From Octopus vulgaris (Eukaryota): a stretch of 64,000 bases of DNA. How positions within the stretch are numbered: position 1 is the first letter of the stretch; each line of letters starts with the position of its first letter. Made by a program: the position numbers and the translations under genes. Below, piece by piece: positions 1-64,000 of the stretch. The notes beneath the pieces were generated by a model. The model saw only the letters and a list, made by a program, of their open reading frames with translations, was not told where the DNA came from and ran no database searches. The DNA lies in contig OX597822.1 in the NCBI GenBank assembly GCA_951406725.2, forward strand, positions 74,834,001 through 74,898,000, read 5' to 3'.

Positions 1-162
1 GGTTGGCATTAGGAAGGGCATCCAACTATAGAAGCTAAGCCAAAACAGAATTGGAACTTGGGGTAATTCTCTGGCTTGCTAGCTCCTGTCAAACTGTCCA
101 ACCCATACCAGCATGGCAAAACAGATGTTAACTGATATGTATATATCAATATTTAAAAGAGT

Positions 163-612
163 TCTATATTTAAGAGATGAGGAATTATGTACATTATTCA
201 CATTTGATGAATATTTGTCCTCATCTTGTTTGTTGTTGACATGTTTCGGCTGATATATCCTCCAGCCTTCATCAGGTGTCTTGGGGAAATTTTGAACCTG
301 GGTTCTCATTCCTAAGGTATTTTTCGATATTATTATTATTATTCAGATCACTGCCTGGAATCGAACTCGGAATCTTGGGGTTAGTAGCCTGTGCTCTTAA
401 CCACTATGCCATATGCTACTAACACCAAGATTCCAAGTCCGATTCCAGGCAGTGACATGAATAATAATAATAATAACATTGAAAAATACCTTAGGAATGA
501 GAACCCAGGTTTGAAATTTCCCCAAGAAACCTGATGAAGGCTGGAGGGTATATCAGCCAAAACGTGTTAACAAACAAGATGAGGATAAATATCCGTCAAA
601 TGTAAATAATGT
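163..612. mobile_element. Foldback element: tRNA-like head plus PLE-type tail with hammerhead-like core, duplicated in inverted orientation
   Basis: Arms at about 190-388 and 415-612 are reverse complements. The minus strand of 347-416 has pol III A/B boxes (TGGCATAGTGG; GAGTTCGATTCC). Both arms carry CTGATGA-GGCTG/CAGCC-(G/A)AAAC. A related copy lies at about 32355-32595. Confidence 0.7.
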
Positions 613-719
613 CAATATTTAATGTCCACTTTCTCCAACTAAGGCAATATTTCCTTATGGTCAGACATGTGTTCACGGAAAACTGGAAACAAAACAACGT
701 TGTTTATATGATAGTAACT

Positions 720-980
720 CAAGAATGGACATCAGACAATCTTTACAACCATGTAGCATCTAACTTGAGGCCACCAAACTTGCTAGATCTAAATCCCACG
801 GACAGCTACATTTGGAGCACTGTTGAAAGGGAGACTAATCAACATCCTCACAATACAAGTAGCATCACTGACAGCTACCTTTGTCCAGGTGATGTCTGAG
901 ATGGATAAGGACTATAGTGCAGGCGTGTCAAATATTTTGGTCTTGCACTGGACATGAAGGCAGATTCATAGAATAACCTT
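720..980 (+). pseudogene. Degenerate Tc1/mariner transposase C-terminal fragment
   Basis: RPPNLLDLNPTDSYIWSTVERETN resembles the WPPNSPDLNP.D..W motif around the third catalytic Asp. Confidence 0.7.
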
Positions 981-1429
981 ATAAGTACCAGGGAGTTTAT
1001 TTATTTGACTGAACACTCCAAGGCAGTGTTCCAGCATGGCCAACGTCCAATGACTGAAACAAGCAAAAGTAAACGACAGAGACAGACTGAGATACCCCTA
1101 AAAAATGACGGTGTAATAAGGGTGGAATGCATTAGATCACATAAGCATGGCTGTGTGGCTAGGACGCTTACTTCTCAACCACATTTCCAGGTTCAGTCCT
1201 ACTGCATGGCACCTTGGGCAAGTTCCTTCTGTTATAGCCTTGAGTTGACTGAAGCCTTGTGATTGAATTTGGTAGGCAGATGTCCCCATCATGCGTGTAC
1301 ATGTGTAAGTGGTTGTGTCTCCTAACAGAGAGGGGGAGAACTACAGTTTCCGTGGGCAAAACAAAACAACTGCTGAAAGTATTAGTAAACTGGCATTAGA
1401 CTGGTAACGAGAGCAATATAAAAGTTTAC

Positions 1430-1499
1430 CTTTGGATCGTTTTGTAGTTGGTGGTGTTATTTCTTTCTTAGACTTCCGTTTGCTTCTTGATTTCATCAC
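1430..1499 (-). CDS. Coding exon 2 of an unidentified minus-strand gene (VMKSRSKRKSKKEITPPTTKRSK, basic/NLS-like)
   Basis: Acceptor gtttttcag, 70-nt open frame, donor AAG|gtaaac. Joins in phase 0 to the ATG exon at 5695-5687. The gene continues left of the window. Confidence 0.75.
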
Positions 1500-2902
1500 C
1501 TGAAAAACATCAAACTCAAATCAGAAAATGGTTTCAGAATCTTATTTCCCTATCACATAGCTCTGGGTTCAGTCCCACTGTGTGGAATCTTGGGCAAGTG
1601 TCTTCTACTAGAGATGCAGGCTGACCAAAACCATGTGTGTGGGTTTGCTAGAAGGAAACTGAAAGAAGCCTGCCATATGTACTTGTATACATGTGTCTGT
1701 GTTTGTCCATCACAACTGCTCAACAGTTGGTGTAGGCATGTTTATGTCCCCATAACTTAGCAGTTTAGCAAAGGATACTGATGGACTAAGTACCAGGATA
1801 AAAAAAAAGACTGTGGTCAATTTATTTAGCTAAAAATTCTTCAGCCTGTTGCCCCAGCATGGCTGCAATCAAATGACTGAAACAAAGAATGATAATACAT
1901 ATATATAGGCGCAGACGTGGCTGTGTGGTAAGTAGTTTGCTTACCAGCCACATGGTTCCGGGTTCAGTCCCACTGCGTGGCACCTTGGGCAAATGTCTTT
2001 TACTATAGCCTCGACCCGACCAAAGCCTTGTGAGTGGGTTTGGTAGACGGAAACTGAGAGAAGCCCACTGTATATATATGTGTGTGTGTGTATATATATA
2101 TATACATACACATTGTTGTCTCTCTTAAAGTTTCTGAATAAACTATAATCATTGTTTAACCACTGGTTAACTCTGATCGGTCCCCTACGATCATATGCGT
2201 TCCGGTTATGAAAATCCCTTCGGTTTTCGAACAGTGTGGGTTTAAAACTTTATCCAAAGTGCCCTTTCCTCTTTTAATACAACATACCATGAGTGGCAAT
2301 TAACTACTATTTCTAGCATGCCAGAAGCCCATTCTGATAAATCAACATTTAATAGTTTCAAAAAGGCTTGATAAGTTTAACAAATTCAACTATCTTAGCA
2401 ATGCAGGTATGGATAAATGGTTAAGAAGTTCGCTTTACAATTTTTAAAAATCATAAAATTCTAGGTTCGATTCTAACTAGCATCTTAGGGTTTTAATTTA
2501 ATTTTTTGCTATACCCTCGGATCTAAGCTTTAAGTTGGTGATCCCTCGTTTTAGGGATATTCAAAAAGGCCAATTTTGTCACAAACTGTTACCCGAAAAC
2601 ATCTTAAACGATGTAGGTATCAGCGAGACACGCACATTAGAATGCAATGAATAGGCGTTTCGGTTGAGCAACTGGAATACTCGTCGAAACCGAAGGAAAG
2701 AAATCCTTTCATTTTTACCAGCTATTTAGCCTTTTGCTTAATGAATAAGAACCACTTTACACGCAGTAATACATGAATTACTCCCCTTACATAGGTACCC
2801 CCACTTTAAGTCGCACACGTTCATGCATTTAATAAATTGGCTGAAGGCATGCAAGCTACAGAATCTCATTTTCCCTGGATACATTAAAATGTAATAATAA
2901 TA

Positions 2903-3108
2903 ATCCTTTCTACTGTAGGCAAAAGACCTGAAATTTGAGTGAAAGGGGACTAGTTGATTACATCGACCTCAGTGTTTCACTGGTACTTAATTTATTTGAC
3001 CCCCGGAAGGATGAAAGGGAAAGTCGACCTCGGCGAAATTTGAACTCAGAACGTAGCTACTGGCGAATTACCGCTAAGCATTTCGCCCGGCGTGCTAACG
3101 ATTCTGCC
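2903..3108 (-). mobile_element. SINE family B (Meta-domain-like core gtcgactttgcctttcatcc...gataaattaagtaccag)
   Basis: Multi-copy in the window (also about 11067-11975, 13408-13517, 16450-16627, 25430-25870, 26298-26512, 39190-39410, 53627-53779); often adjacent to (AAT)n. Confidence 0.85.
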
Positions 3109-4336
3109 ATAATAATAACAATGATACCTACGTAAGATTATTGTATGTCTTATTGATACACAACGGCAGAAATTAGAAAGAAGAAGTAAGTCAATATCAA
3201 GCCCCAGTACTTGACAGAATAATCAAAGCTTTATCGACCTTCAAACGGAGGCAAAGTTGACCTCGGCGGGTCTGTAAATAAGAATGTGAAAAGCCGGAAC
3301 AAATACCGCAAAGCTATTTTTGTCTGACACTCTAATAATTCTGTCAGAACAGTGTTAATTTTTCCATGTTTTCATTACAAGAGCTGGAGGAATATGGTGA
3401 GATATTAGAGAATAAATCTGTTTCGCTTTGAATCCGGATGTCATTCTTGTCACTTCTCACTCCTTGCTTTTTTTTACGCGTGGCATGTTCAATGTTTTCA
3501 TCATTCTAACGAGATTTTCTGAACATTGAAAAAGACACTTCGAGGTTTCGTTTTCCGATTAGACAAACTTTGCAAACGTTGCTCAAACTTTTCAGAAAGG
3601 CCAGGATCTCGATCTCTTTGAGTTCGTATTTACTGGCGCATAATTTAGTGTCAAACCTTGATACAAAACCTATACTCTTCGGTCAATACATTAACCCTCA
3701 CACATTAACGCAAGAAAAAAAACAAAAAATAAAAAATAACCCAGGCTGCTGGGTATTAACAACTGTGTAGAAAATGAATACTCTCTTTTACTTGCTTCAG
3801 TCATTTGACCATGGCCATGCTGGAGCACCGCCTTTTAGTCGAACAAATCGACCCCAGGATTTATTCTTTGTAAGCCTAGTACTTATTCTATCGGTCTCTC
3901 TTTACCGAACCGCTAAGTTATGGGGACGTAAACACATCAGCATCGGTTGTTATAACTTTCAGGAAAATGGATATATATTGACTTTTCACCCTTTTTTTGT
4001 TTTGTTTTCGTTAACGGGTGAGGATCCTTTTATTGATCTCCCCTTCATAGTTTCAGCTTTGCCTCATGAATCAGCTGCACCCTTGTTTTTTCAATTAAAA
4101 TCAAGTATAAATAGTGCAACGACTAAACACGGTACTTGCGTAGTGGTGGACATCTTAAATGTGGCGGGAATTACATTTGCGAACTATATTCCAGATCGGT
4201 TAAGTCTTGACAGCAATACGTTAAATATAAACTAAAAATTAAAGCTACCACAAAATATCTGTTTGACCAAAAATTTTAGGTACAGTTACACGTCTACAAT
4301 ATGCAAAATGTTAATTTGAGTTTAAATAATAATAGT

Positions 4337-4735
4337 AGGCGTAGGAGTGGCTGTGTTTAAGTAGCTTGCTTACCAACCACATGGCTCCGGGTTCAGTCCT
4401 ACTGCGTGGCACCTAGGGCAAGTGTCTTCAACAATAGCCTCGGGCCGACCAAAGCCTTGCGAGTGGATTTGGTAGACGAAAACTGAAAGAAGCCTGTCGT
4501 GTATATATATATATATATATATATACATATGTGTGTATGTTTGTGTGTCTGTGTTTGTCCCCCCCCCCCCAACATCGCTTGACAACCGATGGTGGTGTGT
4601 TTACGTCCCCGTAACTTAGCGGTCGGCAAAAGAGACGTACAAGGCTTACAAAGAATAAGTCCTGGGGTCGACTAAAGGCGGTGCTCCATGCTTGGCCGCA
4701 GTTAAAATGACTGGAACAAGTAAAAGAGAGAGAGT
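4337..4735 (+). mobile_element. tRNA-derived SINE family A (octopus OK-type), near full length
   Basis: A box TGGCTGTGT(G/T), B box GGTTCAGTCC, internal (TA)/(TG) tract, tail ...gactgaaacaagtaaaagag. Dozens of copies or fragments occur across the window. Confidence 0.9.
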
Positions 4736-5281
4736 ATGAGATATATTAATGTTAATGGTCACGAACTAAAACTGTATAGGCAAAATCAATATATATAACA
4801 AGGGCGCTTTTTTTAAAAACACCAAAGTAAATTTCCAAAATTAGTCAAGAGGGATATATAACCGTATCAGGTACGAGCTCGTTCTTATCGGTTATCAAAG
4901 CCGGCTAACCTCAGTTAATTTAGATGAAATCCAATTACTTGAATTTACTATACTCGGTATATACTCCTGATGTTTATATATACATGCTCATTCCATTCTT
5001 CTGTTACTATTAAAAAACTCGATGGACATTTATGGATTTTCAGATATTTACTTGGTACAACAAACTATATCCAGTTTACAGTCGAGTCGTTTATAGTCTA
5101 TATCCGTGAATGAGTTTATACGGTAAAATTATATATATGTATGTATGTATGTGTCTATGTACACATACATACATATGTATATATATATATATAATGTAAT
5201 AGGAATCAAAGGGGTCCATAAGGTAAAAAATTATTGAGAACCACTGATATAGAGTCTTGTGAGTGAAAATAGATATACCCG

Positions 5282-5390
5282 TAATAAAAAGGCCTAGCTT
5301 TCTCGTGTTGATTCGGCCTGGGTATTATATATATATATATATATAATACCCAGGCCGAATCAGCACAAGAAAGATAGGCCTTTTTATTAT
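5282..5390. repeat. Palindrome with about 45-bp arms centred on (TA)n
   Basis: taataaaaaggcctagctttctcgtgttgattcggcctgggtatt versus aatacccaggccgaatcagcacaagaaagataggcctttttatta. Confidence 0.9.
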
Positions 5391-5686
5391 ATATATATAT
5401 ATATATTACACATACATGCACACACTTGCATACTTATTGCTAATGCCAAAAAGTACGAAATATGAATAAAACAAATAACCAATATAAATCGAGAGATCGC
5501 CATAAATACGACTTTAAGAGAAAAATACATATGCGTGTGAGTATAAGTTGCGTATTTCTACATAAATAAGCGTTTACATGATTGCAATTACAACAAGTGA
5601 AAGAATAGAGTGTAACCGGTAAGTTTAAAATTATTAATACACAAGCACGTGGTTTGTGTATTTATTAAGAGAAAACAATCACTTAC

Positions 5687-5695
5687 GTTGGACAT
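5687..5695 (-). CDS. First coding exon (ATG TCC AAC = MSN) of the minus-strand gene
   Basis: Minus strand reads gtcaccATGTCCAAC|gtaagt: strong Kozak context immediately followed by a consensus donor. Confidence 0.75.
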
Positions 5696-5900
5696 GGTGA
5701 CGGATTTGGTAGGAAATTTAAACGGATTACTTGAAATGTATTAACGAGAAAGGTAACAATAAAACCAGGTAATAATCATGTAGGATATAATTGAATTAAG
5801 ACCGGTGAATGTGAAATTAATTTGGAATTGACGTTTAAAATGGCGCGACGCCTGCGCCCTGGGAATGTGAGAGTTATCCTCCCTTGGATTAGTCGAACTC
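5696..5900. promoter_or_regulatory. Bidirectional promoter / 5' UTR region with YY1-type motif
   Basis: Repeat-free, CpG-retaining segment. AAAATGGCG at 5837-5845. Outward-facing GTAAGT donors at 5686-5681 (-) and 5955-5960 (+). Confidence 0.6.
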
Positions 5901-5954
5901 TTATATGAAGAAAACATCGTAAGCGAGAAAGTAGTGAGAGGAATTCTACAGATT
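5860..5954 (+). other. Putative non-coding first exon of a divergent plus-strand gene (start approximate)
   Basis: Ends at ATT|GTAAGT and is followed by intron-like TA/TG microsatellite DNA. Confidence 0.5.
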
Positions 5955-6009
5955 GTAAGTAAGGGAAACATTTTGGAAACTTTTCGTAAACTTTATAAAC
6001 TTTGGTTGT

Positions 6010-6307
6010 ACTGTATATATATGTATGTGTGTATATTTATAATTATATATGTTTATGTGTATTTATAAGTATATGTGTGGGTGTGTGTGTATTTATAAGT
6101 ATATATGTGTGTGAGTATTTATATGTATGTGTGTCTTTATAAGTATATGTATGTGTGTCTTTATAAGTATATATGTGTGTGTGTATATATAAGTATATAT
6201 ATATAGTGTGTGTATATATATAAGTATATATATATATATATAGTGTGTGTGTATATATATAGTGTGTGTGTGTATATATATAAGTATGTGTGTATATATA
6301 TAGTGTG

Positions 6308-6381
<74 letters not shown>

Positions 6382-6760
6382 GTGTGTGTGTGTATATATA
6401 TATAAGTATATATATATAGTGTGTGTGTATATATATAAGTATATATATATAGTGTGTGTATATATATAAGTATATATATATATAGTGTGTGTGTATATAT
6501 ATATATGTATATATATATAGAGTGTGTGTGTGTATATATAAGTATATATATATATATATATAGTGTGTGTGTATATATATAAAGTATATATATATATAGT
6601 GTGTGTGTATATATATAAGTATATATATATATAGTGTGTGTGTATATATATAAGTATATATATATATAGTGTGTGTGTATATATATAAGTATATATATAT
6701 ATATAGTGTGTGTGTATATATAAGTATATGTATATATAATGTGTATATAAGTATATATGG
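6010..6760. repeat. Compound (TA)n/(TG)n micro/minisatellite
   Basis: Higher-order unit aag(ta)n-g(tg)n(ta)n repeated many times. Confidence 0.95.
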
Positions 6761-7177
6761 GTTAATTACCAAATAATTATATATATATATAAAATAAGAA
6801 TTGTATACAAATATATGTACATACGCATATGTGTACGTATGTACATATTCGGATATATGATACATTGACGATATATATATATGGCTGTGTACAGAGGCGC
6901 ATTTACGTATATGTATATATGTATGTGTTTATGTGTGTATATATCTATACATATTATATACGCATGTGTGTGCGTTTGTATATACTCTTACTCTTTTACT
7001 TGTTCCAGTCATTTGACTTTAGCCATGCTGGAGCACCGCCTTTAGTCGGGCAGTCGACCCCAGGACTTATTCTATCGGTGTATTTTGCCGAACCGCTCCG
7101 TTACAGGGACGTAAACAACCAGCATCGGTTGTCAAACAATGTTGGGAGGACAGATACACACACACACATATATATAT

Positions 7178-7355
7178 GGTACTGTTTAAGAAGAGTGGTC
7201 CCGGTGCGCGCACTCACGTACTCGCGCTAGCTAGTCGTGACTAGTCGATCCTTACTTAGTGTTTTATTTACTTTGCTAGGTAGTCGTAGGATCGACTAGT
7301 TACGACTAGCAAGTCGCGAGTGCGCGCACTGGGATCACTCTTCTTAAATAGTACC
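7178..7355. mobile_element. Palindromic MITE (Merlin-like GGTACT termini) nested in a family A SINE (about 6985-7550, minus)
   Basis: TIR ggtactgtttaagaagagtggtcccggtgcgcgcactc / gagtgcgcgcactgggatcactcttcttaaatagtacc, plus an inner inverted repeat; CpG-rich, so probably young. Confidence 0.8.
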
Positions 7356-8291
7356 TTATATATATATATATGTATGTATACAAATATATACGACAGGCTT
7401 CTTTCAGTTTCCATCTACCAAATTCACTCGCAAGGTTTTGGTCGGCCCAAGGCTATATTGGAAGACACTTTTCCAAGAGCCTTGCAGTAGGACTGAACCC
7501 GGAACCATGTGGTTGGTAAACAAGCTATGTACCACACAGTCACTCCTGTGAAATATTCAAAGACTATTTAATATCTTGAGTCATAAATACTTTTTTTTTA
7601 AATACTGCAAGACTAGAAATAAATGACAAATTTTTGGAATGTTTCACTATGGCAACCATTTCCTACATTCAAGGAGACATCCACTTACGTACCAGAAATA
7701 CAATAATAATTAAGTCACAATTATTTTGAGTTATATTTAAGACTTAAAAAAAAATTTCTCCACTGTAAAAATTTTAATCTGCATTCATTCTCGCTTTCCC
7801 TTTCATCTTCTACATTCCTCTTCTGCATTTATCCTTTCCTTTTCCTCTTTTTCCGTAACATTCCTCTCCTTTCCTGTTTCATTGTTCATCATCCTCTTTC
7901 CTATTTCCATCCAACTCATCTAACATAGACCCAGAGATGGGTCTGAAAGCTGTAGCAATGTCTCATCAAAATATCTGCCATCCCTAACGGCAAAGCACAT
8001 AACATTACAATACAACCTCTTAACAAACAACAAATTTTCGTGTATATGTATGGATTTATAAATTCCTAGAAATTTTTTATATATCATATAGATAAATGCA
8101 TCTATGTATGTACCTTGTATACCATGGAGAATATGGATTGAATGACTATATATATTGGCCTTTGAATTTGTTTTCTCCTCTCCTTAATTTTATATTTTTG
8201 AGCTCTATCAGAGTGCTAATCGGTTGAGCTGTATAAAATGGATACCTTTATCACTTATTTCTTCATTGTATATATATATATATATATATAT

Positions 8292-8825
8292 ATCATCATC
8301 ATTGTTAAATGTCCGCTTTCCATGCTGGCATGGGTTGGACGGTTTTGACTGAGGATTGGTGAGCCAGAGGCTGCACCAGACTCAATCTGATCTGGCAAAG
8401 TTTCTACAGCTGGATGCCCTTCCTAATGCCAACCACTCTGAGAGTGTAGTGGGTGCTTTTACATGCCACCAGCACAAGGGCTAGTCAGGCGGTTCTGGCA
8501 ATGACCATGCTCAAAATGTGTTTTTTATGTGCACAAGAGCCAGTCCAGCAGCACTGGCAACAGCCATGCTCGAATGTTGTTTTTTATGTGCCACTAAAGC
8601 GACGCTGGCAACAATCATGCTCAAATGGTTCTTTTCACCTGCCACCGGTGTGGGAGCCAATCCGTGTTCCTGGCAATGATCACACTCTGATGTGCTTTGA
8701 ATGTTCCACTGGCGCAAGTGTCGATCAGGTGGTTCTGTCATCAGCCATGTCAGCGATTTTGATTTGTTTTCACTTGCCTTAATAGGTCTTCGCAAGCAAA
8801 GTTCATTGTTCAATGAATGAGGGGT
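8292..8825 (-). mobile_element. Family D non-autonomous retroelement (internal tandem units plus RTE-type tail ending in (ATG)n)
   Basis: Tail aacccatgccagcatggaaagcggac...gatgatga; repeated tggcacataaaaa...catt units. Confidence 0.8.
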
Positions 8826-8839
8826 GTATATATATATAT

Positions 8840-9058
8840 TAAAATTATAAATAAGGGTATCTAAGAGATACCACCATGCTTGAAATAGCAGTCAAGACCT
8901 GACTCTAAAACCACATCATGTATTCAGTGCAGTACAAAGTGAAAAGACAAATAGACATCAAAAGACAAAAAAAAAAAAAAAAAAAAAACTACTTTGAGTC
9001 AGGTTTTGACTGCTATTTCAAGCATGGTGGTATCTCTTTGACACTTTTATTCATAATT
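8840..9058. repeat. Inverted repeat with about 65-bp arms
   Basis: agagataccaccatgcttgaaatagcagtcaagacctgactc versus gagtcaggttttgactgctatttcaagcatggtggtatctct. Confidence 0.9.
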
Positions 9059-9153
9059 TCAATAATAATTATAACCCGCAAGGTTTTTTTCTTCCCATGC
9101 TGCCACTTGATTTGGTTGTTATTTAAATAACAGTCTTATCCTTATTTATATAA

Positions 9154-9190
<37 letters not shown>

Positions 9191-11049
9191 CACAGGTGTG
9201 CCTGAGTGGTAAAAAATTTGCTTCCTAACCACATGGTTCCAGGTTCAGTCCCACTGCATGGAAGAAGTTTGTTGTATATCATCATCATCATCATTGTCAT
9301 TTAACGTCTGTTTACCATGCTGGCATGGGTTGGATGGTTTGACTGGGTTGGAATGCTGCACCAGACTCCAGTCTGGTTTGGCATGGTTTTCTATGGCTGG
9401 ATGCCCTTCCTAACGCCAGCTACTCGGAGAGTGTAATGGGTGCTTTTACGTGCCACCAACACAGGTGCCAATTTGCTTGACACCGGTATCTACCATGATT
9501 GCGATTTTGCTCAGCTAGATGGCTCTTCTTCTCAAGCACAACATAATGTCAAAGGTCTCGGTCATTGCCTCTATGAGGCCCAACACTTGAAAAGAACTCA
9601 GCCACTCTGTTGTATATACATGGAACAATGGAGCAGCTTGCACATGAAATTAATGTGCAAGTGGCTGAGTACTCCACAGACATGTGTACCCTTGATGTAC
9701 TTCTCAGGGAGATTCAGCATGACACAGAGTGTAACAAGGCTGGCCCTTTGAAATACAGGTACCACTCATTTTTGCCAGCTGTGTGTGTGTGTGTGTGTTG
9801 GTTTGTTTACGTACTCATAACTTAGCAGTTTAGCAAAAGAGACTGACAGAATAAGTACCTAGCTGAAAATTAAAACAAAAAAAAAGTACTGGGGGTCAAT
9901 TCATTTGACTAAAATACTTTTCAATGTGGTGCTCCAGCATGGCCACAGTCTTATGACCAAAACTAGTCAAAGTTGTGTGTGTATCCAACTACAGTCCAAC
10001 TACTGAATCAATTACAAAAAATAACTCTACAAAACAAAAACAAACAAAACAAGAATTTGAAGCATCAAAAGAGGAAATGTCTTGTCATGTTTAACTTGGA
10101 GTCAGGGAAGATGGGATGCTTAGATGAGGTGGAGGGGGAGAGGCGTGAGAGGATTGAGCGAAGAGAATGGAGCGGAGGGAGTGTGTTGTTTGGTGTAGTT
10201 GAGACATTTATATCTTGATGGTAAAAGGAAGAAGTGTTGGGATGGGAGAGGCATGGATGGGAAGGAAAGAAGTAAAAAAGTAAGGCTGCAGAAGTGACAG
10301 TTGGTGAGAATTATATTGAGAGGAAGATAGAGAGAGAGAGAGGGGGGTATTACAAGCTGGTGTTTACTCAGTTTATATTCCAAGCTGAATGATTCCTCCT
10401 TTAGCTATATCTATGAAGCAATTCTAAGTGCTTGGTTTGTGGATGAGAGCAGGAGGAGGCTGTGTGTGTGTGAGAGAGAGAGAGAGTGTGTGTGTGTGTT
10501 TTTTGCCTGCTAGCGATTGCTTTATCTATGTTATCACTAACTGATGTTTTATGCTCCAAGAGAGAGGTTGCTGCTCAGTTTTTGTTGATGATTAATAAAG
10601 CTAACATCCGTACGCACCATATACAAATACACAACCATGTACACACACTCACACACACACACACACACACGTACGTACGTATGTTGAAAGATATTCAGAT
10701 TCCATGAGGCAATATGTTAGTAAACATGAATGTGTGTATGCAGGCGTGGCTGGGATTAAGAAGTTTGCTTCCCATACACATGGTTTAGGATTCAGTCCCC
10801 TGCATGGCATAGCATCTTGGGCAAGTGTCTTTTACTATAGCCCAGGACCAACCCAATACTTACTTGTAAGCAGATTTGATAAATAGAAACAGAAAGAGTC
10901 CTAGCTTTGTGTGTGTGTGTGTCTGTACCTGCACCTATTGCTATTTGTTTCAAATGCTTATAAGAAATTAGACTCCAATAAAAATATCTAAGAACCAGGC
11001 ATTGGCTTTTCCTTTCTCAAAATTGTGTATCTTATACCTTTCTACTTTA

Positions 11050-11985
11050 ATATTTCAAGGTATATAAGGCGGCGAGCTGGCAAAAACATTAGCATGCCTG
11101 GCAAAACGCTTTATGGTATTCTATCTGTCTTTACATTCTGAGTTCAAATTTTGCTGAGGTCAACTTTGCCTTTCATCCTTTCGGGATCGATAAATTAAGT
11201 ACCAGTCATGTACTGGGGTCGATCTAATTGACTGGACACTTCCCTAAAAATTTTGGGCCTTGTGCCTAGAGTAGAAAAGATTATTTAAGTGTGATGAGCT
11301 GGCAGAAATGCCGGGAGAAATGCTTAGTGGTATTTTGTTTGTCTTTACATTCTGAGTTCAAATTAACCTGGGCAAATGCTTACCGACATTTTGCTCGGGT
11401 TAACTTTATCTTCCATCCTTTTGCATTTGATAAGTTAAGTACCAGTTGAGCACCAGTTGAGCACCATTGAAATTGCTGGCATCGTGTCAAAATTTGAAAC
11501 CAAAATTTCAAGGTATATAAAGCAGTGAGTTGGCAGAATCGTTAGTATGCTGGTGAAAATACTTAATGGCATTTTATCTCATCTTTATGTTCTGAGTTTG
11601 GATTTCCCCAAGGTCAATTTTGCCTTTCATCCTTCGGGGACGGGGGGTGGTTGATAAAATAGGTACCAGTTATGCACTGGGGCTGATGTAATCGACTTAT
11701 TCCTTCTCTGAAAATGCTGGCTTTGTGCCAAAATTTGGAATTAATATTTCAAGGTATATAAGACACCAAACTGGGCGAAATGCTTAGCACCATTTCATCT
11801 GTCTTTATGCTCTGAGTCCAAATTCCACCAAGGTCAGTTTTGCCTGTCATCCTTTCGTGGTTGATAAAATGAGTACCAGTTGAGCACTGGTTGGGTGTGA
11901 TGGGATGTTGATGTAACTGACTTACTTCTGCCTCCAAAATTGCTGGCCTTGCGCTAAGACTTGAAACTGATATTTCAAGGTATAC
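11050..11985 (+). repeat. Head-to-tail tandem array of family B SINEs
   Basis: Four to five copies; the spacer atttcaaggtata recurs at about 11053, 11505, 11746 and 11972. Confidence 0.85.
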
Positions 11986-12779
11986 CCTGCTAGATCACTA
12001 TCACTGTTCACTCGACTTCCTTGGCTCTTTTCCTTATTCCAACTTGTGAAACCAAAACCACTGCTTACATTTTTCCACATTCTCTACACAAATTAAATTT
12101 TGTTTAATCTAGCTGTCTGTGTTTTTATCTCTTTTCTCTCTCTCTTTCTCTCTCTCTCTCCCTCTCAGGTTGTGCAAATAGTTTCATTTCTTCTTTAAAA
12201 TACCAAATTACCAAATCTATTTTGTACACACCTTTAATGAGCATAACTATTCTGCTGCTTATCACTATGACCAATCCTTCAATTTAAACCAAATGCACTT
12301 ATTTCTTATGAGTAATCCACATATATTGCTGGAAAACTCAAGATGCCACAAATGTGTGTGTGTATGTGTGAAGGTGCGTGGCTTAGTGGTTAGGGCATTT
12401 GGCTCACGATAATAAGGTCATGAGTTCAATTCCCAGTGATGCATTGTGTCCTTGAGCAAGACCCTTTATTTCACGTTGCTCCAGTCCACTCAACTGGTAA
12501 AAATGAATGACACCTGTAATTCAAAGGGCCAGCCTTGTCATTCTCCATCACACTGAATCTCCCTGAGAACTACATTAAGGGTACAAGTCTCTGTGGAGTA
12601 CTCAGCCACATGCACATTAATTTCACAAGCAAGCTGTTCCGTTGATTGCATCAGCTGGAACCATCGTTGTCATAACCAATGTAGTGCTCCTATATATATA
12701 TATATATATATATATATGTCAATCATCTTCATCATTTAACATCCACTTTCCATGCTGGCATGGGTTGGATAGCTTATGC

Positions 12780-13150
12780 CTAATCACTACTTGGCACTGA
12801 TACTGCTGACATATAAAAGGTAGGGGTGCTCCGAAAGGGGTCTCAGGGAGTAGCATCCCTGCCTTCCTGAGCTAGTTTTCCACCACGTTTCTTAAAAATC
12901 ATGGTAGAGGCCTCAGTCTCAGGACCACTCATGTCTAGAAACTGAGGTTGGGGTTAAGCAAGGGCATGCTCCCTGTAGAAAATCCAGCTCCAAAAATGCC
13001 TCATGATAGCAAAGGAGAATGGGCACCAACCAGCCCAAAGGTTGGGGTGGGCTGCACCTGTCTGCCTTGGTTGCTATGGCATTGAGGTAGATCCAACCAT
13101 CCCCATTAACGGGGAACAAAACCCAGATTTAAAACACTGGATGATGATGA
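12780..13150 (+). mobile_element. Internally deleted RTE-type element
   Basis: Its 3' end ttgctatggcattgaggtagatcca...ttaacggg...ggatgatgatga matches the RTE end at 13988-14040 (-). Confidence 0.6.
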
Positions 13151-13557
13151 AAATAGAAGGAAATGAATTTCCTATACAAAAAAATGAGTTAGCGCTCAGT
13201 AAATAGAGCTGAGAGAATATAGAGTCATGTAGGCTTCAATGAACGGATTTACCATTTCAGGCAATTTCATATGGATATATATGTTTTATATTTGTATATT
13301 TTTTGTATTTATGTATTATATATTTTATATGATGAGTTGTGTCGTTTGAAAAATATATTGAGGAAAATAATCTGATATTTGGTTGTCAATATCTTGAGGG
13401 TTGTTTGCCGAGGTCAACTTTGCCTTTCATCCTTTCGAGGTCGATAGATTAAGTGCCAGTTGCATACTGGGGTTGATCTGATTGACTGGCCCCCACTTCC
13501 CAAAAATTTTGGGCCTTCCTTCATTACTCTCTTTCTCTCTCTCTATATATATATATG

Positions 13558-13939
13558 TGGAGTTGCAATGGCCCAGTGGTTAGGGCAGCGGACTCGCGGT
13601 CATAGAATCGCGGTTTCGATTCCCAGACCGGGCGTTGTGAGTGTTTATTGAGCGAAAACACCTAAAGCTCCACGAGGCTCCGGCAGGGGATGGTGGTGAT
13701 CCCTGCTGTACTCTTTCACCACAACTTTCTCTCACTCTTACTTCCTGTTTCTGTTGTACCTGTATTTCAAAGGGCCGACCGTGTCACACTCTGTGTCACG
13801 CTGAATATCCCCGAGAACTAGGTTAAGGGTGCACGAGTCTGTGGAGTGCTCAGCCACTTACACGTTAATTTCACGAGCAGGCTGTTCCGTTGATTCGGAT
13901 CAACTAGAACCCTCATCGTCATAACCGATGGAGTGCTTC

Positions 13940-13940
<1 letters not shown>
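13558..13940 (+). mobile_element. tRNA-derived SINE family C, young copy in (TA)n
   Basis: A box TGGCCCAGTGG, B box GGTTTCGATTCC. Related copies at about 12370-12690 (+) and 47080-47375 (-). Confidence 0.85.
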
Positions 13941-13987
<47 letters not shown>

Positions 13988-13990
<3 letters not shown>

Positions 13991-14395
13991 AACGGGGGTT
14001 GCTGGATCTAGCTCAATGCCATAGCAACTGCCCTCACATCATCTTGCCTGGGTTTGGGCACCCTCCCTTCTCAAACCAACCCTCCCAATCTCCTTCTCTA
14101 CCTGTCCTCTCCACATTTTCCTTGGTCTACCTTGCTTTCGCTGTCCATTTACTTCAAACTCTAACACCTTCTTCAGAACATGCTCCTTGTCTCTCCTCAA
14201 CACATGCCCATACCACCATACTCCACTCACCCTTTGCCAGCTGTTCCACTGATTCCTTCAACCCCATCAAGGCCTCATGCTACACATTTCTCTCACCATT
14301 GCTCTCTCAATCCTCAAAATTGCCATCTCTTTCTCTCTCTCTCAAACACCATGTCTCATTCCCATACAGCACTGCAGCTCTCACACAACTCCTAT
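13988..14395 (-). mobile_element. 5'-truncated RTE-clade LINE (RT C-terminus)
   Basis: WYGHVLRRDKEHVLKKVLEFEVNGQRKQGRPRKMW is the characteristic RTE post-RT motif; flanked by TA tracts. Confidence 0.85.
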
Positions 14396-14609
14396 ATATA
14401 TAAGTGCAGGCATTGCTATGTGGTTGAGAAGTTTCTTTCTTAACCACATGGTTTTGAGTTCAGTCTTGCTGCATGGCACCTTGGTGACAGTCTTCTACAA
14501 ATCACTGCCTGACCAAAGTTTTGTGAGTGTATTTGGTAGGCAAAAAGTGAAAGAAGCCCATCACATGTATGTATGTGTGTGTGTATTTGTTTGAATCATA
14601 ATTGTTTAA

Positions 14610-14826
14610 GCCTTTCATTACCGACCCAGCTGAAACCACTTCTGGCTCTGAGTACAAATGTCTTTTCATAAGTTTTGAATTAAAATCTTCCCCCAAACTT
14701 TAGTCACAAATTTATGTTCCTAACACTAGCTTAATGATAACTAAGTTATTTTACTAAATTCTTTGTTATATTTAAAATTAATTGAAAGAAACAGAGCATC
14801 TCAACAGAAATATGGTAATGAAAGGG
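14610..14826. mobile_element. piggyBac-like MITE, copy 1
   Basis: TTAA on both sides; TIR cctttcattacc / ggtaatgaaagg. Confidence 0.8.
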
Positions 14827-14857
14827 TTAAAATATATAATAGAGAAACAATTCTTAA

Positions 14858-15078
14858 CCCTTTCAATACCAACCTGGTTGAAACCACTTCTGGCTCTGTA
14901 GTACAAATGTCTTGTTTACAAAAATTGTGAATTAAAGTCTTCCAACAAACCTTGGTCACAATTTATGTTCCTAATACTAGATTAATGATAACTAAGTTAT
15001 TTTACTAAATTCTTTGTTATATTTAAAGTAATTGAAAGAAACACGGAGCATCTCAAAATAGATACAATAATGAAAGGG
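14858..15078. mobile_element. piggyBac-like MITE, copy 2
   Basis: TTAA|ccctttca...tgaaaggg|TTAA; colinear with copy 1 and 31 bp downstream of it. Confidence 0.8.
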
Positions 15079-18000
15079 TTAATATCAACTTTCTCATGTT
15101 TTCCTAAATCAAATGGAATTTGTTGAGGCAAATTTTCTATGGCTGGATGCCCTTCCTGTCCTTACCTGTTTCCAAATAGCACATGTGCAACCTGACTTAT
15201 TTACTCATCCTTACACTGAATGTGTGTGTGTTTGTGTGTGTGAGTATTTGTAGAGTGCTTCACGTAATACATGTACAGCTAACCATATAAACACAGTTAT
15301 ATATCCTGCATGTACATATACACCCACCAGCACACAAAGCTACAGAAAGCGGTTCTCTTATTACAGACCATTGTAGATGTTGGTGACTGGAGTGCTGACC
15401 CAGTAGAGAGGTTGTCTCCCTTCCAAACATTGTACCCACCACTACATCTACAACCACCTCTATTACCACTGGCTTCCCAGATATCATTAACAGCGCCACC
15501 ATCTTCACAACCTGCTGCCACCTCCATCAACTCGAGCGCCACCACCACCACCACCACAACAACCCTACAATCATCTCCATCACCACCACTTTGTTCCACT
15601 TTCAATTATTCCTTGTCCTCGCCCTAGAGATAACCTTTTACAAATGCCAGTTGTAGGACGTGGGGAGATGTCACTAAACTTGAATATTGCCCTTTGTCTC
15701 ATGCCCTGTGTGTGTATGTGTGTGTCTATGTGTGTGAGAAAGAGAGAGAGATGAGTAGAGGAATGGTTGGATTTAGATTTAAATAAATTTATTTTGTTAA
15801 GAGCATATTTCAGAATGTATCCTATTCAGAATTATTGCAAAGCTAGGATTATTCAACAGACATATTTTCTACAGTGTAGCCATTACTGATATTATATTAC
15901 TTTGTATGAGATGCCGGGGGGGGGGGGGTTACACAAGTCTTCCTTTTCTTTCCTCCACCTCACCGCACTCCCTCCCTCCCTTATGCCCTCTTACCCTCTC
16001 TCCTCCTCCTGTTCTATTCTCCCATGTTAACCCTACCCTTCTTATTTGCAGATGGCCTCCATCTTTTTCTTTTGTGTGTGTTTTATTTTTGCTGAGTAAG
16101 GCTGATGGATGCGATCAGCAGAATTTGTTTTCTGTTACTGAGTTTCATGCTTCCATAATTGATGTCTACCAATCTCATCAAACACATGTACATTATATAA
16201 AGCATCAAAACCATGTCCTTTCTCTGGTTTTCTTACACTGAAGACACCCAGAAGCCTAGGTTTGTGAGTATCACGTAAGGCTAGAATTGGGAGCGATGAC
16301 CTCTCTTACAAATGCTATATGGACACAAATTGTGTGTCGATAGCCAGCTGGAAAAGATGTTTTCCTGGGGTTAAAACAACAGTAACATCGTCCTTTATAG
16401 GACTGCCACATTCTGTTGGCATATAAAATTTACTTATTTATATATATAGAAAGGGATTAAGTCAATTACATTGACCCCAGTGTGTAACTGGTACTTAATT
16501 TATTGACCCCAAAAGGATGGAAGGCAAAGTCGACCTCAGCAGAATTTGAACTCAGAATGTAACAGCAGACAAAATACCGCTAAGCATTTTGCCCATTGTG
16601 CTAACGCTTCTGTCAGCTCGCTGCCTTCCAGCTTGCCAGCCCTGGTCAATCTGTCCAACTCATGCCACCATGGCTAACAGATGCTTGATGATGAAAATAG
16701 TTTTGGGGTTTTGATAGATGGAAACTGAAAGAATCCTGTCATGTGTGTGCTTATGTGTATCCTTGTCTAGACACCATATGATGATTGTAAATGAGTATCA
16801 CTGTCATACAAGTGAGGTTGTTCATTTCCAGTTTTTCATGAGGAATGTATCAAGCAATGGGGAAACATTACTTTACTTGGAAAGAGGTGAGAGTTGGCAA
16901 AATGAAGAGTGAGCATCCAGCTGTAAAAAACTACATCAACAAATTTCGAATGACCCATGCAAGCATGGAAAATGGATGTTAAAGCAATGGTCTCACACAC
17001 ACACACACATGCAGTTAATTTCTGACATTAGCAAAAGATCACAAATGTTTAAGGGAGATTTACAATCGATATAATCACAATTTCCTCCCATTCTTAGTAC
17101 TTATTTTTGATGCTTCTACCCCTGGAGGAATAAAAACTGCAAAGTAGAAAGAGAAAAAAATCCTGCACCATTTGAACGCAGAACATTGAGAGAGAGAGAG
17201 AGAGCAGAAAGTTTGGGGAAAATTAAATTGGTAATCAAAAAAATATTAAAGGGAATATGGATTTATGTGCATAAAACATCAGTATGCAAATTAACTGAAT
17301 GACTGGGTTAACCAATTAACACATATGTGCTCATGATTGAGACATTAATTCTGTGCTAAATTAAACTTTCAAAGCAAAGAATGTTTAGTATTTATTTTAT
17401 GCGTTTAACTATTAAAGTTTTATTTTTAAAATATTAAAACAAAAAAAGAAAAGAAATTGAAGTGAATAATAGGTACAGATGTGGCTGTGTGGTTAAGAAC
17501 TTTACTTCCTAACCATAGGGTTCTAGGTTCAGTCCCACTTTGAGGTACTTTGGGCTAGTGTTTTCTACTATGTCCATAGGCTGACAAAAGCTTTGTGAGT
17601 AGATTTGGTAGAAAGAAAAAGCTTGTTGTATAATGTGTGTGTGCGTGATGCCCATACCTCCTGACAGGCTCCTGTGCTGGTTGCATGTAAAAAGCACCAT
17701 CCAAACATTGTACAAAGAAATATTAATTAGTCTGTCATCTACTCCTTCGCCTCCTCCTCCTACTATTCCCATTTCCTATGATTCTTTCTCTCCCACTGTG
17801 TGTGAGGGGAGAGTTATTCTTTTACCTATTGCCTGCCACCAAGCCTAGTATGTGCACTCATCCTGCACCTCTTATATTAACTCTTTATCTTTCTTATACT
17901 CTCTACTCTTTTCCTTATATAATGTAAAATGTGACTGGAGAAATCAACCAACCAACATTTATATCGTCTGTTATTACGTAGAGCTGTTTGATGAAACCAA

Positions 18001-20864
18001 AAGAAATAACTCAAGATAAAATATTTATAAAATGTTTTTTTTTTCTTTGATGTAAGTCTATACACCTCAGTCTTAACTAATTATAATTAAAATCAGGCAA
18101 TGTGGTGGTAGGGAACATTAGTGTCACCTTTAACAGACATAGTATCAACATGTCATAGTGATAACTGAAGATATGTTTCTGCCTTATTAGAGCTCCTCAG
18201 CAAGATATAGTTATTCACTGGCCAAACTTCATATTCACAAACGTCTGAAAGTATTATTTTCTCCTTTGTTTCATTTTTCAAATTTCTCCCTTGCCTTTAT
18301 TTATTTATTTCTTCTGCATCCATGCACAAATGTATTTCTCTACATGTTGCCAAATTTTGGGGTGAGGCAAGTTGAGGGGGAGCATTTAGTTCTCTCGCTT
18401 CCTCTCTCTAATTAGTTCTCTTGGCATAGCACTTTAGTCTTCATCACATACATGGAACTTATTCATGCAAGCTTAACCTACCAATTTTATCAATTCTTCA
18501 TCTTTTTAGATCCTTCCTCCTTGATAACTAAATTCTTGCTTTCCTCATATTCATTCCTCAACATTTACGAACAGGCACAGGCATGGCTGTGAGGTAAGCA
18601 GTTTGCTTCCCGACCACATGGTTTTGAGTTCTATCCCACTGTGTGTCAATTTGGACAAGTGTCTTCTACTATACCAAGGCCTTGTGCGTCTTAACTAATT
18701 ATAATTAAAATCAGGCAATGTGGAGGTGGTGGTAGTGGTGGAAAAGATTAGTGTCACCTTTAGCAGACATAGTATCAACATGTGATGGTGATAACTGAAG
18801 ATATGTTTCTGCCTCATTAGAGCTCCTCAGCAAAATATAGTTATTCACAAACTTCTGAATGGCAGAAACTGAAAGAAGCCTGTCGTGCGCGCATGTGATT
18901 CACCATTACTAAAATATGACCAAGGGTGCAAGGAGCATGGGCATTGCTAGAAATAAGTGTCAGAGTCTCCTCAGCCACAGAAAGCAGTTGGGTGGTCCTC
19001 ATGTCTGTGTGTGGTCCCCTCCTCCTCCACTACTTGACAACTGGTGTTGGTGTGTTTATGTCCCCAAAGCTTTAGCAGTTAAGCAAAATTTCAGCTCTCA
19101 TCTTTTATCTACTACTTGTTTCAATCATTAGACTGCAGCCATGCAGTGCCCCACCCTTTTTTTCAGCCTGGTATTTATTGTATAGGTCTCTTTTGCTAAC
19201 TGCTAAGTTACAGGGTTATAGACTCATCAACACCTGTTGTCAAGCAGTGTGGGAAACAAACAGATGCAAAGATACACACACACACATGGTGCCAGGTAAA
19301 AAGCACCCAGGAACTCTGTAAAGTGGTGGGTGTTAGGAAGTTCATGCCAGAACAGACAATGGAGCCTGATGTGGCCCCCCTGGCCTAAGCAACTCCTGTC
19401 AAGCTGCCCAGCCCATGCCAGTTTTGAAAGTGGATTTTAAATAATGCTGATTATGATGGTATATGACAGGCTTCTTTCAGTTTCCATCTACCAAAATCCA
19501 CTGACAAGACTTTGGTTGGCCCTAGGCTATAGTAGAAGACACTTTCCCAAGGTGCCATGCAATGGGACTGAACCCGGAAGCATGTGGTTTTGAAGCAAAC
19601 TTCTTACCACACGGCCACGCCTGTGCCTATGGCCACATCTGCACTTGTGTATTTTTTAAAATTTGGTACTTATTCTGTTGGTCCCTTTTGCAGAACCATG
19701 AAGTTACAAGAATGCCAACAAAACAACACTGATTATCAAGTGCTTGGGAGAAGTGTGACAAACTCACGCACACATATATGACAGGATTCAACACAGTTTC
19801 TCTCCACCAAATTCACTTGCAAAGCATTAGTCTGCCCAGGGCTGTAGTAGAAGACACTTGCCTGAGGTGCCGTGCAGTGGAACTGAACTGAAAACCATGT
19901 GGTTGCAACTTAACCTCACATTCATGGCTTGCTATAGTTTAACACATTGAGTACCATGAGGAAATGTGTACATTGATCCTGTGTACTACACATGGTTTTT
20001 TTTCAAATTCGTATAGCATTTCAGTTGTGTACAAAAGCTGTATACAGTTCATTTCTCATTGAGAAATCATGTATACAATATCTGTATATGCAGCACATTT
20101 GTAAAGTACCGTGTATACATATACTGTATACATGGCACTCATTGTGCTGGCCTGTTGCAGGACAACCCTCATTGTGTTAGTCTTCTTATCAAAGGATATT
20201 GTAGTTGGGTTCATTCACCTTTTTTCTTTTGTATGTCAGGGAATGCATCAAACAGTAGCAGACTGGGTCTAAAAATATTGGTTGCCAGGAGACTAAGGGG
20301 GCCCACCTGCAACTACAATGCTATCATTTAATTTTTGTTTTTGTTAAAAGTATTCTTTCCAACTGTCTACAAACACAGCCATGCTGAAATAAAGCATTCA
20401 TCCAGGAGTGAATTAAAAAATTCTCAAACTTGAGGGGATGCACCCCTTAGATACTAACATGGGCTCCCATATATGGATTCTAATGGCGCAGAGGCCCACT
20501 TGCCATCGGGCAAGCTGGCAACCTTGCCAGTCTGCCTCTGGCATCATCCAGTGTCTTTATTGTCCTTATTTATTAAAGATGAGTAGGGTGTTATTTGAGG
20601 GAACTGTATTGGATCTTTATCTCTATTCTAGTTTTTGGTGAAGTAGAAGAGGTTAGAAGGGGTCAAGTGGTGAAGACATTATTTCAGCCTAGCTAAAGGC
20701 ATCTGGAAAATGTAAAATTGCTGTCAGAGAAAAACCATTGTTCTACCGTGAGAAAAGTTCTGTTGCAGTGTTAATTAAAAGATCCACTACAGAACTTTGG
20801 CAGGTTGAGCGACCATATAGATCAGTTATTATGATTTCTGAAAACATTTCCCAGAAATGTTCTA

Positions 20865-20930
20865 GTTAGGGTTTTAGGGTTAGGATTAAGGTTGTCGGGT
20901 TAGGGTTGGAGTTTTAGGGTTAAGGTTACG
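20865..20930 (+). repeat. Degenerate interstitial TTAGGG-like tract
   Basis: gttagggttttagggttaggattaaggtt...gggttagggtt...tttagggttaaggtt; probably internal to a non-autonomous DNA element. Confidence 0.7.
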
Positions 20931-22572
20931 GGGGGGGGAGTGAGGAATGAAGAAATTGGGAGCGGGGTTCAAAAATCCAATTTTTGGAAATTTTCGGGAA
21001 TCTCTGTATCCGAAAACGTGTGGTTTTTTTTGGGGAAAAAATTTTTTTTAAACAGTAATTTGCGAAAAAATGGGGGTGGGGCGGAGGAAATCTTTCCAAC
21101 TGCGGTCCGAAACACTTTCTGAATGGCACGCGCCGAGAGAAATTTTTGAATCATTTTTGTCACTTCTCATTTGGTCTATTTCATGAAAACGGTTGTCCAT
21201 GCCTGTTACAGATGCTTTCGCGTTAGCTCGACTTAGCCACTGCTTATCAAAGACTCAGTCAGTGAAACTCACTGTACTGGGATATAATCCACGCAATTAA
21301 CCTTACCGCGATGCAGTATGTTGCTGAGTGACGGGTAAACTTTCGTCAGCTGCATTGAAATAATAAAGCGAAACGAAAACCGAGGGGGCGGTGGTGGGTG
21401 GGTGGCAATAGGTCTTGTTTGTTTACTCCTGTGAACTTTGAGTGAAAGGATAGGTTTGTGCATAGATTTGTTTGAGTTGGAGCAGAAATTACGTGTATGT
21501 GAGAAAGATTGTGCGCCTGTGTGTAAATCTGTGAGAGACTGTGCATTTGTATGTATGGAGAGGCAAGCGTGAAGGGAGGAGTAATGGAGTTAGTGTGAGT
21601 GAGAGAGAGAGAGAGAGAGAAAAGTGAGTATAGAAGTAAATGAAAGACGAGAGAAAGATTTAGATAGATAGATAGATAGTGCGAGAGGGAAAGAGAGAGA
21701 GAGTGAGTGTGTGTGTGTGAAGTAAGGTAGGTTATTGACTGAGAGCGAAAATATTTTGTGGTGGGAGGAAGAGGAAACTGGTTTGTTTTGGGTTTGTGTA
21801 AGCACCAGATGGAAAGGAAAGAAAAAAAGTTGTTTGTACGTCAAGCCAGTCATTTATACGTACAACAATACAAGCAATCAATTTTTCTCTCTGTCTATCT
21901 GTCACTCTCTCTCTCTTTCTCTCTCTCTAACACATTTCAATCCATGAAAACCGAAGTTTGTAACATCCAGCGTAGAACCAGACTGACTGACTGACTGACT
22001 GACTAACTTAGAAAAAACAAAAAACAAAAACCAGAAAGAAAAAACACCAAACCATCCTGCACAGACAATCTAGCAGCAAGCTGACAGGTTGAGGAACAGC
22101 TTCGTTTTCATGCCATATTAGGGGAGCTGAGAAACTCCAACCACTGTCTGTAGAACTGGTATGCAACTGGCTTGGCGACCGGTTTTTGGTGTGTGTTTTT
22201 TTTTGTTTTCAATCTCGTTGGTTGGCTGGTTCGGTTAGATTCCGCTTTATCGTATCTGTTATAAAATGATGATGATGATGACGACGATGGTATAGTTAGT
22301 ACGAGTTGAATATTTTTTATTATATTGATCTTGGTGAGATAAGATAAAGTGATCCATCTGCAGGTTCCATATTCAAACTGAACAGAAGTTGTACGAGGAG
22401 GACATAATTCTTTTTTATTACACACTCACACACACACATATATATAATATATATATATATGAGAGAGAAAGGAGAGAGAGTGAGAAGAGGCGATAGCTAG
22501 ATATGATCAGTATAGAAAATATAGAAAAACTCTAAATTCTTTGTTTAGGACTAGGTATCTCCCTTTATATCC

Positions 22573-22966
22573 AGGCGCAGGAATGGCTGTGTGGTAAGTA
22601 GCTTGCTTACCAACCACATGATTCCGGGTTCAGTCCCACTGCGTGGTACCTTGGGCAAATGTCTTCTCCTATAGCTTCGGCCTGACCAAAGCCTTGTGAG
22701 TGGATTTGGTAGACGGAAACTGAAAGAAGCCTGTGTGTGTGTGTTTGTGTGTATGTTTGTGTCTCTGCGTTTGTTCCCCCCAACATCGCTTGACAACCGA
22801 TGCTGGTGTGTTTACGTCCCTGTAACTTAGCGGTTCGGCAAAAGAGACCGATAGAATAAATACTAAGCTTACAAAGAATTAGTCCTGGGGGGGGGGGTCG
22901 ATTTGCTAGGCTAAAGGCGGTGCTCCAGCATGGCCGCAGTCGAACGACTGAAACAAGTAAAAGAGT
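22573..22966 (+). mobile_element. SINE family A, full-length copy
   Basis: Complete head, body and tail with most CpGs retained. Confidence 0.9.
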
Positions 22967-23427
22967 AAATATCAACAGGCATATATAATTTGCTTTCTGT
23001 CTTTCGTTCGTATCGGTCTGTGACAGAGACTAAGTCCCACATATTCAGAATCTATCCTCGCGTCTTCATTCGCCTCCCCACTCTCTCTCACAACATACAC
23101 ACACTTGAGAGAGAGAGAGAGAGAGAATTGCAATATGCTGTTACCATTCTACCTCGTTCATTACCCACTCTTTTATAGAATCACGCAAGATAAAAATTGA
23201 CTCAGTTGGGCGTAGGAAGGAAGAGGTGTGGCCTGTGAAATTACTTGCTGTTGTGAGTTGTGAGGAGAAAATAGGCGAACCAAAACAACTCGGTGCACGA
23301 AACTCTCGTCCCACGGGTCACTTTATAACTTCTGCCAATTATAACGATTATATATATATATACATATATTATACACTCATTTATTGAGTTCTCTATTGTG
23401 TTTGTTTTACAAAACTTTTCTCTCTGG

Positions 23428-23460
<33 letters not shown>

Positions 23461-25124
23461 CATACATACACGTACGCTGGCGTACCTCAACTTACATCGG
23501 TAATAAGTTTCATGACATGACTTAATTCGAAAAATTACGTAACATGAAAATTAAAAGAAAAATAATCTTATATTTGTTTTAATAATGGTTTATATATATA
23601 TATGTATATATATATATATTTTTTTTTTTCACGCGTATTTTTTATTTATTTGATTTCCCACTTCGGTATTGGTTTTTTTTGTATTCTACAATTTTATACC
23701 TTTAAATGTATTCGCTCGGGCCGACGTCGAGTCGAAAAAGACGTAACTCGAATTAACGTAAGCTGCGTTATCCATCCCTATATATATATGTTGTATAGCG
23801 CGCGCGCGCGCGTATTTATATATATATACACGCACACACCTACACCCTGGTGGAAATATGACTTACTACTTGTAGGTGTGAATAATTTAATCACCCCTCC
23901 CCCCTGCTCTCTTTTTGTTCACGTCCCCACCCATTCTCTGGGTGTACTAATTAATATCTTACACGCAGAAAAACACAATGACATGTGGTTAAACTTCTAA
24001 AAACTTAAGACCCAACTTTCTTCATTCCTCCTACATAGCAAATCTCACGCCCTCCCCCTCTCGCTCTGTCTCTTTATATCTAACTCTATATCTCTATCTC
24101 CCCCTCTCATGTTGTCTTTCTTTCTATCTCTGTATCTCACTCCGTCTTTCACTCTTACGGTTTCTTTCTCTCTCTCTCTCTCTCTCCACCTCCGTCTCTT
24201 GCTCTTACTCTCTTTCCGTTCCTTCATAGTATTTTTTTTTTCATATCTCTCAGTTTACTCCTTAGTTCCGACGCGAAGTGACGGCTATTTTACCAGCAAA
24301 ACTGTGGATACTTAGGAACTAAGGAAACAAACGTACATTAATATTTATTATTATCACTATCTTAATAATTAACACGTTCTCTTTTCTACTTTATTTCAAA
24401 CACAGCGGAACACAAAAGGTGAGAAGCAATTTAGTAAAAGCGTACTAATGCGCGTTGTTACACACACACACACACACACACAAATACTTGTTTAATTTTG
24501 TCTGTCGGACAAACGAGTACTCGATACCATTGTAGAGATTAATAATATATATAGTTTTTGTTTTGATCGGGTCACTCTGTTGCTACTGTGAATTTCATCC
24601 GAGAGTACGTAGATAGGGTAATCGGGCAAGTTTTAAGACTAATTCGACCAACGTATATATATATATAAGGCGATCTTTCGTCTCTAGTAGACCTTTCCGT
24701 CGATTTCCGTAAAAAAAATTTTTTTTTTTTACATATGGGCTTGCGGGAACTTTTGAAGTAATGAGAGCGAAAGAGACTAAGAGAAAGCGATTGTATGACG
24801 AGGGAAGTTCTTTTGAAGTTACCGTGCATGGCAAGCATTGATGTACATGTGTGTGTGTGTGTGTGTGTTTGATGGGGTGTGAGAGACAGACAGTATGTTG
24901 TGTAAGTGAAGTGCTTTTGTTAGTGTGTGTGAAAGAAAGAGATAACTGAAATTTTTTACTCGGTGTATGTGTATATGCATGTATGTGTGTGTGTGTATGT
25001 ATCTATGTATGTGTGTGTAGATCGCATCGCCATATATATATATATAGTGTCTGTGTGTGCGTGAGAAATAGAGAGATGGGTCAATTATTTTACATGCTTA
25101 CGGTTCTGTAAATAAACATTCTTT

Positions 25125-25251
25125 GGTACTACTTAGAGAGTTCCCGACGCATCTACGTAACTCTAAAACTAACCCTGACCCCTAACGAGTGTGCACTGTA
25201 AGAACAAATCGTTACGGAGATGCATTAGGACCTCTATATTTAAGTAGTGCC
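25125..25251. mobile_element. Merlin-like MITE with 8-bp TSD
   Basis: TIR ggtactactta / taagtagtgcc; TSD cattcttt / cattctta; internal ctaaccct-like repeats. The superfamily call is inferred from the GG termini and 8-bp TSD. Confidence 0.7.
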
Positions 25252-25314
25252 CATTCTTATATGTATTAATCTGTCATTCTTTTTTTCTCTCTCTCTCTCT
25301 CTCTCTCTCTCCAG

Positions 25315-25353
25315 GCAAACTTGAGCTAAGAGTAGGATTACGTACCGTACTAG
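25315..25353 (+). other. 39-nt exon (possibly coding KLELRVGLRTVL in phase 1, or 5' UTR)
   Basis: (CT)n polypyrimidine tract plus CCAG acceptor; TAG|GTAAGT donor; length divisible by 3; only one frame is open. Confidence 0.65.
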
Positions 25354-26297
25354 GTAAGTAGAAAACGATTATTATTATCATATAAGATGATGATGATGGT
25401 GATGATAATTAGAGAAGTAATTGCATCTAATTTAGGCACAAGGTCAGCACTTTTGAAGGTAAGGGGTTAGGTCGAAAGCATCGATCCAAGTGTCTGTCTG
25501 GTAGCGATCACCTAAAATGGAGGAAATAATAATAATAATAATAATAATAATCCTTTCTATAACAGGCACAAGGTTTGAAATTTTGGGGAGGGAGATTGTC
25601 GATTACATCGACCCCAGTATTCAACTGGTACTTAATTTATCGACTCCCGAAAAGATGAACGGTAAAGTCGACCTCGGCGCAATTTGAACTCAGAACGTAG
25701 TGACGGACGAAATAATAATAATAGTAATAATAATGGCTTCAAGTTTTTGGCACAGGGCCAGCAGTTTTTGAAGGGAGGGGGTGAAGTCGATTACATCGAC
25801 CCCAGTACTTAACTGGTATTTATTTTATTGACCCCCACCCCTCCAAATAGATGAAAAGCAAACTCGACCAACAATAATAACAATGGGAATTATTACACAT
25901 GTCGCATATAATACACACTGCTTGCCTTTACACTTGAAAATACTGTATTTGTATTACCCTTGTGGCAAATAAAAATATCTTCATTATCACTCTCCATCAT
26001 TATCATCGTTATAATTGTCTTTGTACATTGAGTTTGATAGTCATTTTCTTGGGTGGGGGACTAGGTAAATAAGTACTTGTCATATACATTAAGACCAGTT
26101 ATATTACCTTCACCCCCCCCCCATCCAAAGTTGTGTCCTTGTACCTGTGAATGCAGTGGTATTTTTTTCCTTTCATTCGATTTCTTTATATCCTACCCCT
26201 GATATATTTTTAACCTGTAAACTCCTTTGTAAACCCCCTATTTTGTAACCTGTCCTTTTCCTCTGTCACTTTTCTGTCGTTAACCCATTAAGTCCCA

Positions 26298-26512
26298 AGG
26301 CGGCGAACTGGCAGAAACGTTAGCATGCTGGGCGAAATGCTTAGCGGTATTTTAGTCTGCCTTTCCATTCTGAGTTCAAATTCCGCCGAGGCTGACTTTG
26401 CCTTTCATCATTTTGGGGTCAATAAATTAAGTACCAGTTGTGTACTGGGGTTGGTCTAATCGACTGGCCCCCTCCCCACAAATTTTGGGCCTTGTGCCTA
26501 GAGTAGAAAAGA
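26298..26512 (+). mobile_element. Family B SINE with 18-bp TSD, inserted into a MITE end
   Basis: ttaacccattaagtccca (26280-26297) versus ttaactcattaagtccca (26513-26530). Confidence 0.85.
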
Positions 26513-26516
26513 TTAA

Positions 26517-26742
26517 CTCATTAAGTCCCACTGTCATATAAATAGGACACTAAATGAAAACTTTAAATAAGCTATATCACATTGTCTCAGTGTCCTATTT
26601 ATAGGACACCGAGTATTTCCATTTCTACTTGAAGTAAAGAGTCTTAATAATTGATTTTTTTTTTCATTTTAGTCTATTTTCAATCATCTGTGAAAATTTT
26701 AAAGTAATGTTCAGAAATTTAAGTAGTCTGGGACTTAATGGC
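26517..26742. mobile_element. piggyBac-like MITE
   Basis: TTAA flanks; TIR cattaagtccca / tgggacttaatg; internal inverted repeat ataaataggacact / agtgtcctatttat. Confidence 0.7.
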
Positions 26743-27817
26743 TTAATAAAGAAAAGGTCATTGCTTCATGGATTGGTGGAATCGTTTGAGCATCGGAACT
26801 TCTAATATCTTCTGGTTTCAAATCCTGTCAAAACCAGTTTTACTTTTCATTCCACCAGAGGCTATAATATAAAATACGAGTCAAGTTCTGGGATTGAGTA
26901 CCTGATTACCGTTTTTACTCATCTTTAAAGCACACCCTTTATTTAGTGTTAAATCTTAGTATGATATGTTCTCCCTTCATTTTCAAATTTTGCCCCATGT
27001 TGAAATGGTACACCAGTCTTTTTGCAGTTAAAATCTAATATAAAATATAATAGTAAATTAAAAGCAATTTACTCCCTCTAAATTTCAAACCTTGCGTCTA
27101 TGTTATAACCAATTTCACCACCATCATGAGAGTAGGAGGTGATGGAGAACACCTTGCCTTTCGTTTTCATTTTCTTCACGTATCATCCTCTGATGATATT
27201 TTGCCAACTTCAATAGCGTCTGAGTTATTTTTCTTTACTTCCGCCATTTCATTACTTGTTTGTGTATATGTGTGTTTGTGTATCAAAAAGATATAAAAAT
27301 AAGACAACCTACATGCCTGTAACAGATGTATCTATTACACATGCAAATACACACACACATACACACACACACAGAATCTCTGAGTAATGGAAGGATTGCT
27401 TAGATGAGTAACTTCAGAGAAAATTGCTGAAATATACCTGTAAAAGCATTTATAGCAAAATGGTAAATGGATGCTGTGAATATAACATTTTTTTGTATCC
27501 ATCCCACTAGCCAACAATCCTTACACACAACTGTCACCAATACACAACTTGCTCATATATCAGCATCATCTGTCCATTTTCTTTATATATGTGTGTGCGT
27601 ATATATATATATATATATCTGTACAGAAAATAGGTGAGAGGTAGATATGCACAGTATATATATATACATCATCATCGTTTAACGTTCGCTTTCCATGCTA
27701 GCATGGGTTGGATGGTTTGACTGGGGTCTAGGAAGCCAGAAGGCTGCACCAGGCTCCAGTGTGATCTGGCAGTGTTTCTTCAGCTGGATGCCCTTCCTAA
27801 CGCCAGGATGCCCTTCT

Positions 27818-27994
27818 ATATATATATATATATATATATATTTGTTTATATGTATATTCATATATATATGTGTGTGTGTATGTATATATATATTTGTTTA
27901 TATGTATATTAATATATATATGTGTGTATATGTATATATATATTTGTTTATATGTATATTAATATATATGTGTGTGTATATGTATATATATATT

Positions 27995-28032
<38 letters not shown>

Positions 28033-28132
28033 TATGTGTATATATATTTGTTTATATGTGTATGTGTGTGTATTTATATATTTGTTTGTGTATACATATA
28101 TATTTGTTTATATATGTATATATATATATTTA

Positions 28133-28175
<43 letters not shown>

Positions 28176-28190
28176 CTTTGTGTGTGTATA
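27818..28190. repeat. Compound (TA)/(TG) microsatellite
   Basis: Repeated tatttgttta(ta)n units. Confidence 0.95.
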
Positions 28191-28229
28191 AATGTGTTAT
28201 GTGTTCAGTAAGGACCACTTAACTACTTG

Positions 28230-28510
28230 AAATTCAGTCACGAAAGGACGTGCTCCAGCCTCTTGCCTGCAGGTACCTTGTCTTCTTGCTCAGTCTTTTT
28301 TATCACTACTATAACAGTCTCTGTTCCGCATATGCACCAGTCAGGCACCTCAAAACTTTTTCTTTTCCACCTCCTGTCACTCTCAATGCGTTGAACCTTC
28401 TTGTCCCTGCACTAATCATTAATGATTAGTCCTTTTCCCCCACCCCCAGGAATATCATCTCTCTAGAATCTTCGCCCTCCTGTTGGTGTTGATCTGCAGC
28501 AGTGTGACTG
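28230..28510 (+). mobile_element. Degenerate CR1/Jockey-group LINE 3' fragment
   Basis: LQPLACRYLVFLLSLFYHYYNSLCS resembles the post-RT motif LQPL..RR.V..LSLFYRYY.G.CS. Confidence 0.55.
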
Positions 28511-29316
28511 GAACATTATTGGCAGTTATTAGCCACCTGCATCTTGGATGGTCTGCAAAGCTAATAGATGTGGTCTTTTCTTCAGACTCTACAAGGGAAA
28601 GAGAAAGATATATAAACACAGGCATGACTATGTGCTTCCCAACGACGTAGTTTTGGATTCAGTCCCACTGCATGGCATTTTGGTTGAGTGTCTTGTACTA
28701 CAGCTCCAAGCTGACCAATGTCTTTTGTGTAAATTTGGTAGATGGAAACTATGGATAGCTGTTATAAGCAAACACACACACACATGCATCCCTCACACTT
28801 CCTGACAACCAGTATTGATTTGTTTACATCCCCATAACTTAGCAGTTTGGCCAAAGAGATTGAAAGAATAAGTAGAGATTTTGTATGCCTTTCTTGATGT
28901 CATCCCCTCACCTGTTTCCAGTTGAGGTATAAACTTGCCCATCCCCGATCTATTGAACAACAGATTGTTTGGATATGGTTACCCAGAGAACTGGAAATAA
29001 ATCACATCACTTAGAAAGGACATTTGTTTATAAAGATTGCACAACGTCATGGTATGTTAACGAGCCTGGGGCCTGGATATGCTTCCCTGGTGGACAGCAA
29101 GCAAAGGACACCATCTGTATGACTGGACAATGAGGCTTTTGTTTACACTCAACAAGCACAAGGTAAAAGTGAGGGGTGAGCTCTAGGAATCAAAAGGCTG
29201 GAGCTGAAACTGGTTTCCATGGTGACTGAGATTATAACACTCCTTCCGGGACAGGGTGCTGGTCCATCGCAGGACTAACTCGGCTGAAACTTATTTACAA
29301 CTGAGTGAAATGGAAG

Positions 29317-29647
29317 CAGGGCTGTGGAGTCAGTCGATTAAGGGATAGCTGGAGTTGGGGTCAGTAAAATAAACCGCAATCAATTATATAGGGGTAGTTG
29401 GAAACAATTAAAGGGTAGTTGGAGTCAGTTGGTAAAACCATATCGACTGACTCCAACTCACAATATCTTTATTCTTTAATATAAACCAGTTATAACATAT
29501 AGGCCTACTCAGAGTACAAGCGTATGCATATGCTTTATGAGGTATGTAGACCACAATCACTTAATTATGCGAAGAGGAGTTGGAGTCAGCGGTACCAATA
29601 GTAGAGGAGTCAGAGTCAAAGTCTTTTGTTTCGACTCCACAGCCCTG
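29317..29647. mobile_element. hAT-like MITE nested in a V-domain SINE
   Basis: TIR cagggctgtggagtc / gactccacagccctg; 8-bp TSD aatggaag / actggaag; ggagtc subterminal repeats. Confidence 0.85.
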
Positions 29648-30727
29648 ACTGGAAGAAGATGAAATGAAGTGTTTCGCTGAACACAATGCACTGCCTTGTC
29701 TGGGAAGTGAAACCATGATTGTAAGCTCATGAGCACGGCATCGTAACCACTAGTTTGCATGTCTTCCTTCTGTTTGCATCTACTAATTTCACTTACAATG
29801 TATTATTGGTTGACCTCCTGCTATAATACAGAGCACCAGCTGTCAAAATCCTCACTGGAATCAACCCTCTCACCATGTGGCGCTGAAACGAACTTTTTAA
29901 CCACACAGCCATGCCCCTCTCTCTCTCTCTGTATGGATGCAGCGTGGTGAAAGAAGTAAGAAATGTTCCAATCGTAAGGTGCTGGATTTGATCCCAGTGC
30001 TTGGCATTTTGTGCAGCTGTTATCTTTAAGCATAGCTGTGCATCTATCCAAACTTGGTGATTGGACATGGGTAGATAGAAATTGTTTGGAAGATCAAAAG
30101 CTGAATTGTACCTTAATTTAAAGGTCTAATTTCTGTCTCTCTGTGTCTTCTAGTCTCTCTCTCTCTCTCTTTCTCTCTCCATTCCTGTAAAAGTGCATGG
30201 CTCAGTGGTTAGTGTCGGGCTCACAATCATGAGGTGATGAGTTCAATTACTGGACCGGGCAGTGTGTTGTTTTCTTGAGCAAGATACTTTATTTTTTGTT
30301 GCTCCAGTTGCAACATCACTAGAGCCAGGCTGTATTGGCCCCTTTGCCTTTCGCTTGGATAAAATAAGTGGCGCTGAGAGGGCAGGCTGGTATGCATGGG
30401 TGACTGCTGGTCTTTCATAAACAGCCTTACTTGAACTTGGAGGGGAACTTTCTAGGTGCATTCCCATGGTCATTCATGACCGAAGGGTGTCTTTACCCCT
30501 TTTATATATTTCGCTTAGGTAATGTGATACTAATAACCTGGTGTAAAACTCAATACACATATACTGCAGAATGAAGCGTTGGCCGAGTACAGAGCTGTAA
30601 TAAAAAAAATGCGATGACAAAGAAATAAACTGTTATCTTATGACCCTTCTTGTGAAGTTCATAAGGTAACTATTCCTTTGTTATCTCATTTTCTTATACA
30701 CACACACACATACACACACACACACAA

Positions 30728-30761
<34 letters not shown>

Positions 30762-30967
30762 CATCGTTTAACATCCACTTTCCATGCTGGTATAGGTTGG
30801 ATGGTTTCACTGAGGACTGACCAGCCAGGAGGATGCACCAGGCTCCAATCTGATCTAGTTGAGTTTCTACAGCTTGATGCTCTTCCTAATGCCAACCACT
30901 CAGCAGAGTGTAGTGGGTGCTTTTTACGGCACAAAGGCCAGTCAAGCAGCACTGGCATTGATCATGC

Positions 30968-31012
<45 letters not shown>

Positions 31013-31018
<6 letters not shown>

Positions 31019-31245
31019 AAAATAAGGTACACTGAAATCTGGATGGTTGTACATTTACAGATTTTTATTAATATGTCACATGTTTTTATAAATCATATAT
31101 TAGTACTTGCATCTGCTAGAGTAGATGAAGAATCTACTAGAGTAGATGCAAGCACTAATATATGATTTATAAAAACATGTGACATATTAATAAAAATCTG
31201 TAAATGTACAACCATCTATATTTCTGAGTACCTTATTTTTTCTAA
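31013..31245. repeat. Foldback with about 100-bp arms next to (TA)n
   Basis: gatggttgtacatttacagatttttattaatatgtcacatgtttttataaatcatatattagt is mirrored at about 31154-31216. Confidence 0.9.
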
Positions 31246-31827
31246 TATATAATACCTGTACATCACCTTCAAACCTTCTAATACATATAACTGTGTGGTT
31301 AAAAGGCATCTTCCCAAACATGTAGTTTTAGGTTCAATCCCACTGCATGGCAAGTGTCTTTAATTATGCCTTGGGCCCCCCAACACCTTGTGAATGGAGA
31401 CTGATTAGATATGTACCATGCTTAAAAAAATTAGCTACTGGGTCAAAAGCACCAAGTCCACTCTGCTGAGTGGTTGGTGTTAGGAAGGGTATCCAGCTGT
31501 AAAAATCCTGCCAAAAGTTACAGAAATCTGGTGCAGGCATCTACCTGGCCAGCCCTTGTGAAACCATCCCACCCATGCTAGCATGGAAGGCAGATGTTAA
31601 ACAATGATGTTTAGAGTGTAGCTTATTGGTAAAAAATATTAATGTATGTGTGTTTGTTTTATTAGAATAACTATTTTCCAGGGTTGATGGAATTGAAGAA
31701 TGGTGTTTGAGTGTGAATGGCTAGAATGGCTACATTGTTTATATCAGGGATTGCAAACTTTTTTTATCCCAGTATGTCAAAATTTTAATTTCACTTTTAA
31801 TCATGTTATTGAAGAATCACATATATG

Positions 31828-31995
31828 CAGGGGCGTATCTAGGGTAAATGGTGCCCAGGGCAAGCATCAAAATTGCATCCCCGCCCCAACCAAAAAGTGG
31901 CTTAATTAAAAAATTATCTTGGCCAAAGTTGCACCCGCCTCAAAGTGGCAACCAGGGTATGTGTCCTGTTTGCCCCACCCTAGCTAAACCCCTGC
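31828..31995. mobile_element. Short hAT-like MITE
   Basis: caggggcgtatctagggt / accctagctaaacccctg; 8-bp TSD catatatg / cgtatatg. Confidence 0.7.
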
Positions 31996-33657
31996 GTATA
32001 TGTATATGTTGCATGGCCTCAGTGCTAGTCTGGGCAAGATTATTTTTGAGGAATACTAGCAGTTGCTCATTACATACAAGTCTCCCTAAGCATAGCTGTG
32101 TGGTTAAGAATCTTCTTTTACAACCACATATCTTTGGTTCCAGTTCCACAGTGTGGCACTTAAAGTAGGTAACTTCTGTAGTTTCAGGCCAATCAATGCC
32201 TTGTGAATTTGGTGGCAGAAACTGTGTGGAAGCCTGAAAACTGTATGGAAACTGTATAGAAGCCTGTTTCTGTGTGTGCATATATATATGGCACAAAGGT
32301 TATATTATGAACTTAACATAACCATTGTTTTTCCTTTGTCATTTCTTTTTCTTATTATTCTTCAGGTGTCTTGGGGAAATAATGTACATAATTCCTCATC
32401 TCTTAAATATAGAACTGTATTATCTAATCGGTATGGAGCCGACATGAGACTTCAATGGGGGAAAAATAACACCTTAGGAATGAGAACCCAGGTTTGAAAT
32501 TTCCCCAAGACCCCTGAAGAAGGCTGGAGGGTATATCAGCCAAACATGTTAACAACAAACAAGATGAGAACAAATATCTGTCGAATGTAAATAATACTCT
32601 AGACTTATCTGACACTTTTTTCTGAAACATATATTGAGTTCTACACCAGTTATTAGCCTTGCTATGCCTAAGTGAAAATATACCCCCCCACACACACACA
32701 TACACGTGTGTGTGTATATATAGACATATATATGTGTGTGTGTATATATATATATAGACATACATTCACGTGTGTATCTGTTTTTTTGTTTTTTGACTTC
32801 CACCAGTTGACAACTGGTGTTCGTTTGTTTATGTCCCCATATCTTAGCAGTTTGGCAAAAGAAACTGATAGAATAAGTGACAAAGTTTAAAAAAAAAAAA
32901 TAAGTGCTGGTGTCGGTTTTTTTGACTAGATCCTTCAAGGCTACACTCCAGCATGGCCTCAGTCCCACAACTGACACAAATGAAAGATGAAAAGTTATGC
33001 ATGTGGTCGGAATAACTGACATTGTCTGTAGTGATGGGGTGGGGGTGGGGGAGAAAAGTGTGTGTGTGTGTGTGGAGGGGGATGTAATGGTTATATGACC
33101 ATGACTTTAGTGATTGTGTCTGAGTGTGTGGCTCAGGCTGGAATAAGTATTTCCGTGCTAAGTGATGTCAGCAATCAGGGATTGTGTGTGGTGGTGGTGG
33201 GGGTAATGACTAATAGTGTCTCCAGTCAGTTGTGTTATTTACGTTTTTTAATGTTCTGTGGTGGTGTTGTATATGATGTGGACAGGGTGGGGGAGGGGTA
33301 TGTTTTGTGTGGGTGGCTTGTTATTGTTTTCGTTTACTGTTATCATTGGATTTCCTTGCACAATGGAGCTTGTTGTTGAGGAAGGTCTTTTCACACAAAT
33401 ATGTGCCTACGCAAGCAAAACCATGTGTTCACCCACCCATATACATATGTATACACCATTTTGTTATATGTGTGATGTCTGGGATCCGAGCCAGCTGATT
33501 CTGTGATACTGGTTCAATTCTCCTGTTGAGCTATTTTCAGTTCATTCACTCTGCTTAGCTAATAATATTTCTTACAATTATCTCAGTTTTTATAAGAAAT
33601 CAGCCATCATCACCATCATTGTTGTCATCCTTGCCATCATCATTTGTCTCTCGATTG

Positions 33658-33926
33658 CAGTGGTTCCCAATCTTTTTCGGGCTACTGCCCCCTTGACAGC
33701 TGGATCACATTCCTAGTGCCCCCCACTCCAACTAACCATCACAAACATTGACCACTTTCTGAATCAAATTCAAAGCAACTGTAATTCACAAATAAAACTT
33801 AACCAAATGAACCCATTATTTTGTTATGAATCGCTACCCCATTATCGCCCCACTTTTCTTCAAAGTCCCCTTGGAACTTTCCACCCCTACCGGAGGGGGC
33901 AATACCACCCACTTTGGGAACCATTG
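33658..33926. mobile_element. hAT-like MITE (same family as 60386-60998)
   Basis: TIR cagtggttcccaa / ttgggaaccattg. Confidence 0.8.
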
Positions 33927-36900
33927 CTATATTGTAGGATACACTCTAACCTCTTGCCTGGCACACAGTCACTTCTCTCACTTTTATTCCCTCTTTCAGC
34001 TGAGAGGTCTTTGTCTTGATGGCTACTTGGCAACCTCATTGGTGCTTGTGCCACATAAAAAGGACCTGTTGGTGTCACAGGAAAAGCACCCATATTGGTG
34101 CCGTGTAAAAAGCACTTGTGCAGGTACCATGTGAAAGTCACTTGTGCTGGTGCCATGCAAGGAGCATTCATTCTGGTGCTATACGATAATAAGCATCCAT
34201 TCTGTCCCATGTAAAAAGCACCTACTACACTCTGTTAAGTGGTTGGCATTATGAAGGGCATCCAGCCATAGAAACCATACCAAAACAGACAAATGGAGCA
34301 TGGTGCAGCTTTTCAGCTCCTGTCAAACCGACTAATCCATGCCAGCATGGACAATGAACATCAAATGATGTTGATGATGATGAGCATATCATCATGATCT
34401 TTGTTGTCATCATCATCTGTCTTTTTTCCTTATGTGCATGGGTTGGACAGGTTTCAAGCATATTTTTCCCTGTAGCAACATATACCAATTGCAGCATGGC
34501 CTGGGAACTGTTATTTCTCTCTGGTCATTTGGACAAATAGAGGTTCCTTCAATAAGTACCAGTCTTAAAACCAGTGATTGGTATAATATCATACTGTACT
34601 CTTCTTTCAAAATGTCCAGTTTTGTGTTTTTCTTAGGAATTCTCATCATCCACTCCTGTATAACTTTTTTCCAGGTCTCTTAGAGCTCTCTTGTGATATG
34701 AAAGGACTCATTGTTCAAAGAATCCTTTGACCTCTGATTAGCCATTTTTGGTGAATTGTCATTAGTAAATAACTCTTTCTGATCTCTTTGAGCTTAGATA
34801 TGAAGAATTCTTTCATCTGTACATCAGCTAAACCTATCATGTCTTTATTGTTGAGTTGCTATCCTGAAATTTAAGATTTGGTCTTTTTAAGATCTTGTTC
34901 CTATGAAGAAAACACTGTACACTAGTTTGCGATTAGCTTAATTTTGTAAATTCATTAAATAGTGTATATCTTTTATCTTTACTTGTTTCAATCATTGGAC
35001 TGCAGCCATGCTGAGGCACCACCTGGTGGGGTTTAGTTGAATGAAAACACCTCTGGATCTACTTTCTAAGTTTGGAACTTACTCTATTGGTCTTTTGTGC
35101 CAAACTGCTAAGTAATGGGGGCATAAACAAACCTACACTGGATGTCAAGCAATGGCAGGGAACAAACTTAAACACAAAGACACACACACACACACAATAT
35201 ATACGCAGTTTTCATCTGACAGGGCTATAGTAGAAGACACTTGCCCAGGGTGCCACACAATGGGACAGCCTGAAACCATATGGTTACAAAGTTTGTTTTG
35301 TAACCACACAGCTACACAACCTTGCCTTGATCTTGGTTAATTTGTAAGTTTTTCTTTTTCAAGGCTGCAAAGAGGAAACTTATCTGCTGTTACTGATATT
35401 TTAACTGTAAATATTTCGTATAGCAGTTCTTATTTAAAAAAAAAAAAAAAAATTTTGTGACGGAAGCACTTTATGCCCCACCCCACCAATCATCTTTCCT
35501 TCAGTAAGCTCTATGTTGTTGTTTCTACTGTTTGGTTGCTTGACTACTTCACTCATAAACAGGTGGTAATGGTGCTGGTCTTGTGTAGGTGTTGTTGTTG
35601 AGGATGGCAGTGTGGTGATGTCAGTAGTTCTGAGTTGTGTTGCAAGCACCGTGCTTTTAGATCAGTTTGCATTTTAGCTGCTACTGGCAGACAACTTACC
35701 ATTCTGCTACTAGCAGCAGCTACTTTCAACTATTGCCATAGGCAACTAGAAGAGCTGGTATTTTGGAACAGGTGTGGGATGGGCAGAGAGGATATATCCC
35801 ATAGTTCTTTGTAACGATAAATGCATCTCATAAATCCCTTGTGAATGTGAACTTGAAAGTTTAAGGCAGAAGAAATAAGGCGAAAAATAAACTGGAAATT
35901 AAGAAAGTATGGCAAGAGTTACAAAGTGATTCAATGTTCTTGAGTTCTGCCGATTAAAAATAATGTATGTCTGTCTGTTTGTTAGTGTATGTCTTTAATC
36001 TTTTATCGTTTGCTTGTTTCAGTCATTAGACTGCAGCCATACTGGGGCACCGCCTTGAAAAATTTTTAGTTGAATGAATTGACACCAGTACTTACTTTTA
36101 AGCCTGATACTTTATCAATCTCTTTTGCTGAGCTGCTAAGCTATGGAGATGTAAACAAACCATCACTGGTTATCAAGTGGTGGTGGCGGGGACAAACACA
36201 AAGACACATAGATATATGTCTATATATGTCTACCAGATCCACTCTCAAGGCTTTGGTTGGCCCCAGGGTTTAGTAGAAGACACTTGCCCAAGGTGCCATG
36301 CAGTTGGGAAGCTGACTTCTTGCAATCGGCCTAGAAACAATTTAGCATTAAACTGAAGAATTATTTGATACTTTCTGGCGAGTATGTATTTATTATACTT
36401 TTACAAGGAGAGTGGTGACAGTGACTTCGAAGTTTCAGTTTGCTAGACAACTATATGTGTACCTGTTCACGTATGTGTATATACATATATATATATATGC
36501 ACATGCACACATATATGTGCATCATCGTTGTCGTTTAATGTCTGCTTTCCATGCTGGCATGGGTTGGATGGTTTGACTGAAGACTGGAAAGCCAGTGGGC
36601 TGCACCAGGCTCTAATCTGATCTGGCGAGGTGTCTACAGCTTGATGCCCTTCCTAATGTCAATCACTCCGAGAGTGTAGTGGGTGTGTTTTACGTGCCAC
36701 TGACACAAGGGCCAGTCAGGTGGTACTGGCACCAACCACGCTAGAATGGTGCTTTTTATGTGCCACTGGGACAGGAGCCAGTCAGGTGGCACTGGCTTGA
36801 ATGGTGTTTTTTATGAGCAAAAAAAAATGTACAGATATATACATACATACATACATCTTTCAGTTTCCAGCTACCAACTCCACTCATAAGGCTTTGGTTT

Positions 36901-37109
36901 GGTTAGCCCTGGTGCCACACAGTGGGACTGAACTAGGACCATTTAATGGACAAGTGAATTAATAACTTACACAACCATGACATTTGAGTTTAGGTTAAAT
37001 TTGACAGTTTGCATAAAAGGAAATAACAAAACAATATCCTATCTAAAAATAAAAGGATTTTAGAAATATAAATTAAAAAATATCAACAAGATTATGACTG
37101 TGAGATAAG

Positions 37110-37745
37110 TTTGCTAAATGGAGCTATCCTCAACTTCCATGATGACCTCAAAGCAGCTTCAGAACCTAGCACATATGTTTTTCACTGTATCCCTGGGAAG
37201 ATCTTCAAATGCCTCCTTGATCTCGGTCACCAGTTTGGTCTTGAGCGGTTGGTGTCTTTCTCAACTGCGTCCCATACATAGTAACCAATGGGACTACAAT
37301 CAGGGAAATTGGGGGGCCAGAAATTGGGGCTGCTGAAATCCTAGAAATTCTCTGGCAACCATTTCTGATTTGTTCCGCAAGAAGCAACCCTCTCCAGCCA
37401 GGGTTTGACCACAGTCTCCAGCAACTTTACATAGCCGTTTGAATTGAGCCTAAAGCCCTGCACAAAGATGGAGAGTGGGCATAATGTCACCGTCACTGGG
37501 GACACACCCCAAAACCACCACAGTTTGCTGACCATGGCTTCATAGTCTCCGTTGCAGCTATCCATGTCATGTCTTACAGCTTTTACAGGTGTTCACAATG
37601 CACTGAGTATCAGTTATGATATTGGCATTTTGATACCAGGTGCAAATCATCATGATACAGGTAACTCTTTGCCAATATTCAAATGGCTTCCAATCCTCCA
37701 TTTTGCCTAACCTTTTCTCCACTACAACTTTGATGTTTATGCTCT
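37110..37745 (-). pseudogene. Degenerate Tc1/mariner transposase
   Basis: GYVKLLETVVKPWLERVA...QKWLPENF, followed by a frameshifted WPP..PD..P-like motif and IKEAF..LP...VK..C.RF. Confidence 0.7.
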
Positions 37746-39550
37746 CCAATGCTCTTTTACTCTTTGACTTGTTTCAGTCATTTGGCTGTGGCCATGCTGG
37801 AGCACCGCCTTTAGTCGAGGAAATCGACCCTAGGACTTATCCTTTGTAAGCCTAGTACTTATTCTATTGGTCTCTTTTGCTGAACCGCTAAGTTACGGGG
37901 ACGTAAACACACCAGCATCGGTTGTCAAGCGATGTTTGGGGGACGAACACAAACAAACATATACACACACACACATATATATATACATATATATATATAC
38001 AATGGGCTTCTTTCAGTTTCCATCTACTAAATCCACTCACAAGTCTTTGGTCGGCCCAAGGCTATAGTAGAAGACACTTGCCCAAGGTGCCATGCAGCGG
38101 GACTGAACCCAGAACCATGTGGTTGGTATCACCAATACATCAAACTATTTCTGTAAAACAGGAGATAAATTTCTCAAATTTAGCCCCTACACATATATAC
38201 TCGTCAGAGTACATTTTTTCCATACATTATGGTAATATTCATGACTACTAGCCAATAGGCCCCATGTGCGGTCCCTTGGTCTGCTAGAAATAGTGACCAA
38301 ATCTCTTTCAAATCACACTAGACTGTCTTCAGACAAAATAGACATATTAGGCAAAACAGTTATTTCTAGACATAATAAAAAAAAAATGAGATGGCTATGG
38401 TTGGAATGTCTACGATCATAGGTCTATTGAACCAGGGCTGACTTGGCATCATGAATACCAAATATGCCAATACCACCATTGACAATAACAAAAGCAATAA
38501 TAACTACCTCAGCAAGATATCTCTCTGTGACTTAATCTGACCTAATTTCTGTTGAGCACTGTGTTGGGATTGGTTGTGTCTAAAGGATAAATAAACCTTC
38601 ACCTGTATACACTCCTGTGATTATTTAAAACAGGTAGTCTGGTCTACATTCCACTGCCTTCTCCACCCACCCATTCATCTACCCAGCAGCTGGGTATAAA
38701 ATCTGTCCTGTCTGCTTGTCTGTCTGTCTTATTTTCATTACAATGCTAAACTGTTGATTGCTTGCTATATTACACACCTATGTTGCTACCTGTATAGAAA
38801 TCACCACACCATATTGCACTCGGTAAATGTTGCTGCACCACTGCAAATGTTATCTCACTACTATGTTTTATATACAGCGTATATGCCATGGACACACGAC
38901 CTAGTGGTTCGGGTGTTGCACTCAGGATTGCAAGTTCCTGGTTTCAATTCCTAGACTGGTTGGTGCATTGTATTCTTGTGGTTCACCTTGCCACCTATTC
39001 AGGCAATGTTGATTTGATGGAGGGACTGTTCTAATGTACAACACATACATCTGATCACTATAAACAACTTGTTTGTGCAGGTCGTTTGGCTAAAGCTGAA
39101 CACTCATCCGTTGTCTTCAACCCACACATAAGCTGACTCACTGTATAGGCCGAAAACATTGGTTTTAATATATCAGGCATATATCAAGATGGCGGAAGTG
39201 ATAGAATTGTTAATACACTGGGCTAAATGCTTAGCGGCATTTCATTTGTATTTATTTTCTGAATTCAAATTCTGTTGAGGTTGGCTTTGATTTACATACT
39301 TTTGGTGGGGGTTGTTAATATAAGTACCAGTTGATCACTGGGGTTTATGTAATCGACTCACCCCACCTTTCCCCGAACTTGCTGGATTTGTGCCAAAATT
39401 TGAAACCAATATGTCAGGTATATAAGCTGAGAGCAGCATCATCGTCATCATCATTATTTAGTGTCTGTTTTCCATATTGGTAGGATTGGACAGATTGACA
39501 CAAGAGCTAGTAAGGTCAAGAGCCACACCAGGTTTTGGCATGGTTTCTAT

Positions 39551-39816
39551 CAGGGCTGTGGAGTCGGAGTTGTGGAGTCAGTCAGAAACAATTAAGGGGT
39601 AGTTGGAGTCGGTAAAACTATACTGACTCTGACTCACATTATCTTTATTCTTTAATATAAACCAGCTATAATATATAGGCCTACTCAAAGTACAAGCGTA
39701 TGCATATGCTTTATGAGATATGTAGATCACAATCATTTAATTACATAAAGAGGAGTCGGAGGTGCCAATAGTAGAGGAGTCAGAGTCAAAGATTTTGTTT
39801 TGACTCCACAGCCCTG
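39551..39816. mobile_element. hAT-like MITE (same family as 29317-29647) nested in a family D element
   Basis: Same TIRs; TSD gtttctat / gtttcttt. Confidence 0.85.
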
Positions 39817-40450
39817 GTTTCTTTGGTGTATGCCCTTCCTAACACCACCCATTTACGGAGTGTACTGGGTGCTTTTTGTGTAGCTCCAGCAGTGGTGCCT
39901 TTTACATGATGCCATTGCTAGTGCCTTTTGCATGGCACCATCGCCAGTACCTTTTATCTAGCTTCAGTACCAATTGATCTCGAGAAAAATTTTGAAGTTA
40001 AAAAATTATTAACGAACTTCAACGGAATCTTTGCGACTCATGAATTTATCGTAAACATTTTGCCAAATGTGGTAACAATTCTGCTGACTTGCCACTTTAA
40101 CATGCTTATGTATTAGAATGCAAAATGTTCCCCTCTCACGGAAAGAAAACTTATGAGATCGATATTGATTCAATTGCAAAGCATTCTGGATTTCCCTTCT
40201 TTTGTCTTGCTTTAATAACTGTTTATTGCTTTTATATCCTTCCATAAAAAAAAATGTTTTTAACTTTCAATATGTTCTGGGCTTCCATAACATACAATTC
40301 ATTTGAAATGTTAATAATATAATTCCATTTGTGGTTCGCTTATTATAATTAGATTTTTATGTTACTTTTATGTTTTTGGTCACAAGAGGAAACAGAGAAT
40401 AGGAGAGAGTGTGTGTGTGAGAAGCTGCTATACACAACACCAATGATTGA

Positions 40451-40481
<31 letters not shown>

Positions 40482-41267
40482 GGAGTTGATGTGAGTTGAC
40501 TGGGTTTTAGTGATAATGTGTGTGTGTGTGTGTGTGTGTATGATGTGAATAGAAACTAGATAAATTAAGAGCAATAATGACAGACGATTGAGAGAAAGAG
40601 AGAGAGAAAGGAAGTTATTAACGTTTGTCCTATGAAATACAGAGAAGAACAAGTAATAAAAGAGAATTACATAATAAGCAAAACTCCAAACTTGAAATAA
40701 AAGCAATAAAACTGTGATGGAAAAAAGAAAAACAAAGAAAAAGCCAGAAAGCAAGAAGAGCAATTGTCTCTCTCGGTTTGATTTGTGTTTGTAATGGTTG
40801 TAAAAAGTTGTTGAAACTTGTTTTCTATCTGTGCTGCTCACATGGGGGGGAGGGGCTGGCAGTGGAGGCGGCGGCGATACTGGTGGTGGTGGTTGTGGTG
40901 GTGATGGCCTTTAGTGGTGCTGGTTGTGATACGGCTGCTGAAGATGATTTTTAGTAGTGGTGGAATTGGTATCGCCCATGGTGATAGTGATGATGATGGT
41001 GGCAGCACTGATGGTGACAGTGGGGCTGATGGGGATGGTTTTTACTACTGGTGGTATAATGTTGGTGGTAGCTATTCTCATGGGAGATAGTTTTTTTTTT
41101 TACAATTACTGGTACTGATGAGATTAGTTGTTTCTTAGCCCCAGGGTAGCCCTGACCTGATTAAGTAGATCGATGATCAAAAACATTCCGTCTGAGCCTG
41201 GAGTTTCCAACTTTTTCTATTCCATTGACTCTTTGAAAGCAAATTTATTCCCATTCCATTTCGTTCA

Positions 41268-41309
<42 letters not shown>

Positions 41310-41327
41310 TTATTATTATTGTTATTA

Positions 41328-41697
41328 TTCTATGTTTGACTTTTACTTTACATTTGCACAAGCTGGCTCCAAGTCTCACCCAGAGACCTCAAGAGACAAC
41401 AAGTTGGAAGTTCATGTTGGTGTTATGCCTAGGGTGCCATATATTTGGTTTTGTACTTAGAGTTGTACTAGTGAATGCCTAAAAAAACCATACGAAAATT
41501 ATGTTTGTTTTAAAACTTGAGATTACAAAGGAAGTATTTTGCGTAGGATATGAGCAGTTCCCATGAGCACTATCTTTTGAATTTCTGCCATTTTGAGGTT
41601 TCCTGGTATCTGAATTAGGTAGCAATCAGCCCCTTTTGCTATCATTCTCAAGGCACCTATGACAACAGGTATTGTTTTAGTCTTCAGGTTCCACATT
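41328..41697 (-). mobile_element. 5'-truncated R4/Dong-like LINE (restriction-like endonuclease C-terminus plus 3' UTR)
   Basis: MWNLKTKTIPVVIGAL...IQKIVLMGTAHILRKIL; (TAA)n on both sides, the known Dong target. Confidence 0.8.
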
Positions 41698-43117
41698 TTA
41701 TTATTATTATTATTATTAACTTGTTGAGTCTGGAGAAAGGGACACTGCAAAAGAGAGATGTTATTGTTTCACTTTTGACATGTAATACTGAAATAGTGGA
41801 GAAGATATGATATTGCTGTGGGCTTGCACTAGACAAGGAGTTGAAAATTTTTTGGGGGGCCTATGACACTACATGGACTCTAAGTAAGGCATGTGTAAAA
41901 TTGGTTGTGTAGTTCTCAAGTTTTAGGGATTCACACAGACAGACACACATTCTCATCTTTATATATATATATATATATATAAATATATATATAGATGGTC
42001 ACAATGCAATAGAGGGCATTAAAACATTCGGAGAGATAGACAATACAAAGGCAGACAAGAGAAACAATAATTAGGACAGACAGAAAAAGATGGGTCATTC
42101 TTGGCTTTCTTTCATCAGTCAAGTCCCAGAAGTCATGACCATTTCGGACAGTTACACTTGAGATGGTTCGATCTGGTTGCTCCCCAAAAAGTCTCAGCTA
42201 AGAGCATTAGATCCCTTTGTAATATATGTATATGTGTATGCTTGTGTGCCTGTGTTTACTCCCCCACTCCCAACATCGCTTGACAACTGATGCTGGTGTG
42301 TTTACATCCCCGTAACTTAGTGGTTCAGCAAAAGAGACTGATAGAATAAGTACTAGGCTTACAAAGAATAAGTCCTGGGATTGATTTGCTTGACTAAAGG
42401 CAGTGCTCCAGCATGGCCGCAGTCAACTGACTGAAACAAATGAAAGAATAAAGAATAATGATGAACAGATATGAGACCAAACACAGTCTTCTGAATCAAA
42501 CTTATGCCATTAACAGCAAAATCCAGGTAAAGAGCCACCTCTACCACTAAACACATCTTTATTAGAAGCCAAAAGGCCTTTATGTGATTGTTTGATTTGC
42601 TGGAAATCGCAGCTAAATCTTCCTCAAATCACACCCCAATGTCTCAGTAAAAAAGATGCTAGATTTGTGCTTCTGGGTTCACTGCACATAAAGGGAGAGT
42701 AAGATGGCCACCAGGGCCAGATTTAGGCATAAGTTAAAGAAGCTACAGCTTAAGTCTTTACAGTCAGCAGAGGCCTTGAAATAATTAAATGGTTCTTATT
42801 GCAAACCGCATTCATAAATAAAGCGTCTGTGATGTATGGGTTTTTTTTTTTATTGTATTAAAAAATATATAAATTATTGAAAATACATAAATAAATAAAG
42901 TACCAAAGTGGGAATGGTTATTATTTGTTTAGCTTTGAGACAATTAAATTTGATCTAGCCTAGCCACAAGTTAATTCGACTTAAGTTGTGTCTCCTGGAA
43001 CCAATTAACAACATAGAATGAGGTACGCCTATATATATATATATATATATATATAAGTACGTTTAAATATTTGTTGTGCAAGATTTTTATGTGAAGTCGT
43101 GTGTTGAAACAGATATT

Positions 43118-43321
43118 GTTATATTTCGGAATGGTCATATTGCCAGTTTAGCCAATAAAAACACACGCACTATATATTTGGAGTGTGACGAAAGAACTTT
43201 GGCCGAAGTAAGATTAAGATTAATGTAAAAAATAAATATCACTGAAGCAAAATAACACCAAATATATAGTGCGTGTGTTTTTATTGGCTAAACTGGCAAT
43301 ATGACCATTCCGAAATATAAC
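43118..43321. repeat. Perfect inverted repeat with about 64-bp arms
   Basis: gttatatttcggaatggtcatattgccagtttagccaataaaaacacacgcactatatatttgg is mirrored at 43258-43321. Confidence 0.95.
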
Positions 43322-44124
43322 TATATATATATATATATATCTCAGGAATGAGGGAAGGTGAGTTTGGTGCAGAGGTACATAAATCGAACTAAATAGCATA
43401 GTACTTTTGTTTGACACTGATTTTGTTCATTCGAAGCCAATATACATACATGCACAATTATGTATTTTAACACACACACACACACACACACACAGAGTAG
43501 GCTTCTGCATAGTTTCTGTCAAGCAAATTTCACTCACATAGCATTGGTCAATCCCAAGACCTTGGCAGAAGTCATTTGACTCAAGTTATACACAGTAAGA
43601 TTGAACCTGTAACCGTATAGTGAACTCGTTAATCACATGGCCATTTCCCCTGCCCATTGGCAGTGTTAGAGTCAAGCTTTTTCTGTAACTTGACACCGTT
43701 TCACAATGGTAAAACATCTGGCAGGGTTTAACTTTTAATTCCTGCTGTGTGTTTTTCCTATGTTATTTATGAGCATCAGAATTTGTTTATATAGCGTGCA
43801 TGTGTACTTGCGCATATATGTGTGTGTTTATGTGTGTACATGGGTGTGTGTGTGTATATGTGTAATATATGTAGGTGTGTGTGTGTTCGTGTGCAGATTT
43901 CTGTATATGGCTAACTCTTCAATGCAGACCTGATTTTGAGCGGTAGAGAATCAAGAGTAACGGAAAGCCTTCGTTGCTCAGGTGACTGCTGTAGCACTTG
44001 CAGGGAACACATGTACACACCTACATATACACACAGAAATATACATATACAAGTATGTATGTATGTATGTGTGATCATCATCATTGTTTAACGTTTGCCT
44101 TCCATGCTTGCATGTGTTTAAGTG

Positions 44125-44162
<38 letters not shown>

Positions 44163-44524
44163 TTGGAACCAAAATGTGGGTCATTTTTCAGTTGGTGGTG
44201 TTTAAATGTGATTGTGCTTCTCACTTGACATCTTTATATATATTTTCTAAAAGGTAACATGTCTTTCTGTATAGTTACTGTGTGAATAGTTTATTTCTAC
44301 TGTTTTTATATTAAAAGTGAAATTGGAGGGGAAATCAAGATACATTTGCGTAGGAGTGGCTGTGTGGTAAGTAGCTAGCTTACCAACCACATGGTTCCGG
44401 GTTCAGTCCCACTGCGTGGCACTTTGGACAAGTGTCTTCTATAGCCTTGGGCCGAACAAAGCCTTGTGAGTGGATTTGGTAGACGGAAACTGAAAGAAAC
44501 CCGTCGTGTATATATATATATATA

Positions 44525-46197
44525 CACTTGCGTCGGAAATTAATTAGCACTTCCCAAATTTCTACATTTTCTTACATTTTCTTAATTTAATTAACTTATT
44601 ATCAGAAACGAACTTGTTTTTAATCAAAAATTTATTAAAACATATCCCAGCACACCACATAATTGTTATTAATCGTGAAATTTAGTCAATATCTTGTTGC
44701 TCCTCCTTTGGCAGCAATGACATCTTCTACGCGGGTCGGCATGCTGTCTATGAGTGCCTGCAGGTACTGTGCAGGGATGGCCCTCCATGCAGCAAGAAGT
44801 GCCCCAAACAGCTTGTGTCGGTTCCTGTATTGCTGCACATTCAAATCCCTACCCAATCGACTCCAGAGGTTCTCAATAGGGTTCAGGTCAGGTGACTGGC
44901 CAGGCCAGTCCATGACCGTCACCCCATGGTCCTTGACGAAACTGGTTGTGAGCTTGGCTGTGTGGGAAGGCGCGTTGTCCTGCTGGAGCATGTACTCCTC
45001 GCCACCAAAGAGGTATCCCGTACTATCTCAACGTACTTTGCTGCGTTGATGTTGCCTTCGACGGCATAGAGCCGCCCAACACCACTGTAGCTGAACGCCC
45101 CTCACACCATCAGACCACCCCCACCATGCTTCATGGTGGGAGCAATGCAGTCTTTGTTGAAGCGCTCACCCCTGCGGTGTCGCACATGGACAGGCTTGTC
45201 ACTGACGAGACTGAATTGCGACTCGTCAGTGAACATCACTGTCCACTACTGCTGCACAGTCCATGTCTTGTGGGCTGTAAGGAGCGGCTTATGGGCGGCC
45301 CTACAGGATTTTAGACCAGCTTCCAGTAATCTGGTCTTGACGGTAGTTGTAGACAACTGCTTCCCTGTCATCTTTTGCATCTCCTCCGCCAGTTGCTGGC
45401 TCGTTGCCCTTCGGTTGTACAGTAACTTTTGGATCAGCATCCGGTCCTCCCGCTGGGTCGTCAGCCTCTTCCGTCCCCTACCCTTTTTGTCAGCTGCTGA
45501 TCTGGTTTCCTCATATTTCTTAAATAAGCACTGAATTGTGCGCCTGGCTACACCAAGTTTTCTGGCTATTGCAGCCTCCGACAGCTTCGCACGCCACGAG
45601 AGAGCCTCGTACCGTCTCTCCAAGATCATGCGAGGTCTTGGGCCCATCTAGGAATGAACGATAAAAACCAGTTATTTTCATTAAAACTATTCATTTGAAT
45701 AATGTTATGCTATAACAAAACTGCTATGAGTTGTTATTCATTAAACAAAAAGAAAGAAAGCAGAATTTCTCACCTTATTTGATGTATAACAGAAAGTTTT
45801 GTGAACCAGAAGTGGCATCATCAAGCAGAGTGTAGGAGAATTTGTGAGGAAAAAAATCTTGCAAATACACAAATCAATTAACCTACGAGCTGTTCAAAAC
45901 GTCTTACGCGATGAGAAAACTTAGTACGGTGTGATTTCGGTCCTTGCGAGGCGCTACCTATATCTATTAAACAAAGGAAGATTTGTCTGCATCCGCACTC
46001 CAAGTTGTTGTTGCACTGCTATGTCAACATCATTAGGCTGTAGACTCTCAAACTGCTCTGCAAACAAAGTTACGTCATCGTTCTGCGCAACAGTGAACTC
46101 ACAACAAAGCAATAGTTCGAGATATGGCCACTAGGTGACAGCAAATACCTTGAGTGAAGAGCAAATCAAGGGTGCTAATTAATTTCTGACGGTAGTG
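44525..46197 (-). mobile_element. Near full-length Tc1-like DNA transposon inserted in the TA tract of a family A SINE (44348-46420)
   Basis: 26-bp TIRs cacttgcgtcggaaattaattagcac / gtgctaattaatttctgacggtagtg; TA flanks. Confidence 0.95.
44686..45647 (-). pseudogene. Tc1 transposase, frameshifted
   Basis: HTH region (IARKLGVARRTIQ; GRGRKRLTTQREDR) and catalytic motifs QQDNAPSH and WPGQSPDLNPIENLW, split over several frames. Confidence 0.93.
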
Positions 46198-46429
46198 TAT
46201 ATATATATATGTGTGTGTGTATGTGTGTCTGTGTTTGTCCCCCCAACATCGCTTGACAACCGATGCTGGTGTGTTTATGTCCTCATAACTTAGCGGTTTG
46301 GCAAAGAGTCTGATAAAATAAGTACTAGGCTTACAAAAAATAAGTCCTGGGGTTGATTTGCTTGACTAAAGGCGGTGCTCCAGCATGGCCACAGTCAAAT
46401 GACTGAAACAAAAGAGTAAAAGAGTAATT

Positions 46430-46890
46430 ATTTCTGGAAAAGATAAAAAATGATTTACAAACAAAACAGCAAATAAGTTTATGGAGATAGTACCAAAGCT
46501 GAAGGGACTGTAAGTGGTTTGCAAGTTTTAGGAGTGGAAATTTTGACTTGGTAGACTGGGAAAATTTCTGCAGGTCTACAGTCATTGATAACAAAATCAA
46601 AGCATTAATCAGATCACCTGACATAAGACATTGCAGAGATACTTCACATATATGAGTGTTATAAAGCATTTGAAAACTTTTGGATTCATGAATCACTGCT
46701 TTTTTGGTACCTCGTAATTTAATGGAAAAAATAAAAATTTATTGTATTGCATTTCCATCTGTGATTCTCTGATCAAACACAACAAAAAGGACCCTTTTTT
46801 TTTTTTTTTTTGAGAATAAAGATCACAGGTGATATAAAATGGTTTGTTTACAACATTGTGGAGTGAGAAAGATCCTGGAGAAAATGAAAT
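46430..46890 (+). pseudogene. Degenerate mariner transposase N-terminal half
   Basis: KWFASFRSGNFDLVD (WF..F..G.FDL.D) and ITGDIKWFVYN (TGDEKW motif). Confidence 0.75.
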
Positions 46891-47579
46891 GAACCACCTT
46901 TTATCATTCAGGTGTGGCTGTGTGGTAAGAGGCTTGCTTCCTCAACCACATGGTTCTAGTTTCAGTCCCACTGCATGGCCTCTTGAGCAAGTGTCTTCTA
47001 CTGTAGCCTTGGGTTGAACAAAACCTTGTGTGTGGATTTGGTAGACAGAAACTGAAAGAAGCTTGTTATATATATATCACCGTGATCTCCGTGACTGACC
47101 AGGCTATCAGATGTTGCAACACATCGCTTATCACAATGCACTTTGCATTGTTTTAGCCTTCAAATGACGCCACCCCGCTGGCTAAGCGAGCAGGCCAACA
47201 GAAGAAAGTTGTGGCGAAAGAGTACAGCAGGCATCGCCACCACCCCCTGCTGGAGCCTCGTGGAGCTTTAGGTGTTTTCACTCAATAAACACTCACAACA
47301 GCCGGCCTGGGAATCGAAACTGCGATCCTACGACCGCAAGTCCGCTGCCCTAACCACTGGGCCATTGCGCCTCCACTATATATATACATATATTTTTATC
47401 TATGTATTCATGTTTTAATCTCCACATGTATATATATATATGTCTATATATGTAGGCTTGACTTGAACATGCTGAAATGAAAAGTAAACTCTGTAAAAAC
47501 TAAAATTAATATCAACAGCATTGCAAGGGTTTCTCACTTCTTCTTTAAATGATGTTTATGCTCAAAAGTATGCATATCT

Positions 47580-47840
47580 CGTGCTGATATGAGATTGCAC
47601 CAGTGCACCCGTGTGGGTCAGACATAAATGAACTATTGGAATTTCATTCTGGATGCCCAGTTTCAATGGAGTGTCTGTCAAAAAGTCTGCAAGTCCACAT
47701 GGAGGATTGAAGCAGCACTTGAACATTCTTAATAAACAAATGGAAAATGGAGCCAATGCCAAAATGAGACATTACAGCAGTATTTGTGATCAGCTCTTCA
47801 AATGCTTTTCAGGGCTCAAAAGTTATTTATGATCTCACGC
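47580..47840 (+). pseudogene. Two decayed C2H2 zinc fingers, probably an RTE LINE C-terminus
   Basis: SVCQKVCKS-GGLKQHLNI and SICDQLFKCFSGLKSYL*SH, with a frameshift and a stop. Confidence 0.6.
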
Positions 47841-48360
47841 TGGGAAAGAGCAATTATAGATACAAGAAAAGGTCAAGCTCTGCAAGCAGCAGACAGCCAC
47901 CATATATGGACACAGGTGTGGGCGTGTGGTGAGGAATTTTACTTTGGAGCTTTGTGGTTTCATGTTTATTCCTGTTGTGACACAGCTTGAGTATTTGTTG
48001 TCTCCAGTAGCCTCAAGCCGACCAAAGTCGTGTGAGTGGGATTGGGTGATGGAAATTATGGGAAAGCCCATTGTGCATGTGTATGTGTGTGTGGAAGTAT
48101 TTGTATGTGTAGTGGCTGATAAAAAGCACCCAGTACACTCTGTAATGGTTGGTACTCAGAAGAGCATCTGGCCTTAGAAACCATGCCACAACAGACAAAC
48201 CATCCAACCCATGCCAGCATGGAAAACAGACATTAAAGGATGATGATGTGTGTTACATATGTGTATGTGAATTTATATATGCATGTCTGTGTGCCATGTG
48301 AGTTTATATATGTGTGTGTATTGTTATGTATATGTATCAAAAAATAAAAAAAAATAAAAA

Positions 48361-48790
48361 ATCAAAATCGTTCAACATGAATGGAAATTGTAGCTGTGAT
48401 ACCAGTGCCGGTGGCAAATAAGAGAACCATCCGAACGTAGCCGTTGCCAGCGCTGCCCTGACTGGCTTCCGTGCCGGTGGCACATAAAAAGCACCATCCG
48501 ATCGTGGCCGTTGCCAGCCTCGCCTGGCCTCTGTCCCGGTGGCATGTAAAAAGCACCATCCGATCGTGGCCGTTTGCCAGCCTCGCCTGGCCTTCGTGCC
48601 GGTGGCACATAAAAAGCACTCACTACACTCATGGAGTGGTTGGCGTTAGGAAGGGCATCCAGCCGTAGAAACATTGCCAGATCAGACTGGGCCTGGTGCA
48701 GCCTTCTGGCTTCCCAGACCCCAGTTGCACCGTCCAACCCATGCCAGCATGGAAAGCGGACGCTAAATGATGATGATGATGATGATGATG
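48361..48790 (+). mobile_element. Family D element, young copy with about 59-bp internal tandem units
   Basis: gtgccggtggcacataaaaagcaccatccgatcgtggccgttgccagcctcgcctggcc repeated 3-4 times, then the RTE-type tail and (GAT)n. Confidence 0.85.
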
Positions 48791-49610
48791 TGAGTTTATA
48801 TATGTCTGTGTGTGAGTATATCTGTCTCTGTATATGAACATGTTAAATAAGAACAATGAGAAAAATGAACAACTATACAAAATATTTCATAAGTTTATGA
48901 TAATTTAGCAACAGGCATGACCCCAGAAAAAAAATTTCAAAAATTTGTTCCTAATTGCTAGGCAAAACAATACAAAATATTGAATAACAAAGCAAAAAAA
49001 ACTGTTATCAGCAAACTAATTGTGTCTACTATATTTAGAAATTTCTTCAAAATTATCCAAATTCCATTAGCATGCAATGAAAGTGATGTTCTAAATACCT
49101 ACCAACATTTGTTGTTAAACATGGCATTTATTAAGAAAGGAAAGCTTAAAGTAAATAAGATATATAAAGGATAAAAGAATTTTTTTTTGTTTGGCATTAT
49201 TACATAAACAAAAAAAAAAAATGAACTTTTGTACTTATTTATGTTTGTGTGTAATGGTTTCTGTATGTGTGTGTTGATGTACTTACATACTAAATGCTTC
49301 AAACTAGTTCTGTTTGTATGTATTAGTATTTTCTAGGCAACTCTGTGAACTGTGTTTAGTGAGAGCAGCATATGAATATGCAAACAGTCAAAAGTGTCAC
49401 AACACATGCACATACATATGGACTATTGTTATTATGGGAAGGATTACACGTCATATGTATATATACATATACATATTTATATATGTGTGAATATATTCCT
49501 ATATTAGCTCTCTCTCCATTGTATGTATGTATGTATGTGTGTATATATATATATATATATAAATAAATAAATAAATAAATAAATGGAGTTAAACACGGGT
49601 GTTATTCAAA

Positions 49611-49712
49611 TTCTTTTACTTCCGACACATGTTTCGAAGATATCATTGGTATTATTCCAAAGGAACAAAATGGTGTAAAATAATGTAATCTTCTCTTCAG
49701 GGAAATGAAGAA
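49611..49712 (-). ncRNA. Type I hammerhead ribozyme (in an inverted PLE pseudo-LTR)
   Basis: AUUUCC-CUGAAGA-GAAGAU...AUCUUC-GAAA-CAUGUG-UC^GGAAGU: stems I, II and III can all form; predicted cut between 49624 and 49623. Confidence 0.8.
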
Positions 49713-49989
49713 CTAAAACTCGTCAATTAGACATTTTAACAGAATATGATGGATATGTAAAGTAATGAACTGACCGCTATAAAGTTGTTTTTTTTTAAAA
49801 AACCTTAGAGGATATAACATCAAAGGTAGCCTATAGAAAGAGGAGGGGTAAAGGAAAGAAAAAATCAGAAACCAAATAAATAAGAAGTATAGAATAATAT
49901 GCAAATTAAATAAAACCCTAAAGTCTTGGAAAAAGATATATCTAGTGAAAATGAAATCCCTCTCTCTCTTTCGGAGAGGCACAAGCTCC

Positions 49990-50166
49990 TACATGCACAT
50001 ATACACACACGGCAGTAACTTCCGCCTGCCGAATTCAATCACAAAGCTTCGGTCGGCTCGGGGCTGTAGCGGAAGACACCTACCCAAAGTGCCACGCAGT
50101 GGGACTGAACCCGAAACCATGTAGTTGGGAAGCAGGCTCCCTAACCACACAGCCATGCCCGCGCCT
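49990..50166 (-). mobile_element. Family A SINE 5' half, CpG-rich
   Basis: tRNA head through the (TG)n tract; lies between the hammerhead region and the PLE RT. Confidence 0.85.
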
Positions 50167-50288
50167 ACTAATGTAAGAAATGTAAGAAGAAAATCAGTGT
50201 TTAAATTATATATGATGATAGATATCACTTATATGAACTAAAGGTGTGTTTCTGCCAATGTTTACATTGGTAAGCACGCTTTATAACC

Positions 50289-50915
50289 ATGTTTACTTGG
50301 AACTGCTTAAAAGAAATTCAAAAAAACTATAGGATTGCTGATAAAAGTGTACTCATGAAAGCTAACCTTGAGGTTAAGAAAATTATGGAGAGGTATAACT
50401 TACAAATGAAGACAGAACCACTTGATCCTAAGCAACCTTGGTTTATTGTGAAAGATCATAAACAAAATTTTTTTAATAACCCTTCCTTAAGACTTATCTG
50501 TCCTTCTAGCTCTGACATCGGTGTACTTAGTAAAAATATTCTAAAAAAATGTATTCCTACCTTAATTAAAAAATTAAAGCTTAGTTTATGGTCCAATTCA
50601 TTGCAAGTCGTCAACTGGTTTAGTTCTATTACTAATGAGAGGAGCAGTAAGTTTATCCAGTTTGACCTTTCTAGTTTTTATTCCTCCATCAACCCAATAG
50701 AAATTAATAAGGCACTTTGGCTTGCTCATAACAAAGCTGGTTTCACCAGGGAAGAAATTAATGTTGTGTTGGCTGCCAGAAAATCTATCATAAAGTTTGA
50801 CAATAAGATGTGGTTCCGTAAATACACACCCGATGGTTTTGCTGTTACGATGGGAAGTTCTGATTCAGCACAAGTAACTGATTTAGTCTGTAAATATATA
50901 TACTTTTTGAAATGA
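50289..50915 (+). mobile_element. Penelope-like element reverse transcriptase fragment (fingers to motif B')
   Basis: KDHKQNFFNNPSLRLICP, FIQFDLSSFYSSI (motif A), AARKSII and VTMGSSDSAQVTDLV (motif B'). No intact YxDD motif or GIY-YIG domain is visible. Confidence 0.85.
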
Positions 50916-51018
50916 ATGATGCTGTTTATATGATAGTGACACCCATTTACAATTAACACACAGTGTCCAGACAAGATGTACATACATCATCATCATCATT
51001 TAGCATCTGTTTTCTATG

Positions 51019-51053
<35 letters not shown>

Positions 51054-51767
51054 ATCATCATCATCATCATCATCGTTTAACGTCCGCTTTCCGCGCTAGC
51101 ACGGGTTGGACGGTTTGACCGGGTCTGGGAAGCCAGGGCCCGCTCCAGGCTCCAGTCTGAATCTGGCAGAGTTTCTACGGCTGGATGCCCTTCCTAACGC
51201 CAACCACTCCGTGAGTGGATTGGGTGCTTTTTACGTGCCACCTGCACAGGGGCCGGAGGGTCCGGCATCGTCACGATCGGTTCGAGCATTTTAACGTGTC
51301 AGCGGCACGGGGGGGTACAACGAGGTCCGGGGTACTTTGGGGATCGGGGTACTTTGGGGATCCGGGGTACTTAGAATGGGTAGGGGGTATGTGGAATTGC
51401 TGCAGAAAGCAGCCCGGGTCTGGGTCCAGTTGAGGCGGGTAATATAGGGGAGCAACCAGTGGGGAAGGTTGGGGTTAGGGTTAGGGTAAGGAGGAACGAT
51501 GGCAGGAAGGGTTGGTGTAGGTTCCTAAGAAATAAAAACGTAGGATATTACGAGGCGGGAGGGTACTAAAAGGGGATGGTCGGATTGAGGCAGTGTCAGG
51601 AGGAAGCGTAAGATCGGTGGGCAGTTGATGAGCTATGGCGCTAGCAGCTTGTCTTTTCACAGTGAAAGCATATGAGGAAAGGGATAGTGGGGGGAGGAGG
51701 AGGGAGTAGGGCGTACCCGGTGTAGATGAGTAGGGCGTATCCGGTGTAGATGGTGAGAACAGGGTAT

Positions 51768-52160
51768 ACTGGTATTGGTGGTGGGGGTGAGAACAGTGTT
51801 CACCGGTATTGGTGGTGGCGGTGAGAACAGTGTTCACCGGTATTGGTGGTGGGGGTGAGAACAGTGTTCATCGGTATTGGTGGTGGGGGTGGGGGGCGTT
51901 TTCATAGGTATTGGTGGTGGGGGGGGCGGGTTCATCGGTATTGGTGGTGGTGGTGGTGGGGGGGGGGTTCATCGGTATTGGTGGTGGGGGTGGGGGGGGG
52001 TTCATCGGTATTGGTGGTGGGGGGCGGGTTCATCGGTATTGGTGGTGGGGGCGGGTTCATCGGTATTGGTGGTGGGGGTGGGGGGGCGGGTTCATCGGTA
52101 TTGGTGGTGGGGGGGGGGGGGGGTTCATCGGTATTGGGGGTGGGGGTGGGGGGCGGGCGC
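51768..52160 (+). repeat. G-rich VNTR (ttcatcggtattggtggtg(g)n, about 12 units)
   Basis: ggtattgg recurs at about 27-36 nt spacing, with variable G runs. Confidence 0.95.
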
Positions 52161-53310
52161 ACCGCCAATGGCGGAAAGAAGGGAAAAGATGGGATTACGG
52201 CTTGAGGTAGCCTAAGGTTAAATTTTGTAGAGAGAGAGATAGGAAAGATAAATCAAGTTATGGCGAAGGCTTGAAAGTAGCCTAAAAGGTTAAATTTTCG
52301 TAAATTTTCGATGGGTAAGACGAATCAAGTTATCAATGTATGAATAAACGTAGTAACAACGAATAAAAATAGTAAGATAAATTTTTAAGAACTTGCTGCG
52401 GGCATCGACCGGGAGTTGAAATTGAAGAAGTAAGTAAGTTGAATTGGGAATTTAAATTGCAGAATCGTAATGGTAATGGCGATTTTCAAGTTTTAGCATA
52501 AGAAGAAGAAGAGGAGGAAAGACCGCCACCGCCAATGGCGGAAAGAAGGGAAAAGATGGGATTACGGCTTGAGGTAGCCTAAGGTTAAATTTTGTAGAGA
52601 GAGAGATAGGAAAGATAAATCAAGTTATGGCGAAGGCTTGAAAGTAGCCTAAAAGGTTAAATTTTCGTAAATTTTCGATGGGTAAGACGAATCAAGTTAT
52701 CAATGTATGAATAAACGTAGTAACAACGAATAAAAATAGTAAGATAAATTTTTAAGAACTTGCTGCGGGCATCGACCAGGAGTTGAAATTGAAGAAGAAG
52801 TAAGTTGAATTGGGAATTTAAATTGCAGAATCGTAATGGTAATGGCGATTTTCAAGTTTTAGCATAAGAAGAAGAAGAGGAGGAAAGACCGCCACCGCCA
52901 ATGGCGGAAAGAAGGGAAAAGATGGGATTACGGCTTGAGGTAGCCTAAGGTTAAATTTTGTAGAGAGAGAGATAGGAAAGATAAATCAAGTTATGGCGAA
53001 GGCTTGAAAGTAGCCTAAAAGGTTAAATTTTCGTAAATTTTCGATGGGTAAGACGAATCAAGTTATCAATGTATGAATAAACGTAGTAACAACGAATAAA
53101 AATAGTAAGATAAATTTTTAAGAACTTGCTGCGGGCATCGACCGGGAGTTGAAATTGAAGAAGTAAGTTGAATTGGGAATTTAAATTGCAGAATCGTAAT
53201 GGTAATGGCGATTTTCAAGTTTTAGCATAAGAAGAAGAAGAGGAGGAAAGACCGCCACCGCCAATGGCGGAAAGAAGGGAAAAGATGGGATTACGGCTTG
53301 AGGTAGCCTA
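52161..53310. repeat. Tandem repeat: 3 full near-identical units plus a partial unit
   Basis: accgccaatggcgg starts at 52161, 52528, 52894 and 53257 (periods 367, 366, 363); differences lie mainly in a gaag/taag slippage tract. Confidence 0.97.
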
Positions 53311-53533
53311 TATATATATATATATATACATACACACACACCATGTTACTACTAGTAACATTCAACAGTCATTTCGATGTGGCAACTGGCTTTACTATTT
53401 AGTATACATTATTACTGTCTCTTCTTGAGATCTTATAACTAGCTACTTTGCTTGTTGCGAATTAGTGACCAATGGTCACTTTGTTTACAATATATTGTTA
53501 GCAGTAACGGATTCTGGCTATCACTCTGATGCA

Positions 53534-53594
53534 CAGATTCTCATGGCTGAAGATGAGCCAAATAGCTCGAAACTGAGTCAGTCTCATAATCCTG
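53534..53594 (+). ncRNA. Type I hammerhead ribozyme with palindromic stem III
   Basis: CAGAUU-CUC-AUGG-CUGAAGA-U-GAGC(CAAAUA)GCUC-GAAA-CUGAGUCAG-UC^UCAU-AAUCCUG; predicted cut after 53583. Confidence 0.78.
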
Positions 53595-53908
53595 TTAGCT
53601 GCTAGAGAGTAATAGGGGTTCACTACTTTTCTACTCTAGGCACAAGGCCTGAAATTTTGGCGGGAGGGGGCCAGTCGATTAGATTGACCCCACTACGCAA
53701 CCAGTACTTAATTTATCGACCCCGAAAGGATGAAAGGCAAAGTTGACCCTGGCAGAATTTGAACTCAGAATGTAAAGACATTGTATGTAAAGAGTGCAGA
53801 GTGTTGCACTGATAACCGGTTGGTGGAGAATCTGCCTGGGGTTAAACTAGTAGTGACATTCAACAGTCACTTTGATGTAGCGACTGGCTGTTTATATATT
53901 TGTATATA

Positions 53909-54630
53909 CAGGCATACCTCATCCTACAATGTTAATTGGTTCCAGGAGACATGACTTAAGTTGAATTAACTTGTCTCTAGGCTAGGCCAACCTTACTTGT
54001 CTCTAAGCTAAACCTATAATAACCATTCCCAGTTCTGTATTTTATTTATGGTTAATAAGACATGGTTAATAAAAACCTATTTTAGCTTACAAACAAATAA
54101 TTTCTATTTTTTAATACAGTACAGTAAAAAAAAAAGTAATCTAAATTTACGAATTCAATTTTGCAGTATTTACCGTACATTATGGATGCTTTATTTATGA
54201 ATATGGTTTGCAATAAGACGTAGTAAAATAAAATTCATTTTTAAGTTCAAAAAACAAATTCAGTAATTATTATTATTTTACAATAGTAAAAAAAACTAAA
54301 TTATTTTAAATTTACCAATACATACACACAATTTCGTGATCTCATGATTTTGTTCACTAAGCTACACTACTTTATGGTGTGTATCTTAACATTTACTGTA
54401 CGTATTTTAATATAATTTTTTATGCTTTTATTTTTATTGTACAGTAAAATGATTTTATGTGCTTTTAACGGTTTTCTAGTGATTTTACGATTCCAATATT
54501 TGTGGCTGACAGATGTAAAGTCAAGTAAAATGACTTAACTTGATTTTTATTTTTCCATATATTATTTTTGAAAACCGACGTATAATTGAGGATGACTTAA
54601 ATCGAAATAACTTAAGCCGAGGTATGCTTG
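53909..54630. mobile_element. Tigger/pogo-like MITE
   Basis: TA|caggcatacctc...gaggtatgcttg|TA with an AT-rich interior. Confidence 0.75.
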
Positions 54631-54859
54631 TATATATAAAATTGAAGATACTGGAGTCAGGAAGTGGGAGTACTGTTGGACATTTGTTTATTATTCGTTA
54701 CAATTGTTTCAGCATAACCTAGTTCTCCAAGAATACAGTTATTTGATTATGCAACTGTTCTCCCTCCTCCTGATTCCAATTTCTTCAACTTTATATTCAC
54801 ACATGGCGAATGCCCAAATTTAAGCTTGGAAGTATATAATAACACTACTAATAACTAAT

Positions 54860-55112
54860 TATAAATGCGCCCTTTTTAAAGCCTAACCAGGCTCATGGGC
54901 CCAGTTTCCTGCTTTCAATGGCGTATGTGTTCCCCAGCTGGACGGGATACCAGCCCATCGCAGCGTTACTCATTTTTGCCAGCTGAGCGGACTGGAGCAA
55001 CGTGAAATGAAGTGTTTTGCCCAAGAACACAACGCGTTGCCCGGTCCAGGAATCGAAACTGCAATCTTACGATCATGATGCTGACACCCTAACCACTAAA
55101 CCACATGCCTCC
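54860..55112 (-). mobile_element. tRNA-derived SINE with V-domain-like core
   Basis: A/B boxes followed by gctgcgatgggctggtatcccgtccag...gaaactggg; related copy at about 29170-29760. Confidence 0.75.
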
Positions 55113-55452
55113 ACAACACTACCAATACTACTGGATAATTCTGCAGGTGGACAAGTTCTATACTGTACTCCAATGCATTACTGACAGAATACAACGTAAC
55201 TATATATGTATATTATTCTTAAACAAGAATATCGTTGACAGTGACTGTGACTGCAGTCTGATGATGGGTAACCTGGCCAAAACCTCGCAGTAATTGTCAA
55301 TGATATTCTTGTTTAACCCCTTGCAGATGGCTTTAGTACTGACAGTCTGTACTGGGTACCCAGTATTAGGCTATTCAGTAAGTACATAGTTTTTCATACA
55401 AAGAATTTCACAGTGTATTTACAGATTTTTCTTAGTATATTGCACACTAGGC

Positions 55453-56030
55453 CAGTGGTTCTGATCCTTTTCACTACCAAGGATCCCTTTTTATTTAAAT
55501 GAGTTTTCTCATGGATCCCTTTTAATATGCTTATCCTTATGTATATATACATACATTTTATTTATTTACTTGTTTCAGTCATTTGACTGCAGCCATGCTG
55601 GAGCACCACCTTTAGTCAGAAAATTCGACCTAAGGACCTATTCTTTGTAAGCCTAGTACTTACTCTATTGGTCCCTTTTGCTGAACTGCTAAGTTATGGG
55701 ACGTAAACACAGCATTGGTTGTCAAGCAATGGTGGAGGGACATGCACATACACACACACACAGACATTACACGCACATGACAGGTTTCTTTCAGTTTCCA
55801 TCTACCAAATGCACTCAGAAGGCTTTGGCAGCCCAAGGCTATAGTAGAAAACACTTGCCCAAGGTGCCACACAGTGGGATTGAACTTGGAACCATGTGAT
55901 TGGGAAGCAAGCTACTTACTACACAGCCACACTGTGCCTATGTATATGAAATTTTGATTTAGTTCACAGACCCACAGTATTACCTTTGCAGACCACCAGG
56001 GGTCCGTCGACCCCAGGTTGGGAACAACTG
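55453..56030. mobile_element. hAT-like MITE carrying a nested family A SINE (about 55565-55940)
   Basis: cagtggttc...gaacaactg with a perfect 8-bp TSD cactaggc. Confidence 0.85.
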
Positions 56031-56265
56031 CACTAGGCCTTGCACCTTCACAGTCTGTACCATGTACAGTTTGTAATACAGGGTGTATGCTGTATTACAT
56101 AAAATGTTTGTTGAATTATTCTTTCTATGCTGTGGTGCAGTCACTAGTGTAGCTAGAGTGTGTGCTGCACGGGGTGGCCCTTCCATTTGCCACTCCCGGA
56201 TCCCACAAAAAGCACATATTGCCTACAGCAGGCCCAAAAGTGGGGCTTTTTTAAAAGCTCCTCCT

Positions 56266-56456
56266 GAAATGGTTGGGTTCCAACCTAGGCTCCCATATCT
56301 ATGGCGTTCGCCGCTGGAATAAGGAGTGGTTGGAGATCACGCGGTCATTAGCCTCAAATCGCCAGGTCTGGTCGGCGTTTGTGAGAGATGCAGCATTGGG
56401 GATAATGAAACCAGCTCAACCCACCCCGAGTGAATGCTGTCTCAAGACAAGACAAG
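56266..56456 (+). mobile_element. 5'-truncated RTE-clade LINE end with (CAAGA)n tail and 41-bp flanking direct repeat
   Basis: WLEITRSLASNRQVWSAFVRDA resembles the RTE A.DR..W...V terminus; direct repeats at 56225-56265 and 56457-56497. Confidence 0.75.
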
Positions 56457-57102
56457 ACAGCAGGCCCAAAAGTGGGACCTTTTTAAAAGTTCCTTCTAGG
56501 ATGCCCCCCTTCTTCCCCCAGCTATGCAAGTAGGTTCAGTTTATTGTAAACAACTCATTAGAACTTCTGCTAGAAAGAATCTACCCAGGCCAGTTTTCTT
56601 GATTCTGCTGCTCTGCTCTATGGCTTTGCTCGTTTGGTATATATGTTCTCTTTTCTGCCATTCATGCTGTGAAAGTCTGTAAAATTTGGTGAATTTTGAA
56701 ATATTCAATTTTTCACATAGCTTCCGTTCTCTTTCCTTGTCAGTCTTTGAAAACTGTAGCTGACCGGCTTCTCAGTTTCCTTTCATTAAGATATGTTAAC
56801 TCGTATCGGAAAAAGTTTTATGATAAGAGGGGGGAAATACTGTAGGAGTGGAGGAAATAAGTCATGGCAAAACTTTAAGAAATGTGTGTGTGTGGTGTTG
56901 AAGGAAATTCCACAACCTGTTTCCCATTTAAGAAATGGATATTTTTGGATTATTACGAAGATAAACACATGCGTGCACACACACACAGACACACAAATCT
57001 TTACATGTCATCGGTGTTGTTTTAACGTCCACTTTTCCATGCTTGCATGGGTCAGATGGAAGTTTTATAGAGGTAGATTTTTCTTCAGCTGGATGGATAC
57101 TG

Positions 57103-57249
57103 TCCTTCCTGTTGCCTTATTTGTTTCCAAGCAAAAGTAATATTTCTCCATAACCAGACCATGTTTCCACACAATATTTGAAATGAAAGTCACTCATTTA
57201 TAGGGATCATGCAATGTCAAGACAATGGGATACACGCACACACACACTG

Positions 57250-57302
<53 letters not shown>

Positions 57303-57560
57303 GCGTGTGTCTGTATATGTGTGTCTGAATATGTGTGTGTGTCTGTATATGTATATATGTCTGTGACCGCGTGTGTACCGTTGGCGATTTTTTTCCTCCG
57401 TCTTCCTTCCTGTTGCCTTATTATGTTTCCAAGCAAAAGTAATATTTCTCCATAACCAGACCATGATTCCTCACAATATTTGAAATGAAAGCCACTTATT
57501 TGTAGGGATCGTGCAATGTCAAGACAATGGGATACACGCATACACACACTATGTATATAT
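57103..57560. repeat. Local direct duplication of about 155 bp (period about 300)
   Basis: tccttcctgttgcctta...caagacaatgggatacacgca occurs at about 57103 and 57402. Confidence 0.9.
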
Positions 57561-57714
57561 ACATGTGTGTCTGTATATGTGTCTGAATATGTGTGTGTTT
57601 GTATATGTGTGTGTGTCTATATATGTATATGTGTGTGTATGTATGTGTGTGTGTCTGTATATGTATACATGTGTGTGTCTTTATGTATTTGTGTGTATAT
57701 GTACATGTATATAT

Positions 57715-57854
57715 GGCTACTATTGGCCTCATGTTAAGAAGAGGAAGAAAATATCCAAGTATCTCAACAATTTTTCAAGCTGGTCACAGCAAATCAAATT
57801 GTTAAGACCCTTGGATATTTTCTTACTCTTCTTAACATGAAACTAATGGTAGCC
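57715..57854. repeat. Foldback with about 60-bp arms
   Basis: ggctac...catgttaagaagaggaagaaaatatccaag versus cttggatattttcttactcttcttaacatg...gtagcc. Confidence 0.9.
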
Positions 57855-57949
57855 TTAATTTACAAATAAAGAAATTATTTATCTGCCAGTACCATGTTGA
57901 GCACTCATTCCAATGTTCTACATTTACACACACACACACATATATATAC

Positions 57950-57990
<41 letters not shown>

Positions 57991-60385
57991 TTACCTTTTA
58001 TTTGCTTCAGTCACTTGACTGTGGTCATGCTGTAGCATCACCTTGAGGAATTTTAGTTGACTGAATCGATTCCCAGTGCATTTTGTTTAAAGTCTGGTAC
58101 TTATTCTATGAGTTTCTTTTGCAGAATTGCTAAATTATTGGGACATAAACACACCAACACTGGTTGTGAAGCTGTGGTAACACACACACACACATACACA
58201 TGCGCATAGCTGCTGGTCCCATGTAAAAAGCGCCTGTGATGGTGCTGCGTAAGAGCACTGTGTAAAGTGGTTGGTGTTAGGAAGGGCATCCAGCTGTAGA
58301 AACCATGTCAAAACAGACAGGGTGCCTGAACAGCCCTTGTCAAACTGTCCAACCCATACCACCATGGAAAATGGTCACTAACTAATGATATACACACACA
58401 CACACATTGAGCCTCTTTCAGTTTCCATCTGTTGAATCCACTCACAAGGCTTTGGTTGGTCTCAGTCTATAGTAGAAGATTCTTCTCCGAGGTGCCATGC
58501 AGTGGGGCTGAACCTGGAACCTTGTGGTTGGGAAGCAAACTTAACCAGAGAGCCATTCCTGTCCTGTACCTAGCAGATATATCAATAGACTGACATTAAC
58601 CCATTTGATTATTCAAATATTCCACACATGCCTGTATAAACATACTATATGAATGTGTTAACCAATGAGGGACCTCTTAATCGGTGGTTCTCAAATGGGG
58701 CCCACTTGACCTTTAGTAGGGTCCACTTAAGATTTTGGTCTTAAAATTTATGTGCAATAAATTGCTTATGCTTTAACAATATGCAAAATATTCTGACAAT
58801 GTTTTTTTTTATAGGCACAGGAGTAGCTGTTTGGTAAGAGGTTGCTTACCAACCACATGGTTCTGGGTTCAGTCCTACTGTGTGGCACCTTGGTCAAGTG
58901 TCTTCTACTAGGTCCAGCCAAAGACCTGTGAATGGATTTGGTAGACAGAAACTGAAAGAAGCCTGTTGTGTATATATATATAATGTATGTATGTATATGT
59001 ACGTACGTATGTTTGTGTGTCTGTGTTTGTCTCCCCACCATGACTTGACAACCAATGCTGGTGTGTTTCTGTCCCTGTAACTTAGCAGTTTGGCAAAAGA
59101 GACCGATACAATAAGTACTAGGCTTCCAAAGAGCAAGTCCTGAAGTTGATTTGTTCGACTGAAGGTGGTGCTCCAGCATGGCCACAGTCAAATGTCAAAC
59201 AACCGAGTAAAACAGAGTAAAGAGTGATTCCTTATCATATTTACTTAGAAAAATATAATAGGATTTTTAAAACATCAAATGGCAACAGGAGGGGGTCTTT
59301 TAGTAAAATAGGAATTCAAAGGGTCCATAAGTAAAATATGGTTGAAATACTGCTCTACATGGTCACTTAGCTTAATAGAAATAGTAACCAAATTGCTTGA
59401 AATTGCTACCATCACCACCATCATCATCTTTTATTCTTTTATTTGTTTGTCACTATGGTCATGCTGGAGCACCACCTTTAGTCGAATAAATTAACCCCAG
59501 GATTTATTCTTTGTAAGCCTAGTACTTATTCTGTTGGTCTCTTTTGCCAAACTGCTAAGTTTCGGGGATGTAAACACAACAACATCGGTTGTCAAGCAAT
59601 GGTGTGGGGGACAAACACAGACACACAAACATACACACATACACACAACAGGCTTTTTTCAGTTCCCACCTACCAAATCCACTAACAAGGCTTTGGTCAG
59701 GCCGAGGCTATAGTAGAAAACACATCTCCAAGGTGCCATGCAGTGGGTCTGAACCCGGGACCTTGTGGTTGGTAAGTAAGCTACTCACCACACAGCCACC
59801 CTACCTTTCCATGCTTGCATGGGTTAGACAAAGTTTATCGAGGTAGACTTTTTTGTCAGATGCCCTTCCTGTCACTAACCCTCATCTTTTTCTCCATGGT
59901 CAGACATGTTTTGCTCAGAAGACTGGAAATGAATAACCCCACTTGTATGATGGTGATGCTTATTTACAACCATCATATGATTTCTAGACAAGGGCAGTGA
60001 TGGAATCTCCTGTTGAAGATGACTTATGAGTGTTCAGCTTTTGCCGAATGACCGGCACAAATGATTTGTTTATAGTGATCAAATGTATGTGTTGTACATT
60101 AGCTCAGATTGAGATTGTGTGTTCAGGGGCAGAGTGTACCACATGTCTGGTGTCAAAACAGTCACAGTGCAATGTGAGCTGGAGTGTTTTACTCAAGGAC
60201 ACGATACACCACCCTGTCTAGGAATTGAAACCACAATCTCATGATCATGTGTTCAATATCCTAACCGTTAGGCCATGTTTCCTCACAAGGGTACACACAC
60301 ACACATGCACATATATGCAGGCGTGATGGGCTTATTTCAGTTTCCATCTACCAAATATACTCTCAAGGCTCTGGTCCATCTAGAG

Positions 60386-60998
60386 CAGTGGTTCCCAAAC
60401 CACCCCCTAGATGCCCAGGCCAGATTCCTAGCAACCCTACCCCAACTAACCATCACAAACATACACTCCTTTCTGAAGTAAAATCAAAGCAACTGTATTT
60501 CACAAAAAAAAACTTAACCTAATAAACCCATTATTTTGTTGTTTTTACATGAATCTCTACCCCGTTATTGCCCCACTTTTTACATGAATCGCTACCCCGT
60601 TATTGCCCCACTTTTTACATGAATCGCTACCCCATTATTGCTCCACTTTTTACATGAATTGCTACCCCATTATTGCCCCACTTTCTACATGAATCGCTAC
60701 CCCATTATTGCCCTACTTTTTACATGAATCATTACCCCATTATTGCCCCACTTTTTACATGAATCATTACCCCATTATTGCTCCACTTTTTACATGAATC
60801 ATTACCCCATTATTGCCCTACTTTTTACATGAATCATTACCCCATTATTGCCCCACTTTTTACATGAATCACTACCCCATTATTGCCCCACTTTTTGCAT
60901 GAATCGCAACCCCATTATTGCCCCACTTTTCTTCAATACCCCCTTCGAACTTTCCACTGCTCCCAGTTGGGCAATACCACCTACTTTGGGAACCACTG
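60386..60998. mobile_element. hAT-like MITE with internal 36-bp minisatellite, nested in a SINE
   Basis: TIR cagtggttcccaaa / tttgggaaccactg; TSD atctagag / atttggag; unit ttttacatgaatcgctaccccattattgccccactt repeated about 10-11 times (about 60541-60930). Confidence 0.9.
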
Positions 60999-62273
60999 AT
61001 TTGGAGCTGTATTTCAAGATATTTGCCCAAGGTGCTGCACAATGGAAATGAACTTGAAAGCATGTGGTTGGGAAGCAAGCTTCTTACCCACACAGCCATG
61101 CCTGTACCTACCTATCATCTTTGAAAAGGGAAGCTCATTGGATGAAGCACAAAGAATGAATTCAAGTGGAGAAACTTACACATTCATGCATATAGGGGCA
61201 GGTGTGGCTGTGTGGTAAGAAGCTTGCTTCCCAACCACACGTTTCTGAGTTCCGTCTCACTGCGTGGCACTTTGGCCGAGTGTCTTCTACTGTAGTCTCA
61301 GTCCAACCAAAGCCTTGTGAGTGGATCTGGTAGACGGAAACTGAAAGCAGCCCATTGTGTGTATGTGTGTCTGTGTTTATTTTTTTTTATCCCCTAGCGT
61401 TTTGACAGCTGGTGTTGGTGTGTTTTATGTCCTCGTAACTTGGGGGTTTTGCAAAAGTACCAGGTTTGACAAAAATAAGTAATGGTGTCAATTCATTCAA
61501 CCAAAACTACTTTAAGGTGATGCTCCAGCATGGTGGCTGCAGTCTAATGACTGAAATCAGTAAATGCTAAAAGAAAAGCTAAAACACACAACCAGTGTAC
61601 ACATTTGTATGTGCTGTTAATAACATTGTTTGCTGTGTAGTCCCGGGTGAGCTTTGATCGAGTTATTTTGTGTTTTGGAAGTGTGTGAGCTGTTATTGTT
61701 GTTGTTTTGTCTCTGGTCAGTTCAAAGTATTTTTAAGGTATTATAGTTGTACCACCCTGCCTGGAGCTTTTTTTTTCTTTCCCATTAACTTTTGTATCAG
61801 CATGGGATGGCAAGGTTGGCTGGTTAAAAAGCTTGCTTTGCAACAACATAATTTTGAGTTCAGTACCCCACAGCATGGCTTCTTGTGCAAGTGTCTTCAA
61901 CTATAGCACTGGACTAACCAGTGCTTAGTGAATTAACTTGTTAGATAGAAACTGTATGGAATCCCATCATGTGTGTGTGTTTGCTACCCCACAACCACTT
62001 GATGTCCGGTTGGATTGTTTCCATCCTTATGACTTAGTAGTTCACCAAAAGTATTTGATAGAAGTAAAAAAAATAAGTTCGGCTAAAACCCTTCAATGTG
62101 GCCATAGCACGGCTGCAGTCCAACGACCAAACTAAGCGAAAGAGATGAAAAAAGGTGTATGGTGTGATAGGAAAGAAATTTGACTGTTATATCTATCAAG
62201 TCAAGTGGGGGTATTTTAGGGAGAACAATGGTTTTATGTCCAGTGATAAGATGTTGAAGTATGAGGAAGATAA

Positions 62274-62443
62274 TATCGGGTCATTTAGAATGAAATGTCC
62301 GATTTTGACCTGAGAGTGATGATGTAACTCTTCAATGTTGTAAAACCGTTAAAACAAAGAATTGTCTGGATAAAGCATTGGAGTTAACGACTGTCAAACT
62401 TAGTGCATAAGAAAATCGGACACTTCGTTCTAATGACCTGATA
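62274..62443. mobile_element. Small MITE-like inverted-repeat element
   Basis: atatcgggtcatttagaatgaaatgtccgatttt versus aaaatcggacacttcgttctaatgacctgatat. Confidence 0.7.
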
Positions 62444-62726
62444 TATGATGAACTCTCCATTGGTTTCTGCTATGGGCCTTCAGTTAATCAGTCGAGCTAC
62501 CTTTTCATTAAATGGTTGTATAAGTGGCTGAATATTCCACAGGCACATGTGGTTCCTTAACCCATTAGCATTCAGATTTCTCTATTAAATGTAATGTTTA
62601 TTATATTCACGTTGATGTGAATTAGTCACACATTTTTGTAACTCTTTTACTTGTTTCAGTCATTTGACTGTGGCCATGCTGGAGCACCGCCTTTAGTCGA
62701 GCAAATCAATCTCAATTTATTCTTTA

Positions 62727-63113
62727 CTAGCAGTATCGCCCGGCGTTGCTCGGGTTTGTAAGGGAAATAACTATAAAGCATTTTTAGATAGTTATAGCCA
62801 AAATATAGCAAAAAAATGGGAAAAAAATAATGGTAAATTTTTTTTTTTGAGAGTTAAAAAGGTCGAGTTGCGTCCCCTAGACAGTCTGTGGTTTGTGTTT
62901 CTCATTCTCGACCCCATGTCGAATTTATCGATTTTTTTCAGAACTGGGGTAACTTTTCAAAATTTTCGCTGCGTTAGTTTTGAATTATGACATTGGGCTA
63001 TGTGTGTGTCAAGTTTCATCAGAATTGGTTGAAAGCCGTGGTCAGGGTGAGGGTACAACCTAACAGACACACAGAAACACACACAGACAAACTGCCGTTT
63101 ATATATAGAGAGA
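62727..63113 (-). mobile_element. Non-autonomous Helitron nested in a family A SINE (about 62640-63425)
   Basis: Minus strand reads A|TC...cccgagcaacgccggg hairpin...CTAG|T, with no TSD. Confidence 0.85.
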
Positions 63114-64000
63114 TAAACCTAGTACTTATTCTGTTGGTCTCTTTTGCCGAACTGCTAAGTTACGGGGACATAAAGACACCAGCATCGGTTATCAAGCGAT
63201 GTTGGGGGGACAAACACTGACACACAAACATATACATACATACACACACACACACACACACGATGGGCTTCTTTCAGTTTCCATCTACCAAATCCACTCA
63301 CAGGGCTTTGGTCGGCACGAGGCTATAGTAAAAGACACTTGCCCAATGTGCCATGTGGTGGAACTGAACCCAGAGCCATGTGGTTTGTGAGCAAGCTACT
63401 TACCACACTTTCACTCCTATACCTAATGATTGTTTGTTTTTAGAATGACGTAGGGTAAGTGTGAGAGGCCAAATCTGGTCAGTGTGAAGATAATACAGGT
63501 AGATTATTTTGGTCAGATATAGCTGGTTTAAATGCTAAGTGGTTAATATAATTCTCAAATCAAATCAGTGTGACACGGTGTGTGTGAAAGACAAGGCTGG
63601 ACCTGGTATAATTACTGGTACAGTTGATCTAATGGGCTACTATATAGGTTCTGTTGGCTCTGTTCCGCTCCCGAGAGCTTGGGTCGACTCAAAGTATATA
63701 TAGTAAAAGGATGCTTGTCTGAAGTGCCATGCAGTGGGATTGAACCTGGCACCTCGTGGTTGTGAAGCAAGCTTCTTAACTATTCAGTCCTACTTGCATC
63801 CATACAAATGCGGATATAATGAGGGTGTTTAAAATAAGGATGATGTCATGCAGCAAATACATTTTCTGGTACCAACCCACAGATGGAAAGAATGTGTGTG
63901 TGTGTGTGTGTGTTTACTCATGTTCTTTCTTTCTTTTACATGTACACATTACTGCCTACCAAACTACACCAAACACATACTGACAGCATAAATATATGCT

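Follow-up and report, generated by a model that had tools for sequence, protein, structure and literature searches.

A young, composite-looking insertion with a tandem monomer array and a LINE-type tail in Octopus vulgaris

Modules of the insertion and its site

Within the window, the 64-kb stretch of Octopus vulgaris DNA that was analysed, an element of ~2.26 kb (a stretch of 2.3 kb) lies between (TA)12 at 51028 and (TA)10 at 53309. Read on the minus strand, three monomers and a monomer stub lead into a VNTR and a unique segment, followed by one tandem unit and the tail of a repeat family (D) and finally by (ATG)7, with (TA)n at both ends (Table 1). These modules agree with a preliminary description that had proposed "3 and a bit" near-identical units of ~365 bp (found as three units of 363, 366 and 367 nt and a stub of 55 nt), a C-rich VNTR of ~12 units (12–13 units of 27–37 nt), ~450 bp of unique C-rich sequence (441 nt at 51751–51311, including a CCCTAA pair and a 17-nt repeat), a CpG-intact family-D module with an (ATG)n end ((ATG)7, with 8 of 8 ancestral CpGs kept) and (TA)n on either side. 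The module pattern is not attributable to chance. No second copy of the monomer, the VNTR or the unique segment was found within the 64-kb window.

Table 1. Features of the insertion, in minus-strand order
Feature	Position	Strand	Basis or remark
(TA)10 target-side microsatellite	53309..53328	.	first TA shared with monomer start
Monomer 1, 363 nt	52948..53310	-	TRF and unit comparison
Monomer 2, 366 nt	52582..52947	-	TRF and unit comparison
Monomer 3, 367 nt	52215..52581	-	unit comparison
Monomer stub, 55 nt, fused to VNTR	52160..52214	-	identical to monomer start
C-rich VNTR	51752..52159	-	12-13 units of 27-37 nt, two blocks by unit type
Unique C-rich segment, 441 nt	51311..51751	-	24-nt and 17-nt short tandem repeats, CCCTAA pair
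Diverged ~60-nt family-D tandem unit, 1 copy	51255..51310	-	78% over 90 nt to 48469-48557
Family-D tail, CpG-intact variant, terminal double stem-loop	51074..51254	-	alignment of D copies; compensatory change
(ATG)7 3' terminal repeat	51053..51073	-	
(TA)12 target-side microsatellite	51028..51052	.	

TRF detected the monomer array with a period of 366, 3.2 copies and 99%. The monomers in the window differ from each other only at one slippage site of 3–4 nt and one SNP, and each comprises a long sub-unit and a short one of ~70 nt, with a boundary motif common to both. On the minus strand each monomer carries three CGCCAT cores, and CCAT cores sit 20–46 nt inside the 5' end of the element. The triple occurrence of CGCCAT per monomer has a P of 0.0002 for that word, which was picked post hoc; in 11% of shuffles, one or another CpG hexamer reached a count of three. 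The monomer also contains two poly(A)-signal hexamers (AATAAA), but on the plus strand, opposite to the proposed reading. Folding of the monomer was unremarkable (z −0.4 and −1.6). No hammerhead was found in the monomers on either strand, whether as an Rfam match or as a core pattern, and a home-made descriptor gave no HDV-like ribozyme in the monomer, a weak result in that it also gave none in shuffles and was run without a positive control.

TRF reported the VNTR (52159–51752) as 12.1 copies of 34 nt; when split at a core shared by the units, it resolves into 12 units of 27–37 nt and a degenerate final unit. In the unique segment, the CCCTAA pair is at 51486 and 51480, and the 17-nt repeat has 2.7 copies at 51326–51372 (TRF). 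Observed/expected CpG ratios were 1.42 in the monomers, 0.92 in the VNTR, 0.83 in the unique segment and 0.98 in the tail, against 0.46 for the whole window. Purines make up 65–67% of the plus strand in the monomers, VNTR and unique segment and 46–54% in the D part (window 50 ± 6%). Since this shared strand skew of the head modules stops sharply at 51310, we infer that the head (monomers, VNTR and unique segment) has a common origin, separate from that of the tail. Neither a TA remnant nor a duplication was seen at the seams between the modules of the element.

With a longest stop-to-stop frame of 128 aa, the element is without protein-coding capacity, and a protein search with the frame at the monomer/VNTR junction returned no homologues among 5872 candidates. 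No Pol III head was found in the element, by A/B-box pattern, by tRNA search or by Rfam match to tRNA, 7SL or 5S, nor was the conserved RTE 5' domain of Ceph-SINEs seen in the head by eye. The minus strand contains no (CCCTCT)n head, no Alu-like region, no SINE-R and no poly(A) after AATAAA, and the element contains no inverted monomer arm. The class names used in the preliminary description consequently had to be given up: "SVA-like" for want of (CCCTCT)n, an Alu-like part and poly(A), the 3' end being (ATG)7, and "SINE" for want of a Pol III head, the D copies resembling 5'-truncated LINE 3' ends. The central VNTR that marks SVA elements is present (12–13 units), as an analogy only. Two features match other classes: a LINE-family-type 3' end with a microsatellite, in that the tail aligns with the 12 other D copies from the window and ends in (ATG)7; and, in the plus-strand reading, a partial head-to-tail tandem in a microsatellite, formed by the stub and three units that end in (TA)n. 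A Helitron was rejected, since the plus-strand end lacks CTRR and no further support was found, as was a retrozyme, since no monomer has a type I hammerhead.

A target-site duplication is unreadable within (TA)n at both flanks. The (TA)n tracts are not diagnostic and carry little weight, because (TA)n directly adjoins 3 of the 12 other D tails as well. The flanking compound microsatellites (51014–51052 and 53309–53344) form a 36-nt inverted repeat (97%), which reaches four bases into non-repetitive sequence and may be due to chance. Directly beyond the (TA)n tract lies a very short second family-D 3' end (50984–51017, minus strand). A 213-aa open frame at 50274–50912 on the plus strand shares 44% identity with unnamed proteins of 759 and 806 aa that have a Penelope-like appearance; it ends ahead of the catalytic DD motif, and the match is not continued on the other side of the element. 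The site of insertion is probably what remains of a Penelope-like element. On the opposite flank, a Type I hammerhead-like motif (53541–53589, plus strand) scored 24.5 bits, below the cut-off of 34, and is bracketed by a 60-nt direct repeat pair (53348–53406 and 53846–53906); the region 53348–53906 is probably an old pLTR or retrozyme remnant split by a SINE-like repeat. A second match to the hammerhead-core pattern occurs at ~244–275 of the window (minus strand). Elsewhere in the window are a minisatellite at 60542–60930 (11 copies of 35 nt, 94% matches), a fragment of a Tc1/mariner transposase at 45249–45647 on the minus strand (PF01498, E 6.5e-13) and CpG-rich bins at 23200–24800 and 4800–7600 (observed/expected 1.1–1.8), possibly promoters or young inserts.

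The family-D tail and the recurrence of the monomer

Family D has 23 matches in the window, of which the 13 copies of at least 95 nt were aligned and the 10 shorter ones left out. D copies have ATG-type repeat ends, variable 5' cut points and tandem units of ~60 nt upstream of the tail, and for these reasons we read them as 5'-truncated LINE 3' ends, not as SINEs. The copy at 9469 has, within ~100 nt of its tail, a short degraded stretch that may resemble the end of an ORF; this stretch and the ATG-type tail are what would place D in the RTE clade, as the preliminary description had it. A protein search with the D-unit frame gave no homologues among 4 candidates. According to the part of PMC9115989 at hand, the 3' UTR of RTE-2_OV is mostly microsatellite, so D would not be the tail of that element.

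The tail of the element keeps all 8 ancestral CpGs, as against 20 of 86 pooled over the 12 other D copies, the best of which keep 5 of 8 and 4 of 6. Its distance from the D consensus is nonetheless on a par with that of typical old copies (18 of 156 non-CpG sites differ). Substitutions in the tail run 9 from AT to GC and 3 from GC to AT, and it has additional CpGs at sites that are nearly uniform in other D copies. Retention of CpGs despite this divergence, together with the excess of AT-to-GC changes, indicates that the tail diverged in an active lineage and did not decay where it stands. Three substitutions have occurred in its terminal 5-bp stem with all five pairs kept (A-U to G-C, by a change on both sides, and U-A to U-G), whereas each of four other D copies with stem changes has lost at least one pair; random substitutions would retain all stem pairs with a chance of 0.03–0.08. 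This is modest evidence for selection on the tail, which may have served an active master as its recognition signal. The assignment of the tail to a young, separately evolving D lineage, put forward earlier, is supported by the 8 of 8 CpGs and by the pairing kept in the stem, and the same two observations, set beside the 20 of 86 CpGs of the 12 others, rule out a decayed D copy.

The head was sought in public sequencing runs with 51310–53310 as the stretch covered. Part of the head was present in 20 of 24 listed runs, from 8 studies and under three organism labels, and half or more of its sampled words in 2; the highest share in any listed run was 0.63. None of the listed holders was an RNA run, X11 being labelled RNA through an automatic guess. 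For comparison with contigs, a 403-nt monomer/VNTR stretch (52124–52526, only 36 nt of it VNTR) was used as query in four runs, and it was matched by 2450 contigs in X1, 767 in X3, 366 in X7 and 101 in X11. Single-contig depths, which are not copy numbers, reached 21,934 in X3, beside others at 10–60. The monomer is thus a highly repeated tandem family found under three organism labels. The reading in the preliminary description depended on neither monomer nor VNTR being single-copy, and both proved multi-copy in the contigs of public runs. Metagenome scans with two monomer motifs gave 0 and 0 matches.

Head-to-tail joints between monomers (52520 to 52161) were seen in X3, X7 and X11, which makes the tandem arrangement a family trait of the monomer. 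Every monomer in the window has A at the position of 52180, where T accounts for 96–99.98% of depth across the four runs; the array therefore expanded from one variant unit. Other monomer copies carry five-base duplications at 52207–52209, the phase of this element's 5' end, which points to a reused unit boundary. A variant in the VNTR at 52147 is carried by 11 contigs in X1, 6 in X3 and 1 in X7. In two X3 contigs, with 8 and 4 other letters, the monomer gives way to a G-rich tract in the same phase as at this locus, a hint that the monomer-VNTR junction is shared by other copies; beyond the monomer, on the side of the VNTR, these contigs extend for 23 and 18 letters, short of the 31 required for bridging. 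A fixed junction is what a family, and not random truncation, would be expected to give. In summed depth, which is not a copy ratio, the VNTR-side bins lie far below the monomer bins, and the outermost is zero in X11. A Dong/R4 origin of the head was considered as a candidate, because Dong-R4 is active in O. vulgaris.

Interpretation and rival explanations

The insertion at this locus is real, young and composite in appearance, and it combines an abundant tandem monomer with a LINE-type tail, for which the evidence of selection is modest. We give about even credence to one element, LINE-dependent and without an ORF, that has a monomer array at its 5' end and inserted recently, a reading taken from a single locus. 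Such an element would most likely derive from a LINE, as a bipartite form that has no ORF and whose 5' UTR is the monomer array, and would less likely be a chimaera assembled from unrelated modules. The CpG richness of all modules, the seam free of TA or duplication, the unusual tail lineage and the recurring monomer-VNTR phase favour joint mobility. The composition break at 51310 speaks against one element, because it implies that head and tail have different origins. The great abundance of the monomer would also be compatible with monomers that occur apart from the tail, a case that the preliminary description had named as refuting its reading.

On this model, RNA polymerase II would start within a monomer, so that monomers downstream of the start stay in the transcript, and the monomers would be a putative repeatable internal promoter. 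The transcript would continue through the C-rich VNTR and the unique segment, which may serve as a tether. The reverse transcriptase of a partner LINE would then bind the 3' stem-loop and prime at a nick in (TA)n, aided by the (ATG)n end; the cDNA would stop at the 5' end of the RNA or truncate, and be joined via TA microhomology. Local duplication would later restore the number of monomers. We are doubtful about a further-reaching proposal, that of a dispersed, active cephalopod family of composites of 2 kb and more, in which a separately derived monomer array and VNTR act as a self-renewing Pol II promoter and the LINE-type tail is under structural selection. If it were true, an invertebrate would have converged both on the SVA design and on the monomer promoter of mouse L1.

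A different account, which we hold to be somewhat unlikely though a serious contender, is that two adjacent elements are present. One would be a tandem of Penelope type, or derived from a satellite, that has no hammerhead, is read on the plus strand and has its fixed 3' end within (TA)n, at 53310; it would have fused to or landed beside an independent young D copy, and the two may be the arms of a single insertion. In the plus-strand direction the array does consist of a stub and then full units ending at one point, the form of a partial-tandem PLE, and the composition break at 51310, the abundance of the monomer and the plus-strand AATAAA hexamers all fit. That Naiads have no hammerhead and prefer (TA)n, and that non-autonomous Chlamys elements make head-to-tail multimers, is described in the portion of PMC8557442 at hand, which however presents cephalopod Naiads as long-inactive remnants. 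Against two elements also stand the lack of an inverted monomer arm, of a hammerhead in the monomer and of a TA remnant at 51310, although the inverted 5'-truncated arm is frequent and not obligatory in PLEs of the Naiad/Chlamys type. Two X3 contigs moreover have the monomer-VNTR junction at the same phase (below the 31-letter rule), and the one spot would have to have received another element just as young, from an unusual D lineage.

We think it improbable that the insertion is a young, 5'-truncated copy of an autonomous D-group LINE with monomers and VNTR inside a long 3' UTR, in which case the monomers would not act as promoters. Other D copies are indeed 5'-truncated at various lengths, and because they carry tandem ~60-nt units the D 3' UTR would tend to expand in tandem; truncation would also account for the TA microhomology seen at the 5' junction. 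However, the D copy at 9469 reaches the stretch that may resemble an ORF end within ~100 nt of the tail, the monomers, rich in CpG and with CCAT cores close to the junction, have the look of a promoter, and the break at 51310 speaks against a single continuous UTR. Very improbable, to our minds, is a one-off event at this locus, either a chimaera, made by template switch or by 5' transduction, or a miscounting of monomers in the assembly. Consistent with such an event, no listed run exceeds 0.63 of the head's sampled words and none of the reads in these data covers the whole locus, but the monomers differ at slippage and SNP sites that look real, tandem joints and (as a hint) the VNTR junction are present in other runs, and there is modest evidence of stem selection in the tail lineage.

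Relation to known elements

The element that we favour would best be filed as a variant within the bipartite non-autonomous LINEs, its head resembling mouse L1 promoters in construction. Bipartite non-autonomous LINEs are produced by the RTE, Ingi, Vingi and R2 clades, by the account in the available part of PMC5786205. These ORF-less LINEs (RTESINE1/2, WALLSI3, Bov-A and RIME in that part of PMC5786205) are the closest kind, having in common with our element the lack of an ORF and of a Pol III head, a LINE-type 3' end with a microsatellite and a presumed 5' Pol II promoter. They differ in that 365-nt tandem monomers and a VNTR, in an element of 2.3 kb, go unmentioned in the same part of PMC5786205.

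Mouse L1Md arrays, as presented in the accessible portion of PMC6454616, likewise consist of near-identical, CpG-rich 5' tandem monomers with a partial monomer on the 3' side of the array. The G/T monomers of mouse L1 truncate close to the GCCATCTT YY1 site (PMC6454616, same portion), and YY1-like cores would lie close to the 5' terminus in both systems if the CCAT cores here, chosen post hoc, are of that type. In contrast to L1Md, the monomers here are 365 nt and AT-rich (not ~200 nt), no ORFs follow them, and the end is (ATG)n and not poly(A).

Hominid SVA elements are also composite, non-coding and ~2 kb in length, with a central GC-rich VNTR of ~30–40-nt units, and are presumed to be mobilised in trans by a LINE, as proposed here (PMC3287187, in the part at hand). 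Unlike SVA, the present element has a LINE-type structured tail and is without (CCCTCT)n, an Alu-like part, SINE-R, poly(A), homology or a readable TSD.

Non-autonomous Penelope-like tandems share with it head-to-tail monomers of ~360 nt plus a partial unit, insertion in (TA)n and great abundance, to judge from the portions at hand of the sources on Naiad/Chlamys (PMC8557442) and on retrozymes (bioRxiv 10.64898/2026.07.22.740005). They differ from the present case, which has no hammerhead and no inverted arm and in which a VNTR, a unique segment and a LINE-type tail are attached. Mollusc LP-SINEs are again non-autonomous retroposons that finish in short tandem repeats at the 3' terminus and are presumed to have a Pol II head, but this head is a single LINE-derived domain of ~70 nt with no tandem array, at least in the available text of PMC4758252.

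The annotation of O. vulgaris comprises 176 RTE and 80 satellite families, and its available text makes no mention of composite or monomer-headed elements (PMC13282606). In the partly accessible texts that our literature search covered, such a cephalopod element was not described; Repbase, Dfam and the Bonar 2026 library lay outside that search, so a catalogued consensus may exist.

The question addressed by an element of this kind is how promoters are kept up in retroelements that are prone to truncation. Arrays of 5' monomers are largely a mouse feature, according to the portion of PMC6454616 at hand. In an invertebrate element that is non-coding and has a great number of monomer variants, the gain of monomers would become readable from sequence. 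Should two elements prove to be present, the monomer would still be an abundant tandem repeat without a hammerhead, one that occurs under three organism labels and that we could match to no description. Traces of monomer gain are already visible, in lineage-private variants along the array and in the short duplications at the unit boundary.
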